A stretch of 64,000 nucleotides of DNA from Podarcis muralis. Lineage: Eukaryota. Position 1 is the stretch's first letter, and each line of letters begins with the position of its first letter. The position numbers and the translations under genes are program-made. The notes below the pieces were generated by a model that was not told where the DNA came from, did not search any database, and worked only from the letters and a program-made list of their open reading frames with translations. Where the stretch lies: positions 25,978,001-26,042,000 of the forward strand of contig NC_135667.1 of NCBI RefSeq assembly GCF_964188315.1, read 5' to 3'. This document shows, piece after piece, positions 1 to 64,000 of this stretch.

Positions 1-129
1 ACAGTTATAGAACACATGCTCTGTATGCAAAAGTTCCCAGATTCAGTCTCTGGTGCAGGACTCATAAATGATTCCTGCTTCAAATCTTAGAGAGCTGCTA
101 GTCAGTACTGACAACATTTCACTAGGAGG

Positions 130-130
<1 letters not shown>
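1..130 (+). mobile_element. Degenerate tRNA-derived squamate SINE (Squam3-like), cut by the window start, followed by (CTTA)n at 131-166
   Basis: Resembles the SINE head/body (agaacacatgctctgtatgcaaaagttcccagattcagtctctgg...gagagctgctagtcagt) of the clearer copies at 3085-3256 and 50044-50120; recognised from memory. Confidence 0.5.
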
Positions 131-166
<36 letters not shown>

Positions 167-3084
167 TTTGAGACCATCAAAATGGTGTACAATGTGCCAC
201 ATAGACCTATGTTTCTAAGTAATGTTAGCTTTAGATAAGCAATGATAAATATACCCAGTGGTGCTCTTATTCAGTTTTATGAATTGGGTTCATCCATTTA
301 ATTACAATGAGTGGATGACATGGGTGACAGATTTCTCTGCCTTTGATTTATTCAGGGGGGGGGGGCGAAAGAGGGGGCACAAATGCTTACACTTTTTCCA
401 GGGGAGGAGGCAACTCTGATCTGCTTAAAAACATTATAACAAATAATGGAAAAGCAGATCCTTCCTATTACCTTGTTCCTCGTCCACAGTACAGGTGGAA
501 GTATGCAGAGTGAAAAATGCTCTGTACAGAGTGTAATTCGAGCAAGCCAGTTAGGCAGAAAGCCAGCAACTGCGACCTCTGCCTGGCTGTATAACTGCTG
601 GGATAGCCAGATACTGAACTAGCTAGATAGGACCTCCCTGGAACACATGTGCAAGCGCGTGTACAAGTGTACACACACACAAACAAACAAAAAAGAGGGA
701 AGGAAAAATCTGAAAGAACCTCTCAACTTGTCGCAACATATGGCTAACTAAAATGCTGCTTTCTGTACATACTTGAGACAATTTGTGCAATTTTTGCCTC
801 ATTTCTCTGAAGTTGGAAAAATGTTCTTAAGATAATTCTCCCCATGAAAATGAGATTCAAAGGCATGGGTAGGTGGGAAGACATTTCACAACAGTGGCCT
901 TGCATTACCAAAATCCCATTTGCTCAGATTTCTAAAATTCTAAAACAAACGTTATACATCAATTATCCACTTTCATGCACATCTCTCTCTTTTTTAAGAA
1001 CAATTCACATAGATTCATCGTGTAAAGTGTTAGCTGATATATAAAAAAGGAGTCATTTGATTGTTCTGCATTGCAAAGATTTGGCATCGTTATTGACAAA
1101 GTTTACTTACATAGCAGTACATCCACAGGATAAATTGTTAGTTTCCACCCCCAAATATATATACGTATATTTGTAAAGGCAAACAATGCGAGTCTTTCTG
1201 TGGTTGTTCCAAAGCTGAAGAGAAGAAAAGTCTCTCTGGGTGTCTTTGCAGGCTTTCAATTACTGGTCTGCTGCATGTGAAGGAAAGATGGGACATAAAG
1301 CATGGAGACTCATGCTAGATGTGTGAGGTAATACTGTTTCTTCCGCAACCCAAGATCAGTCAGTCATAAAATGTTTGGGGAGTTTCCTTGAAGTTCCTCT
1401 GACCCTCTCCTTTTTTTCCTTGTTCCCTCGGGTTATAGCAGCTGGAACATAATCATCAACTCTACTACTGAATCACATGTATTAGCACAGTTCAGCTCAA
1501 ATTTGTCAGTCTTTAATGTTTGAAGTTAACCATTATAGTAGGCATAGTCTATTGATATACTACATTTCCCACAAATACAGCTGTGCTCAAAGTGATTCAC
1601 ATAACAAAAGAATAAATGCAGTAGTAATATTGATAAATAATAAGTATGTAAAAAACACACACAAGTGAGCATAAAGTTTGCCAATATGCCAAGTAAAAAT
1701 ATCCAATAACATCACATCCAAAAGTAGCCGCAAAAGTTCTTCTGGAAATGGCCCCCTTTTGGTTAAATACTGCAATGTGCTTACATGTTTATGAACTTTA
1801 ACCCTTTGCTTTGTGTGCATATTGAAGGGTGAAAGGATGGCGGTTTACCCAAAGCTCTGTGAGTTAGCAATCAAAAGCCATATCAATCAAACCTTGTATT
1901 GTTTCTTGACATCTAAAGCAGCTCTTATTAAATGTTGGTAGAATATCTGCTTACCTGGGGCTCGGGGTGGGGGTGGGCATTTGCTGCACACCATGGCCAT
2001 GGCTGGTCCAGGGACCCCACCAGATAGCGGTGGGTAGCCACCTGCAGCAGCCCACTACCAGCCATGCCAAACCTTCCAGATGTGGGCAGACATCACCCAT
2101 GAGACCAATCAGGGGCAAGGATATGAGGGTTGTGCCCAGCCCACCTCTGGTGTACATAGGGGGATGGCCAGGTACAGGCCACCTTCTTTGTTGCCTTCAC
2201 AGGAATTTTCCACCCACCCATGCAGGCTGTTAGGGCCATGCTCAGTAGAGGAATGGGCACATTCGCATATGGACCTTGCTATGGTTTACTCGGTCACTGT
2301 ATTCACAGAGAATTTTTTTCCAGCCCTTTCACCTGGGTGCCTTTTAGACAGAGGTGTCAGGGACCCCTGGCAATACAATTAGGCTTTCATGCTTTACAAG
2401 GCAAAGTAGGACAATTTTGCTGGTCCCAGGCTCTCCATCCTCCTCATCTGGACCTTGTGTCTTATATCTGATCCTGAACTTACAGGATTTTGATAACTGA
2501 ATAATAATATAATTCTAGACAATGGGACATAGTCTAGCATAGCATTTGATGTGACAAAGTACCAGGGAAATCAGGGTTAGAATTCTTGCTCCATAATGAA
2601 ACTTTGTCAGTGACCTTCAGTCAGTAACAATATCTCAGGCGGTTCTAGACGACCCATTTTTTAAGCATTCATCCTTATTTGTTTGCAGGGAACTTAGATG
2701 TTGACTATTTATTAAGCCTTCATTCTGATTTGTGGCAGGGGGTGGGTGGCAAGTTAGATCATGTTACACCAGGTGCGGTCCGACACTTTCCTGTGCATTT
2801 TGCATCACTTTCCTTATCATAAATGCTGGTCTTGTATGGAAGTGGGTTGTTGTTCAAGTCAATAGTAATTGTGTAATCTGAATGTGTTGGTATGGAATTG
2901 AAACCTGCCTGAAAATAAAGGCATTCTGGAAGCATTATGAGGCTACTACCTCACAGTGTTGCTGTCCTGGCTGTTTTGTTGTTGTTGTTGTGGGCATAGA
3001 ATAAAATGTATGCCACTTTATAGCACTTGAAGTGAAAGTGTTCTACTTTAAGTGTTCAACAACATTTAAGAGAATTGCATGGGA

Positions 3085-3256
3085 ATATATGAAGCTGTGT
3101 TTTTACCAAGTCAGGCCTTTATTGGTCCATCTGGTTCAGTATTATTTACACTGTCAGGCAGCAGCTCTTCGGGATTTTGGCCCTACCTGGAAATACCAGG
3201 GATTCAACCTGGAACTTTATGAGTACAAAACAAGTGCACTACCACTGAGCTATGAC
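3085..3256 (-). mobile_element. tRNA-derived SINE (Squam3-like) with CR1-like tail
   Basis: Minus strand reads CATAGCTCAGTGGTAG (A box) ... CCAGGTTGAATCCCTGG (B box), then body and tail sequence typical of squamate SINEs. Confidence 0.65.
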
Positions 3257-4448
3257 CAAGACTTGGAAGTTTTAGGCAAAGAATTTTAGGTTATGGTTGT
3301 AGGAAATCATCGTCAGCAGCAACCAAAGAAATATCACCAGTTTAACCCAATTGTGTTTTTATTCCAGCATCCCTCCAATTCCTTGACTGCTTTGCCTAAG
3401 CAAAAACCTCTAAATTTGAACTGAATTTCACTTTAGATTAAACTTGACAATTCTTACACTAAATATGCAACCTGAATCAGAGAATCAGAGAAAACCCAAC
3501 TGTCCAACATCTAATGATTAGTCAGTTAGTTAAAATAATTCATAAACTACCACCATTCAACACTATTGTGGTAGTTCACAAAAAGGAAAGAAAAACAAAA
3601 TACAAAATGAAATCAATAAGAATATATTCAATCCATCTGTAAAACAGACACAAAAAATATCCAACAATGCAACTGTGAAAAGAAAAACCCTAGTTGATTA
3701 AAAATGTCTTAGGGAGTTTGTTGAAAGAGCAAATTGTTTGTACCGCCCTAATTTCAAGCAGAGAGTGCATTCCAGTGTGTGGGTGCCACCACACTAAAAG
3801 CTCTGCTCTAGGTAAGCATTCAATAAACTTTGAGGGTGTATACTGGGGCACTAGTGAACAGTAAAAAAAAAAAACATGATGCATTAACCCTACAAGAAAT
3901 AGGCTCCAAAGACAAGAACTTTGGAGCAATTCTGACTTCACAAGAGAGCAACACTGACCATTTAGAAAACTAGCAAACGTGGAGACAACTTGAATTGTGC
4001 TTATCTAAAGGAAAAGCAATTGATGAAACCAGTAGAAAATTTGGCAAGATGAACAGTATTGGCGACAAATCTTGGAATGCTGGGTTGCTTTGGTCAGAGT
4101 CCTTGGCATGCAAAACTTGGCATTTCGTGGTACAACTGAAAAGTTGTACTGTGCTAGCAATCAGGATTTTTTGAAGTTTGCAGAATATTTAGCTCCTATT
4201 TCTTCTATCATGAGCACTTGACCTGAATAAATTGGTGACCAAATTTGCAAAGGAAAAGGTATGCAAATGGAGATTTGTCTGAAACTGAAACTTTTAAGCG
4301 ACATAAATTTTAACATCACACTTCACAAGATTATTCAAAATATTTTGTTTGCTAAAAGATTTTATTTTGTATTTGAGAAAGATAATAAAAAAATTGATGT
4401 ATTATTCTTTTTCCTAGATTCAGGTAGGTAGCAGTGTTGGTCTGACGC

Positions 4449-4493
<45 letters not shown>

Positions 4494-4530
4494 CCAGTAG
4501 AACCTTAGAGATGAACTAAGTTTGTTCTTG

Positions 4531-4568
4531 GTATAAGCTTTCGTGTGCATGCACACTTCTTCAGATGC
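4531..4568 (-). ncRNA. Minimal type I hammerhead ribozyme motif (left arm)
   Basis: Minus strand GCAU-CUGAAGA-A-GUGUG CAUG CACAC-GAA-AGCU-U-AUAC; catalytic core intact, one stem I mismatch. Confidence 0.65.
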
Positions 4569-4732
4569 ACTGAAACAGAAGTCGCCAGACCCTTATATAT
4601 AGTGGGAGGGTGGGGTGGGGTTTTTCTCAGGAGGGTAGTGAGTCAATCACCCATCTCCTACTACCCTCCTGAGAAAAAAACCCCACCCCACCCTTCCATT
4701 ATATATAAGGGTCTGGCGACTTCTGTTTCAGT

Positions 4733-4770
4733 GTATCTGAAGAAGTGTACATGCACACGAAAGCTTATAC
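4733..4770 (+). ncRNA. Minimal type I hammerhead ribozyme motif (right arm)
   Basis: GUAU-CUGAAGA-A-GUGUA CAUG CACAC-GAA-AGCU-U-AUAC; stem I GUAU/AUAC perfect, one stem II substitution. Confidence 0.65.
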
Positions 4771-5204
4771 CAAGGACAAACTTAGCTGGTCTCTAAGGTG
4801 CTACTGGACAATTTATTCATTTCTTTTTTTATTTCTTTTTTCTATAAAATATCTGTTTTTAAAAATAGAAGTTAGCAATTTTGGGGCTGGGAGGTGTCTT
4901 GCCTAGGGTGCAAAATAACCCAGCACTGCCACTGCTTACACCAGACTTGAGTTCAGTCAGCTTCCACTCAACCAGCTAGAATGAGCAACTTATGTTGGTG
5001 TATGTTCAGAACAGTTCAGTACTAGCTAAGGCACCAGTTAGCTAGCTAAGCCAGAGATTCCATGTTGGTTATCCCAGTGGTTCTTGCCGTAGGATTTTTC
5101 CCTGGGTAAAAGAGAATATTGAGAGTTCTGATTACAAATATAGATTTTCTTCTGGTTTGGCTTGGCTTATGGGATTTAACACCCCCATAAGGTTTTGTCA
5201 GATT

Positions 5205-6146
5205 TTATCTGTTCATTGAAAAGAGCCTCTTTTTCCCCAGAGTCCTTTTTAGAGCTGCTTTGACATCTTTGTTCCTAAGGCTGTAGATGAGGGGATTTAG
5301 CATTGGAATGACAAGAGTGTAAAACACAGAGACAATTTTGCTTTGAGCTGGGGAGGACATGGCTGCAGGCTGAGCATAAATAAAGAAGACTGTCCCATAA
5401 AAGATGGTCACTGCTGTTATGTGAGAGGCACAGGTAGAAAATGCTTTTCTCCTGCCCTCTACAGATTGAATCTTGAGAATGGTGGAGAGAATGTAAGTGT
5501 AGGAGGTGAATATCACCACTGTGGTGATGGCAATGATAACGTTGCAAAGGGAGAACATCACAGCTTCATTGAGATATGTGTATGTCGTGGCAGCGTTCAT
5601 GACAGCAGGGACATCACAGAAGAAGTGGTTGATTTTGCTGAGGTTGCAGAATCTCAAATGGAAAGAGACACTTGTTTGAATCACTCCGTTTGTACAACCG
5701 CAAGCATAGGAAGTGGCCACCAGACGATGGCAAGACTTCTTGGACATCTTAGTTGGATAGAGGAGTGGGTAGCAAATGGCCACGAAGCGATCGTATGCCA
5801 TGACTGCTAAAAGAAACCCTTCTGTAGTAACAAAGATGGTGAAGAGCATCAACTGGGCCACACAGCCCTCATAAGAGATGATGTTCTTCTCCTCGAAAAA
5901 ATTCACTAGAGCTTTAGGAGCAATTGCGGAGGAATAGCAGAGGTCTAGGAAAGACAAGTTTTTCAGAAAGTAGTACATAGGGGTGTGCAGCTGAGAGTCA
6001 GCACTTATGACAGCAATCATACCACCATTCCCCATCACTGTGGTGATGTACAGCACCAGAAAAGTGATGAAAAATGTTACTTGCAGCTCTGGGAGATCTC
6101 TGAACCCCACCAGGATGAACTCAGAGGCTGTGCTGCAGTTGTCCAT
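5205..6146 (-). CDS. Olfactory receptor, OR9S/OR9K (Olfr12)-like, 313 aa (MDNCST...)
   Basis: [40 protein letters not shown] motifs; N-glycosylation site NCS. The ORF-track start at 6254 lies upstream of a splice acceptor (tttatttcAG, 6156-6157), so ATG 6146 is preferred. Confidence 0.95.
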   Translation of the reverse strand: MDNCSTASEFILVGFRDLPELQVTFFITFLVLYITTVMGNGGMIAVISADSQLHTPMYYFLKNLSFLDLCYSSAIAPKALVNFFEEKNIISYEGCVAQLMLFTIFVTTEGFLLAVMAYDRFVAICYPLLYPTKMSKKSCHRLVATSYACGCTNGVIQTSVSFHLRFCNLSKINHFFCDVPAVMNAATTYTYLNEAVMFSLCNVIIAITTVVIFTSYTYILSTILKIQSVEGRRKAFSTCASHITAVTIFYGTVFFIYAQPAAMSSPAQSKIVSVFYTLVIPMLNPLIYSLRNKDVKAALKRTLGKKRLFSMNR

Positions 6147-7511
6147 GATAGGTTCCTGAAATAAATTAAAACATTTTAATGATACACAGCAAACATCCCT
6201 TGTTAGTTGGCTCCTCAGAAACATTTGGCCAGCCACTGTTAGTAATAAGTTCATAGAATCATTCTGGTGTGGTTGAATTATATTTTCCTTTGTGCTGTCT
6301 ACATTTATTTTTCTCTTTTTGACAATTTAATTTTTATGCCTTCCTTTTACATCAATATTGATATATCTCCATCACTTAGGGAAAGAAAAAGAGAGAAAGA
6401 AAGGGGGGGTTTCTTTTCTCTTTAGAGTTTATCATCGTGCTCTCTAGATGTTGTTGGCTGGAACTGTTGGGAGTTTGGGAAGGGAGTGTCACACAACATA
6501 TGGAAGACACCAGTTTGGCTAGGTCTTAAATTCACTTGTCTCGCCTTAACATATGAAGGGGGGGGGAGATAAGGCTCCAGCTCCCAAAAATGTCTTTCTT
6601 GATCCTTACATCTTCTCTTTCAACTCAGTGGCTAACTACACACACAAATTCCGCTTCAGTGCAGTAACTCATACTAAACATTCCCTTCCCCATCTGCCTC
6701 CACTTTCTTAAAGCAAATTATTTCACCCAGGCTCTTCTACCCAAATACTGAGCCAGCACCATGTTTAATTTATTTCTATGTTAAATTATTTGGGTTGCTA
6801 CAGTTTTATTCCTATAGGCAGCAATCCTATACACAGGCACCTGAAATTAATTTGGGTTGGACCTTATGGGGCTTACTTCTGAGAAGACATGCATAGGATT
6901 GCTCTGTTGGCCATTAGGCATAACCAGAATAAAATGCACGGTACTGCCAACATACCACTTAGTCATTTCTTTGAACCCAGAACATGCTCTATCTCTACAA
7001 CACAAATAATAGCATAATGCTTGGAACGATTAGCATTGAAAGGGTGGAAGAAAATAGGGAATCTTTATAAAGCCGTGGCCATGGTGCTAAAACTGATGTA
7101 AAGATTAGGGGGGGGGGAAGGCTACATTTTTTGCAATAAAATAAAAGACTTCTTGAATTCAGTGAAGCTTGCACCCAGATAAATGGGGTTAGGTTTACAG
7201 TCTGAACTGGAAAAAACAACAGCAGATTTCAGAAAAGCCAAATCTCTGCATCAAACTCGTTAAATAAGTCAGCACCCCACCTGCTTTAGCAGAGTTGTCA
7301 AAATGTGAAATTATAAAACTTACCCAAGAGGTAATGGGGTAGGCAGAAAGTCCAACCCCATCAAGTTGTTCGGCAAGAAAGCCTCAACAGTAGAATTTGA
7401 AAGAATTTATAATAAATGAAGTCTTACAGACCTGAGGGTTAATTTATTCCCCACAGTGTCATAAAGTTAACTGCTTGAGAGCAATTAAATGTACATGGTA
7501 TATGTTGTAGA

Positions 7512-7652
7512 NNNNNNNNNNNNNNNNNNNNNNNNNNNNNNNNNNNNNNNNNNNNNNNNNNNNNNNNNNNNNNNNNNNNNNNNNNNNNNNNNNNNNNNNN
7601 NNNNNNNNNNNNNNNNNNNNNNNNNNNNNNNNNNNNNNNNNNNNNNNNNNNN
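7512..7652. other. Assembly gap (141 N)
   Basis: Run of N. Confidence 1.
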
Positions 7653-7739
7653 ATTATATATGTTTAATGCATCATGTTTGAACAAAATAATTTTTAGTAT
7701 CCCTATTCAGATATTATTGACTTCAGATGTAACATTCTG

Positions 7740-7779
<40 letters not shown>

Positions 7780-8099
7780 TTGTATGTATGTATGTATATA
7801 TATAAGTTAGGTGCCAGATGAAAGACTAAGCCTCAAAGGATACTGTTTTAGGCATATCCAATAAATGCATTGACCTTAGATCTTTCGCTTGTCCCAGATT
7901 TTTAAGACACAATTAAATTGTTGAATTACAGGGCAATCTGAGGAATTCTACTCAGAAGTAAGGCCGTATTAGTTTACTTCCCTCCCTCCCAAAGTAGTTG
8001 TGACTAACATTTTTCGAGCAAATGGGCACATTGCCCTCTGAGAGGCATTCTTCTGTTGGTGCCAAGCAGCAGCCTATGAATAGAAGCAGGCCACAACAG

Positions 8100-8102
8100 C
8101 AT

Positions 8103-8145
<43 letters not shown>

Positions 8146-8147
8146 TA
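8100..8147. repeat. (TATT)n microsatellite; provides AATAAA repeats on the minus strand
   Basis: Direct reading. Confidence 0.9.
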
Positions 8148-8310
8148 TTTTTTGTGTGAGTGTGTTTGCAATAAAAGGGATGGGGAAGGCAAAGGAAAAT
8201 GGTTTTTAGAAAGCTGCTTCTTTAGTTATATGCATATATTGACTTCACTGTGTGTCTAGGTTGGCAAACTTTCTTGAGTGTTGCATTGGATTGGTTTCCT
8301 TGATATAGTT

Positions 8311-8435
8311 ACAGATAGGTAGCCGTGTTGGTCTGCCATAGTCAAAACAAAAAAATATTCCTTCCAGTAGCACCTTAAAGACCAACTAAGTTAGTTCTTG
8401 GTATGAGCTTTCGTGTGCATGCACACTTCTTCAGA
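8311..8435 (-). mobile_element. 5'-truncated Penelope-like element 3' end (125 bp) with 15-bp target-site duplication
   Basis: ttccttgatatagtt at 8296-8310 and 8436-8450 flanks a copy of the 4414-4813 family. Confidence 0.85.
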
Positions 8436-8439
8436 TTCC
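8400..8439 (-). ncRNA. Minimal type I hammerhead ribozyme motif, CUC cleavage triplet
   Basis: Minus strand GGAAU-CUGAAGA-A-GUGUG CAUG CACAC-GAA-AGCU-C-AUACC; 4 of 5 stem I pairs; predicted cut between 8405 and 8404. Confidence 0.7.
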
Positions 8440-8668
8440 TTGATATAGTTGGCATGGATTCATTTGAACTGCTTTCTTGTGTCATGTGCTTTGCATGTAA
8501 TTGGAGCTCTTCTTGTCAAGCAGGAAAAATCCAAATTTTTCTTCAGATTGGTAGTCTTATAATATAGCGGGCCAAACTAGGGGTCCTATACATTCTTACA
8601 TTGGAATAAGTCCCATTGTGCTCAGTCAAAGTTACTTATTGAGTAGACACACAGCTAAAAACTCTGTA

Positions 8669-9601
8669 TCAACAGACAAAGCCTTTTCTTTTGAGTTGCC
8701 TGATCAGAGCCTGTTTGACCTCCTTGTTCCTTAGGCTATAGATGATCGGATTTAACATTGGAATGACAACTGTGTAGAAAACTGACACCACTTTCCCTTG
8801 ATTGGGAGAGGACATGGCCCCAGGTTGGGCATACATAAAGAAAACTGTCCCAAAGAATAAGCTTACTGCCATCAAATGGGAAGTGCAAGTTGAGAAAGCT
8901 TTGTGTCTCCCTTTGCCAGACGGTATGTGCAAGATGGTAGTAACAATGTAAATGTAAGATACTAGGACAATTATGGCTGTGGTCACAATGATGAGACCAC
9001 AGACTACAAGGAGCACCATTTCATTCACAAATGTGTCTGAACAGGAGGCCTTCATGACCGCTGGGACATCACAAAAGAAGTGGTTTACATGAGTTGGGCC
9101 ACAAAATGCCAAACTAAATGTAAACCCAGTTTGGGTGCAGCAGTTGACACAACCAAAGAAGTAAGAGATGCACACAAGGCACATACACCTCTTCTTGGAC
9201 ATAATGGTATGGTAGAGAAGTGGGCTACAGACAGCAATGAATCGGTCATATGCCATCACAGCCAGGAAAAAGGCCTCTGTGGTTCCAAAGAGAGAGAAGA
9301 AGAACATCTGGGTTGCACATCCATTGTAGGAAATGGCCATGTCCCCTGTTGCAAAGCTCACCATGGCTTTGGGAGTGATGACTGAAGAGTAGCAAATATC
9401 CAAGAAGGACAGGTTCTTTAGAAAGTAGTACATAGGAGTATGGAGTTTGGAATCGGAACTGGTGATTAAGATCATACCAGCATTTCCCACCAGAGTGATG
9501 GTGTACATCAGCAAAAAAAGCAATAAGAAAACTATTTGCATTTGTGGCAGACCCTTAAAGCTCACCAATATAAATTCAGTGACCTCAGTATGGTTTCCCA
9601 T
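8669..9601 (-). CDS. Olfactory receptor, OR9S (Olfr12)-like, 310 aa
   Basis: MGNHT, LHTPMYYFL, MAYDRFIAVC, KAFSTCTSH, MYAQPGA...QGKVVSVFYT, PMLNPIIYSLRN; intact frame. Confidence 0.96.
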   Translation of the reverse strand: MGNHTEVTEFILVSFKGLPQMQIVFLLLFLLMYTITLVGNAGMILITSSDSKLHTPMYYFLKNLSFLDICYSSVITPKAMVSFATGDMAISYNGCATQMFFFSLFGTTEAFFLAVMAYDRFIAVCSPLLYHTIMSKKRCMCLVCISYFFGCVNCCTQTGFTFSLAFCGPTHVNHFFCDVPAVMKASCSDTFVNEMVLLVVCGLIIVTTAIIVLVSYIYIVTTILHIPSGKGRHKAFSTCTSHLMAVSLFFGTVFFMYAQPGAMSSPNQGKVVSVFYTVVIPMLNPIIYSLRNKEVKQALIRQLKRKGFVC

Positions 9602-9839
9602 AGCTTAGTTATGACAAGGTGGAAAGTCAGGGGAAAATGTCTTCAAATATCCTTGTATTTGTATTTGCAAACTTCAGAAATGAGAGCTTGAGTATGCAAT
9701 CCTTACAGTGTGGATGCCAAAGGCATAGGAGCATTCTACTGCTACTTTGCATCAGAAATATAGCTGCTTTGTAAAATTATAGTAGCAGAAACCTGAATGG
9801 GAATACAAAGGAAGAGAGGGAGAGAGAGAGATTACACAA

Positions 9840-10253
9840 CAGTGGTTCCTAAAGTAGGTAGTAGTACTGCCCGTTGTGGGGGATTCCCTATATTACCACT
9901 AAAAGCCAAGGGGTGACAGGTGGATGCTGGAGGCGTAAATGACTATCAAACTTTGAAAAGGTGGCATCACTGGATCAAGTTGAATAATGTTGTTGAATTA
10001 ATTAAACTAAATAGTTTTAATTTGATTTTTTTTAAAAAAAAAAGCAAGAAAAGTGACTTAAAGAGAAGTCTTAATTAGATTTTGAATAAATGTGAAATTA
10101 ATTGTTACTGCTTTGATTTTATTATATTATCATCTTCTTTAATGGATCATGGAAACCACAGTTCTGAATGATGATTTTCGTAGGGTATGGTGTACTGGGG
10201 ATGAGTTTATGGAACTAATAAGGCAGTGGCCCAAAATCAGTTAGGAACCACTG
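9840..10253. mobile_element. Probable non-autonomous hAT (Charlie-like) element
   Basis: Terminal inverted repeats CAGTGGTTCCTAA / TTAGGAACCACTG; no convincing 8-bp TSD. Confidence 0.5.
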
Positions 10254-11158
10254 GATTGCATCTTACTGACATTTCAGTGAAGCTTAAGTACCTCAGAACA
10301 AACGAGGTGGAAGGAATTCTCATAACCAGTATTGATTCATGATTAAGCAATTACAATAATCAACAAAGCTCCACAATCCAGAAACTATTAGGAGTTTTTA
10401 AGTCCTAAAGACATGAATAAAGGTAAGTAATGAGATGGTGATAATGATGATTAATCCAGCAATGTCATACAGCTGATTGGAAAACTTCCATCACTGGAAT
10501 GGGGAGTGAAAAATTTTTCAATGAGTTTCTGCTCTCCTGCAGCCTCTTGTGTTACTATATCTACCTGATGTTCCGGAACATATTTATTGGTGTGTGGGCT
10601 GCAGGGAGAGGGGAGAATCACAAAAAAATATCATTGCTTCCCATTCCGTTGATGGATGTCTTATAGTCAGTTGAGTCACACCATTGGATTAAATCGTCAT
10701 CAGGATGAATACAGTGTCTAATGGTGGTTTTGAGTCTTAGTACAAACTAAAACAAAGATAATGCCTTGCGAATGACTAGCCAGTTGTCTAACAAAAAAGA
10801 CCAAAAGGGAAAACATAGAAAATGAAAAGTTCAATATGTATCAGTACAATAAACATCCATGGAAACCCCTGCTGACTGCCTGATATTAAAACATATATGA
10901 AGAGGGGAAAGTCAAACAGAGGGTTAATTCAAATTTTGAGAAGTTGCTTGAAATAAGAGTGCAGTTACATGAATTAATAGAAAAAGGACATAAACAAGCA
11001 AGGGACGTATATATGGCTCAACAAGTAAAACAGTATCATTAAAATGAAGAAAAACAAACTGATTTAAAAAAAGAGATGGGTCACAAAACAAAAAGGGGTC
11101 CAACAGCATGTACCGGTCTAAAAGAAAATCAACCTGTTGTGTACTGAGGAAATCAGCT

Positions 11159-11229
11159 GTTGTTGTTGTTGTTTAGTCATTTAGTCGTGTCCGACTCTTC
11201 ACAACCCCATGGACCAGAGCACACCAGGC
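11159..11229 (-). mobile_element. BovB (RTE) LINE 3' end, 71 bp, (CAA)n tail, 8-bp TSD
   Basis: gttgttgttgtttagtcatttagtcgtgtccgactcttc... is the reverse complement of a BovB-type 3' end (recalled); aatcagct at 11151-11158 and 11230-11237. Confidence 0.75.
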
Positions 11230-11288
11230 AATCAGCTAGTTACCATTAAAATATTTTGAAGCAATGGCTTTCCATTACATATTCTAAT

Positions 11289-11651
11289 CTAGATTTAGGT
11301 TGGTAGCCATGTTGGTCTGAAGCAGTCGAAATAAATTAAAGAATTGTCTAGTAGCACCTTAGAGACCAACTACGGTAAGTTTGTTCTGGGTATAAGCTTT
11401 TATGTGCATACTATCCCTTGCAAAATTGTAGGACTAATTGCAGTCGTTAGCAGTCGTCAACAGGTTTACCATACCCATTGAGTCAATCACCCATCTCATA
11501 CTACCCTTCTGAGGAAAAACCCACTCCACCCTCCCACTATATATAAGGGTCTGGTGACTTCTGTTTCAGTGTATCTGAAGAAGTGTGCATGCACACGAAA
11601 GCTTATACCCAGAACAAACTTTGTTGGTCTCTAAGGTGCTACTGGACAATT
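11289..11651. mobile_element. Penelope-like element 3' region, second head-to-head fold-back (left arm to about 11411, right arm to 11651)
   Basis: ttgtctagtagcaccttagagacc...aagtttgttctgggtataagcttt is the reverse complement of aaagcttatacccagaacaaactt...ggtctctaaggtgctactggacaa; same family as 4414-4813. Confidence 0.8.
11571..11608 (+). ncRNA. Minimal type I hammerhead ribozyme motif (best-preserved copy)
   Basis: GUAU-CUGAAGA-A-GUGUG CAUG CACAC-GAA-AGCU-U-AUAC: stems I and II perfect, palindromic AGCU stem III. Confidence 0.75.
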
Positions 11652-11766
11652 ATAAAGAGCCCTTCCTAGCCATTCACACAGCTGCTGAGGTGTTATGGTT
11701 TATGCACAATCCAACTGCTTAGTACCCAGATGCAGTTGATGGCAGGAAAGGATACGGAGAACAGAA

Positions 11767-13321
11767 GGAGGAATGAGTTTTAACTGGATTTATACATGGT
11801 CTTTGGAAGTCCTGATGTAATTGAGCTTTGCCCACAAATGTCCATCAAACAGTCTCTTATGCCTGAGTTGCTTCTACTTCTACTTCTACTTCTGCTTTGC
11901 TTTTTAAAAAAAGTAAACTCCCCCCTGATTCTCTCAACAGAGAGGGTTGCGGGTTTTTTAGGCTGATTGACTTGCCAAATTATTTTCAAAAACGCATTCA
12001 TTGCAAGTAATACACACACACACACACACACACACACATTACTGGCATCTGAATAGTGGAGATGGACACCTGACTTTAATAACTGAGTTAGAACATTGGT
12101 TCATGTAACTCAGTATTGTCTACACTCCAGGGTTTGGGGCAAGGGATATTCTCAGGCCTATGAGGAGATGCTGGTGATAGCCTAGGCATGCTTTACCACT
12201 GAACCACTGTGGCAACATGAGAGACTGTCCTGTGAAGAAGAAATGTGAGGGATGAAAAAATGTATGCATGTATTATTAGTTAATAAAAACAGATTACACT
12301 ATATGTAAAAATGAATAAATCTGAGGTTTTCTTATTGATCTCAGCTCACCATCATCATCAAAATGCTCCAATTCCTTATGTACAACTCTTAGCTTGTCAA
12401 GTTTGTTGTTGTTTCACCTTGCTTTGATATTTCTTACAATATGAAGTGTTTCTGATTACATTACAAGGTCAAGCTGATTTGCAGTTACTTCCTTTAAAGT
12501 GTGAAAATGTTCACTTAGTTGCAGAGATAAGCAACCTACTGCTTGAAAATATGGTCCTTCTAAGGAAACAACCATTCAAAGTTTTTCCTATAGTGTGGCA
12601 GCATTTTATGGTGTCCCAGTAACCTGCTTCTTAAATATTTTGGATCATTTCCCCCTGAACTAATTCAGCTTTCAAGGACCTAGTGCCCTCCTCTCTCTTC
12701 CATTGGAGCAATGTGCCATGTTCCTCTCCTACCACAGCAGATATTTCATTCTCCATTGGGTCAGATTTTGAATCAAAATGAAATGAAAACATTAGCTTTT
12801 GTTCTGTTTCACTTAAAAGTACATATCGGCACCTACCTCTGAAACAAGCGAGTCACGACAATGTTCTTTCTGTGTTCAGTGTTAATGCATGTGTAAATAG
12901 TCCCATAACACTTGGGGGACAATTGCTTGCATAGTCAAGCTCAATCTCTTGAGAACTACTAAGCTTCAAGATGCAAGAGCTCCTAGTGGGACTAGCTTCC
13001 AGATGTGCTCTGTTTTGTAAGATTAAAACATACCACAATTTAAGAGATACTTCAAAGGATGGGGGAGGAATGAGTTTTAAGTGGATTTATACATGGTCTT
13101 TAGAAGTCCTGATGTAACTGAGCTTTGTCCACAAATATCCTCATATGCCTCAAACAGCCTCATATGCCTGAGCTGCTTCTACTTCTACTTCTGCTTTGCT
13201 TTGTTTTTTAAAAAACTAAACTCCCCCCTGATTCCCCTGATTCTCTCAATAGAAAGGGTTTTTGTTTTTTTAAGGCTGATTAACATGCAAAATTATTTCC
13301 AAAAACACATTCATTGCAAGT
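11767..13321 (+). repeat. Dispersed direct duplication of about 245 bp (11767-12008 and 13064-13321)
   Basis: Both start ggaggaatgagttttaa and end cattgcaagt, colinear with scattered substitutions and small indels. Confidence 0.85.
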
Positions 13322-13913
13322 ATAATACATATCTAAAGTACTATATTTCTGCAACATGATTTTAAAAAGTATTAATAAAGTTACATGCATTGTGGTATGT
13401 ACTGATATATTTGGAAATGTGTACTCTTTATGTACTGATATATTAGGAAATGTGGAGTGTATTATGCATATGCTATTATATGAATAATAATACAAAATTC
13501 AATTCAAAAGGCAATAAGAACAGAACAGGGAAATGAACAAACTGAAGCATTTATTATTCATGGTCAGCAACTCTGGACATCCCTGACTATTGGTCATGCT
13601 GGCTGGGGATAATGGGAGTTGCAGTCCAACAACATCTAGAAGGTTGCACGTTGGCAATCTCTGACATATGAAGATGCTAGCTTAACAATGTATTACTAGC
13701 AAGCTGAGGTAGCCTAATCAACACTAAAGACAGAAAGTGTGTTAAACAGTGTAAAAGCTTTCATGTTTAGCCTGTGTGTCTATATTTACAGATAAACATA
13801 CTTGGCCCACACTCACAGAGAGTTGCTGGATAAACATACTTGGCCCACACTCACATTGCCTGGGCAACCAATGAACTATTTCCGGGCTCTGTAGCATGGC
13901 TCAGACACATTCC

Positions 13914-13949
<36 letters not shown>

Positions 13950-14218
13950 GCTACACAATACAGAAAGATTGCAGTGTCAGAAAAGAAAAGAAAATGTTGC
14001 TGGAAGAAAAAGAGGTGTCCCACAAAGCAACTTTGTCACCCTCAAAATTTGACTCATATTCAACTATCTATGTTATTGTTGGAGCCGTCTCAGTTGGGTT
14101 GAGGCCATTTGTCAGTTACGCTCCTTCACTGACAGGAAAGGAGGACGATAACATAGAGAGAGAGAGCAGTGAAGAATGGAATACAGGGGGGAGGGAGAAG
14201 CAGCAGAGAACAGCAGTA

Positions 14219-14572
14219 CAGTGGTACCTCGCAAGACGAATGCCTCGCAAGACGGAAAACTCGCAATACGAAAGGGTTTTTGGTTTTTTGAGTTGCTTCG
14301 CAAGATGATTTTCCCTATGGGCTTGCTTCGCAAGACGGAAATGTCTTGCAAGTTTGTTTCCTTTTTCTTAAAACCGTTAATACAGTTGTGACTTGACTTC
14401 GAGGAGCAACTCATAGCACGTGGTGTGGTAGCCTTTTTTGAGGTTTTTGAAGACTTTGGTGATTTTTGAAGCTTTTCCAAAACTTTTCCGACACCGTGCT
14501 TCGCAAGACGAAAAAATCGCAAGCCAAAAAAACTCGCAGAACGAATTAATTTCGTCTTGCGAGGCACCACTG
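14219..14572. mobile_element. Tc1/mariner (Tigger/pogo-like) MITE, 354 bp, TA TSD
   Basis: TIR cagtggtacctcgcaagacgaa / ttcgtcttgcgaggcaccactg; TA at 14217-14218 and 14573-14574. Confidence 0.9.
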
Positions 14573-14598
14573 TAACTTGATCTCTGAGCACAGAGATA

Positions 14599-14840
14599 CA
14601 GTGGTACCTCGGGTTACAGACTCTTCAGGTTACAGATGCTTCAGGATACAGACTCCGCTAACCCAGAAATAGTACCTCGGGTTAAGAACTTTGCTTCAGG
14701 AAGAGAACAGAAATCGTGCTCCGGCAGTGTGACGGCAGCGGGAGGTCCCATTAGCTAAAGTGGTACCTCAGGTTAAGAACAGTTCCAGGTTAAGAACGGA
14801 CCTCCAGAACGAATTAAGTTCTTAACCTGAGGTACCACTG
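14599..14840. mobile_element. Tigger-like MITE of a second family, 242 bp, TA TSD
   Basis: TIR cagtggtacctc / gaggtaccactg; TA at 14597-14598 and 14841-14842; sister copies at 55931 and 58403. Confidence 0.9.
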
Positions 14841-15501
14841 TAATGGAAGGGAGAGCCAGAGTGAAAGTATGTAGCTTGTCAGCTCAGATAATGACTCAGA
14901 CTCAGGAACACCGGCAGTGTTCTCTCCAAAATCTCACAGGGTCTCAAGACTTTACGAGAAGCACGAAAATGAAAGGAAGAGAAGGTGGGGGTTTTCCTGT
15001 TGGGGGAAGGGGCGGGGCTTAGTTCCGGCAACTGTGCTTTCTGAGGATGACAAAGATTAGTTGAGCTCCGACCCAGGGCTTGTTATTGGACTAATAAATC
15101 TGAAATAATTTACTGCCGGAGTCATCTTTTGCTTGTGGGAGAGACCCAAGCCATTATAGCATTGCTTCAGGTGGAAGCATGCCCATGGCTGTCTTGCCTG
15201 CCCCATCATCTCCACCAGTGGCAGAGAAGTGCCGCTGCCAGCAGCACCAATTTTGAGCAAGAGTGTGTCCATTGGTGGCAATGTCTCATCTGAAATTGCC
15301 ATGCTCTTGCCCCAAATTGGTGCTGGTAGCAGTGCTGCTTCTCTGCCAGCAGTGGATATAGCAGGGCTCACAGCAGCAGGAGGAGGAGGAGCAGGCGGTG
15401 GGGTTGGCAAGAGCAACAGGGCAAAGCGGCACTTCCCATTTTGCCTCAAGTGGAGAAACTGATTGTTGTGCACTGCCAACCATAAAAATATAATATAGTG
15501 T

Positions 15502-16434
15502 TTACTGGGTGAAAGCGAACCTTTTCAACAGTCTTCCCAAGGCATCTTTGACCTCCTTGTTCCTCAAGCTGTAGATTAATGGGTTCAACATTGGGATGAC
15601 AATAGTGTAGAAGACAGATACCACTTTACCTTGGTTAGGAGAAGCGAGAGCTCCAGGTTGGCCATACATAAAGAAAGCTGTCCCAAAGAACAAAACTACA
15701 GCCATGATATGAGAAGTACAGGTTGAGAAAGCCTTGTGTCTCCCCTCCACCGAAGGTATGCGCAGGATTGTGGCTACTATGTAGCCGTAGGAGATTAGGA
15801 CAGTTGTGGAGGTGATAATAATGATAAATCCACACATCCCCAAAAGCACCATTTCATTTACAAAAGTGTCTGAGCAAGAGGCCTTCATGACTGCTGGGAC
15901 ATCACAAAAGAACTGGTTGATCTCCCCTGGCTCACAGTAGGACAAGCTGAATGAAAGGCTTGTTTGTGTGCAACAATTGATAAAGCCAAAACAGTAGGAA
16001 ATGGCCACCAGAAGGGTGCAGGTCTTCTTGGACATGGTGACATTGTAAAGCAGCGGATTGCAGATGGCAGTGAACCAATCATACGCCATCACAGCAAGGA
16101 AAAAACATTCGGTGGTCCCAAAGAGAGAGAAGAAAAACATTTGAGTGGCACACTCATTGTAGGAAATGGCCTTGTTTCCAGTAGCAAAACTCAGCATAGC
16201 TTTGGGAGTGATGACTGAAGAGTAGCAGACATCCAAGAAGGATAAGTTTTTCAAGAAAAAGTACATAGGGCTTTGCAGTTGGCCATCAGTAGTGATGATG
16301 GTTATCATTCCAATATTTCCTATTAAGGTAATGACATACAACAGCAGGAAGAGAATAGAGAGAGCCAGCTGTAGTTCCATATTGCCTTGGAAACCTGCTA
16401 AAATGAATTGTGTAATCATTGTGTGGTTTTCCAT
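15502..16434 (-). CDS. Olfactory receptor, OR9S (Olfr12)-like, 310 aa; MAYDWF replaces MAYDRF
   Basis: MENHT, SPMYFFL, KAFSTCTSH, PMLNPLIYSLRN; close paralog of 8669-9601 (shared FFCDVPAVMKASCSDTFVNEMVLL). Confidence 0.93.
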   Translation of the reverse strand: MENHTMITQFILAGFQGNMELQLALSILFLLLYVITLIGNIGMITIITTDGQLQSPMYFFLKNLSFLDVCYSSVITPKAMLSFATGNKAISYNECATQMFFFSLFGTTECFFLAVMAYDWFTAICNPLLYNVTMSKKTCTLLVAISYCFGFINCCTQTSLSFSLSYCEPGEINQFFCDVPAVMKASCSDTFVNEMVLLGMCGFIIIITSTTVLISYGYIVATILRIPSVEGRHKAFSTCTSHIMAVVLFFGTAFFMYGQPGALASPNQGKVVSVFYTIVIPMLNPLIYSLRNKEVKDALGRLLKRFAFTQ

Positions 16435-19400
16435 TTTCTTTTCTTGACCATAAAGAACATGGGTTGTAATTATGATGGGGGATTTAAAGCAGAATCGTGC
16501 CTTCTGTCTCCATTGCTGTCTATGTCATATGATAAAATATTATTGGATTTCCACAGTTAACTGCAACATTATCCATTTGCCACACCATTTTATTTCTCTC
16601 TTTTTAAAATAAGAACCGATGAATACAGTGCAAGGTTTGTCTTTCTTGAAATTATTTCAGTTCTGGAAGACAAATGCAAGTGTGAACAGATTTTTGCAAG
16701 AGATGGTGTTGTGGACTCCTTAAAATATCAAATAAACAACATCTAGAATACCGTAACAACTATAATAACAATATATCTGTTTTCACCTAATATTGACTGC
16801 TTTGTTATTTATTCTGCAAGTAAGTTTTCAATGTGTGTAATTTTTCTACACTGCCTTGTGAAAGATGGCATCTACACTATATGGAAATGAGAATGCTCTG
16901 CTGCATTCATTGAAAAGCAACAGATCCAAGCTTGCCACAAAATGTACACTTGACAAAATGTCAAGCTCTTGTATGGTACATGCATCTGCTGTACATGGCC
17001 ATGCTGCGACCTCATTAATCTTGCACTTAACTGAGGTTTTTCAAATGTATTATACCATCGTTCTAAAATGAGCTTCATAATAATTTCCTAAATCAGACTG
17101 TCAGAGCTGTTACCTTGCCTTGCCCAGTGAAAATGAATTGCATTTTTACTGGTTTAGGAAATTGGTCCCCAACTCCCCATATTAGTAGAATAGTGTGATG
17201 CTTTACTTGCTGTGCTCTATTATTCGAACTGCAAGCCAGGGATAACATGATTGAGTCCTCTCTTGCCTGTGATTGATAGCTCTTGTTCATCTGATTTGAC
17301 TACAACAGGTCCCAGGTGCAATCTCCAGCATCTCCAGAAAGGGCTAAGTATGACAGCTACCTGAGATCCTGGACATCTGCTGCCAATAAGTGTCGGCCAG
17401 TTATCTTCAGCCTTTTCAGACTCAGGACCCACTTTTAACTGAAACATGCATTTGGGTACCCATCTCTTCATATGCTACCGTACATCTGCATGGTGGTAGT
17501 GCTCCTGGACCAGGTCATGACTGAGTAGTAGGTCCTGGCCAGTTGAAGATCAGTGGGTAGACAATACTGAGCTAGATAGATCAGTTGTGTGAGTGAGCAT
17601 AAGGAAGATCTTTATTTTTCTATGTTCCTAGACAGAGCATCATACAAAATATTGACTAGCCCTAGATGCAGACAGTATTGTCAATTCTCGCAATATGCAA
17701 ATCTTTTCAATGTGCTTCATTTTTATTAATTTTTTTTGTAAAATGAAAAAAGAGACCCATTCTCCCCCAAAGAGGAGCTCATTATAGAGTCATTATGTAA
17801 GTTGATGTGGCTCTGTGGCAGATAGAGCACTGAGTTCAGCACATGCATATAACCCAAAACTCATGAAAGCCATACACCCCATAGGGCTCCTTTCTTTTTA
17901 TTCATACAATATGAAAAGGAGAGAAGGAACAACTCAAGCGGTATCTCAGTGGATTAGTGAGTCATCATTGGGGATGTGTCTGTGGAAAAATATTGTGTTT
18001 GAGTTACCAGAGAGTAGTTCCAAAGTTTAACTGTATTTCATACATGCAACCAATGACTTGATTAATATCAAGTCATAGCTGCATATACACATTTCTTATG
18101 GTAGTCAGTTGGTTTTTGGTATTTTCTACCCACTGTGATCCCCAGTGGTTCTTATTCAGTTTTAAATAAGATACATTGACCAGGAGAAGAACAAGGAATT
18201 TTCCATCCTGCTAATAATTCCCTTCTCATAATTACAGTTTCTGCTCAAGGCAGACTGTTTTCCAAGATCGGGGTGGGGGTGGGGGGACACACCATCTGGA
18301 AAAACAAGCAAATGTGACTACTAGAAGCATGGTGTAGTAGACTTTTCTCTACTTCCCAGATGCCATGTACCTTTGAAGTGGAGCTGAGGGTTCTCTCCAA
18401 GTCCACATATCATTTCCTTTCACATCTCTGATGCACATGCAGGGCTTTCAGCAACTATCATTTTTATTACCCCATATAGAGTGTGGGCACTCACATTCTG
18501 CTTGAAGGACTGACAAATGATCCTTATGTACAGTGCAGGTTCCAAGTATACAATTTGTTGCATTTATCTTATAAATAATTTACTCTATGTATTGTTCCAA
18601 AACATGACTGTGAATGTAGTTAAGAAGTGCATTTCATCTCTAGAAAATATAATGGCTACTACTCTTTTTCTTCAACAGCCTCCGTAATAGCTAATGAAAA
18701 AAATAAATATGAAAACATGCAGTTACATGCTTTTTAAAAAGCCAGCTTGCATTACCTATTTTCCTTTTAGCAGACGTGGAGATATGTCAGAAAGTACTTA
18801 ATGTAAAGATGATCCAAACCCTTCTTCAAAGGGTTCACCATCTCTCATCCAATAATGTCAAAAGCTTCAGAATAAAAAGAATAAAAAATGTGGATGTACC
18901 TTGTTTCAAAATATTGCAGCTCCTAGCTATGGAGCAGAAATTTTAAATAGGAAATTTGTGTAACACACAATAATTATCAGTTTCAACTGTCTGTAATAAT
19001 TTTAGAAAATCTATTCATATACATGCTACAACCTTACTATGATTAGTTATGGTGGTTATATCATCAAGAATCATCTCTCACCTCCGTTAATCCAAGGATG
19101 GTGTACAAACTGTACATTTGCATGACTCTCAAACCTCTTTACTCCAAAGCCGTGCACCTTCAATTCATAGTTAAATCAAGATCTTCAGGGATTTTGCCTT
19201 CTCCCACTGAAATACATGAATGTATCTATAAATGTATTTAAAGTGGGGAGAACTTACCTCAGTGGGATTGTGTTCTTGTTTCTTGTAATAGTTTTCTCTC
19301 TTTAAGTAAATGGTGCTCACTTCAGACTCAGTCCCCAGAGTGTTACTATGTTCGGAAATGCAGAGCAGATGTAACATTTTCTAAGTGTAAATTAAACATC

Positions 19401-19562
19401 TGCATAACAGTGAGGGGTTTTGCAGTGTGCTGGCTATAGATTTGCTATACAGATAAATTAACAACAAGGAAGTTTATACATGTAGATTAAATTTGTTGCA
19501 CATTTTAAGATACTGGTTTTAGAAAGCACTCACAAGAAAACAAAATTTGTCATTTGGGTTTT

Positions 19563-19565
<3 letters not shown>

Positions 19566-19603
<38 letters not shown>
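19566..19603. repeat. (TC)n microsatellite
   Basis: Direct reading. Confidence 0.9.
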
Positions 19604-19604
<1 letters not shown>

Positions 19605-20078
19605 AATGTAAAGTAGCAGAAGACATCCAAGAAATGTGTGGGAAATACATGTAGACTGCTCCTGTACATCCAGGGACATCAAACTCCTAGATATAACTAG
19701 TTCTGTACTGAAATCTGTTGGCCAGAATTTCCATAAAGATTTTTCTTCTTTCCTGTCTGTGAAAGTGCCAAATTTTGAAGCCGCATAAGGTGCCACTTAA
19801 ATTTGAGACCCCAAGGTACGCCACTACTCTAGTCCTCTTTTAAAGTCATCCATATTGGTGGCCATTATTGCATGTTGTGGGTCCAAATTCCATAGTTGTT
19901 TTTTCTTCAGAGCGGACAAATCATTTTTATTGATTTTCCAAATTTTATCAAATGAGCCACAAATTAAGACAAATTCAATACAATTTCCCCCCAAATTCCA
20001 CAGTTTAACTATGCACAGTTGATGTAAGTAATGTGAGAGTGTAACACCAAGTCCATAGAAAACATGATGAGATAAAAG

Positions 20079-20905
20079 CAGGGCTGGATTTAGGTTTGAT
20101 GAGGCCCTAAGTTACTGAAGGTAATGGGGCCCTTTATATGTCCAGCTGTCCTTGGTCAACAACAAATTGCTGCTGTTTTTTGTGTGTTGAATATATGCTA
20201 TATCATAATTTATGGACCTAATAGGTATCTAAAGCCATTTGCACATGTTGCCATGCAACCAGTCCATGCAGAATGTAGGCACCTTATATATAGAAATGAG
20301 CAAATCAGTGATATTTTAGGGAGCAGGCTAGCAGGTGGGATCCATTACTTACATCATAGGAGCGTACACTGTTACTGTATGTAGGTTTTATTTTATTTGT
20401 TATAAAATTCTACCCACTGAAGCCAGGAACACACATCCTTTCAAGCTGGGAAAGTGTGTTCTCCTTCATGGAGAGCACGTGTTGCGGTGGGGGCTGCCAG
20501 GACAATCCAAAGTTGGGTGGCGGGCTAATTGATCATTGGCCACTGATGCGATTGGGGCTTCCCTTGTTGTTGGGAAGAAGTGAATGTTGCCATTTATTGA
20601 TTGACAGCCAGAAATACTAAAACTCCTTGCACGAGGCTAGGGCTTCCTCTTCTCGCCCGTGCATCGGATTGCCCGTCCCACCCTCCCTAGAATAGGGTTG
20701 TTCGCTTTGACCTTGCTATGCCTGTCATGGGGTCGTCTGGTTTGGAGCGGGGGGCCCTTTATCATTGTTTCAGGATACATTAAACATCTAAATGTGTGTG
20801 AATTAATGGAATATTGGTGTGATTGAAGGGGACAAGTGTATGAATGTCTCTATGGGCTTTGTAGGTGGCTTCCCCCCCCCCCCCCAACTTTTAGATTTGG
20901 CCCTG
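20079..20905. mobile_element. Possible non-autonomous hAT-like element
   Basis: Ends cagggctggattta / ttagatttggccctg are imperfect inverted repeats; the same end sequence occurs inverted at 21788-21815; no TSD found. Confidence 0.4.
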
Positions 20906-21720
20906 CACACTACCAGCATTTAAGCTTTGGAATGTGACCCTTAAGCCAAAAAGGCTTCTCCGCTCCCTGGCTGCTTCAAAAAACAGCTGTGCTTGCCTTT
21001 CTAATAGGCAAGAGCAGCCTGCTACTTACTTCTCTGTAACATTAAATCTGAACTCTTCCCTGGATTACAGTTGTTGCTTTTGTTAAATTTGTATAGAACC
21101 GAATGCCAAAATAGATTTCTAAGTGGTTTACAAATATAAAAACCAATTGCACAAATATTAAAATATAAACATCCATAATTAATCCATAACCCAGCCAGAT
21201 GGGTGGAGTATAAATAAATTGTTGCTGTTGTTACACACACAATAAAACATTGAAACATAAACCTCCATCATTAAAACATGCAGTAAAACAATCCCATTAA
21301 AACAATACAGTGCTTGAAACATTTTGAGAGACCAAGGGAATGTCTGTGTCTTCAAAGCCCAGTGCAATGCCAATAAAGGTGTGTCCTCTTGTATTTCAGC
21401 AGAGAGTGCTTTCCATAATACCAGTGCCACTAGACACAAGGTCTGTCTCTACATCACCAGAAGTTGATAACCAGAAGCTCATGGAAAGGCTAAAGTTGTT
21501 CCATTTGCTGAGCTTAATAGAGGGCAATTGGTTCTTTCAGATAACATAGTCCAGAGCTGTTTAGGGCTTTATATTTTAGTAACATAACTTTAAATCTGGC
21601 TTGGTACTTAATAGACAACCTGTGAAGTTTCCTTAGCACAGGTGTGACATGTGTCTAGTAAGGGGCACCACTCAGGCTATGGTATTCTGTGCTAATAGCA
21701 GTCTCCATATCACTCATAAG

Positions 21721-21815
21721 CAGTGCCAGATTTACGTATAAGCTAAACAAGCTATAGCTTAGGGCCCCATTATCTTCAGCAGCTTTGGGCCTCATCAAAC
21801 CTAAATCCGGCCCTG
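21721..21815. mobile_element. Short hAT-like MITE 17 bp downstream of the OR stop codon
   Basis: cagtgccagattta / taaatccggccctg imperfect TIRs; degenerate flanks ctcataag / gccataaa. Confidence 0.45.
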
Positions 21816-21832
21816 GCCATAAAAAAGCTTCC

Positions 21833-22783
21833 TTATGGCTTCCGCAACAGGGTTTTCTTTAGTGCTTGTTTCACTTCATTGTTCCTGAGACAGTAAATAA
21901 TCGGGTTGCAAAGGGGGACTATGACAGCATAAAGAAGTGAAACAAGTTTGCTCGAATTGAGGGAGCTGATGGCCCTGGGGCGGGCATAGATGAAAATACT
22001 GGCAGAGTAGAAGATCACTACCACAGTGAGGTGAGATGCACAAGTGGAGAATGCTTTCTGGCGGCCTTTGGCTGAGGGAATGCGTAGGATGGTGGAGATG
22101 ATATAAATGTAGGACATGATGGTGACACAAAGGGGAGTCAGTAGGATAAACAAAGCTAATATGAAATCTGTCAGCTCAGACATGGACATATCAGTGCAAG
22201 ACAAGTTCAGAAGTGGGGATACATCACAGAAGAAGTGATTTATGATATTGGGACCACAGTATGTCAACTGAGATATTAGGAGGACTTTCCACGTTGAGAT
22301 GAAAAAGCCACTCATCCATGATCCAGCTGCCAGCTGGATACAGAGAGTTTGTGTCATGATTACCTGGTAGCGCAAAGGGTAGCAGATGGCAACGTAGCGG
22401 TCATAGGCCATGACGGCAAGGAGGACACACTCAGTGCAGCCCAATGCCAGGAAGAAATAGAGTTGCATCATGCATCCCACAAAGGAGATCAGATTGCTCT
22501 CTATCACAAAGTTCACCATAGCCTTTGGCAGGGTGACGGTGATGTACCAGATCTCTAAGAAGGACAAGTTCCACAGAAAGAAGTACATGGGAGTGTGGAG
22601 GTTGCTGTTCACCCAGACTGTCAGCATTATTATGACGTTCTCAGACAAAACCAAAATGTAGACAATGAGGAACAATGTGAAGAGCAAGATTTGGAATTCC
22701 AGGGGTGTTGGGAAGCCCAGAAGAATGAAATCTCTAACACTGGATTGGTTCTGTCTCTCCGTGACTGAATGCCTGTTCTGCAT
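21833..22783 (-). CDS. OR6A2: Olfactory receptor, OR6A2 / rat I7-like (start codon uncertain, see findings)
   Basis: All OR motifs present; recalled I7 hallmarks [64 protein letters not shown]. Confidence 0.9.
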
Positions 22784-22807
22784 AGAAAAAACACTTACAG
22801 TGATTAG
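22778..22807 (-). other. Splice acceptor with branch point in front of the OR6A2-like coding exon
   Basis: Minus strand ttttCTAATcactgtaagtgttttttctatgcAG; AG at 22779-22778, CTAAT at 22807-22803. Confidence 0.6.
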
Positions 22808-23348
22808 AAAAAGAACCCAGCACCCAAATTAGTTTTGTTTGTTTCAAAATATGAGGGGGTTTTTACAATCTAATTTTCTGGGACATCCAGTAGCTATAGC
22901 AAGCTTCCCTAGCCCCCACCTCAGTGCAGCTTAAGCAAAAAGTGATGCAGCTTGAGACAAACAAATCCTAATTTCACAACTCATAGGGTGGCCACACAGC
23001 CCTGGCCCAAAATGAGGATCAGTGTCATCAATGCAAAGTGAAAAGCCAGTGAGCCATGCATAAAAGCCACCTGTGCCTGACTCCCTCAGTCCAGTCGGCA
23101 GAAGAGCAAACCTTCTCTCCCCTCCCTTATATTTAAACATTTTTGTTGGTCACTTTTCATCTCTCCCAAATCCCTGCACTTCCAAATATATGCTCCGGAG
23201 AGTTGGCAGAGCTTCAAAATGTTGTGGGATGTAGTGCAGCAGGGTGCAAAGGAAAGGGGCAGTCACTGAAAATTGGCTTTTTCTCACCCCACTAGATCAA
23301 ATACCAGTCGGAGGTACTAACTAGATGTAACATGATAAAATAAGTAAT

Positions 23349-23380
<32 letters not shown>

Positions 23381-24405
23381 GAATCATTTATTTTCTGGGG
23401 AATAAGGAAAATATTTTTGAATAACACTGTTAGTGTAATCCTATGACTTGGAAGAAAGCCCTACAGAACACATAGCATGATTTACTTCCAAATTAACATG
23501 CATATGATTGTATGATTGTACTTTACAAGTTAAAAAGCCCCTTGTTCTCCAGGGGAGACTAGCATTTAAGAATAAAATTAAAAGCCCATGCTTCTCCAGG
23601 AAAAAAAGAAGTTATTGCTTTGTTTTTAATTTAGCCTTTCTATGGGACAGCACCAGCACTCCAGCGTTTCCATATATTTTTATCTGAGTACATTCATTTA
23701 ACTTGATGTAATGACTAGAATTGCTTCCATCCTGTGTAAGTCTATATACTGGGTTCAGTAGAAGTTTTTTTTTTTTTTTTTTTTTTTTTGTAGTTATGAA
23801 CTAAAGGTTGCAATGTCAATAGGTTAGATCCACAGAAAGATCTTCTGAATAATAAGAGTGTTTTAAAAAGCCCTGATGGATAAGAGCAAAGTCTTATTTC
23901 ATAATTTGTATAAATGCCCTTTCCTAAATAGATAAATAAATCTACTTTCCAAATAGCTTCTCATAATTTTCAGTGGCAAACAAGTGAAAAATGTTTGTTA
24001 TTTATTTAAAAGCATAAAAAACAAATTATTTATAATTTGATGAGTACAATGGTGTTCATGGTGTGCTGCAAAAGTATTGAATTTATTATATATTTTTGTT
24101 CTATTCTTCCTAGAAAACAAATATACATTTTTTTCCTTTATTTTCAGCAGTTTTATTACAAATTTTAAAATCTTGTTCTAATCAGTGTAAATAGTGCCAT
24201 ATGGCCTCTATATTGGAATAGATAGATATGAAGGTTGCTAAATTGGGAGAAAGTTCTACTGAACTCCATAGAACCCACTTTCTAGTAAATATACATACCG
24301 GTAATACAAACAGCATATTTGAAGCATTTTATATCATATTTGCATTTCACTTTATTTTCTCTAGTTGTACTTCTAAGTAACAAAGATCCATATCAGCACA
24401 CAAGG

Positions 24406-24414
24406 ACTTACCAT
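24406..24414 (-). other. Candidate splice donor directly preceded by ATG (gaaagcATG|GTAAGT)
   Basis: ATG at 24414-24412, consensus GTAAGT at 24411-24406; inference only. Confidence 0.45.
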
Positions 24415-25199
24415 GCTTTCCTTTGAAGGATCCTACCAAATCCAGATTTTGCATGGCAACAGTTGAAAAATGAGAAACCCTTTTCCTTTTTGGAGGATAG
24501 ATTGTAAATAAATCATTGCGCCAAAATTAAGTCTGCACTGGCAAAAAAATGTTTTCTGATTGGCAAGACTTGACTGTTTTCACCAACAGTCTGCAGTCTG
24601 CATTACAGATGAATGCAAAGCTTTTCCTGGTGGAGTAGATAGTCTATAGTGTCAAACAGTTTTATCCTGTACCAGTCTAAGATGCTGTATTAGATCACTG
24701 GGGGAAAGGCAAATGACATTTACTAAACATAGGCAACAACACTTTTGGGTTTCCAGGAAAGCTTGTAAAGTTTTTTTTCAAAGATATGGCGCATGGAAAT
24801 ATGCAATTAGGGCACTTCCAGCTGTCACTATTAAAGTTCAATTAAAGTTCATTTGATGTTCTTTGCAATGAACTCACTTTTGTTTTGCTTTTTTAAAAGG
24901 ACTTTAAAAGTGACAGGAAAACATACTGGAAAGTGTGGGATAACAATTGCTGAGTGCAATGTCTTATAACCTCCCTGCAAATAAATTGGCATGAATGTGA
25001 AATAAATACATGTGCAATGATGTCATCTAACCTCACTGCAGAACATGTGCAAAACAGACACTTCTCTGAAACCCTGAAGAGCTTCTGCTGGTCAATGGGG
25101 ATTGGTTTAATTTTAGTATAGTAATTTTTGATTATTATTTTAAAAATTCTTTTTTTCCCTTTTTGAATAGTTTGTGTAGTTTTTTATAGTTCTGTCTTA

Positions 25200-25990
25200 A
25201 AGGGAGAGGGTCAGGGCTGCCTGGGAGTGGGCCTCAGCCAACAGAATGGCTGAGGCAGGTTCCATGGGGGGCGGGGGGGATGCACTGGGACACCCGATCT
25301 CCGTGATCTCAGGTAGGAGGAGGAGTTATGCTAAGACCAGACCACGTCATTATCAAGGAGGCAGGTTTAGTCGTTGTTTGAAGACTATCCCTGCCTCTGG
25401 GCAACCTATTGGGAAGACCCAGTTCTCTGAGTGCATGTTCTGGAAGTTGGGCAGAGTGGTACATGCTTTGGTTATCTCCCGCTTGGACTACTGCAGTGCA
25501 CTCTATGTGGGACTACCTTTGAAGGTGACCCGGAAACTACAACTAATCCATAATGCGGCAGCTAGACTGGTGACTGGGAGCAGCCATCGAGACCACATAA
25601 CACCGGTCTTGAAAGACCTACATTGGCTCCCCATATGTTTCTGAGCACAATTCAAAGTGTTGGTGATAAAGCCCTAAATGGCTTCAGCCCAGTATACCTG
25701 AAGGAGCATCTCCACCCCCATCATTCTGCCTGGACACTGACGTCCAGTGCCGAGGGCCTTCTGGCGGTTCCCTCACTGCAAGAAGAAAAGTTACAGGGAA
25801 CCAGGCAGAGGGCCTTCTCGGTAGTGGTGGCCGCCCTGTGGAACGCCTTCCGATCAGATGTCAAAGAAATAAACAACTACCTGACGTTTAGACGACATCT
25901 GAAGGCAGCCCTGTTGATGTTTTAATGTACTTTTAAACTTTTGCTGAAAGCCACCCAGAGTAGCTGGGGAAACCCAGCAGGATTGGTGGC

Positions 25991-26024
<34 letters not shown>
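25200..26024 (+). mobile_element. L2-type LINE remnant (ORF2 C-terminus and 3' end, probably internally deleted), (AAT)n tail
   Basis: VVHALVISRLDYCSALYVGLP...NAAARLVTG...HITPVLKDLHWLPI translation; (AAT)n at about 25993-26024. Confidence 0.85.
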
Positions 26025-26025
<1 letters not shown>

Positions 26026-26225
26026 TGACAATATGAGCTAGTTGTACTGGTGCTCTAACTTAGTATAAGGCAGCTTGCTATTATATTTTTCTTTCACTAT
26101 ACATTGCACAGAAGATTTTACTGACTTGATTTTAATTCTTGTGAGCATCCCCCCATCTATTAAATAAATAAACACATACATGAACGTCAAAAATTTATTC
26201 ACTGGAAATAAGATGGACAATAGCG

Positions 26226-26269
<44 letters not shown>

Positions 26270-27351
26270 CCATCAACCTGAGATCACAAGGCAGATTGCA
26301 ACAATTAAAACACATTGTTAAAAACAGCTTAAAACAACTTCCAAAGGTTCTAAAAATATACATTTCAGGTGTGTCAGATTATCAGAAGGGGAAAACATGG
26401 ACTGAATCCTGTGCTTAGTGGTACTCAGAGTAGACCCATTGAAATTAATGGACATGGTTAACATAGGTAAAACTTGCTTAGCTAAAACTCACTGTTTCTT
26501 TTTTTGTTGACATACCACAATTGCTGGGATTTGTCTTTCAAGGAGGTGCAGAATATATCCAGCATTGCTGATTTTGCCATTTTATTTCAAGCATGTTCAT
26601 TTAATTAAATTTCTCCGCTATAAGACTCTGAAGTGTGTAACCCAAATTCAAAAACACTGGAGAACTGTTCAGGCATTCAGCCTGATCGTGCAAAGGCAAA
26701 GTGCATGCAGGGGGACACCACACCTGTCCCCATTTCCCTTGCACTGCCAGGTGTACCGCCTTTACCCCTGACTTTCAAAGATCTTAACAGTGCTTCTAAA
26801 TATGTTCAGCTGAATTTTCTTAGAAACCTCCTCATTACAATTTCCAGTTGTAAAGAGGCTTAAAAGTGAATCTAGCTGATTATGCTTAGGGCAACCTTCA
26901 TACCTTTCCAGCCAACACACAAAGATTGGGTACAACAACATGCCTAGTATTCAGGGGTTAAGGGTTGCAGTGTATTCCTATGTCCCACATACACATTTAG
27001 TCCTTATGTGATCAGGCTGAACACCCACATAAGGCATTATGATGCAATCCATACATTTCTACTTGTAAGTCCTACTGTGTTCAGTGGGGCTAGCTCTCAG
27101 GTAAGTTGGTATAGTCAATGGTCACAACATTGTAAATAATGAAACAGCATAAATGAGACAAACCAAGAGTAAGTTTGACAGAAGAGTTTTCAGAATGGCA
27201 AATGATCAAAACTTAAAATCAACCAGATCCCCATATCAAGTAGATTAAAAAGAAATCCCCTAGATGGGTATAGGACTGCAGCTTTCTTTTGTTTTCCACT
27301 ATCTAACAGTTTATGGTGTCCTGTATTCCAACACCCAACTTCATCAGTTCC

Positions 27352-28275
27352 TTAAACTGATAGAGTCTTCCTCAGTGCATCTTTTACTTCCTTATTCCTG
27401 AGGCAATATATTAGAGGGTTCAGAAGGGGCACTACTACAGTGTACAGCACTGACACCACTTTGTTGGAGTTGTAGGCATACATCGCTTTGGGCCGAGCGT
27501 AGGTGAAGAGTGTGGTAGAGTAGAACAGCACCACAACGGTGAGATGGGAACTGCAGGTGGAGAAAGCTTTCTTTCTGCCTTGAGCTGAAGGGATCTTCAA
27601 CACCGTTGAGATGATATAGATGTAGGACAGCACAACAACACAGAGTGGGACCATGATAACCATAAGAGCTAGGATAAAATCTGCCAGCTCAGCCATGGAA
27701 GAATCTGTGCAGGATACATTCAAGAGAGGTGAAATGTCACAGAAATAGTGGTTGATCTTGTCAGTGCCACAGTATTTCAGCCGACCAATGAAGCTAAGCT
27801 TGATTGCAGAGGTAATTAAGCCGCACGTCCAGCATCCCGCTGAGAGCCGAGCACATAAACTATTACTCATGATAGCTGGATACCGCAGTGGGTAGCAGAT
27901 GGCCAAATACCGGTCATAAGCCATAACAGCCAGAAGGATGTATTCAGTGCACACAAATGTGACAAAGAAATACAGTTGTGTCAAGCAGCCTTGGAAGGAG
28001 ATACGCTTGTCTTGTGTGAGGAAATCTGCCAGCATCTTAGGGACAATGATTGTGACATACCAGAATTCAAGGAAAGAGAGGTTGCACAGAAAGTAGTACA
28101 TGGGCTTGTGAAGGCTGTTGTTCAGCCAAACAACTATGATGATGATGAGATTTTCCAGTAGGGTCAGCAGGTAGCTAAGTATGAACAGGACAAAAAGAAG
28201 AATCTGAAGCTCTGCAGCGCTGGGAAATCCCAGAAGGATGAAATAGGGGACATTTGTCTGGTTGGTTTCTTCCAT
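27352..28275 (-). CDS. OR6Y1: Olfactory receptor, OR6Y1-like, 307 aa
   Basis: Intact OR motifs; recalled OR6Y1 signatures [57 protein letters not shown]. Confidence 0.95.
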
Positions 28276-31200
28276 TCTTGAATGCAGGGTACTTGCAAGA
28301 ACAAGAAGGAAGAGATGTCATACAGCATCTATTAACCCCCTTTTTTTGCACCTTAAAAATACATAATAATGATGATCAGTGCTTTTTCTCTAGAAAAATA
28401 GGTGCCAGTACTCACCATGAAGTTGTTATAGTAAGTCTCACACTTTTTAACAATAAAAAGAGTTGTCAGTACTGCGTACCCTTGAGTACCCCCTGGGGGA
28501 AAAAACACATTGATGATATCAATAATATTAAACCTTTCATGCATATAACCCATTTTGATTAAAAACAAAAAAGTACTAAAAGCTGGTAAATAATTCTGCT
28601 GTGTATTTATTTATTACTTATACTGGGAAGTGGGGGTAGATAAATCTCTCAATTTAAATTTACCTATCTTTTCTCCCACCCACTCCACTTTAATTCTCCA
28701 CATTTCTATATCACTTTGAAGGACTGTGAGGAAGGTAAGGCTGAGAGGCAGGTCATGGCTGAACATCACCCAAAGCACTTCATGCCCAAGGTGGGATATG
28801 AAACCTGGTTTCCCAGAGCCTAGTCCCTGATAAACCACACTGGCTCCCACACTGTACTAGTTTGATATATGTATGTGTGTGGGGGTTTGGATTGCAGCCT
28901 AATACTGTAAAACTTAGGGCACTTACAGCCTGTTGCTGTTTTGGGTTGGCATTCAATGACAAACCAACATACTCAGGTTGTACAATTGAAATGGATATGC
29001 GGTTGCACTGCTGCACAACAAGCCTTCTAGCCTCCAAGATCAGACTTGCTGCAATAAGGAAAGCAGCGGGAAAATGCACTCAGAATCGTGAAATAAGACT
29101 TGTTTGAGGCAATGTGGCATAGCACCCCCACAAACAAATCAGAATCAATGCTCAGCAAATTGCTGATGCAATCAAAACTCCATGCAAATTTTGTGGCGGG
29201 GAGAAGGGGATGAATGCTTAATAAACAGGTCACCTGAAAGTTACCTTTCTTTTGGAATAAATTATGTTGAAACCATCAGGATTTTCTCCCACGTAAGTCT
29301 GTCTCTGAGTGCAAAGTTGGAACTGGCTCTGTTGCATTCATAAATCAGTTTTTAGTCAAGCCCCATCACAGTTTACTATAGAACCAAGGAGAATTTCAGA
29401 GGGGAAAATGTGCTTTGTTGTTGTTGCCCACAACAAAATAAATCTCATCCAAATTTCTCCCCAGATTCCAGAGTTTCAATTACTTGGCCTTGTTCCAAAT
29501 GTGTACACCAAGTACTATGCATTTCTGAGGACTGGCCACGTTGACTGGGACTGATGGGAGTTGGAACCCAACAATATCTGAAAGGTCATGGGTTCCCCAT
29601 TCTTACACTACACTATACCAGCTAAACTGCATCGACATCAGCAGACATTATTTGAATGGGCATAAAAATACTAAGCAAATGCATTTACTGTGTTTAGCTT
29701 CTCTAGCCTATCTGTGCCTGAACTATCTTAATATATGCATATGCAGGTATAAATTTCCTGTAGCTTATATTTAATAACCAATCAAAACATTATGCACAGA
29801 TTTGTAGAAGTAAAGAATGCAATTCACCTATTATGTGTCCAGGTAAGTTTTTTGCCTCCGTGTTCATATGCAGCTGCATACAAAGAACTTCTATTAAATA
29901 GATTTCTTCCACTGTGGCCATGTGCATGTCCCACCTTGGGACTAGGCCTGAAAATCAGCAGTTCCCTCCCAAGGGTAGTAGCCTCAGAAGATATCTCCCC
30001 ACCACTCCCTCATTCCAGTCATATTCTTCCCTTTTTCTTCCTTCCTTGTAATTTATAACTGAGTTTAGAGATCACAGCTGTAAGGGGGGGGGGTACAACT
30101 AGACCATGGAAAAGATAGCACTGATTTAACACAAGGACATATCATAAAAATGCATTGTCTAAATAAAAATAATCTAAGATATTGACAACTTTATAAAAAT
30201 GGTGGATTTTTAAGACTGCAGTGTTCTCAGTTTTTCCACATCTAAAAAAGAATAAAACACATTCATAAAATAAAACTCAGTTGCTTAAAGGGGACATCTT
30301 ACATCAAGTCAGAGCAATCAGGTTATTGGCAGCTTCTTTTGAAACTGGCAGTGAGCAGTGTTTGTATTAATTCAGCATTCCATGCTCCTCAGCTTGATCC
30401 TCATCAGCTACTGACTCATGTCCAACAAGGCTTGTTTTCAGCCTGAGTCCCAGCAGTTGGTTTCAGGTTACCTCCCCACCACCAATAATTCTTCTGGCAT
30501 TGTAGTGGGGAACCTCAAACCCTTCAATCCTCTCCACTTGGTCTTCAGAACTATGACCATCCCTTGAGTTGTGAAGAGACTTCTTGCTTGCCTGGATGAA
30601 GAGTGGTCTCTGTGTGACCATACCCACTTCTGCCTCGTCCACAATTTGTATACAACCTATAGAAGGCAGCCTATCGGGAACACTACTTAGTGATTTTGGC
30701 AATTAATTGGTATATAAAATAAACAAACAAACAACCAAACATGCATCTCAGGCTGAAAATGGTTTTCCTCACTTTTGTAAGATAATCATGTCTCCCTCTT
30801 AAAATTGATTCTTTCCCAGCTGCCACCCCAACTGTCATCTCAGGTTCTACACTTCTGTTAAGAGTCTGCCAGACTGAAAGCTGCACCTGAGGGGTGGGGA
30901 GTGCACACTGAAGGAGAAGGGAGGGTTTTTAGGTGGGGAGCAGGATTTAGCTTCAATAAGCTGCACTTAATGTTCCCCACTCCCTCCAAGCCTGATGACC
31001 ACAGAAGGGTGGCTGAGCAGATTCAGGGGGCTGTGGAGATGGTTGCAGGGTGGGGGACATGCCACTTTTTTGCCTTTAGCTGCAAGTGCTGGTCCTGTGG
31101 CATGGACAAATTGATTGAAGGACACTAAGAGGTGCCTGAGCCTAGAGAGGGAGCTAGTTGTCTAGGGAATGGCCCACTGGCCAGCCAGTTTTGAGGGGCA

Positions 31201-31931
31201 CATTCGTGGCACCCTGCAAGCCCAGTGTCATTTTCTGAGATTTGCAAAAATAGCGCTGGGTTCACAGGATGCCGTGAGCTGTTGTGTCCTTCTCTGGCAC
31301 CTTCCAGCTTTCCTTCCTCCTCACAGCTAGAGGGGGGCTGAGAAGGACAGCTCACGATGCCCTGTGCCACCCAAAAAACTGTGCCCAGAGTGATAGCCCC
31401 CAGTCCACCCTACCCCCCCATCTCCACCTGTACGGCGAATAGATACATAAAGAGAGTTCAGGAAATGGGGTGACATCACAGAAAATGCCCCATCCCTGTA
31501 AGTCACCTGTTTTCTCCTAATCTTCTGGGCAGAGGGGTGTTCAGAATAGGGTCTTCCACAAAGATTGTACAACCATGTTTTAAAAGTTCAAATTTTAAAA
31601 TTATTATTTCAACCCACCCACCCCGTCCCCATGAATCGTGGTTATTATAGTCAATCACCATTACCCAAGGATCTTTAGAGCCCTAAACCCTGGCATTCCC
31701 CTTCAGTTCAGGTCTCAAACTATGCCAGACCTGGCATGGCATAGTAATTCCCCCCTCCCCCATTGTGGCCAATAGAAGGCTTCCTTTCTTTTCTCCAATT
31801 TCTCATTTTCAATTTTAAGCTTTCCTGCTGAGAGAGTTATGGGCCTAGCCTTCTCAGAACCTAATCAAATTCAATAAACAAAACAAAATGTTAAGTTTAA
31901 CACGTTGAGCTTTCTGTGTTTACTCAAGTTC

Positions 31932-32193
31932 CAGGGATCAGCAAACTTTTTCAGCAGGGGGCCGGTCCACTGTCCCTCAGACCTTGTGGGGGCCCAGACT
32001 ATATTTTTTTTTGGGGGGGGGGGAGGGAAATGAATGAATTCCTATGTCCCACAAATAACCCAGAGATGCATTTTAAATAAAAGCACACATTCTACTCATG
32101 TAAAAACACACTGATTCCTGGACCGCCTGCGGGCCGGATTTAGAAGGCGATTGGGCCGGATTTGGCCCCCATGCCTTAGTTTGTCTATCCATG
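31932..32193. mobile_element. hAT (Charlie-like) MITE
   Basis: Ends cagggatcagcaaact / agtttgtctatccatg with internal gggccggat motifs; TSD not preserved. Confidence 0.55.
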
Positions 32194-32613
32194 CTCCAAA
32201 ATATCACGAAATTATAGCTATTAAGGAACAACCCCTTAAAAAGTCCATTACTTAGTTAGTATTGATATGGTATCGTATTGTATCGTACCCTATGATTTGT
32301 TCCAACTTCATCACTATATTGGAGTCAAACTGCTGAACCCAAGTCCTAGATTTGCCTGTTCACTGGAATAGATTAATGGAATCCATGCAATTTAAGCCAT
32401 CATAAAGCAGAAGCAACTGCCAACAAGGTGACCTACTTCTGAATATTCAAGAAAATTTCACTAGGCAAACCATTTATGCTGAAGCCAATGCATTTAACAT
32501 GACTCGTAATAGTCATTCATTCATTTTAGTCATTTATACCTCACATTTTAGGACCCAAATCCTCATAGCAAACCCTAAACTAATATTCAGTTAAAACAAT
32601 ATGAAACTGAAAC

Positions 32614-32782
32614 CAGTGGCGTAGCGTGGGGGGTGCAGGAGGGGCCGGCCGCACCGGGCGCAACATCTGGGGGTTAGGGTTAGGGTGCGCAAATCCACGG
32701 GTTACGGGGCGCAAATCCATGGGTTAGGGGGTGCAAATTACTTGCCTTGCCCCGGGTGCTGACAACCCACGCTACGCCACTG
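32614..32782. mobile_element. hAT MITE, 169 bp, with internal GGGTTA-containing 23-nt repeats
   Basis: Perfect 17-bp TIR cagtggcgtagcgtggg / cccacgctacgccactg; flanks actgaaac / attgaaac (7 of 8 TSD match). Confidence 0.85.
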
Positions 32783-34959
32783 ATTGAAACATAAAGTACT
32801 AAATCAATAGACATCAATTCCATTAAGTGGTACTTGTGTCTAATTGCTTTCTTACAAACTGTTAGTCCCAAGTAGGTGAGCCCTAAAATAGAGTTTACTT
32901 TGTCTCACTGGAAAGGGTGCTTCAGAGCTTCTGATTACAACATCCAAGGGAGTTTATTCTTCCTCTCGCTCTTTTCCCATTGTTAACGTCTAATTTAGAT
33001 TATGGGGAGGGGAGTAATAGACAGGGGTTCTACCAAGTTAAGAAGCTCTGAGGGACAAGGTTCTGATGAGGCTTCAGGTGCTGTTTATATGAATATATCA
33101 AGCTATGACAGAGCTCGGCCAATTCCAAGCAGGTGAAAATCTTCCCACAGTTACTGGACTGAGCAGAATTAAACGTTCTACGTTACTGAAAGAATAAAGG
33201 GCAGGCCAAACAACAGACCAGAGGTTTTGATAGTTTGTAGCTGAAGCCTGTTCATGTTTGCATGTTATATTCCAAACTTCTACTTGTTTGCTCTACTTTA
33301 TATCCTGTATTTTCTCTCTCTCTCACCACCCTTAAGAAAGCACTATAGTGGAAGCTCCATTCAAATACTCCATCAGAAATTCCAGACACTCTTGTCCACT
33401 GCATGTTGTGAGTACAAACTTTTATTTCCTGAATTTGACGTAGTTTGTTTGTGAAGCCTAGACAAATGTTAATTTTTGTGTGGCATGTGCTTATTTATAT
33501 TTTTCTTTATGTTGCGCTGAGAAACCTGTGGCCTTCCAGATGTCATTGGACTCCACATCCCATCAGCCCCAGCCAACATGGCTAATGGTCAGGGATGGTG
33601 GGGTCTGTAGTCCAGAAACATCTGGAGGGGTGGAGTTTCCCTGCTCCTGGTTTACAGGAGTGTGCAGGCTCACCTTCCACTCAATTGATATGCTTATTTT
33701 ATTTCATTTGAGGCAGTATTCATAGTCAAATTGAAACGCTTACACATTTCCAACAAGCATGGCTTGTTTTGTTCCAAAAACAAAGCTGAGTTCCAACAAC
33801 ATCTGGATCAAGGCTAACATATCTAAGTCCTTTTGAAATAAATGTGAAAAGTTATCCTTGGCTTATTTTAACTCCCACTGGTTTCCAAACCTATGCAAAT
33901 CTACCTGAGATAAAGTCCTTTTGAGCACAGTGAGACTTGCTTCCAAGTAAACAGGAATGGTTTTGCAATTCATATCTCAATCAAGCCTGGTGTTTTCTAG
34001 TTAAGAAGTATATTTTTAATGATAACTTGGGAAAAAGTAAGGACTTGTCAAAACCGTAACGTATGGTTGTATCCAATGAAGTTATCCCATTAGCACAAGG
34101 ACGTCCACTTGTCTCTCACTGCATCCAGAAGTACTTATGCCAGGTTCAACAACTTTGGTTGGCCCTCACAAATGTTCACTTCATCAAATCTCTTTGAAAA
34201 AAGTTTGGGCACCGCTGGCTTATGCTAACAGAACTTAATTGGATACAGCCTTTAGGCTGCAATCCTAGCCCCACTTACTTGGGAGTAAGCCCAAGTAGAT
34301 ATTGTTAGGCTTGTAATGTTAAATGTCAAATAACTAAGCAAGTGAGATGCACCTCATTGCCAGTCTCATGCACAAGAAAATGTGGAGCAAAATCCATCCA
34401 AGCACAGGCACTGAAGTATGTGCACTCTGAACTCAACAGGACTATTGCATATTAGATCAGATCATGCCCATAACTATGAAAATGCCATGCTGCCTAAACA
34501 CTTGACTTGATCCTGAGATCAAACTGTAAACTGAAAGTGTAATGTGATCTAAAAGTAAAGTATGCACAACTTGGCATAAACATTGTTTCACTGTACTTGG
34601 TGCAATGGTTGCATACATTTCTCGTTTCCACCATTGGGCTAGTTTGCACATGCTTAATTACTCTGCACTTGCAGACATGGTGATTGAATGTGTGGACTGG
34701 CTGCGGAATCATGGTGTTTGAGGTAATGTGATTTGATAGAATAGTTCTGGCTGTGGAATTTGATCTGGCATGACTTGGTCACATATCATGCAAATCAACA
34801 CCTGATACTATATATGGCAATCATTTATGCGTGAACCAACTAGTGGTTATGATATTAGAATGCAGGCTTCTTACATGAATTGTTTCCTCTATATTGTATG
34901 CTTGATTTCCATTAGATAAACTTGATGAAGGTGATATATGTTATGTTGGTGGTAATAGG

Positions 34960-35160
34960 GACAGAGGAAGCTGATTCAGACAATTGATTCATCTAGCTCA
35001 GTATTTTCTACATTTCCATTGAAAGAAGTTCTCCAAAGTTTCTCTGGGACTTTCTCCAAGCAATGCAGATGTTCTACCGTTCAGTTGTGGTGACCCTTCC
35101 AGTGGATCTGTGATGACCCATTCCCATGTTGTTGTTGCGGGAAATGTCATCAGACTCAAA
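34960..35160 (-). mobile_element. CR1-like LINE 3' remnant
   Basis: Minus strand contains the tgtagaaaatactgagctagatgaatcaattgtctga tail shared with Squam-type SINE/CR1 3' ends. Confidence 0.45.
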
Positions 35161-35471
35161 TTCCCACCATTCCTCAACTGCAGCCCCCTGAATCCACTTC
35201 CAAAAGCAGGTTTAAATGCCCTCTTAGCCTGTGGAACCACATTTTGGGAAGTGGATGCAGATGTGGAGGGAAAGAGCAGAAGTACGTTCAACTTTTGCCA
35301 CTGTATTTGTTGTGAGGTATGTCATCACAATGTGGTTTGTCCTGTTCTTTCATGTATTCTGCCTTGTATTTTTAATACATTAAAATGATGTGTTGTTTTG
35401 CTAGCATAATCACCATCCACATCTTAGCATGCTTTTGTTTACTCATTGTTCTTCAGGTCATTAGATCAGGC

Positions 35472-36431
35472 ATGAAGCTGGAAAACCAGACCAGAGTCCA
35501 GGAGTTTATTCTCCTTGGTTTCCCTACTGCCATAGAATTTCAAATACTGCTCTTTGTAATATTCCTTGTTATTTACATCCTGACCCTCCTCGAGAACATT
35601 GTGATCATCACTCTGATCAGGACAAACAGCCATCTCCAAAAACCTATGTACTTTTTCCTTAGCCACCTGTCTTTCCTGGAGACCTGGTACATTTCTGTGA
35701 CTGTTCCCAAGCTCCTGGTTAACTTCCTAGCAAAGAACAAAAGCATTTCCTTTGAAGGCTGCATGGCCCAGCTCTACTTTTTCATATCCCTAGTCTGCAC
35801 TGAGTGTGTCCTCTTGGCTGTCATGGCTTATGATCGCTACATCGCCATCTGCAACCCACTGCGCTACCCAGTCATTATGAATTCCCGGCTCTGTTTGCAG
35901 TTAGCTGTGGGATCTTGGCTTGCTGGTTTCCTAATCTCAATGCTGAAAGTCTTCTTCATTTCCCGCTTGAGTTTCTGTGGACCCAACATCATCAACCATT
36001 TCTTCTGTGACATCTCACCTCTGCTGAACCTCTCCTGCACGGACAGAACTGTAGCTGAGATGGTGGACTTTGTATTTGCCCTCCTTATCCTTATAATCCC
36101 ACTGTCTGTCACTATTGGTTCCTATGTGTGCATAATAGGCACCATTTTGCGTATCCCCACAGCCAAGGGGAAAAGAAAAGCCTTTTCCACCTGTGCCTCA
36201 CACCTCACTGTGGTTATTATTTTCTACTCAGCCACTCTCTTCATGTATGCCCGACCAAGAAGAATCCATTCTTTTAATCTCAATAAGCTTGTGTCCATTG
36301 TATACACTATTGTCACCCCGATGTTGAATCCATGCATTTACTGCCTCAGGAATCAAGATGTGAAGGAAGCCATGAAAAAGATATTTTGTAGCAGGAATGC
36401 TGAAACCACGGTTACCACCAGTGACCATTAG
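35472..36431 (+). CDS. OR6B1: Olfactory receptor, OR6B1-like, 319 aa (MKLENQT...)
   Basis: [10 protein letters not shown]-terminus, [48 protein letters not shown]; acceptor gttcttcAG at 35455-35456 lies between the ORF-track start and ATG 35472. Confidence 0.93.
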
Positions 36432-37091
36432 ACTCACACCAGACAGAAAAGAATCCCTTATATTCTCAAATATAAGAAATGACTCACAAATACAGATCAG
36501 ACCCTTTGATCCTCCTCTTTATGATAATCTCTCTAATGTGAACACTTGCTCACAGTGATTCAAAATGCTGCATGGCCAGAAGCACGTTATCCAATTCATA
36601 CACTAGTAAATTTGGGTTGGAGTTAGAGGGCTGATGAAAATGTGCACAGGGAAATAGTGATTGCTGTCAAAGAATGAACAAAAATGTGGAAGCACACAAT
36701 TTTATATGGAATTCGTCTTTGACACTGACTACTTAACTCAGTTTTGAAATGATTTTTTTAAATAAAAAAATCTCCTTTTTCTCTCTTACCATAATTGGGA
36801 ACAAGACAGAAAATGTACATTTTAAAGCAAATTCAACTTAACATATTATGCTTGCACATTTTCTTTCTGTTTCTAATTTTCTTTAAATTAAGTTTTTAAT
36901 TGTCCAGAGTTTGAAACATAGTTTTATGAATGTTTTACACTGCTACTATTGTCTGCTATATAGAATGCTCTTTTAATTTTAATTTTGTTATATATATATA
37001 TATATATATGCTTTCGTAGATTTTCACGGGTATAGGTATGCAGGTTTTGGTGTCCTCGGGTGTCTTCCCGTGTAAAAGTTGGGGTGTCTAG

Positions 37092-37129
37092 GCGACGTTT
37101 CGACGAGGTCTCACTCGTCATCTTCAGGC
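37092..37129 (-). ncRNA. Minimal hammerhead motif, mirror copy of 38647-38684
   Basis: Reverse complement of the right-arm motif. Confidence 0.55.
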
Positions 37130-37534
37130 TGGTGCTTTCGGCTTCTTGTTACTGGAACAGAGCAGGATCTCAGTGTTTGAGTTCCTATAAATACTGTTGA
37201 GGGGTGTGGTGTATAGCCTCCAATGTTCTGGGCCGAGAGGAAGTTCCCAGGCTAGTGTGCCTTTTCTTCTTTTGTTCCTTAGTTGCTTGAGGGATATCTT
37301 GAGTGATTTCTTGAGTGATATCCTGAGTACCACTTAGGTGGGTCATTAGGTGTGGATTAGTTGCTAAAGCCTTTGTGTCTTGACCTCTTGAACTTTGTGA
37401 AGAGTTTTTCTGAGAAGATGGCTGTAGTTGTGCTCTGGCTTGGCTTCGTGTATAGGGGCGAGCTGTGGTTTTGTGGCCTGTGCCAGCCAGATCTGTGTAG
37501 GGATTGCAGGGGGGTGCAGCATCCGGAGGTGCCA

Positions 37535-38040
37535 TCATGGTTTGGCTACTGGATGGTGTCTGTAATTTATCTGTGGAGAGGGTCTGGGTTTGGGTCTGGT
37601 GTGGTTGATTGGTGATGCGTTCTGTGTGCCTCTGGATCTGGTGTCAGTTTTTGTGGGGAGGGCTAATTTCCAGATGTCTGGCAAGCGGGATGTGTCGTCA
37701 CGCTTGTTCATGTTGTGAGGGTGTTTCTCTATCTCGATGGCTTCCATGATTATTCTCTTGTGGTGATGTTCCATGTTAGAGAGCAATTTGGAATCTGCAA
37801 AATTAATTTCGTGTCCTGTTTCTTTCATGTGTTGGAAAAGAGAGGAAGTTTTTTCTTCTTTTTTGACGGCATTCTTGTGTTCTGCGATACGTGCATTTAT
37901 TCGTCTGTTTGTTTGTCCAATGTACGTGGCTGGGCAGACTTTGCAGGGTATTTCATAGACCCCTTGGTTTTCCAACTGGATTTCATCCTTGGGGTTTCTG
38001 AGGATATTGGCTATCTTTTGGTTGGCGCAAAAGGCTGTTT
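37535..38040 (-). pseudogene. GIY-YIG endonuclease C-terminal fragment of the Penelope ORF
   Basis: Frame open from the junction: TAFCANQKIANILRNPKDEIQLENQGVYEIPCKVCPATYIGQTNRRINARIAEH...; RT domain absent. Confidence 0.88.
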
Positions 38041-38646
38041 TGATAGAGAAACACCCTCACAACATGAACAAGCGTGACGACACATCCCGCTTGCCAGACA
38101 TCTGGAAATTAGCCCTCCCCACAAAAACTGACACCAGATCCAGAGGCACACAGAACGCCATCACCAATCAACCACACCAGACCCAAACCCAGACCCTCTC
38201 CACAGATAAATTACAGACACCATCCAGTAGCCAAACCATGATGGCACCTCCGGATGCTGCACCCCCCTGCAATCCCTACACAGATCTGGCTGGCACAGGC
38301 CACAAAACCACAGCTCGCCCCTATACACGAAGCCAAGCCAGAGCACAACTACAGCCATCTTCTCAGAAAAACTCTTCACAAAGTTCAAGAGGTCAAGACA
38401 CAAAGGCTTTAGCAACTAATCCACACCTAATGACCCACCTAAGTGGTACTCAGGATATCACTCAAGAAATCACTCAAGATATCCCTCAAGCAACTAAGGA
38501 ACAAAAGAAGAAAAGGCACACTAGCCTGGGAACTTCCTCTCGGCCCAGAACATTGGAGGCTATACACCACACCCCTCAACAGTATTTATAGGAACTCAAA
38601 CACTGAGATCCTGCTCTGTTCCAGTAACAAGAAGCCGAAAGCACCA

Positions 38647-38684
38647 GCCTGAAGATGACGAGTGAGACCTCGTCGAAACGTCGC
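38647..38684 (+). ncRNA. Minimal type I hammerhead motif (second Penelope family), GUC triplet
   Basis: GC-CUGAAGA-U-GACGAG UGAGAC CUCGUC-GAA-ACGU-C-GC; 6-bp stem II, palindromic ACGU stem III, stem I only 2 bp. Confidence 0.55.
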
Positions 38685-39689
38685 CTAGACACCCCAACTT
38701 TTACACGGGAAGACACCCGAGGACACCAAAACCTGCATATATATATATATATATATATAGTTTTGTTTGTTAGTTGCCCTGGACTCACTTTGGGTAGGAA
38801 GGGCAGGTTATACACTTGAAATAATTGTGGTGGTGGCAGTGGTAGTGATAATATAGTCTATATGTATGGAATAACAAATTTTAATCTGATATGTGACAAT
38901 TTCAAGTTTAATTCTGAAATTATGCTGGATAATCACTAATAATATTCACTAATGTTAAAATGTGTATATTAAAAGGGGAAGGAAAATAAGAAATTTCAAT
39001 TTATAAATATCATTCATTTGGTTGTTTTCCTTGAAGTAATGTATCATTGTTTTCAAATGTTAAGTGTAGAAATATGCTTCAATGAGTTCATTTGATGACA
39101 CTTAATTTCCAAATCTGAAATGATGGTGTGTGTTTTAAAAAAAGTTTTAAAGTGCTTTAGTATTTGTCATTAATATTCATCTGTTTTTAGCCTTCTGTAT
39201 TTTACTGTGCTGTTTTCATATGTATAAGCCATATTGAGTCCTAGACTGGGAAAAGGTGAGATGATGATAGTTTTCTTTTAAAACATTTTTTTTTTAACAA
39301 TTACAAATATAAAAAAGCTTATCTAGCAGTACATCTAATGGTGTTTTTTCTATTCACACATATAACACGTGGAGTCTAATTTAAGAAAATGGGGGGAAAT
39401 GGTCCAGAGTTGTCCAGAGGTTTTTGGGGGAAGGCTTGCCTGGAGTTGTTGAGCTTTTTTTGGGGGGGGGGGTGATGCCGAAAATCACTAAACGCAGGCT
39501 GCTGCCAATTGATCACGTCAACGAACTGCAGCAACAGCCAATCCACTACAGCCTTTGCTGAAGCAACCAATCACCCACTCAATTAGCATAGCAGCTGCCA
39601 ATCCAAAGCAGCCCTTGAAGCAGCCACCAATCGCCCACCAAATTGCCGCTGACAAGTTCCTGCTCGCGGCTACAAGCAGTCACCCATCC

Positions 39690-39796
39690 CCCCCCCCCCA
39701 TTTGCTATCCGTGTATAAGATGAGGCACGGTTTTTAACATTATTTTACTGTAAAAAAAAACCAACAACCTCGTCTTATACACGGAAAAGTGCGGTG
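39690..39796. mobile_element. Degenerate end of a pogo/Tigger-like element
   Basis: ccgtgtataagatg and cgtcttatacacggaaaagtgcggtg are inverted copies of a pogo-type terminal motif; other terminus not found. Confidence 0.4.
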
Positions 39797-41612
39797 CTTA
39801 ATGTAACTTCTTCACTGACAAGACTGAGAGGTTGTTATAACAAGGTATTGATAGTGTGGTTCCTTACTGTACTTTGTTGGACAGGAAAAGCTTCCCACCA
39901 CAGTGTGTATTCCTCCCCTCCCCTCCCCTTCCCTTTTCATGGTGGCGAAGAAGCTCTGGTAACATTACAGGTATCCTAGCAGGAGGTAGCATGGAGTCCA
40001 GTGGCCATGAGACTCAGAATGAGGCATAGCCAGATAGATGGCTGTAAACAGCTCCCCACAGGATCAAAAGCAAGTATAGGAGAGAGGGTTTCCCCAGCAA
40101 GGGCTAGCTCTTTAATTAATTAATTAATTCAAAAAAAATGTACACGCCGCCCATCATCATAAATACCCACAAGACAGACATAGGATGAATAATTAAAATT
40201 ATAAAGTACAATATAGCTTATTAAAACCACAATTAAAATCTGCACCAAACCAATAGCAGAAGGCACTCCCTGTTTCCAAATAGACAACATGGATTAACTG
40301 CCTTCAAAAAACCTGGCGAAAAGAGATGTCCGAAACTCAAGTCATATTTCTCACAGGAGGGAGTCTCTTAGCCATGGTGTCACCACAGAAATCATTATTT
40401 ATTTTTATATTAAATTTATATCCACCCTTTATCTGAAGATCTCAGGGTGGTTCACAGCATGCAGGATAAAAGCATGAAAGGCCCTGTCTTAACTCACTGC
40501 CTGTAACGTACTTATTGGTGGGACAACCAGAAATCGTAGGTGGTATAACTGTTGAAAGTTGTGTGTGTGTGAGAGAGAGATTCTGTACCTTTTTTTTAAA
40601 ACTTAGGACACCAGGAAAACAGGGGGCATAAACAAGTTGTGGGATAGAGAAGTAGACATCATTTTGGAGAAACGGAGCTTGGCCTACAGTTTGCCTATTA
40701 TGGTATTGACTCCATTAACTTTATGTGCTACCACTGTGTTTGTGCTTCATCTAATCACCCTATATGTTTGCTTGCATTTCTACTCGCTCCCTGGACAAAG
40801 GTGACTCACCAAACAGTTCTGGTCCCATCTATGACCATAATTGAATAGCATTTTGACAGCCACATTGTTTGGGGATTTGTATTTCCATCCCGTATACCCT
40901 GTCAGTTTTCTCAGAGGTAGTTCAGATGATATATTTGGGCTGATATAACACATCACATTGATTGATTAGAAAAGTTCTGCACTTTTTCATGTTTGCTACA
41001 TTCCTTCTTCATCTTTTATGAGCATCACATACAAAGTATGTGGCTGATACATGAAGTATCCAGCCACCAGTGAATCAAAAGTGCCATGATGTTGGCAGAG
41101 GCACCAGCTTATGAGGGTGATGGGGGGGGGGTGCAATGTCAGGCACATGACATGACATCCTGACATCATGCATATGACGTCAGGATGTCGGGAGGTGCAG
41201 TCGAATGCAGCAGTCCCACGAATCAATGGCCAGCTCCTCCTCCGCCTCTTCTTGACACTAGCACTGACAGGAGGATGTTTCAACCCTTCTTCCCCTCCAT
41301 GGCAGAAGAAGGAGGAGCCAGCCACTGGGGACGTGCTGCACTCGGCTCCACACTTCGGCTCTGCGCTTTTAGGACATCTGGCAGCCATGGCCCTTACCCC
41401 AAAAATATAGGGGGGGGAGCACTTGGTCCCCAGGAGCCCCCCCCCCCTGGATGTAGGGAACAAGGCTACATGCTGCAAATACCTTGAGCTTATGAACTTA
41501 TATAAATAAGAGCTGTAGATCAAGAATAAAAATCTTGAATCCTTAATTTCCACAGTTTTGACCATGTGAATGGACACAGGTTTGAATTTCTTAAAGTACA
41601 TTCATGCTTCAG

Positions 41613-41899
41613 GTAAAGGTAAAGGTACCCCTGCCCATACGGGCCAGTCGTGTCCGACTCTAGGGTTGTGCGCCCATCTCACTCAAGAGGCCAGGGGCCA
41701 GCGCTGTCCGGAGACACTTCCGGGTCACGTGGCCAGCGTGACAAGCTGCATCTGGTGAGCCAGAGCCGCACACGGAAACGCTGTTTACCTTCCCGCTAGT
41801 AAGCGGTCCCTATTTATCTACTTGCACCCGGGGGTGCTTTCGAACTGCTAGGTTGGCAGGCGCTGGGACCGAACAACAGGAGCGCACCCCGCCGCGGGG
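41613..41899 (-). mobile_element. Sauria SINE, 5'-truncated, 287 bp, 13-bp TSD
   Basis: gtaaaggtaaaggt is the reverse complement of the (ACCTTT)n tail; characteristic body sequence; attcatgcttcag at 41600-41612 and 41900-41912. Confidence 0.9.
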
Positions 41900-44293
41900 A
41901 TTCATGCTTCAGAACAGTATAAATTACAATAACGTCTTGTTTATACATTTCATGGTGTGTAGAAGTCAAATAATAAAGTACTGTATAACTTTGAGCTATT
42001 ATCCTGTCAGTTGCATTTGCGAAGGCATTCTATGATCCAGTTCCTGGGTATTTAGCTCCCTTGATATCCCTTGTTAGCAGGATAACTTATACACCAAGGC
42101 AGTTCAAGCAGCATTGCTCTTCTGAGAATTCTGATGATTTTGGTAAGGCTGCATAAATTTTTCAGCATAACTTCTTGTTGGATTAGCCTTTTCTTTGATC
42201 CAACACAGTTCCAAGTTGTCTTCACAGAAGCTCTAAATTAAAAGAAAAACAGAAATTTGACTCGCTCAAAATTTAACCAAAAAGATACCATCCAGCATAT
42301 GATGAAATATTCACTGAAGTTCACATGTAGATCAGGTAAATGATGTAACTTGCTTATTTTGTGTATTTCAGGGGTTTTTGTTTGTTTGTTTTAAAAAATA
42401 AAAATGTCCTGCATTAGTTTTAGCACTTTGAAAAGGAAGTATGTTTAAGGGGAAATGTATTTCACATTTTAATCTCTGTGCAATTGGTTTTTATACTTTG
42501 TAAACCACTTTATATGCATTAAATGATGTTGATGAGGAAAGTAATGCTAAAATGGGAAATGCACATATAAATCTGCCCCAATTCTGTGAGGTAATTAATC
42601 TCTGCACAAGAATATTGGCATACACAGTGAAGCTTTTGAAAACATTTCCTAAATAGTACAAACTCTGCTTTCAAATGTGATGCAAGATTGCTACTCTTTT
42701 AGGGGAGATGTGTGCAGATCTTTCAGCTACAGGAAAGGAATCAGTATCTCTCTCTGCTGGAATTAATATCCTTAAATATAACTTTTCATATCACTGCAGA
42801 AATTAAAGCCCCCTTGTCTTCCACTTCTGAAACAGTTATGTTACTGAAATATAGCAGAAATTTTATCTGCAAGTAGTAATAGAGAAAAAACTCATGCAGT
42901 AAGGTGGGAAGGGAGGAACTTCACATTCCATTGCATTTCTTAGTTTCAGCTTTTGTATATCTGAAAGATGGTTTCTTCAACAATTATAATATACCTCTAG
43001 ATTTCAGGAAATGCATTATTTGTCCCACATTTAACAATGTGGAAAGATGGATATTTTAATGAACACAAATCTCAGACAAACTGTATGGCATGTTCAAATT
43101 TGAGTGATTTTTTTTTTTTTTTAAAGAATGCATTTTCATAGAATTAAATAATAATAATCAAGGTTTGGTAAATTCTCATGTGGAAGACTTGCAGCCATAA
43201 AATGCAATCAAAATTAATGAACAGAGTTTGGGAGAAGAGTTTCTATAGGTGTTATTACATGTAAGGTGCTGTGCTGTTTTTAGTGTAATTACTGGTATGT
43301 GTTAAACAGATTTTTTAGATGTATATAAATATATATATTAATGCTATCAATGTTTAATTGATATTTTAACTTGATTTTTTCTATTTTTAGTGGATGTTGT
43401 TTTTATATGTAATCTGCCTTGAGTCCCATCAGGGGGAAAGGTGGGGTATAAATAAACTGATGATGATGTTGATGGTGATGATATAGCCATCAAAAAATGC
43501 GAGAGAACATTCCCATGATTTTTAAGTTATTTATTATATTTGTGAGCCGCTTCATAATTTATGTTGTAATGTAAAATTCAACTTCAATTTTAAGCTTCCA
43601 TGACTGGAGACTTTTAAGACTCACTTAATACGAAACAACAAACATTTACAAGAAACAATGTGCAAATAGGATACTGACAGTGCAATCCTATGTTGATTTA
43701 CTCAGAAATAAGTCCCACTGAATTCATTGGGACTTACTTCCAATGAATGGGACTACAGACTTGTATAGGATTTCAGCTTTAAAGTTAAATCTGTCCTCTG
43801 CCTTCCACATGACACATAATATTGTGGGATGAAAACAGAAGTAGAACTTAACACCACTAAGAGGTGTTACTCTTCTACTGACATGTGCTCAAAGGTCCAC
43901 TGGTTTTGAAAATCTGCTGTCTGAAAGCACCTCAGGCTTTGTTTAAAATATAATATAAAATATAAGGTTCCTTCAAAAGTGGCATGTAAGATTTGTGCTG
44001 ATGGCCCATCTCAAATTAATAAGGTACAAGCACAGAACAAGCATTTCAAATGAAGTGAGATATAAGTGATGGGTTGGACTAGGGCCACATTTTATTTAAA
44101 CTATATCTATAGAGCAAATGAGAAGAATGGGATTCTAACTTCAGCATTGGGGAGACAAACCCTGCCAATTCTAAGGGGCATAAGAAGGCTAGGCCCCAAA
44201 GACTGGGACACACCTTATGGTCAGTAGGGGGATCTTCCTTCCTCACTCCTGGGCTTCAGAACTCTGTGCAGATGTGGCAGGTGAGCTCCAAGA

Positions 44294-45245
44294 ATGCTTC
44301 ATATCCAGGAGGTCACTGCAGCCATGGTTAAATGGGTGCAAGGCTTTGGGTACACAATAACCATGAGACAGTGGGAACATTTATGGAAAACAGATTGGAA
44401 ATTTACAGTTGCTTGCACTTTAAGAGAGAACTTCCTTAAAATGCAACATTGTTGGTATATAACCCCTTGGAAGCTCTCCAAAATGTATAAAAGTGTACCA
44501 AGCAATTGTTAGAGGTGTAAAGAAAAACCAGGTAATCTATATCACATGTGGTGGCAATGTAAAGAAATCAAGGTGTTCTGGGAGGATATCCATTCTGAAC
44601 TGGAAAAAATGTTTAAAATATCTTTCAGCAAAAAACCAGAAGCTTACCTGCTAGGAATCATAGATTTGGATATCCCTAAAAAAGCAAAAGAACTTTTTCT
44701 CTATGCTACAGTTGCAGCAAGAATGCTCATTGAAACAAATTGTAAAAGTGATAAAGTCCCTTCTAGATCAGAGTGGATTCAAAAAGTGACCGAATATGCA
44801 GAATTAGACTAGTTATCAGAAAGAATAAAAAATAAATCAAAGGAAGTATTTACCACAAAATGGGAAGTCTTTAAAATTTATTTGAAAAATAGCAATGACA
44901 GTTTGAAGTCTGTAGCAGCATTTGAATAACTTCAGTAGGAGTTTTAAATCTGATGGAAAACCTAGGATAGAATAAATAACATTAAAGCCAAAATATGCTA
45001 TAATATGGCACTGAATAACAGATGAGAAATAGAAGTAAGGAGTAGACGGGAAGTCAGCTACATAGGAAAAAGTCATTTCTATGTTAAATGTATTGTGAGC
45101 AATATTCAATGCATTGGTGTTGTTGCTATTGTTGTTTTGTATTTTTCTTTTCTTCTTTCTTTCTTAGTTGTTAGGTGATGGATATCAGTGTATCTTCATA
45201 TTTTCTTTTTGTATGTGGTGTATTAAAATGAAACAAAAACTATTT
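44294..45245 (+). mobile_element. L1/Tx1-type LINE 3' remnant (ORF2 C-terminal Cys-rich region and 3' UTR)
   Basis: WYITPWKLSKMY...C*RC...HMWWQC..IKVFWEDI translation with a premature stop; boundaries approximate. Confidence 0.75.
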
Positions 45246-45774
45246 AATTTTTTTTAAAGAATGCTTCACATCCAGTTTAAGGGCCTCACAACCTACAACA
45301 ACTGGCCTCTGCAAATGCTCTTCATGGTCAAAGGTGCCCAGGGGTGCTCACCTGATACCTTATCTAACCTTGACCTTTCCTGCACCTCCCTGTCAACAAT
45401 GTGACCAACTTAACCATGAAACAAAATTAATCAAATCAACCTATTTAACAGCATCAACCCCTAAACACCAATTTAGGCCAAAATAATTAAACAAGATGAG
45501 ACAGATATTTTCTGAAAATTATTCAGGAAATTAAAGGCAAGAATGCTAAAAACTGAAGCATAATTTAGTGCTCTTCTGATGAATCTCCAAATAATTTTGT
45601 AACGTAACCAATCTTGGAAGACTCTAGAATGAGCTACAAAGCTTCAGAGTAAAAGAAATTGCGAAACAAGGCAGTTGAGCTCTGTGGATGTCAAAGTGAA
45701 AAGGATGCATCATGCCTATTTTTTTCTGTTTTCCCTCTCATCCTTCCTATTTCCTTTTCTATTGCTGTAGATCC

Positions 45775-46752
45775 ATGGACCATAAGAATAAGAGTGTTGT
45801 CCGGGAATTCATCCTACTTGGATTTCCAACCACCATGGAACTGCAAGTGCTTCTGTTTGTGATATTCCTTGTGGCCTACATCCTGACACTCCTGGAGAAC
45901 ACAATTATCATTGTTGTGATCAAAATCAACCCTCAGCTTAACAAACCTATGTATTTCTTCCTCAGCAACCTCTCCTTCCTGGAGACATGGTACATCTGTG
46001 TTATTGTCCCAAAACTATTGGTTAACTGCCTGGTGGAAGACAAGTCCATCTCATTTGAAGGATGCATGACACAGCTCTACTTTTTCAGCTCTCTCATATG
46101 TACAGAGTGTATCCTTCTTGCTGTAATGGCATATGATAGATATGTGGCCATCTGCAATCCACTGCGCTATCCAACCATCATGACCCAGCGCCTTTGCTTG
46201 CAGTTAGCTGTGGGTTCGTGGCTAACTGGCTTCTTCGCCTCAATGCTGAAGGTTGTATTTATATCTCGCCTACCCTTTTGTGGCCCTAACATCATCAACC
46301 ACTTCTTCTGTGACATTTCACCTTTGCTAAATATGGCATGTGAGGATATGACAGTGGCTGAAATAGTGGACTTTGTCTTGGCATTGATAATTCTGCTGGT
46401 CCCACTCTCAGTTACAACAGTTTCCTATGTGTGTATCATTGGTACCATTTTGCGTATCCCAACTGTCCAAGGCAGGAAGAAGGCCTTCTCTACTTGTGCT
46501 GCTCACCTCACTGTGGTCACCATCTTCTTCTCAGCCACTCTCTTCATGTATGCAAGACCAAAGAGGATCCACCCTTTTGATCTAAACAAATTGGTTTCTG
46601 TCATATACACCATTGTCACTCCAATGCTGAACCCATTCATTTACTGTCTGAGAAATCAAGAGGTCAAGGGAGCTTTAAGAAAAGCTTTCTGTAGCACAAG
46701 TGCCCTCCCCAAAATCTCAGCACCCCTCACTAATGCTGAATGGCACAGATAG
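45775..46752 (+). CDS. OR6B1: Olfactory receptor, OR6B1-like paralog, 325 aa (MDHKNKS...)
   Basis: OR motifs intact; close paralog of 35472-36431; long polypyrimidine tract and ctgtAG acceptor ending 45770 directly precede ATG 45775. Confidence 0.93.
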
Positions 46753-48059
46753 ATTTATTTATTTATTTATTTCTCATTGAGAAATATCCTTGGACCTTTT
46801 CAATTTTCATTTGCTGGAAGAAGTATGTTGGAGAGAGTGTCATACCCATCAACTGTCCCTGAAAAACTGGGACATCCCATTTTCCTCCAGAAGACCATGT
46901 GGCCATTTTGGGCGCCACACTCTTGCGCAATTTAGAGCAGAGATCTCCTCCAGCCAAACAACATTTTTTCTAGTCCACAATCTCACACAGTGCCCCAAAA
47001 TGTGTGTTTTTCAGGTCCATGATCTCACACAGTGCTCCAAAATGTGCATTTTGGGATGATGTGCCTGAAAATAATAATTTTTCCAGGTCCATGACTGAAG
47101 CAGGAGTGCAGACCCAGGAGATGTCCCAGTTTGGGGCCATTTTGCATTGGAGAGTATGATATGTGTGAAAAAGCATTCTTAGATAACATTTTTTCTCCCA
47201 ATTTATTTTGATGCCTGAGGCAGAAAGCCCAAATATCCTTCCTTTAGTGAAGATTAAATAATCAATTTCTATTTTGATAAGAACCAAATAAATATTCAAA
47301 AGTTGATGACAATGAACACATACATGTTCATTTTTACGTGATGGGAAAAGGGTAAATTGTAACCCTTTGCCCACCATCTACAGAATTGAGTAGCATAACC
47401 AACCACTTTTTCTTTTTATTATTGTCTAGAATTAGTTCTTGTCACTTGCATCATGTCAGGAACATGATTAAGTTCTATTGTGTTAGGGATGAGCATAGCT
47501 CCTTTATTTAGATTCTTATTGTGCTATGAGCATGTTCTTCCCTGTGTGCTTCTCCTGCTGAAGCTTAAGTAGGAGCCTCTTTCTGTAATTTCTGAACATG
47601 GTACGGACAGATCTAGTAGGAAAAGAAATGGAGGGGGGAATTGTTCCATCTGTAGTTTACAACAAAGAGGCTTTTGCTGGTCCCAGACTTGTAAACATCT
47701 ATCAAGCGAGTTATGTACTTCTCTAAATTTAGAAATACAGTCTCAGGTTTGTTTGTTTTTTAAAGCATACAAAAATGTGTATTTTAGTGGGAGGGTGTGT
47801 ACAAAATAAATACTTTAGAGAAAAGTGTGTACAAGCTGTATTTGTCTGTGTGTGAACGTGCACATGTGTACATAAAAACACTTAAAAAGCATCCACAAAA
47901 TCTAGGACTGGACAGACCTATGGTAGAGCACATTTGAAACGGGCATGGAACAAAAATAGGCTGAAGGAGAAATGAATTCACTGTTCCTGTCAGTGGGTGT
48001 TGGGTATTGGTTTTATCTGCTTATATAGTATTTTTCTGATGCAAAATTCCACAAACGGG

Positions 48060-49690
48060 TAACCACCAAAGAAAAGGCCCATTCTTGCCTTGCCACCCTC
48101 TGGACTTCTCATGGAGAAGGTGCATGAAAAAGGGCCTCAGATGACTATAATAGGGTCCAGGTCAGTTCATGGGGGAGAGGTGGTCCTTGAGGTATTGCAA
48201 TCCTGAACCATTTAAGGTTTATAGGTCAAAACCAGCACTTAGAATTCGGCCCAGAAACTAATAAGCAGCCAGTGCAGTTGGGCCAGAATCAGTGTAATAT
48301 GCTCACACCATCTTGCATTCAGCCAGATCTTTCCTCCCCTTGCATGAGAGCCATCTCCCAGCTTGTTTCCTTGCCCTAAACTCTGGAGTATAATAGGAAG
48401 CGGGTGCTCAGGAATGATTGTGTCAATGGCCTGATATTCCAGAGGTTGGCCAGGATTTCAACAGTAGTGCCAGTCATATCAGCCAGAAAATCCCCCAGTC
48501 TCATCTGGAAGCCTACTGGATCCACTGGCCTCTGAGGGCAGTCCATCCATTTAGGTCCTCCGCCTATGCAAAGGGGAAAATGTGCAGGAAGCCTAAGGCT
48601 CATCAGGAAATGATCTGACCATGGCAAGGGACTGATGTCAATGTTCCCCACTTTTAGATCTCCCTCTAGCTGCCCAGTTGACCAAAAAGGTCCAGAGTGT
48701 GGCCTGCCACTTGTGTTGGGCAAGTGACATGTTGGGACAGTCCCATCGTCATCATAGCAGCCATTAAGTCCTGAGCCACTACAGAGCCAGCTGCCTCGTC
48801 ATGGATGTTAAAGTCCCCCAGAACCAGCAGAACTCAACACCACCTCTGAGACCAGCTTTGTCAGCACAGGCAGGAAAACTGCTGGGCAGTGAGTTGGCCA
48901 GTAAACCAGCATAATCCATAATCTTTTTTAAAAAAATGATATTTATTAGAGGTTTAATAGTTACAGAAAAAAGAAACAATAAAAAGTTAAACAAAACAAA
49001 ACAATACCTTACAATACATCAGAAATAGAAAGAAAAACAAAAAGCAATACAGCAAAACAACAAGAAAAACAAAAACATTTAAAAACACATCCAATATTCC
49101 GTATCTTTACCTTTCATTTACTTGTTTCATCGACCTCCTCACACCTCCCTTTTTTGTATTCTAGTTCAAATTAGCTATTTCAGTAAATCCTTTCCATCTT
49201 TCTCAATTTTTGTTCTATAATTTATCTTAACACAATCTAACCTTAAATTTTCCACTTTGGCCCATTAACAATCTATTTTTACTTAATTCTTTATAACATT
49301 TCTGCTAAAGCCATATAACTTCATTCCAGCATCCTTCTAACATTCATTAATTTTGCAATATTTCTGTAAGCATACTTTGAATTTTTTCCAATCTTCTTCC
49401 ACCGACTCTTCTCCCTGGTCTCGGATTCTGCCAGTCATTTCCACCACCAGCATAATCCATAATCTGTCCTAATTGCCCAATATCAGGAACACACATGCTA
49501 GGTTCCCCCTGCCTGCTCCTAAACTGGACAGGGAGCCTGATGAGAGAGATGGAATCTCTATAGACTACAGCAACTCCCCTTCCCCAACCCTGAAGCTGCA
49601 CTGAGTACCCAGGGGGGCGCAGCTCAGTAAGACTAACTCCACCCTGCTCACCCACCCAGATCTCACTGACAGAGTAGATAACACTTCTCA
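48060..49690 (-). mobile_element. Old L2-type LINE remnant (endonuclease region plus 3' part), interrupted by an L1 insertion
   Basis: SEIWVGEQGGV...GRGVAVVYRDS and SDHFL...DPVGFQ..LGDF translations; L2-type 3' sequence near 48060-48330; boundaries approximate. Confidence 0.7.
48925..49445 (-). mobile_element. L1-type LINE 3' fragment, 521 bp, 20-bp TSD
   Basis: accagcataatccataatct at 48905-48924 and 49446-49465; minus strand encodes an EEDWKKFK-like ORF2 end and an A-rich tail. Confidence 0.8.
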
Positions 49691-50043
49691 TTCATAATCA
49701 GGTTATGTGCAAGGGAGCTTAATCTAGTTTAGTATTTTATACCTTCACTAGCAGCTAGGAATGAGGGAATACATAAAATTCAGTTTCTACCAGTTTCTCA
49801 TTTTCCCCAAACTTTGATTTTGTTATCCAGATAGTCACATCAGTTCTTGATGGAAAAACAACAACAGTGCCTCATGAAAATTCACTAGCATGATAGCATA
49901 AATCTCTCCCCATATAATTGTTATATGTGATTTTCTCAAATACAGACTTATTCCCCCTCCCCGCAAAGCATTTCCCTGTGCAATAATGCATTTTTGTTAA
50001 CATTCTTAAATTGATTTATATGTATACTTTGCATATAAGACTA

Positions 50044-50120
50044 GAGGCTCTCCCAGCCTCACCTGGTGATGCCAGGGATTGAACCTGGGACCTTCTGCAT
50101 GCAAAGGAGATGCTCTGCGC
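50044..50120 (-). mobile_element. tRNA-derived SINE head (Squam3-like)
   Basis: Minus strand agcatctcctttgcatgcagaaggtcccaggttcaatccctggcatc (B box GGTTCAATCC). Confidence 0.65.
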
Positions 50121-50228
50121 TACAGGTAGAAGACAGAAGGTGCTTCTTAAAATGTATTTGATGAGCAAATGCCAGTTTGTCATTTGAAAACACCAACTAC
50201 ATGAACTTTGGAAAAGAATTAAATATCT

Positions 50229-51158
50229 TCATTTGTTAAATTTTCTGCACAACATATTGTGTAGCGCTCTCTTCACTTCTTGGTTACGGAGGCTGTAGAT
50301 GATGGCGTTTAACATGGGTATCACAATAAAGTAAATGACAGAGGGAGCCATTTCCTGATCCTGAGAGTTCTTTGAGGTTGGCTTCAAGTACCTGAAGAAA
50401 ATTGTTCCATAGTACAGCACAACAACTGTCACGTGAGATGTGCAAGTGGAAAAAGCCTTGCGTTTCCCTTCTATGGAGCGTATCCTCAAGACAGCGGAGA
50501 TGATGTGAATATAGGAAGCCAGTGTGATGAAGAGAGCCCCCATCCCTAAAAATGAACCAAGGGTGAAAATCACCATTTGGTTTGCAAAAGTGCTGCTACA
50601 GGAAAGTTTGAACAGTTGTGGGGCTTCACAGCTGAAGTGATGGATTACATTGGCCCTGCAGAAGTGCAGAGTTGTTAGCAGAAGGGTGTTCAGTAGAGCA
50701 TAGAGAAAGCCAGTGAGTAACGCACTGCACACCAGCTGCGAACAGACCCGTTTGCTCATCATCACGTTATAATGCAAGGGGTGACAGATGGCTGTGTACC
50801 GATCATACGCCATCACAGAGAGGAGGAGACCCTCTCCCACTGAAAGCGCCATGACAAAGAAGACCTGGGTAAAACAACAATCAACCGTGATTGCTTTTCT
50901 GGCTGAAAGGAAGTCTTCTAACATTTTAGGAACTGTAACAGAAGAAAAAGCAATATCAAGGGAAGCCAAATGAGAAAGGAAGACATACATGGGAGTGTGA
51001 AGATTAGCATCCATTCTTATAGCCAAAATGATGGCTAGGTTGCCAAACAGAGTTATCAAATAAATCAACAGGAAGATTGCAAAGAGTAAGATCCGGAGCT
51101 TTGGATCACTGGAGAAGCCTAAGAGGATGAACTCAGTGATGTGGGTTTGATTATCCAT
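50229..51158 (-). CDS. Olfactory receptor, OR8S1/OR5V-like, 309 aa (MDNQT...)
   Basis: LHTPMYVFL, MAYDRYTAIC, KAFSTCTSH; TM7 reads PMLNAIIYSLRN; acceptor tttctacAG at 51178-51179 separates the ORF-track start from ATG 51158. Confidence 0.92.
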   Translation of the reverse strand: MDNQTHITEFILLGFSSDPKLRILLFAIFLLIYLITLFGNLAIILAIRMDANLHTPMYVFLSHLASLDIAFSSVTVPKMLEDFLSARKAITVDCCFTQVFFVMALSVGEGLLLSVMAYDRYTAICHPLHYNVMMSKRVCSQLVCSALLTGFLYALLNTLLLTTLHFCRANVIHHFSCEAPQLFKLSCSSTFANQMVIFTLGSFLGMGALFITLASYIHIISAVLRIRSIEGKRKAFSTCTSHVTVVVLYYGTIFFRYLKPTSKNSQDQEMAPSVIYFIVIPMLNAIIYSLRNQEVKRALHNMLCRKFNK

Positions 51159-51589
51159 ATGTGCACAGTGTTTCCTCCTGTAGAAAGCACAGAAAAACAA
51201 CAAAACAAAAAAGTGTTTTATATGTGTTTTGTAAGATTTGAAGAAACTTTCCCCCAGTCCAACTGGGAGACATAGATAATTTATGCATGGGTCACATCCA
51301 CGTCAGGGCAAAAAGTCCAAACATTAATATATACCGATGGGGCCTAAGCTGGCAGTGACTAACCAGGAAATAATCTACCATCATAGCTGAGATAGATGTC
51401 TTGAAGAAAACATTGACTCAGCATGCAATAGCTGTGGGGGAAATGTGAGTCAAAGGGGGGGCATTTTTTGTGAATGTATAAACTACAGTGGAAGACTCCA
51501 AAGGTGATGTGTAATTTAGAATAATAAAACCAATAAATAAGAACAATGCAACCATAAAAGCAGTTTTGAAAAATCCTTGATTAACATCA

Positions 51590-52700
51590 CCAAAGGACCC
51601 ATTCCAATCCAGCTTCCGCTCTGGTCATGGGACCGAGACGACTCTGGTCGCCCTAACAGATGATCTCCGTAGGCAGCTGGATCAAGGCGGGTCGGGGCTG
51701 CTGATTCTTTTAGACCTGTCAGCAGCCTTCAACATGGTCAATCACGAACTCCTGGACCCCCGCCTCGCCGACGTGGGGATCCAGGGCACATTCCTTCAAT
51801 GGCTGCGCTCATTTCTCTCTGGTTGGGGACAGAGGGTGGCACTTTGGGGGGGGACTGTCGTCGCGCCACTCCTTGGTGTGTGGAGTGCCGCAGGGTGCGA
51901 TAGTCTCCCCGATGTTTTTAAACATCTTTATGCGCCCCCTCGCCCAGCTTGTCCGGAGTTTTGGGTTGGGCTGCCATTAGTATGCTGATGACACCCAACT
52001 CTATCTGTTGATGGATGGCCATCCTGACTCAGCCCTAGACACACTGATCAGATGTTTGAAAGCTGTGGCTGGATGGTTACATGGGAGCCTGTTGAAGTTA
52101 AATCCTTCGAAGACAGAGGTCCTTTGGCTGGGTCGAGATGATATGGGATTGGGGGGGGGCAGCTCCCATCTCTTGCAGGGGTGCAATTTGACACTTCCCT
52201 TTCCATGGAGACGCAGATTGCAGCTATAACAAAGGTGACATTTTTTCATCTCCGGCAAGCTAAGCAGTTGGTTCCTTACCTCTCTTGCCCTGACCTAGCC
52301 ACTGTGATCCACGCAACGGTCACCTCCAGACTGGATTATTGTAACTTGCTCTCATGGGGCTGCACTTGAGACTGACCCAGAAACTCCAGAGGGTGCAGAA
52401 TGCCGCGGTGAGACTCCTTACGGGGTCCTCACTGCGGGATCACATTCACCCAATGCTATACCAGCTGCACTGGCTCCCGGTGGAGTACAGGATCAGGTTT
52501 AAGGTGCTGCTTTTAACCTTCAAAGCCCTTGTACCTACAGGACCGCCTCCCCTGGTATGCTCCAGAACTCTTGCCCAATGGTTGCCATTAATCTGATTTG
52601 AACTGATTTTATAATGAAATGATTTTAAAATGTTGTATCATTTTACTGTTGTTATCTGCTCTGAGCCCGGCTTTGGCTGGGGAGGGCGGGATATAAATAA

Positions 52701-52745
<45 letters not shown>
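51590..52745 (+). mobile_element. L2-type LINE 3' fragment (RT domain with frameshifts), (ATT)n tail
   Basis: FQSSFRSGHGTETTLV, LDLSAAF, YADD (about 51981), SRLDYCN, HWLPVEYRI; (ATT)n at about 52701-52745. Confidence 0.88.
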
Positions 52746-53526
52746 GGTGTACTCTTAAGGGTAATTCTCACACATTGTTGCATATAAAAGTAACCTATGG
52801 TTTGTACAAGTTCTGGGGTGGGAGCACTTGCAGCAGATAAAGCTCAGGAAAAGTCATAAAGATACAATTAAATCCATCTGTGAAATAAACTAGAATGCCT
52901 GTGCAGTTTTCTAAAATGTTTGCCAGACCCTAAGGAAAAAAACAGGCTTGGAACCAAGCAAACTTTTCCGAGGAGAGCTTTCCACGTGTGGATTTCATGG
53001 TCAGACAGAAACCTGGCCAACTGAGATAATATGCACACACGGGTGTGTTTGGACGGGATCGGATGGAGAATAATGCTGATGAGGAATAAAGGGTTGATGC
53101 AGAAAAGGGCAACAAAAATAATCAAGCAACTGAAACTCCATGAAGCATTTGAGTTTGCTTCCTTGTTTTTAGTTAGCAAAATATGACTTGGGGCACTTAT
53201 TGGAGGCTGTCATAATTAGCAATGGTGTGCAGAAAGTAGATAGAGTTAAATTTTCTCTTTCTCTTGATCTTGGGTTAATCCAATAAAATTGATTGCTAGC
53301 AGACTCATGAGGCATGAAAGTGTTTCTATGGAATTTGTGCCCATAAGATTGTTTTGTATGCCCTTTTCTTAAATACATTTTCCAGCTCTCTGATGAAATA
53401 TGGCAACCAGCACTGTGCACAGCATTCTAATTTCACATTAAGAGCTCCCTCTATCCCACATAGACTTCAACAATATTCTTGATTCATACAACCACTAAAC
53501 CTATCAATCTATCACACTATGTAACC

Positions 53527-53705
53527 CAGGGGTAGTCAACCTTTTTATACCTACTAATGCATCTTTCTTGATGGTAAAATTTCCTTACGGCCCACCAGTG
53601 CTCGATGGAAGGAGGATTCAGCTTGTGCCGTAGAACCCCCTACCACTCACCTAGAATCCTGAAATGCCCACTAGTGGGTGGTTGGGACCAGGTTGACAAC
53701 CCCTG
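53527..53705. mobile_element. hAT MITE, 179 bp, perfect 8-bp TSD
   Basis: TIR caggggtagtcaacct / aggttgacaacccctg; atgtaacc at 53519-53526 and 53706-53713. Confidence 0.92.
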
Positions 53706-54689
53706 ATGTAACCAGATATTAATTCAGATACATACCACTAGATAAAGCTTTATTATTTCTGCTTTTTCTTGCAACCATCTTGACATCATTACAGTTAGAG
53801 ATGAAGAAATGGCTTCCCTGTGCTTTCTTTGAAGAAGGTTTCTTCTGAAGAAGCTTTCTTCAGGTTTTTTGTTTCCTTAAGCTTAGCTGTGGTCCTATAT
53901 GATTAGCTTCATAACCTAACTATAGGACACAGGGGTAGCAATCCCCAGGGTTCTACAGTGAGCACCATATATTCTGTATGCTTTACCTAAAAACGTCACT
54001 GCAAATGTGCACTGTTACTATGTATTATTTCCCTCCTGCAATTTTCTTTAAAAATGTGAGCAATCCTCAGGAGCAAAACACAGATAAGATTCTCCCTTAC
54101 CCTTCCCTTGTGCATTATATAGGGATGTTTTCATTTGCTATCAAATTATGCTCAGTAAAGAAAATTGTGAATAAGTAAACGATTCAATTGTTTTAAAATT
54201 TGATTAATAATTTGAAAAATCCCCCTTTGGTTTATAGCCCCATTACCAGGTGATAAAGTTGAGGGAGGGTTATGTTTTGTTTTTGCTTTTTTCCAGTTGG
54301 GGGTCTTTACAGAAGTCTTCATTGAATTTTGTGGGAAGAGGTAAAAATGCCCTCAAAATATTGTATTACTTTTCAAGGGATGGGAATCACCAAACTTTCA
54401 GGTCAGGTGTGGATCTTTGCCTCTGCCTGTTATGTTTCTGAAGGCTGACTTGCTTCAGATAGAAGTTAGTCATTTATTGTCACGGGTGCAATGCTATGAA
54501 ATGGTTTTTCCAACAATGATCCTTACTGCTCAATTCCTTTTTATGCTGAGAGGCCTATTCAGTCATTTATTTATTTTTAAATGAGCCTATGTTTTTATGG
54601 TATTTTATACTCCATTGATTTTGTATGCATTGTTGTATACCACTTTAACATATTTTATATGAACAGGTGATTTGCTAATATTATGATAA

Positions 54690-55550
54690 ATTGGGTCCTC
54701 CCTTAAAGAGGGCACATATTGCAGTGAGACCTGGAAACCGACACCCTGTGTTGTGGGTGGGTATGATTGGTCAGCCACAACACCCAATTGGTAGGTCCTT
54801 CATTGCTGCGTGCAATCTGGCCAATGGGACACAGTCCAAATGGTTCAAGGGACCTATTTATACCAATGCATGTGACCCAGAGCTTCCTCTTTCGGCACAT
54901 GCATTTGAAACACCAACAGCGTGTCCTCTGTGAGCCAAGAGAGAGTGATTTAGCTGCCAACGAGAGGGCCAGAAGGCGCATCCAGAGCACAGTGGCCAAG
55001 AAGGTTCTGGCCCTGGGCGGGATGGTGATCCGTCACCTGGGCATTACCTTCCGAGATGCGTCCCTTTACAGGCTTGATGGAATCCATCTCTCTGTGATTG
55101 GGAATGATTTATGGCTGACCGCAGTGTCAGCGGGGTTAAGAGATTGGTTACAGGTGTGATTGGTTGGTGGTGAGCATGGGTGCTTGTGTGGTGGATAGGC
55201 TCTGGTTCAGGTGATAGGGATGGGAGAACGCTCTGGCCATCCCTATGTGAAGGGTATTCCGTTAAATGATTCCAGGGACTCAATGGTTTGGTCAACCCCT
55301 GAGAGGGGGTTGTGCCCGTGCCTGAGTCCAGGGGGACATTTGTGTGGCGGAGATAGCCTGTTCCCGGCTTTCCACTTATCCAGGTGTTCACCCTTGGCTG
55401 ACCTATGCTGGATCCCTGGGTCAGCTCTACCTGCATGGCAGGGAGCTAGTTGAACCAGAGCCTATGCAACCAGTCACTTTCTGTAATCAATAAAGTTGTG
55501 GCCTAAATTCTGCCAAAAACCAAAATTTGAGTCAAGCGTGAATTTATTTA
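54690..55550 (+). mobile_element. Probable 3' fragment of an Ngaro/DIRS-group retroelement (SGNH hydrolase-like C-terminus plus terminal repeat)
   Basis: ARRRIQ.TVAKKV...GGMVIRH...YRLDGIHLSVIGNDLW then stop, a GC-rich non-coding segment and caataaagttgtggcc; family assignment from memory. Confidence 0.55.
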
Positions 55551-55930
55551 GAGGGGAGGTTTCTGGGTCTGAAAACGCAAATAATGATTAAGTGTATGTT
55601 AGGGTGCCCTCAACAGCCCAGGGTTCTTCCCTCAAAATATGGAACTGAATGCCCCATGAGAACAACACTATGGTATGATGTAGCGTCATATTTTTACAGA
55701 GTAACAAAAACACAGGGTTTTATCCCCAAACAGTGCCTCCAAGTCCCATTTCAGGAAAGTGGCCCAGAAGGATACCATGGCTGACGGTACTGAAAACCAC
55801 TGAGAGGTCCAACAGAACTAGCAGGAACATACTCTCTGCATCTAATTCCTGGTGTAATTCATCAATCATGGTGACCAAAGCCTTCTGTCCCATAAGCAGA
55901 CCTGAAACCAGATTGAAATGGATCTAGATA

Positions 55931-56164
55931 CAGTGGTACCTCTGGTTATGAACGGTTCTGGAGGTCCGTTCTTAATCTGAAACCATTCTTAACCTGAGGT
56001 ACCACTTTAGCTAATGCGGCCTTCCACTGCCACTGCCGCCGCCACACGATTTCTGTTCTCATCCCGAGGTAAAGTTCTTAACCCGAGGTACTACTTCTGG
56101 GTTAGTGGAGTTTGTAACCCGAAGTGTTTGTAACCCGAGGTGTTTGTGACCCGAAGTACCACTG
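55931..56164. mobile_element. Tigger-like MITE (family of 14599-14840, opposite orientation), TA TSD
   Basis: cagtggtacc / agtaccactg TIRs with TA on both sides. Confidence 0.88.
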
Positions 56165-57569
56165 TAATTTGTTTCCTCCAGAAACCCCTGGTACTGACAT
56201 GCATTTATTGCATTTATATACCACTTTTTCCTCCAAAGAGATCTTTGTTATTTTTAACTTTTATGAAGTTTACTTTTGAGTAAACAGGATTAGGAGTAAA
56301 GCCTTATTTTAATTTCCAGTTTATGTTCAGGTTATAATTTGCATATGAAAAGTGCCACTCCTTCAATTGCCACAGGAGCCCAACAAAATGTCTGAAGAGA
56401 GATCTCTACCCGCCCAACAGCCATTCTCCTCTCCTGCCTCTGACCATAAACTTTCCGCCTTAAGTGGGACTCAGTGGTGCCAGTTCTAAATTAAACTTAC
56501 TATTTTATTTTATAAGACCATGAAAAATAAGAGATTATTGTGCAACAAATTTGTGATGAATACTACATATACTATCAGAGTGCCTAGTTGCGATTCTGTG
56601 ATAGCATCCCCATTAATGCTTTCTTTAAAATAACCACTAGATGGAAGCACAAGCTAGAGAATAATCACAGAAATGTTTGCGTAAGAATGCTTTGAAGGAA
56701 AGGAATCATAATTTGGGAGAAGAAAGGATTTCTTCCGTTAGAAATGATAAATACTAATCATTTTCACAATTGCGGTCTAATCTGTACCACACAGGAAGCT
56801 ATGTTTTCTGTTTCCTCTTGAAGGTAGTGAGAACCACTACACTGTACCTAGAAACCTGTTTGAAAAAGTAAAAAGTCCAGCACACCACAGAGTTGTCCTA
56901 AAAGCCAGCTAGTTCCCCAACACACATACCTATACCACTTGAAACATTAAAACATCTGGACCCTAAATTTGATAAATAAGCTCTCCCCCCCCCCCATGGA
57001 CATACTGTATACTGTGGGAATTAAAAAAAAATGGATGCAGATCATGATCTTTTAATGAATCTCTATTTAATGCAAATGTTATCCATTCATCCTTTGGTGT
57101 CAGTTGCCTGGATTATACCCTGATCCTTTTTTAGTGCTACGATATCAAACAACTTCCATGAATCATCCTTAAAAATGGTAACAGTAACATGACTTGTGCT
57201 GAGACTGTGGCCTCTTCATGCTGTTGGGACATCTACATAACATCACACATACACATATCTAACCGTCACCGTGAGATTCCTCACTCAGTTGAACAATTGT
57301 CCGTGGTACTTTTTAGTGCCACCCTTTTGCACTGCAGATGTCCAGAAGGTGGTATTACAGCTACCAACTCAGAAGATGTCAGGTGACGAAAGGAGCAATT
57401 GAATTCGACCTAGAATGGGTGCTAACGGATTATCTGAACAATCTGTTGCTCAAACACAGGTAGAACTGCTTTGCTTTTTCACTGACTATTAAAATATATT
57501 AAGTGTCCATCTATACGTATCATTGTAACACGGACTACCTAATATTTTAGATAGACTACTTCCTGGTGA

Positions 57570-57850
57570 AGTTTGGACTCATGACAGTTATCCGCCATGA
57601 CAAGAGTGGGAGACTGATGAAGATGGTCTGCCCTTCAAGATTTATGGATCCTAATGTATCCCTGAATGCTCTGGGGGACTTTCCAGTGGATAGAGCAGGT
57701 GATCCTGTTGAGGCACCCATCTCACTGTGGAATGGTGAGATGCAGAAGGCTACTAACATCATCACTCCCGAGTGCCCATAATGCCCCCTGGTACTCTATT
57801 GTTGCATGTGATAAGATATGGATGTCACCTAGAGCACTGGCTGTTTAGAT
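57570..57850 (+). mobile_element. L2-type LINE fragment (EN-RT linker)
   Basis: CPSRFMDPNVSLNALGDFP...SLWN resembles the equivalent region of the 48060-49690 L2. Confidence 0.5.
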
Positions 57851-58110
57851 CTTGCTCGAAGCCAACTGAGCATGGGTTACAGCACACAATCGCATCAACA
57901 ATGTGGCAATAAGAGCAGTGAATAAATCTTACTTCATAGTCTCTACTGCCTCCTCAAGTACAGGCATATCTCATTTCATTGTGTTTTGATTTACTGAGCT
58001 TCAGAGACAATCTGGTTTTGAAGGGCTGCTGCAGCTACTGAGTTGGAGACTAAGCTGCTGGTGCCTGTCTTGCAGCACAGTGACTCCTGCTGCTCCTTAC
58101 AAGGATGCAG

Positions 58111-58287
58111 NNNNNNNNNNNNNNNNNNNNNNNNNNNNNNNNNNNNNNNNNNNNNNNNNNNNNNNNNNNNNNNNNNNNNNNNNNNNNNNNNNNNNNNNNN
58201 NNNNNNNNNNNNNNNNNNNNNNNNNNNNNNNNNNNNNNNNNNNNNNNNNNNNNNNNNNNNNNNNNNNNNNNNNNNNNNNNNNNNNNN
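58111..58287. other. Assembly gap (177 N)
   Basis: Run of N. Confidence 1.
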
Positions 58288-58402
58288 GGTTAGTATTTTT
58301 TAGCAATCAAGTATTATTTTTATTTTAAATTAAAGTATATACATTTTTTAAAAAACAAAAACAAAATTCTATTTCACACTTAATAGTCTGCAGTATAATG
58401 TA

Positions 58403-58643
58403 CAGTGGTACCCCGGGTTACATACGCTTCAGGTTACATATGTTTCAGGTTACAGACTCTGCTAACCCAGAAATAGTACCTCGGGTTAAGAACTTTGCTT
58501 CAGGATGAGAACAGAAATTGTGCTCTGGCGGCATGGCAGAAGCGGAAGGCCCCATTAGCTAAAGTGGTCTCCAGGTTAAGAACAGTTTCAGGTTAAGAAC
58601 AGACCTCCGGAATGCATTAAGTACTTAACCCGAGGTACCACTG
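58403..58643. mobile_element. Tigger-like MITE (family of 14599-14840), TA TSD
   Basis: cagtggtacc / ggtaccactg TIRs; TA at 58401-58402 and 58644-58645. Confidence 0.9.
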
Positions 58644-59089
58644 TAAAGGTAACTTATATATTCTTGGGGGGGGGGGGTATAACTTTCTTTATTGAAATAT
58701 TCACTTTATTGTGGTGACCTGGAACTGAACCTGCAATATATTGGAGGTATGCTTGTGATTGTCCCACAGAGCTCTTCTGGCTCATCCAGAATCTGGTCTT
58801 ACCTGGTGTGGTGTGAATAGGACTCTGGAAGCAACAGAGGCCTGCTGTGAAGATAAAGTATTTCACCTCCACAGTGATTTAGATGCAACCATTTTATTTC
58901 AGTCCCAGATAAAATGTTCACTGCTACGTCTTCTCCAACTTCATGGGATCAATTTCTGTTTATGAGGCCTGATTATGTGGCAGGGTGCTTGCAGAGAGAT
59001 GCGTTCAACTACATGCCTTCTTAATTCCTGCTCATCATGGATGAAATTGAGTTGGGGAGGGTGTTTAATAGGTAGGTCCAGGTAACTGC

Positions 59090-60110
59090 CACCTTAAAGG
59101 AAGTATTGGTGCAACTAGTACTAAAAAACCCCATCTCTGGACCCAGTTTATTTTAACATCTATCACCTGGTTGCAAATATTTCCTTTCTGGAGAAGGTGG
59201 TTGAGCTGGCATTCTTAGATGAAACTGATTATCTGGATCCATGGCAGTCTGGGCTCAGGCCTGGGTTTGCAACTGAATTAGCCTTGGGGCCCTTGATAGA
59301 TGAGCTTTATATAGAGAGGGAGAGGAGCAATGAAACCCTGCTACTTCTGCTCAATCTCACAGTGGATATCAACTCCATTAACTATGGTATTCTCCTTGAC
59401 TAAATCTGTGGGATGGGTACTGATGGTTTTGTGATGCACTGTCTTTATTCCTATATGCAGGGTCATGTCCAGACAGTAACAGTGGGAGAATGTTCTTTGG
59501 CTCTCTGGTGTCTATAACATGGTGTGCCACAAGCACTATTTTGTTCCAATGATTTCCCCAATGAAGCTGTGGAAGTGGCCATTAAGTGTTTCGAAGCAAG
59601 GTATCATCAATAAGTTGACGATACCCAAGGCTATTTCTCCATTATATCTGAATCAGTCAAGTGTGTGCAAACCCGGGGCTGGTGCATAAATGCAGTGGTG
59701 AAATAAATGAGGGTCAATAAACCAAACTTGAATATGGAAAGATGGAAGACTTTTGGGTGGGTGGTTCCTATGTCTCAGAGATAGGTCAGCTGCCTATTCT
59801 GACAGGGTGGCACTCCCTCTGAAGGAAAATATATGCAGGGGGAGGGAAATATTCCTTGCTCTGTCACTGTCACCAAGGTCAAAATGACCTCAGTGGCCAG
59901 GAGTGCTTTTTACCAGCTCTGATTGGTATGAAGCTATGACCGTTCCTGGACCATGACAACCTGACAACAGTGGTTCAAGCACTGGTAACCTCAAGATTTG
60001 ATTACTTAACACATTTTATTTGGAACTTCCCTTGATTCTAGCCCAGAGGTTTCAACTTTTTCAGCATGCAGCAGCTAGACTACTCAGGGGAGCAGATTAA
60101 TAGCAACTGG
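59090..60110 (+). mobile_element. Highly decayed L2-type LINE RT fragment
   Basis: LDPWQSGLRPGFATELAL translation; remnants of the YADD and SRLDY regions downstream. Confidence 0.7.
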
Positions 60111-60293
60111 TTACTCCACTTCTGAGAGAGCTGAACTTTTTACCAATTCACTACCAAGCCAGGTTCATCTTTTGGTCCAATTTCCTAAGGGACCACCTAA
60201 TTCCTTATGGTTCAACTTGATTGCTCAAATCCTCTGATGGGGCAATTCTGATGGATCCCCATGGCCTCAAGGTTCAATTGGCATTCACTAGAG

Positions 60294-60429
60294 CAGTGTT
60301 TCCCAACCTTGTGCCTCCAGATGTTTTTGGCCTACAACTCCCATCATCCCTGACTAGCAAGACCAGTGGCAAGGGATGATGGGAATTGTAGGCCAAAAAC
60401 AGCTGGAGGCACAAGGTTGGGAAACACTG
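60294..60429. mobile_element. Palindromic hAT MITE, 136 bp, perfect 8-bp TSD
   Basis: cagtgtttcccaaccttgtgcctccag / ctggaggcacaaggttgggaaacactg; cactagag at 60286-60293 and 60430-60437. Confidence 0.93.
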
Positions 60430-60714
60430 CACTAGAGATTGAGGGTGTAGGCCTCACCCTGTGGAATTTCCTACCAGCAGAGATTTGGCAAGAACCATTG
60501 ATCCTTCCCTTCCTTGGGATGTCATTTGCAAACTTTTGCTGTTGTTGTTTAGATGGGACTTTGCGACCTGACTTTTCTCTCAATTAACCAGCCAGTATTT
60601 CTTGATGGTTCTAATTATTTTTATATGTTGCATTTCAACTTGCTATATTTTATGAATGTATAGATTATAGATTCTTAAATAAGAAAGAGGTGGGTTTAAA
60701 AAAAATACACAAGG

Positions 60715-60990
60715 GCATGGATGATGCCTTCCTAAAGCAGCTTACCAAACATTCGAAAAGGAGAGATGCAATATTCATGGGAGTCTTAAACAACTCCGAC
60801 ATCTGCTGGAACTCAAAATCTGCCAAGAATGTAAGGTCCAACAAATTCCTCTATGTCAATTTCATCTCCCAGAAGGCGGCAGAAGCAACAAGGGTATCAT
60901 CTCTCTTGAACTTGGTCCTCACCAACAGGAAGGAACTGATCAATGAGGTGAAATTTCAGGGAGCCTTGGGAGGAAGTGGCCATGTCCTTT
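60715..60990 (+). mobile_element. CR1 LINE endonuclease-domain fragment
   Basis: MGVLNNSDICW...RSNKFL...LNLVLTN..ELI.EV...GALGGSGH resembles the CR1 APE domain (MGDFNYPDICW...LG.SDH). Confidence 0.75.
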
Positions 60991-63900
60991 GAAAACCAAT
61001 ACCAGATAGGCGGCAATAAATGGGAATAGAACATATAACTAAGTCAAATTATAGCTTGCATTGAGAGACAGAAACCATGTTCAGCAAAGGCCAGAAACTC
61101 TTGTATGGCAGGGGGCATCACCTTGCCATACATGTAGACTTTCTGCTGTACGTTAGGGCTCTGGATGTAAGAGATTTCCATGAGTGTGTTGAGGGGACTG
61201 TTATTACACCTGGCACCATTTCCAGGTGGTCTTGGGGGCCTGGGCACACACAAAATTATCACTGTGAATGAATCGCCTCTTTCCACCACTGGTGCCACCA
61301 TGGCAACTGGGCCAGGGCACCCATGCTCCACCCCACTGCTGCTGTCGAAGCACAGCCACAGCCACCACGGGTCCCATCAGAGGCCCCGTGGCAGAGGCAG
61401 AGGCCCCTCTGCAGTTGCCACCATGGCCCTGGAGAGTGGTGTGCGCACACCATGATGTTAGGGTGACGTCATGACATCATGCTGTGCACACACACCACTG
61501 GACACCCATGCTCTGGGGCCCAAGTTGGCGCCTCCGGTCATTACTGTGGCAGGTTCACTCCTGACACAAAGGAAATGGGAGATCCCTTTACATATGCAAG
61601 AGTACACATGTAGGTCACATCCACACCATGAATTTAAAGCACACTTTAGGAGTCATGGTTTCCTCCAAAGAATCTGGGTAGCGGAACTTTGCTATGGGTC
61701 CCCCAACGATTCCAGATACCTTTATTAAGCTATAGCTCCCAGGACTCTTTGGAGAAAGCTATGCCTCTTAAAGTGGTGTGAGATTGTTTTAAATGTATGG
61801 TGTCACTGTGGAAATGCGTAGCCATTGCAGCCACTTAGAGAATGGGTGACCTGGTGTTGGTGTCAGCATACATCCACACACTGTGCCATACCCATCAACT
61901 GCCCTGCTTTGAGTGGGATATACCAGAATTACAGAAGCTGCCCTGGCTTCAGATTGGATTGTGGGATACCCTGTTTTGGCTCCCGAGAGAGTGCGGCCCC
62001 CAGAGACACCCATTTTGTGGGGGCGGTGCTCTCAAGCAAATCACCTGGCTCCTGCAAAAGCACAGCCCCCAAAGACATGTTTTGAGAGGCCAAGCTCTCA
62101 TATAACTTCTGCGGGAGCCTGGCCCTGAAAGACATACGTCCCAATTTTCCTCTACAGGATGTTAGAGGGTATGCTATGCCAATGTTGGAGGTAGTGACAG
62201 AGGAAGCCTGTTGGGCACCTGGGGCGTTGCACCCAGGGGTGGGGCCAACGCCCATAGGGGCGGGCAAAGGTGGAGCTAGCGGCGTTTTGTGGGCCCCAGG
62301 GGGTGCATCAGTGTCAGCGCGCATCCCATGTGTGTGTGTTGTTGTCTGCGCACATCCTGAGGTGCGTCAGCGCACAGCCCAAGAGGGTGCACTGGCGGCA
62401 GAGAGAGTCCCGGGGGGGGGGCGCCGCCTGCAGCGATGTCACCCCCCTCAGGAATGACACCCGGGGTGGAACGCCCCCACCACACCCACCTTGCTCTGCC
62501 TCAGGTTGGAGGGAATGGCTGACATGAGGCAACCTTGCGTCTCCTACAGCCTTCAATCACTCATTCCTCCATCTTTTAATCAGTGCAGGTGAATTCCTGT
62601 AGGGTGAAACAGGAAAGGGTGAGGGCCTCTCCAGGTGGGGCTTAAGCAAAGGGTTGGATGTAACACTTCCCCTTACCCTTGGCTAGGTAGATTCACCACA
62701 GTTTGTTATGAACAGTTAGTATCCTGCACCATTGTCCTCTACTGTAAATCTATTGTGTTAAAATTAATAGTCACCCAAGATTGTGTTTTGCCTCCTTATT
62801 TCCTGTGTGGTTGCAAATGGACACACATTCCCAAGCACTTCCTTCCTTCCATCCCCTCCACAGAAACTGGATAGGAAAGGTTGCAGCTGAATGTGTTTAA
62901 TTTCTCACTGTTCTGTATAAAAGATGCATCCTACCAACTACACAATATATTTTATGTCTGGAGGTACAGACTAGGGTATTGAAATCGGAAGGACATTAAG
63001 TGTTCACAATATAATTTTGCAAAGGTATCCCCAATATTTCTCCAAAATGTTTGTGTATAATGGTGGCCAAGCAGAGCTGGGAGAAGCAGGTTGGAGGAAA
63101 TGTAATATATGCACGGTGCCTGCCAATTAGGAAGGCAGTATATAAGGCAATTTAAGCTTAAGCCAAATGAATTTGGTAGGGCTGTCTTCCTATACATCTT
63201 GGTGCTAAATTGGAATGGCTGCACTGAAATTAATAGTGTTGAAGTGTAAATCTATCTTTAGATCACATCCTGAACATAATTCCTAGGCCCTTTCATAAAG
63301 CAGACCATGACACAGGCATCTGCTGATGAGAAATGATTTTTTAAAAATTACTCTTATTCCCCTTGACAACCTTATGTCATTAATGTGCAGCCTGGTTAAC
63401 AAGGTGCTTCGTATTTAGTAGTTAGCAGCAACCAGGTCATTAAAAAGTTTTACCCAAAGTAATTATAGGAATAAATGTCTCTCAGCCTTCTCCCTCTGGG
63501 AGTGAGAGTTCTGTCAGTTTCTCTGAGGGCTTTGAGCAAACACAAAAGCCCTAATTATAACTTGGCAAAACTCTTGAGGCCTTGTTGATGAGGGAGGGAA
63601 CAAAGCCTTCTGGAACCAAAGTTTGGAGTTGAACTTGGAGTCTCCAAGGTACAGCATTGGTTGTGTGACAGGCAGGTGGAAAAGAGACAGAGTGAGAGAC
63701 AAATGTTATGCCAAATGATTTTTTAATGGCACAAAACAAAGGCCTGAGGTCTAATGCTGTTGTTCACATCTATAAGACAATCAGTTTTATTGTTTATAGT
63801 CAATGGCCAGCACAATACAGTACGAGCACAAAACACACAGCTACAAAACAAAAGACATTACATGCACCTGACCAGGACAAATCTTCAATGTCCAAGATTT

Positions 63901-64000
63901 ACGAACATTATATATAATAATACCTGAACAGAGCTATGCAGATGTTCTAATTCATCAATGTGTAATGAATGTGCTCTATTTGGGGCTATCTTAGGACCAG

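What the first reader, a model, noticed from the sequence alone, without database searches (positions are those of the whole stretch)
8296..8668. Sense-strand hammerhead ribozyme in the predicted 3' UTR of an olfactory receptor
Seen: a 125-bp Penelope-type insert with a 15-bp TSD lies 234 bp past the stop codon of the OR at 8669-9601, on the same strand. It has an intact CUGAAGA...GAAA core, a perfect stem II and a CUC triplet. The insert starts 1 nt before the core, and flanking host sequence (GGAAU) restores 4 of 5 stem I pairs with AUACC. I found no AATAAA or ATTAAA on the minus strand between the stop codon and the (TATT)n at 8100-8147, so the motif should be inside the mRNA. Established: minimal hammerheads of Penelope-like elements cleave weakly as monomers and better as dimers through the palindromic stem III. 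Inference: cleavage would separate the OR coding region from its poly(A) tail, a transposon-derived way of tuning receptor mRNA.
Basis: partly seen in the sequence, partly recalled or inferred. Interest (0 to 1): 0.72.

Follow-up and report, generated by a model that had tools for sequence, protein, structure and literature searches.

The report
Penelope hammerhead fragment behind smell-receptor gene
A 125-base end piece of a very abundant lizard jumping gene, carrying that element's small hammerhead ribozyme motif, landed just downstream of an intact smell-receptor gene; the motif is real, but the evidence suggests it does not cut or tune the receptor's mRNA, so the finding is ordinary.

Summary
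A 125-bp insert (8311-8435, minus strand) with a perfect 15-bp target-site duplication lies 233 nt past the stop codon of an intact olfactory receptor ORF (8669-9601, minus). It carries a complete minimal hammerhead motif. No AATAAA or ATTAAA occurs before the (AAAT)n tract at 8147-8100.

The insert is a 5'-truncated leader/ORF-start fragment of a Poseidon-type Penelope-like element (PLE). An AUG lies in loop II, and the 3' end falls at +110 of that frame, close to the internal reverse-transcription start published for the Anolis element. The family is very abundant: three loci in this 64 kb, and roughly 10^4-10^5-fold DNA word depth.

The functional reading is not supported:
- The motif is solitary.
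- Its 5' stem I strand is replaced by host bases, which give no net stability.
- Stem III can form only between two molecules (4 bp, millimolar Kd).
- Published PLE hammerheads are inactive as monomers, or need the PLE protein.
- Hundreds of RNA reads from sister copies cross the cleavage site uncut.
- No RNA read covers this OR, so its 3' end is unmapped.

This scan has noted such hammerheads on other DNA of this genome (119 notes).

Verdict: an ordinary, probably inert transposon passenger in a likely 3' UTR.

The parts
8669..9601 (-). Intact single-exon olfactory receptor ORF (310 aa, stop TGA at 8671-8669)
   Evidence: Translation without stops. Pfam 7tm_4 E = 6.5e-49 and 7tm_1 E = 2.1e-38. 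One of eight OR-sized ORFs in the window.
8436..8450 (-). Upstream copy of the 15-bp target-site duplication; its last bases GGAA (8439-8436) take the place of the element's own 5' strand of stem I
   Evidence: Exact 15-mer present only twice in the window, 0.01 expected; sequence.
8311..8435 (-). 5'-truncated fragment of a Poseidon-type Penelope-like element, running from hammerhead position 2.1 to +110 of the element's ORF
   Evidence: 92-93% identical over its first 73 nt to three other copies in the window. AUG at 8420-8418; sister copies keep the same frame open, while this copy has TAA at codon 10. The 3' end lies in an AC-rich stretch, close to the RT start at +111-118 published for Anolis PAc.
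8400..8435 (-). Minimal type-I hammerhead motif (min-HHR): U2.1, CUGAAGA, bulged A, stem II, GAAA, AGCU palindrome, C17, AUACC
   Evidence: Read directly. Exact or near-exact copies at 4530-4564(-), 4737-4771(+) and 11575-11609(+). Fits the published min-HHR features. No Rfam hammerhead hit even at E <= 10.
8404..8405 (-). Predicted scissile bond (after C17 = 8405)
   Evidence: Position follows from the motif numbering. No excess of read ends here in three RNA runs, and hundreds of family reads cross it.
8296..8310 (-). Downstream copy of the 15-bp target-site duplication
8100..8147 (-). (AAAT)n microsatellite holding the first canonical AATAAA signals after the OR stop (first at 8143, 526 nt after the stop); the likely but unproven poly(A) region
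   Evidence: Hexamer scan; sequence, including a GU-rich stretch just downstream.

Best explanation
This is one ordinary, fairly recent insertion of a very abundant lizard Penelope-like retroelement of the Poseidon type.

How it arose (inferred): the element's reverse transcriptase started copying at its usual internal site, about 110 nt into the element's ORF. It stopped or was truncated just as it entered the hammerhead. That left a 125-bp fragment flanked by a 15-bp target-site duplication, 233 nt downstream of an intact olfactory receptor ORF and on the same strand.

What it carries: the family's minimal hammerhead, which in the parent element sits at the pLTR/ORF junction. According to the literature, that hammerhead works only as a dimer in tandem transcripts or with help from the element's protein.

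State of this copy: the motif is solitary, has lost its own 5' stem I strand, and lacks the downstream RNA needed to bind the element's protein. It is therefore most likely a catalytically inert passenger. It probably lies inside the receptor's 3' UTR (inferred, not shown) and has no ribozyme-based effect on the mRNA.
For: Shown:
- Perfect 15-bp TSD and a 125-bp insert.
- Three loci of the same family and one locus of a second min-HHR family in 64 kb.
- Summed DNA word depth over the insert of about 7-9.5 x 10^5, against about 12-17 in the flanks, in another individual's run. The tool warns this is not a copy number, so I read it only as very abundant.
- AUG in loop II with a frame shared by sister copies, and a 3' end at +110 in an AC-rich stretch. 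This is close to the internal RT initiation at +111-118 in Anolis PAc.

For inertness:
- Single S. mansoni min-HHRs showed no detectable self-cleavage, and dimers only low activity.
- The PAc HHR showed no cleavage without PLE protein. The protein needs the first 172 nt of the ORF. No RNA-seq ends were found at its cut site.
- Here, 98, 343 and 223 reads of X21, X23 and X24 carry the family's upstream sequence beyond 8436. By read length they extend about 80-90 nt into the insert, so they cross 8405/8404. No place of excess read starts or ends is reported.
- The host-restored stem I is net unfavourable: -4.6 kcal/mol with it against -5.5 for stem II alone. It disappears from the MFE in 175-nt and 271-nt contexts.
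- The 4-bp AGCU stem III duplex has a computed Kd of about 2-17 mM.
- At least 3 of 4 host bases pairing has a 5-9% chance expectation.
Against: - The catalytic core is fully intact, with a favourable CUC triplet.
- The isolated 45-81-nt RNA does fold into the hammerhead secondary structure as its MFE.
- Efficient 3'-UTR hammerheads that lower expression exist (Clec2).
- Standard RNA-seq cannot exclude low-level cleavage.
- The tissues of the RNA runs are unknown, and none shows this OR, so nothing was measured on the OR transcript itself.
- No full-length element of this family, with its RT and GIY-YIG domains, was available to me. The Penelope assignment rests on motif architecture, layout and the literature.
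Confidence: 0.85

Rival explanations
1. The hammerhead cleaves the OR mRNA between the coding region and the poly(A) tail, either as a monomer using the host-restored stem I or as a dimer. It thereby lowers or tunes receptor expression.
For: - The core, stem II and CUC triplet are intact.
- 4 of 5 stem I pairs are restored by host bases.
- The hammerhead fold is the MFE of the isolated 45-81-nt RNA.
- The motif lies before the first canonical poly(A) signal.
- There is a precedent for a 3'-UTR hammerhead cutting expression by 80% (Clec2).
Against: - Single min-HHRs are inactive in vitro, and dimers are weak even at non-physiological Mg2+.
- The squamate Poseidon HHR needs PLE protein, whose binding region (to +172) is missing here.
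- There is no same-strand partner within the plausible transcript. The nearest is 3.9 kb away, beyond the next OR gene, and is locked in a fold-back.
- Trans-dimerisation through AGCU has a millimolar Kd. The far more stable dimer goes through the stem II palindrome, which is not the catalytic arrangement.
- Sister-copy RNAs cross the site uncut.
- The family's density makes the location unremarkable.
Confidence: 0.05
2. The insert is not part of the mature OR mRNA at all. Polyadenylation uses a non-canonical site within the first ~230 nt after the stop, so the motif is simply intergenic.
For: - Variant hexamers lie upstream of the insert: AATAAG at 8640, AAGAAA at 8543 and 8478, and AATGAA at 8464.
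- In mouse, about 30% of Olfr 3' ends lack a canonical signal, and very short isoforms (92-114 nt) exist.
Against: - There is no canonical signal before 8143.
- Neighbouring ORs have their first canonical signal 330-1947 nt after the stop.
- Mouse Olfr proximal UTR medians are 0.6-0.8 kb.
Confidence: 0.27
3. The insert affects the OR mRNA by generic transposon-in-UTR routes rather than by catalysis. Examples are its U-rich tract, or pairing with abundant antisense family transcripts that leads to dsRNA or small-RNA targeting.
For: - Family reads map in both orientations at similar depth in all three RNA runs.
- The insert contains a U-rich run.
- Mouse Olfr 3' UTRs are reported to carry regulatory AU-rich features.
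Against: - The libraries may be unstranded, so reads in both orientations do not prove antisense RNA.
- There are no data from olfactory tissue.
- No small-RNA data were examined.
- The effect would not be specific to this locus.
Confidence: 0.08

Closest known systems
Minimal hammerheads of Penelope-like elements (min-HHR; Cervera & De la Pena 2014, PMC4209133)
   Same: Same conserved core, an unpaired base between A9 and G10.1, a G10.1-C11.1 pair, a long helix II, no real helix III but a palindromic 15.2-16.2 (AGCU), and a short helix I. Most copies are scattered as single motifs from truncated elements. Reptiles were already reported to carry them.
   Different: In this copy only one or two bases of the 5' strand of helix I belong to the element; host bases supply the rest. 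It lies downstream of an OR ORF.
Poseidon PLE of Anolis carolinensis (PAc; Frangieh et al. 2024, PMC11167929)
   Same: Squamate host. The hammerhead overlaps the ORF start. Insertions end at an internal RT start in an AC-rich stretch about 110-118 nt into the ORF. 5' truncation is tolerated. The target is AT-rich (the TSD here is 73% A+T).
   Different: [quoted passage not shown] Here the AUG is in loop II and the cut is 16 nt from its A. No RT or endonuclease part of this family was seen in the window.
Discontinuous hammerhead in the 3' UTR of rodent Clec2 genes (Martick et al. 2008, as summarised in PMC2950038)
   Same: A hammerhead on the sense strand, between the stop codon and the poly(A) site of a receptor-type gene.
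   Different: The Clec2 ribozyme is a full hammerhead with all three helices. It is conserved across mammals and was shown to cut reporter expression by 80% in a core-dependent way. The motif here has no helix III, shows no conservation beyond its repeat family, and has no activity data.
Non-LTR retrozyme / PLE-derived hammerhead monomers in Xenopus (Li, Clavereau & Pollet 2026 preprint)
   Same: PLE-derived hammerhead-bearing repeats dispersed as monomers. The few that overlap exons are mostly in last exons or 3' UTRs.
   Different: Those are retrozyme units defined by tandem repeats. This is a single truncated PLE end.
OR4K15 twister-sister-like ribozyme of humans (PMC11620745)
   Same: A self-cleaving RNA motif physically associated with an olfactory receptor gene.
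   Different: [quoted passage not shown] It is unrelated in origin.

Membership tests
PLE minimal hammerhead (min-HHR) | Conserved core boxes C3 U4 G5 A6 N7 G8 A9 and G12 A13 A14 | tested here: met
   CUGAAGA at 8434-8428 and GAA at 8412-8410.
PLE minimal hammerhead (min-HHR) | [quoted passage not shown] | tested here: met
   Extra A at 8427; G8426 pairs with C8413. Feature list.
PLE minimal hammerhead (min-HHR) | Long helix II (6-8 bp) | tested here: met
   GUGUG/CACAC with loop CAUG, extendable to a 7-bp palindrome.
PLE minimal hammerhead (min-HHR) | No stable helix III; palindromic 15.2-16.2 that allows a dimeric helix III; H at position 17 | tested here: met
   A15.1 G C U16.1 is AGCU (8409-8406), and C17 is 8405.
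PLE minimal hammerhead (min-HHR) | Helix I of 4-5 bp formed by the element's own sequence | tested here: not met
   Sister copies have GUAU/AUAC. The loose-end consensus at 8436 agrees. This copy keeps only U2.1, possibly also A2.2. Host GGAA gives 2+2 pairs around an A.A mismatch, with no net stability.
PLE minimal hammerhead (min-HHR) | Self-cleavage at the predicted site | not testable with these tools
   There is only indirect evidence: no excess of read ends at 8405/8404, and many family reads cross it.
Rfam hammerhead families (Hammerhead_1, _3, _II, HH9, HH10) | Match to a curated covariance model | tested here: not met
   No hammerhead hit at E <= 10 in either 4 kb or 101 nt. This is expected for a motif without helix III.
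Penelope-like element insertion (Poseidon type) | Hammerhead at the pLTR/ORF junction with the ORF start inside it | tested here: met
   AUG at 8420-8418 in loop II. The shared open frame MHTKAYTK.KLSWSLRCYWT is present in three sister copies; this copy has a stop at codon 10. Compare.
Penelope-like element insertion (Poseidon type) | 3' end at the internal RT start about 111-118 nt into the ORF, in an AC-rich stem-loop | tested here: met
   The insert ends at +110, within ...CAGACCAACACGGCUACC.... Published value.
Penelope-like element insertion (Poseidon type) | Target-site duplication and an AT-rich target | tested here: met
   15-bp perfect TSD with 73% A+T, against 59% for the window.
Penelope-like element insertion (Poseidon type) | Family encodes a telomerase-like RT plus a GIY-YIG endonuclease | not testable with these tools
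   No coding part of this family lies in the window. The two 200-aa ORFs near the other PLE fold-back have no Pfam hit. The lizard genome is not searchable here.
Functional 3'-UTR hammerhead (Clec2 type) | Lies within the mature mRNA upstream of the poly(A) site | tested here: inconclusive
   No canonical signal before 8143, but there are no reads on this OR in three RNA runs.
Functional 3'-UTR hammerhead (Clec2 type) | Complete three-helix ribozyme that is active as a single molecule | tested here: not met
   A15.1-U16.1 would close a 2-nt loop, so helix III cannot form within one molecule. Published single min-HHRs are inactive.
Functional 3'-UTR hammerhead (Clec2 type) | Conservation at the orthologous locus across species | not tested
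   No related genome is available. One contig from a second individual bridges the 5' junction with only 26 nt inside the insert.

The most novel reading that the evidence does not exclude
In olfactory neurons the solitary min-HHR in this OR 3' UTR is nevertheless cleaved at a low rate. Help would come from abundant same-family transcripts, a chaperone or PLE protein. Penelope fragments scattered in sense orientation through OR 3' UTRs would then contribute to differences in receptor mRNA level between genes and between individuals.
Probability: 0.04. Interest if true: 0.6.

Novelty: new member of a known kind. Interest (0 to 1): 0.12.

Why it matters
If the motif did cleave, it would be a second natural case, after Clec2, of a hammerhead controlling an animal mRNA from its 3' UTR, and the first derived from a transposon in a chemoreceptor family.

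As the evidence stands, the value is mostly practical. In this lizard genome, intact-looking hammerhead cores are carried by tens of thousands of Penelope fragments. A core next to a gene is therefore the expected background and not a signal.

The copy also illustrates the published internal-initiation model for PLE integration: its 3' end lies at +110 of the ORF.

Tried and rejected
- Rfam scans (4 kb and 101 nt, E <= 10) gave no hammerhead hit. I take this as a limit of the curated models, which expect helix III, and not as evidence against the motif.
- RNA evidence for the OR: the single run search found no RNA holder. Three raw-read RNA runs of the species gave zero depth on the CDS and on the unique flanks. 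The poly(A) site and any cleavage of this transcript therefore remain unmeasured. The tissues are unknown.
- Insertion polymorphism: no empty-site joint was seen in the DNA run of another individual. One 68-nt contig crosses the 5' junction with only 26 nt inside the insert, below the tool's 31-nt criterion. Presence in a second individual is therefore only suggested.
- The two long joints from 8436 and 8440 to about 9805-9813 land in a GA-rich low-complexity stretch. I rejected them as spurious.
- A cis partner for dimerisation: the nearest same-strand copy (4530-4564) is 3.9 kb away, beyond the next OR gene, and is sequestered in a fold-back. Rejected.
- Dimer folding: the cofold MFE pairs the stem II palindromes (-17 kcal/mol net) and not stem III. 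This is not the catalytic arrangement.
- Lunse, Weinberg & Breaker 2017 could not be read because it is not held. I relied on its summary in a review.
- The search of earlier notes by sequence was blank.
- The costly protein searches were not used. Pfam sufficed to identify the OR.

Full report
**Observation**

On the minus strand, the 15-mer AACTATATCAAGGAA occurs exactly twice in the 64-kb window, at 8436-8450 and 8296-8310. Shuffles give 0.01 expected matches. The two copies bracket 125 bp, at 8311-8435.

The insert opens with U, then CUGAAGA (8434-8428). It continues with:
- an extra A (8427);
- stem II GUGUG-CAUG-CACAC (8426-8413);
- GAA (8412-8410);
- the palindrome AGCU (8409-8406);
- C17 (8405);
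- AUACC (8404-8400).

The upstream ORF at 8669-9601 (minus) is an intact 310-aa olfactory receptor. Pfam 7tm_4 matches with E = 6.5e-49. It sits in a cluster of eight OR-sized ORFs. There is no AATAAA or ATTAAA between the stop and 8143, where an (AAAT)n tract supplies a run of them.

**What the insert is**

The same hammerhead, with 1-2 mismatches, occurs at 4530-4564(-), 4737-4771(+) and 11575-11609(+). The first 73 nt of the insert are 92-93% identical to those copies.

The other loci are head-to-head fold-back pairs, at 4420-4812 and 11297-11650. This layout is described for Penelope-like elements. In those copies the sequence before the core is ...CAGUGUAU, so the family's own stem I is GUAU/AUAC. 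The loose-end consensus of hundreds of RNA reads beyond 8436 says the same. The copy at 8311-8435 is therefore 5'-truncated at hammerhead position 2.1, or 2.2 given the 1-nt ambiguity at 8436.

An AUG sits in loop II (8420-8418). Three sister copies share an open frame from it, MHTKAYTK.KLSWSLRCYWT. This copy has a TAA at codon 10. The insert ends at +110 from that AUG, in an AC-rich stretch.

Frangieh et al. 2024 showed several things for the Anolis Poseidon element:
- the ORF start lies in the hammerhead;
- reverse transcription starts internally, in an AC-rich stem-loop 111-118 nt into the ORF;
- 5' truncation is tolerated;
- targets are AT-rich.

Here the TSD is 73% A+T. The insert is thus a standard short product of a Poseidon-type PLE. 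I could not link the family to an RT/GIY-YIG ORF, because no coding part is in the window and the lizard genome is not searchable with these tools. Earlier notes of this scan name the host as a wall lizard.

**Abundance**

A relaxed hammerhead descriptor hits six loci in the window, against 0.24 expected. All lie in PLE repeats of two families.

In a DNA run of another individual, the summed word depth over the insert is about 7-9.5 x 10^5, against about 12-17 in the flanks. The tool warns that this is not a copy number, so I read it only as very abundant.

At about one same-family locus per 20 kb, the chance that a given 500-nt downstream flank holds a sense copy is of the order of 1-2%. Cases among hundreds of ORs are therefore expected. 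A second sense copy lies 641 nt downstream of the neighbouring OR at 5205-6254. The scan's own notes hold 119 entries on Penelope hammerheads in this genome, including other probable 3' UTRs. I treat those as leads only.

**Is it a hammerhead?**

It meets the features that Cervera & De la Pena (2014) list for PLE min-HHRs:
- the core boxes;
- a base between 9 and 10.1;
- a G10.1-C11.1 pair;
- a long helix II;
- a palindromic 15.2-16.2.

It fails the Rfam models even at E <= 10, as expected for a motif without helix III. The one family feature it does not meet is a helix I made of its own sequence.

**Is it in the mRNA?**

This is plausible but unproven. The first canonical signal is 526 nt after the stop. 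The seven neighbouring ORs have theirs at 330-1947 nt. Mouse Olfr proximal 3' UTRs have medians of 0.6-0.8 kb.

Against that, about 30% of mouse Olfr 3' ends lack a canonical hexamer, and very short isoforms exist. Variant hexamers also lie upstream of the insert.

Three raw-read RNA runs of the species gave no read on the CDS or on the unique flanks. All reads on 8296-8436 run on into unlike sequence (97-99%), so they come from other copies. I put the motif inside the mature mRNA at about 0.7.

**Does it cut?**

The evidence points to no.

1. Architecture. A15.1-U16.1 would close a 2-nt loop, so helix III can form only between two molecules. The AGCU duplex has a computed Kd of 2-17 mM. The much more stable dimer uses the stem II palindrome (-17 kcal/mol net), which is not the catalytic form. 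The nearest same-strand partner is 3.9 kb away, beyond the next gene, and is locked in a fold-back.

2. Stem I. The host-restored helix is net unfavourable (-4.6 against -5.5 kcal/mol). It vanishes from the MFE in 175-nt and 271-nt contexts, although it is present in 45-81-nt pieces. Getting at least 3 of 4 pairs from random host bases has a 5-9% chance.

3. Literature. Single min-HHRs show no detectable cleavage, and dimers only low activity (review). The Anolis Poseidon hammerhead did not cleave without PLE protein. That protein needs the first 172 nt of the ORF, and this copy stops at +110. No RNA-seq ends were found at its cut site.

4. Reads here. 98, 343 and 223 reads in the three RNA runs carry family sequence upstream of 8436. 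By read length they extend about 80-90 nt into the insert, so they cross 8405/8404. No place of excess starts or ends is reported.

Standard RNA-seq cannot exclude weak cleavage, and nothing was measured on the OR transcript itself.

**Comparison and verdict**

The Clec2 3'-UTR hammerhead reduces reporter expression by 80% in a core-dependent way. That ribozyme, however, is a complete three-helix ribozyme conserved across mammals. PLE-derived hammerhead monomers in 3' UTRs have also been noted in Xenopus.

This locus is one more scattered, truncated PLE end of a known kind. I give 0.85 to an inert transposon passenger, about 0.05 to ribozyme-based tuning, and score the interest low.

The N runs at 7512-7652 and 58111-58287 were left untouched.

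Noticed in passing
window 4420-4812: Head-to-head fold-back pair of the same PLE family, with hammerheads at 4530-4564(-) and 4737-4771(+). The minus-strand one is sense to the neighbouring OR (5205-6254, minus) and 641 nt past its stop. AATAAA signals at 4833 and 4817 precede it, so it is probably beyond that gene's proximal poly(A) site. A (CA)n tract has expanded inside the left arm.
   Followed up: partly
window 11297-11650: Second fold-back of the same family. The right arm is intact, with a hammerhead at 11575-11609(+). The left arm is degraded (76-83% identity) and has lost its hammerhead core.
   Followed up: partly
window 37089-37127(-) and 38649-38687(+): A different min-HHR family: CUGAAGA, a bulged U, a 6-bp stem II, GAAA, an ACGU palindrome and C17. 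The two copies sit on opposite strands about 1.5 kb apart, downstream of the OR at 35385-36431. The 200-aa ORF between them (37989-38591) has no Pfam hit.
   Followed up: partly
window 8418-8420 and sister copies 4751, 11589, 4550: The AUG in loop II of the hammerhead opens a frame shared by the sister copies (MHTKAYTK.KLSWSLRCYWT). This fits the published layout in which the PLE ORF starts inside the hammerhead. In the copy behind the OR, the frame stops at codon 10.
   Followed up: partly
window 7737-7818: A (CA)n/(TA)n microsatellite produces sub-threshold matches to several miRNA models (mir-3149, mir-1277, mir-297). These are low-complexity artefacts.
   Followed up: no
window 9805-9830: A GA-rich low-complexity stretch upstream of the OR start attracts extra DNA depth and two spurious long joints in the read layout.
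   Followed up: yes
window 7512-7652 and 58111-58287: Two runs of N (141 and 177 bases). The first lies about 1.0-1.15 kb downstream of the OR stop on the minus strand.
   Followed up: no

What the first reader, a model, noticed from the sequence alone, without database searches (positions are those of the whole stretch)
22760..24420. I7/OR6A2-like receptor has ACG at its ancestral start, and an upstream ATG|GT exon could supply an in-frame start
Seen: the minus strand reads ttctATGCAG|AAC AGG CAT TCA GTC ACG GAG AGA CAG AAC CAA TCC. ACG-GAG-AGA-CAG-AAC (22762) aligns with the MERRN start of rat I7 (recalled) and has strong Kozak context (gtcACGg), so the original ATG appears to have become ACG. 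The ORF-track ATG (22783) sits inside a textbook acceptor (branch point CTAAT, T-tract, CAG at 22780-22778) and would be spliced out. The next in-frame Met is residue 53 of the ORF, which would remove most of TM1. A consensus donor 1.6 kb upstream, gaaagcATG|GTAAGT (24414-24406), would join to exon start 22777 exactly in frame, giving [13 protein letters not shown] (315 aa). Inference: the gene may be rescued by a start codon from a normally non-coding 5' exon, may use non-AUG initiation, or may be a cryptic pseudogene. Coding OR 5' exons are uncommon.
Basis: partly seen in the sequence, partly recalled or inferred. Interest (0 to 1): 0.78.

Follow-up and report, generated by a model that had tools for sequence, protein, structure and literature searches.

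The report
Lizard smell receptor with two-exon start
A wall-lizard olfactory receptor gene lost its usual start codon, stayed under strong selection, and most likely starts translation from an ancient ATG at the end of a small upstream exon; this gene layout is already known in mammals.

Summary
The minus-strand OR6A2/OR226-like gene (ORF 21833-22783) has ACG (22762-22760) where non-lacertid orthologues (geckos, Hemicordylus, Elgaria, alligator) have the MERQNQS start. All five lacertid sequences share the ACG, so it is not an assembly error.

The acceptor TTTCTATGCAG| and the 15-nt spacer are conserved from geckos to lacertids. The ATG at 22783 is an old part of that acceptor; it is GTG in Zootoca and Lacerta.

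TGGTAAGT is invariant, and every join is in frame.

The exon-1 ATG therefore predates the loss. The ancestral mRNA carried two in-frame AUGs 18 nt apart. Lacertids lost the second, and Hemicordylus lost the first (GTG).

Codon ML gives omega 0.19 within lacertids (p = 1.6e-9 against 1), which rejects a clade-wide pseudogene. P. raffonei alone has a 0.6-kb deletion of the 5' coding end.

No transcript evidence was obtainable: three RNA runs gave zero depth. Split OR genes are described in mammals (Barnes 2020), and this scan already noted them in other clusters of this genome. This is a new member of a known kind, and it corrects inconsistent RefSeq models.

The parts
21833..22777 (-). Exon 2: main coding exon of an OR6A2/OR226-like olfactory receptor. 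It holds 5 spacer codons, 309 codons from ACG, and the TAA stop at 21835-21833.
   Evidence: ORF list. Pfam 7tm_4 E 1.5e-50. Orthologues at 85-96% identity. Omega 0.19 within lacertids.
22760..22762 (-). ACG codon at the position of the ancestral exon-2 start ATG (context gtcACGg).
   Evidence: Aligned to ATG in Elgaria, Hemicordylus, Heteronotia and Paroedura. ACG in P. muralis, P. lilfordi, a Logan Podarcis contig, Zootoca and L. agilis.
22778..22807 (-). Splice acceptor: branch-point-like CTAAT (22807-22803), pyrimidine tract and CAG (22780-22778). It contains the ATG 22783-22781 that opens the mechanical ORF.
   Evidence: The 16 nt before exon 2 are identical in Elgaria and Paroedura and 15/16 in lacertids. 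The ATG is GTG in Zootoca and L. agilis and CAT-CAG in Hemicordylus. Three window paralogues have acceptors 4-17 nt before their ATG.
22778..24411 (-). Proposed intron, 1634 nt (GT..AG).
   Evidence: Sequence. Homologous introns of 1.7-4.3 kb in other squamates. Variable columns 11.6% against 5.4% in the CDS, and 33 small indels among lacertids.
24406..24414 (-). Last codon of exon 1, ATG (24414-24412), and the donor GTAAGT (24411-24406).
   Evidence: TGGTAAGT is invariant in 7 squamate sequences. ATG is present in all but Hemicordylus (GTG). A at -3 of the ATG is invariant.
24415..24454 (-). Body of exon 1; its 5' end is unknown. It holds an in-frame stop TAG at 24435-24433 upstream of the exon-1 ATG, and an out-of-frame uATG at 24454-24452.
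   Evidence: Sequence. The uATG is conserved in Podarcis, L. agilis, Elgaria, Hemicordylus and Paroedura, and is AAG in Zootoca.
24385..24784 (-). Conserved upstream island: candidate promoter plus exon 1.
   Evidence: blastn to Elgaria upstream DNA, E 2.7e-20, colinear. An nhmmer profile of lacertids plus Elgaria finds Hemicordylus (E 9e-16) and Paroedura (E 2e-7), and both matches end at the donor.

Best explanation
This is a functional class II (family 6, OR6A2/OR226-like) olfactory receptor gene of a lacertid lizard, most likely Podarcis muralis. Its coding sequence spans two exons. A short upstream exon ends in ATG (24414-24412) followed by a consensus donor GTAAGT. A 1634-nt intron is removed at the conserved acceptor CAG (22780-22778). 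The ATG joins in frame to AAC AGG CAT TCA GTC ACG GAG..., giving a 315-aa receptor that begins [13 protein letters not shown]. This arrangement is ancestral to squamates. The ancestral mRNA carried two in-frame AUGs 18 nt apart, one at the end of exon 1 and the classical one in exon 2. In the lacertid ancestor the exon-2 AUG mutated to ACG, which was tolerated because the exon-1 AUG already initiated translation. In Hemicordylus the reverse happened: exon-1 ATG became GTG and the exon-2 ATG was kept. The ATG at 22783 is part of the acceptor and is removed with the intron. Shown here: the ATG loss, its age, the conservation of the splice sites and the frame, and purifying selection after the loss. 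Inferred only: that these two sites are spliced to each other in olfactory neurons, and that ribosomes start at the exon-1 AUG.
For:: non-lacertid orthologues start MERQNQS, and lacertids have T at that position. ACG is present in 5 lacertid sequences from 4 species, the acceptor block and the exact 15-nt spacer are conserved from geckos to lacertids, and ATG 22783 is absent in Zootoca, L. agilis and Hemicordylus; the upstream island is conserved in Elgaria (E 2.7e-20), Hemicordylus (E 9e-16) and Paroedura (E 2e-7). TGGTAAGT is invariant, A at -3 of the exon-1 ATG is invariant, and all joins are in frame without stops; using 4-fold sites as a rough neutral proxy, 8 of 8 invariant donor bases has P about 7e-4, and 16/16 acceptor identity between Elgaria and Paroedura has P about 3e-3; omega in the lacertid crown is 0.19, the LRT against omega = 1 is 36.3 (p = 1.6e-9), and it is not different from background 0.107 (p = 0.08); there are no indels in the spacer plus first 45 codons, against about 4 expected from the intron indel rate (P about 0.017). 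(PMC7055050): mammalian OR loci lacking a conserved start ATG recover it in the upstream exon and are expressed like coding ORs; uORFs occur in 55-86% of OR mRNAs. RefSeq models in Zootoca and L. agilis (three models) enter the same acceptor. The truncated P. raffonei model uses this very donor but a different acceptor, because that species has the deletion.
Against: There is no transcript evidence. Three bulk RNA runs of the species gave zero depth over 21894-25045, with unknown tissues and only 12% of reads sampled. The transcription start is unknown. If it lies upstream of 24454, the uATG (gccATGc) opens a 28-codon uORF that overlaps the proposed start in another frame. The exon-1 ATG is not universal (GTG in Hemicordylus). 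The -1 G, and in part the -3 A, would be conserved for splicing alone. Within lacertids the ATG's conservation carries no statistical weight because the species are too close. Codons 2-45 show 5 synonymous and 7 non-synonymous changes in lacertids, which is not distinguishable from neutrality on its own. The RefSeq models themselves disagree on the upstream exon.
Confidence: 0.6

Rival explanations
1. Near-cognate initiation: the receptor is translated mainly from the ACG at 22762-22760, which has an optimal context (G at -3, G at +4). The exon-1 AUG is bypassed, or absent from the real transcript.
For: The context gtcACGg is inherited from the ancestral gccATGg and is kept in all lacertids. 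The gene is under purifying selection, so some start before TM1 must exist. That ACG in good context can initiate at low efficiency is established knowledge, not tested here.
Against: If the conserved donor and acceptor are used, a scanning ribosome meets an in-frame AUG with A at -3 only 18 nt earlier. Non-AUG starts are weak. No data here show initiation at the ACG.
Confidence: 0.1
2. In Podarcis the start is the ATG at 22783, as in the current RefSeq model (316 aa, single exon), because a share of transcripts begin inside the intron or retain it.
For: The ATG is present and in frame in P. muralis, P. lilfordi and the Logan Podarcis contig. RefSeq XP_028560082.1 uses it. OR genes often have several 5' isoforms (PMC7055050).
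Against: The ATG lies at positions -6 to -4 of an acceptor conserved for the whole squamate radiation. It is GTG in Zootoca and L. agilis, whose genes are equally constrained, and it is disrupted in Hemicordylus. It therefore cannot be the shared lacertid solution. Its presence in Podarcis is retention of acceptor sequence.
Confidence: 0.12
3. The locus is a dying or non-functional gene in P. muralis (a cryptic pseudogene), or it makes only a TM1-less product from Met53.
For: The classical start is lost. P. raffonei has deleted about 603 bp, including the acceptor and about 60 codons. No RNA reads were found. Codons 2-45 have a raised pN/pS of 0.4-1.2 in lacertid pairs, from small counts.
Against: The 309-codon ORF is intact in four lacertid species. 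Omega is 0.19 in the crown, p = 1.6e-9 against neutrality, and it is not different from lineages that keep the ATG. There are no indels where about 4, or about 26 over the whole CDS, are expected. The N-terminal non-synonymous changes are conservative (V/I, I/M, S/P, Q/R). N-terminus plus TM1 also has 2-3 times higher pN/pS in lineages that keep the ATG.
Confidence: 0.1
4. A different upstream exon supplies the start, as in the RefSeq models for Zootoca (MNTI| at the homologue of window ~24059, or ...QNLGL| using donor TTG|GTAGGA at 24437/24436) or L. agilis (a 33-codon exon).
For: These models exist and are in frame. In P. muralis ATG CAA AAT CTG GAT TTG|GTAGGA would also join in frame.
Against: None of these donors is conserved outside lacertids. 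GTAGGA is ATGGAA in Elgaria and Paroedura. The MNTI exon is not alignable in Elgaria and its donor GTACTC is weak. The L. agilis donor lies beside a block of sequence that the window lacks. Each species' model uses a different exon, which is what an automatic search for any ATG would produce.
Confidence: 0.08

Closest known systems
Split (two-exon coding) olfactory receptor genes of mouse and human (Barnes et al. 2020, BMC Genomics 21:196, PMC7055050). Their first class comprises loci called pseudogenes for lack of a conserved start ATG, which is recovered in the upstream exon.
   Same: The main exon lacks the family's start ATG. An upstream exon ends with or contains an ATG that joins in frame within the extracellular N-terminus. 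The intron, 1.6 kb, is within the reported range (550-22628 bp). The start and the junction are conserved in orthologues. Purifying selection is evident.
   Different: This is a squamate, not a mammal. Only the ATG itself lies in exon 1 (phase-0 intron directly after the start codon). No RNA-seq support is available here, whereas the mammalian set required it. The ancestral state had both AUGs, and different lineages lost different ones.
Two-exon OR genes noted earlier by this scan in other clusters of the same genome (s1-188867, s1-172992).
   Same: A small upstream exon ends in a start codon and is spliced in frame to the OR exon, and the layout is shared from geckos to lacertids.
   Different: Those notes do not mention loss of the exon-2 ATG. 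Here the exon-2 ATG is lost in a whole family of lizards, which makes the upstream ATG obligatory rather than optional. I did not re-test those loci.
Rat I7 (Olr226) / mouse Olfr2 / human OR6A2 group
   Same: NCBI names the lizard orthologues OR6A2-like or olfactory receptor 226-like. Mammalian OR6A2/226 proteins are 65-69% identical over 96% of the length. The N-terminal MERxN...EF(I/V)LLGFP pattern matches.
   Different: One-to-one orthology with the mammalian gene was not tested. The tight orthologue group (78-96% identity) contains only squamates and alligator.

Membership tests
Vertebrate class II olfactory receptor (7tm_4) | Significant match to the OR-specific 7TM profile over its full length | tested here: met
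   PF13853 7tm_4 E 1.5e-50, profile positions 1-280 of 280.
Vertebrate class II olfactory receptor (7tm_4) | OR signature motifs ([19 protein letters not shown], NPxIY) and an N-terminal N-x-S/T glycosylation site | tested here: met
   All are present in the translation: [29 protein letters not shown] and NQS.
Split (two-exon CDS) OR gene, after Barnes et al. 2020 | The main exon lacks the conserved initiation ATG | tested here: met
   ACG sits where 8 non-lacertid orthologues have ATG.
Split (two-exon CDS) OR gene, after Barnes et al. 2020 | An ATG in an upstream exon joins in frame to give a full-length ORF | tested here: met
   ATG|GTAAGT ... CAG|AAC joins in frame, with an in-frame TAG 21 nt upstream of the ATG, giving 315 aa.
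Split (two-exon CDS) OR gene, after Barnes et al. 2020 | Initiation Met and splice junction conserved in orthologues | tested here: met
   The donor is invariant in 7 sequences, the acceptor and 15-nt spacer are conserved, and the ATG is present in lacertids, Elgaria and 2 geckos. The exception is Hemicordylus, which has GTG.
Split (two-exon CDS) OR gene, after Barnes et al. 2020 | The junction is supported by transcript reads and expression is like coding ORs | tested here: inconclusive
   Three RNA runs of the species gave zero depth on the gene. The tissue is unknown and about 12% of each run was read. No olfactory-tissue run was offered.
OR pseudogene | Disrupted reading frame or neutral evolution (omega about 1) | tested here: not met
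   The 309-codon ORF is intact in 4 lacertid species. Omega is 0.19, p = 1.6e-9 against 1. This is met only in P. raffonei, through a deletion.
Non-AUG (near-cognate) initiated protein | Near-cognate codon in strong Kozak context with no usable upstream in-frame AUG | tested here: not met
   The context is strong (G at -3, G at +4), but a conserved in-frame AUG lies 18 nt upstream in the predicted spliced mRNA.
Non-AUG (near-cognate) initiated protein | Direct evidence of initiation at the near-cognate codon | not testable with these tools
   This needs ribosome profiling or N-terminal proteomics.

The most novel reading that the evidence does not exclude
Start-codon turnover in a conserved two-exon olfactory receptor. 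For about 200 million years the mRNA carried two redundant in-frame AUGs, one formed by the last three bases of exon 1 and one in exon 2. Squamate lineages have lost one or the other reciprocally: lacertids lost the exon-2 AUG (now ACG) and Hemicordylus lost the exon-1 AUG (now GTG). Genome-only OR surveys that require an ATG in the main exon would therefore misclassify or mis-start such genes across reptiles.
Probability: 0.5. Interest if true: 0.5.

Novelty: new member of a known kind. Interest (0 to 1): 0.4.

Why it matters
First, it settles an annotation problem. RefSeq gives this one orthologue five different predicted N-termini across four lacertid species (MQNRHSV, MNTI-NRHSV, a 27-residue leader, a 33-residue leader, and a truncated chimera), plus a partial record in P. 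lilfordi. One conserved two-exon model, [13 protein letters not shown], fits P. muralis, P. lilfordi, Zootoca and L. agilis.

Second, it extends the split-OR layout, described from mouse and human transcript data, to squamates. The extension rests on comparative evidence alone. It also gives a natural experiment in which loss of the exon-2 ATG makes the exon-1 ATG obligatory.

Third, it is a caution for OR repertoire counts. Pipelines that demand an ATG in the single coding exon would call this gene a pseudogene or give it a false start.

It does not reveal a new mechanism.

Tried and rejected
1. RNA evidence. The only RNA runs offered for the species (three bulk runs laid; the single-cell runs were not used because 3'-biased reads cannot show a 5' junction) gave no reads on the gene. 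The junction is therefore neither confirmed nor refuted.

2. A selection test on the N-terminal 44 codons alone, meant to exclude a Met53 start. There were only 12 changes (5 synonymous, 7 non-synonymous), binomial p = 0.11, so the test lacks power. It was replaced by an indel-absence argument.

3. The alligator orthologue (L012). No homologue of exon 1 was found within 10 kb, and the acceptor region differs and carries an in-frame TAG. The layout could not be extended beyond squamates.

4. A search for paralogous copies of the exon-1 island elsewhere in the window found none.

5. The bacterial-type promoter/terminator scan is irrelevant to a vertebrate gene and was ignored.

6. The alternative RefSeq upstream exons were examined and judged lineage-specific.

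7. Only a 36-nt junction was translated locally to check the frame.

Full report
WHAT IS THERE. The window is an olfactory receptor (OR) cluster with at least eight intact OR-like ORFs. The gene in question is the minus-strand ORF 21833-22783 (316 aa). It gives a full-length match to the OR profile 7tm_4 (E 1.5e-50). Its exact protein is on record from an NCBI genome on a 59.6-Mb contig. It clusters at more than 90% identity with RefSeq proteins of Podarcis muralis, P. raffonei, P. lilfordi, Lacerta agilis and Zootoca vivipara. The window is therefore lacertid, most likely P. muralis.

CHECK OF THE OBSERVATION.
- The ORF's ATG is at 22783-22781 and is immediately followed by CAG (22780-22778).
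- Exon 2 would begin at 22777.
- ACG is at 22762-22760 in the context gtcACGg.
- A CTAAT lies 26 nt before the AG.
- gaaagcATG|GTAAGT is at 24414-24406.
- The next in-frame Met of the ORF is residue 53.

The closest non-lacertid orthologues are Elgaria (91%), Hemicordylus (89%), four gecko species (85-88%) and Alligator sinensis (78%). They begin MERQNQS, MEKQNQS, MDRQNQS or MERTNQS, while every lacertid protein has ...[12 protein letters not shown]. At the DNA level the ACG aligns to their ATG. The ACG is present in P. muralis, P. lilfordi (L006), a Logan Podarcis contig (L005), Zootoca (L001) and L. agilis (L002). A contig from an independent DNA run of the species shows no listed difference there. 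It is therefore a fixed change that predates the split of Podarcis, Lacerta and Zootoca, not an assembly error or a minor allele.

THE ACCEPTOR AND THE ATG AT 22783. The 16 nt before exon 2 (TGTTGTTTCTATGCAG) are identical in Elgaria and the gecko Paroedura, and 15/16 in lacertids and Heteronotia. A YTAAY branch-point-like motif lies at the same distance. The spacer between the AG and the ancestral ATG is exactly 15 nt, without stops, in all eight species. Sequence further upstream is not alignable between the deep lineages. Using 4-fold degenerate sites of the same gene as a rough neutral yardstick (69% identity between Elgaria and Paroedura), 16/16 has P of about 3e-3. Three paralogues in the window also have strong acceptors 4-17 nt before their ATG. 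The acceptor is therefore a constrained, real element.

The ATG inside the acceptor is old: it is present in geckos, Elgaria and Podarcis. It is GTG in Zootoca and L. agilis and disrupted (CAT-CAG) in Hemicordylus. It behaves as acceptor sequence, not as a start codon, and it cannot be how lacertids in general start this protein.

THE UPSTREAM EXON. A sensitive comparison of the whole upstream intergenic region with Elgaria found two colinear conserved islands: 24784-24385 (E 2.7e-20) and 24242-24102 (E 1e-14). In the alignment of five lacertids and Elgaria, ATGGTAAGT is invariant. The homologous exon was then found in three more species:
- Heteronotia...AAAAAATG|GTAAGT, about 4 kb upstream.
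- Paroedura...AACAATG|GTAAGT.
- Hemicordylus...AAAAGTG|GTAAGT.

A profile built only from lacertids and Elgaria finds the Hemicordylus and Paroedura regions at E 9e-16 and 2e-7, and both matches end at the donor. Across the seven sequences TGGTAAGT is invariant. The base at -3 of the ATG is always A although -1, -2 and -4 vary, and indels occur just upstream. Eight invariant bases have P of about 7e-4 against the 4-fold-site yardstick.

In every species the join of the last exon-1 codon to exon 2 is in frame and stop-free:
- Lacertids: M-NRHS(V/I)-TERQNQ.
- Elgaria: M-DIHSA-MERQNQ.
- Geckos: M-NTPST-M(E/D)RQNQ.
- Hemicordylus: V-NLSSA-MEKQNQ.

In P. muralis an in-frame TAG lies 21 nt upstream of the exon-1 ATG, so this ATG is the only candidate in that frame.

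IS THE GENE ALIVE? From ACG to TAA the ORF is 309 codons and intact in P. muralis, P. lilfordi, the Logan contig, Zootoca and L. agilis. I fitted a branch codon model (GY94-type, F3x4, 9 sequences, my own implementation). It gives omega 0.19 on the branches within the lacertid crown, all of which postdate the ATG loss. Fixing omega at 1 is rejected (LRT 36.3, p = 1.6e-9). The crown omega is not significantly different from the background omega of 0.107 (p = 0.08).

Among four lacertids, the CDS has 5.4% variable columns against 11.6% in the intron. The intron has 33 small indel events per 1215 ungapped columns. The CDS has none where about 26 would be expected. The spacer plus first 45 codons also have none, against about 4 expected (P about 0.017).

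There is one weakness. Taken alone, codons 2-45 (N-terminus and TM1) have 5 synonymous and 7 non-synonymous changes in lacertids, which is not distinguishable from neutrality. However, the replacements are conservative (V/I, I/M, S/P, Q/R). This segment also has 2-3 times higher pN/pS than the rest in lineages that keep the ATG. A clade-wide cryptic pseudogene is therefore rejected. A TM1-less product from Met53 is unlikely but not formally excluded.

The exception is P. raffonei. Its assembly lacks window positions ~23201-22599, a clean deletion with a few bases of microhomology that removes the acceptor and about 60 codons.

MOST LIKELY MECHANISM. The gene is a two-exon-coding OR. Exon 1 contributes only the initiator ATG, a phase-0 intron of 1634 nt is removed, and exon 2 supplies the remaining 314 codons. 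Because geckos and Elgaria already have the in-frame exon-1 ATG, the ancestral mRNA had two AUGs 18 nt apart. The first has A at -3 in all species, and the second sits in gccATGg. Loss of the second in lacertids (Met to Thr at residue 7) and loss of the first in Hemicordylus (ATG to GTG) look like reciprocal losses of redundant starts. This is an inference from seven sequences, not a demonstrated fact.

WHAT IS NOT SHOWN. There is no transcript evidence. The runs offered for this species comprised four DNA-like holders (kind not on record), six raw-read RNA runs, and ten small runs guessed to be RNA that held next to none of the sampled words. The three bulk RNA runs I laid gave zero depth between 21894 and 25045, and reads only on repeats. 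That is expected for a non-olfactory tissue and says nothing about splicing.

The transcription start is unknown. If it lies upstream of 24454, an out-of-frame uATG (gccATGc) would open a 28-codon uORF that overlaps the proposed start. This uATG is conserved in most species but is AAG in Zootoca. Such uORFs are the rule in OR mRNAs (55% of human and 86% of mouse, PMC7055050), so this does not disqualify the model, but it would lower translation. Initiation at the ACG, or at ATG 22783 from unspliced transcripts in Podarcis, remains possible as a minor or alternative route.

COMPARISON WITH WHAT IS KNOWN. Barnes et al. 2020 (PMC7055050) describe 41 mouse and 13 human OR genes whose coding region is split across two exons. 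[quoted passage not shown] Their introns (550-22628 bp) fall in the N-terminus or TM1, the junctions are conserved, and expression matches that of coding ORs. They note that cases with very short upstream coding parts were rejected for lack of alignable sequence. The present gene is exactly such a case and meets their sequence criteria, but their transcript criterion could not be tested. Earlier notes of this scan (s1-188867, s1-172992) report the same layout in other OR clusters of this genome. I did not re-test them.

ANNOTATION CONSEQUENCE. RefSeq models for this orthologue disagree:
- P. muralis: single exon from ATG 22783.
- Zootoca: MNTI|NRHSV, using a weak GTACTC donor that is not conserved in Elgaria.
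- An older Zootoca model: a 27-residue leader, using TTG|GTAGGA.
- L. agilis: a 33-codon leader whose donor lies beside sequence that the window lacks.
- P. raffonei: a truncated chimera that uses the conserved donor.
- P. lilfordi: a partial record, although the ORF is intact.

The three Zootoca and L. agilis models enter the same acceptor. The single model M-NRHS(V/I)-TERQNQS fits P. muralis, P. lilfordi, Zootoca and L. agilis.

VERDICT. This is a new member of a known kind, with a modestly interesting twist (start-codon turnover between exons) and practical value for annotation. Interest 0.4.

Noticed in passing
L003:7425-7525 (P. raffonei), corresponding to window ~23201-22599: The P. raffonei orthologue carries a clean deletion of about 603 bp with short microhomology. 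It removes the acceptor, the ACG and about 60 codons. RefSeq XP_053218553.1 (270 aa, MQNLDLVGSFKGKH...) is a chimeric model that uses the conserved exon-1 donor. The gene is probably dead in that species or individual.
   Followed up: yes
window 24102-24242 (-): A second island inside the intron is conserved with Elgaria (E 1e-14), with the core TACACTGATTAGAACA...CTGCTGAAAAT. It shows no conserved splice signals. It may be a regulatory element. Its function is unknown.
   Followed up: partly
window 24447-24460 (-): The motif GTTGCCATGCAAAAT, which contains the uATG 24454-24452, is conserved from Paroedura to lacertids (AAG in Zootoca). The frame of the uATG relative to the exon-1 ATG differs between species, so it may be conserved as a DNA or promoter element (it looks X-box-like or octamer-like) rather than as a codon.
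   Followed up: no
window 28410-28418 (-) and 28276-28300 (-): The neighbouring paralogue (ORF 27352-28275) also has ATG|GTGAGT about 140 nt upstream of its start, and an acceptor (ttcttgcaag|) 17 nt before the ATG. That join would be out of frame, making it a possible uORF, or the match may be chance.
   Followed up: no
window 35457-35476 (+): The paralogue at 35385-36431 has the acceptor ttcttcag| exactly 15 nt, in frame and stop-free, before its family-typical ATG (MKLENQT). This is the same geometry as the studied gene and is worth checking for a split start.
   Followed up: no
window 25243-26030 and 26425-26621: RNA reads from all three bulk runs pile up here with many mismatches and loose ends, and the DNA word depth is enormous. 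These are expressed interspersed repeats, not transcripts of the OR gene.
   Followed up: no
window 23776-23800 and 23337-23388 (-): The proposed intron contains an A-run of about 24 nt and a (TTGA)n microsatellite. Lacertid species differ by TE-sized insertions here: the intron is 1634 nt in P. muralis, 2515 in P. lilfordi, 2039 in Zootoca and 1736 in L. agilis.
   Followed up: partly
L004:6001-6963 (Elgaria): The genomic ORF of the Elgaria orthologue runs 321 codons, whereas the RefSeq protein has 309 aa with a different C-terminal end and a gene span of 2.5 kb. The model seems to splice off the last codons.
   Followed up: no
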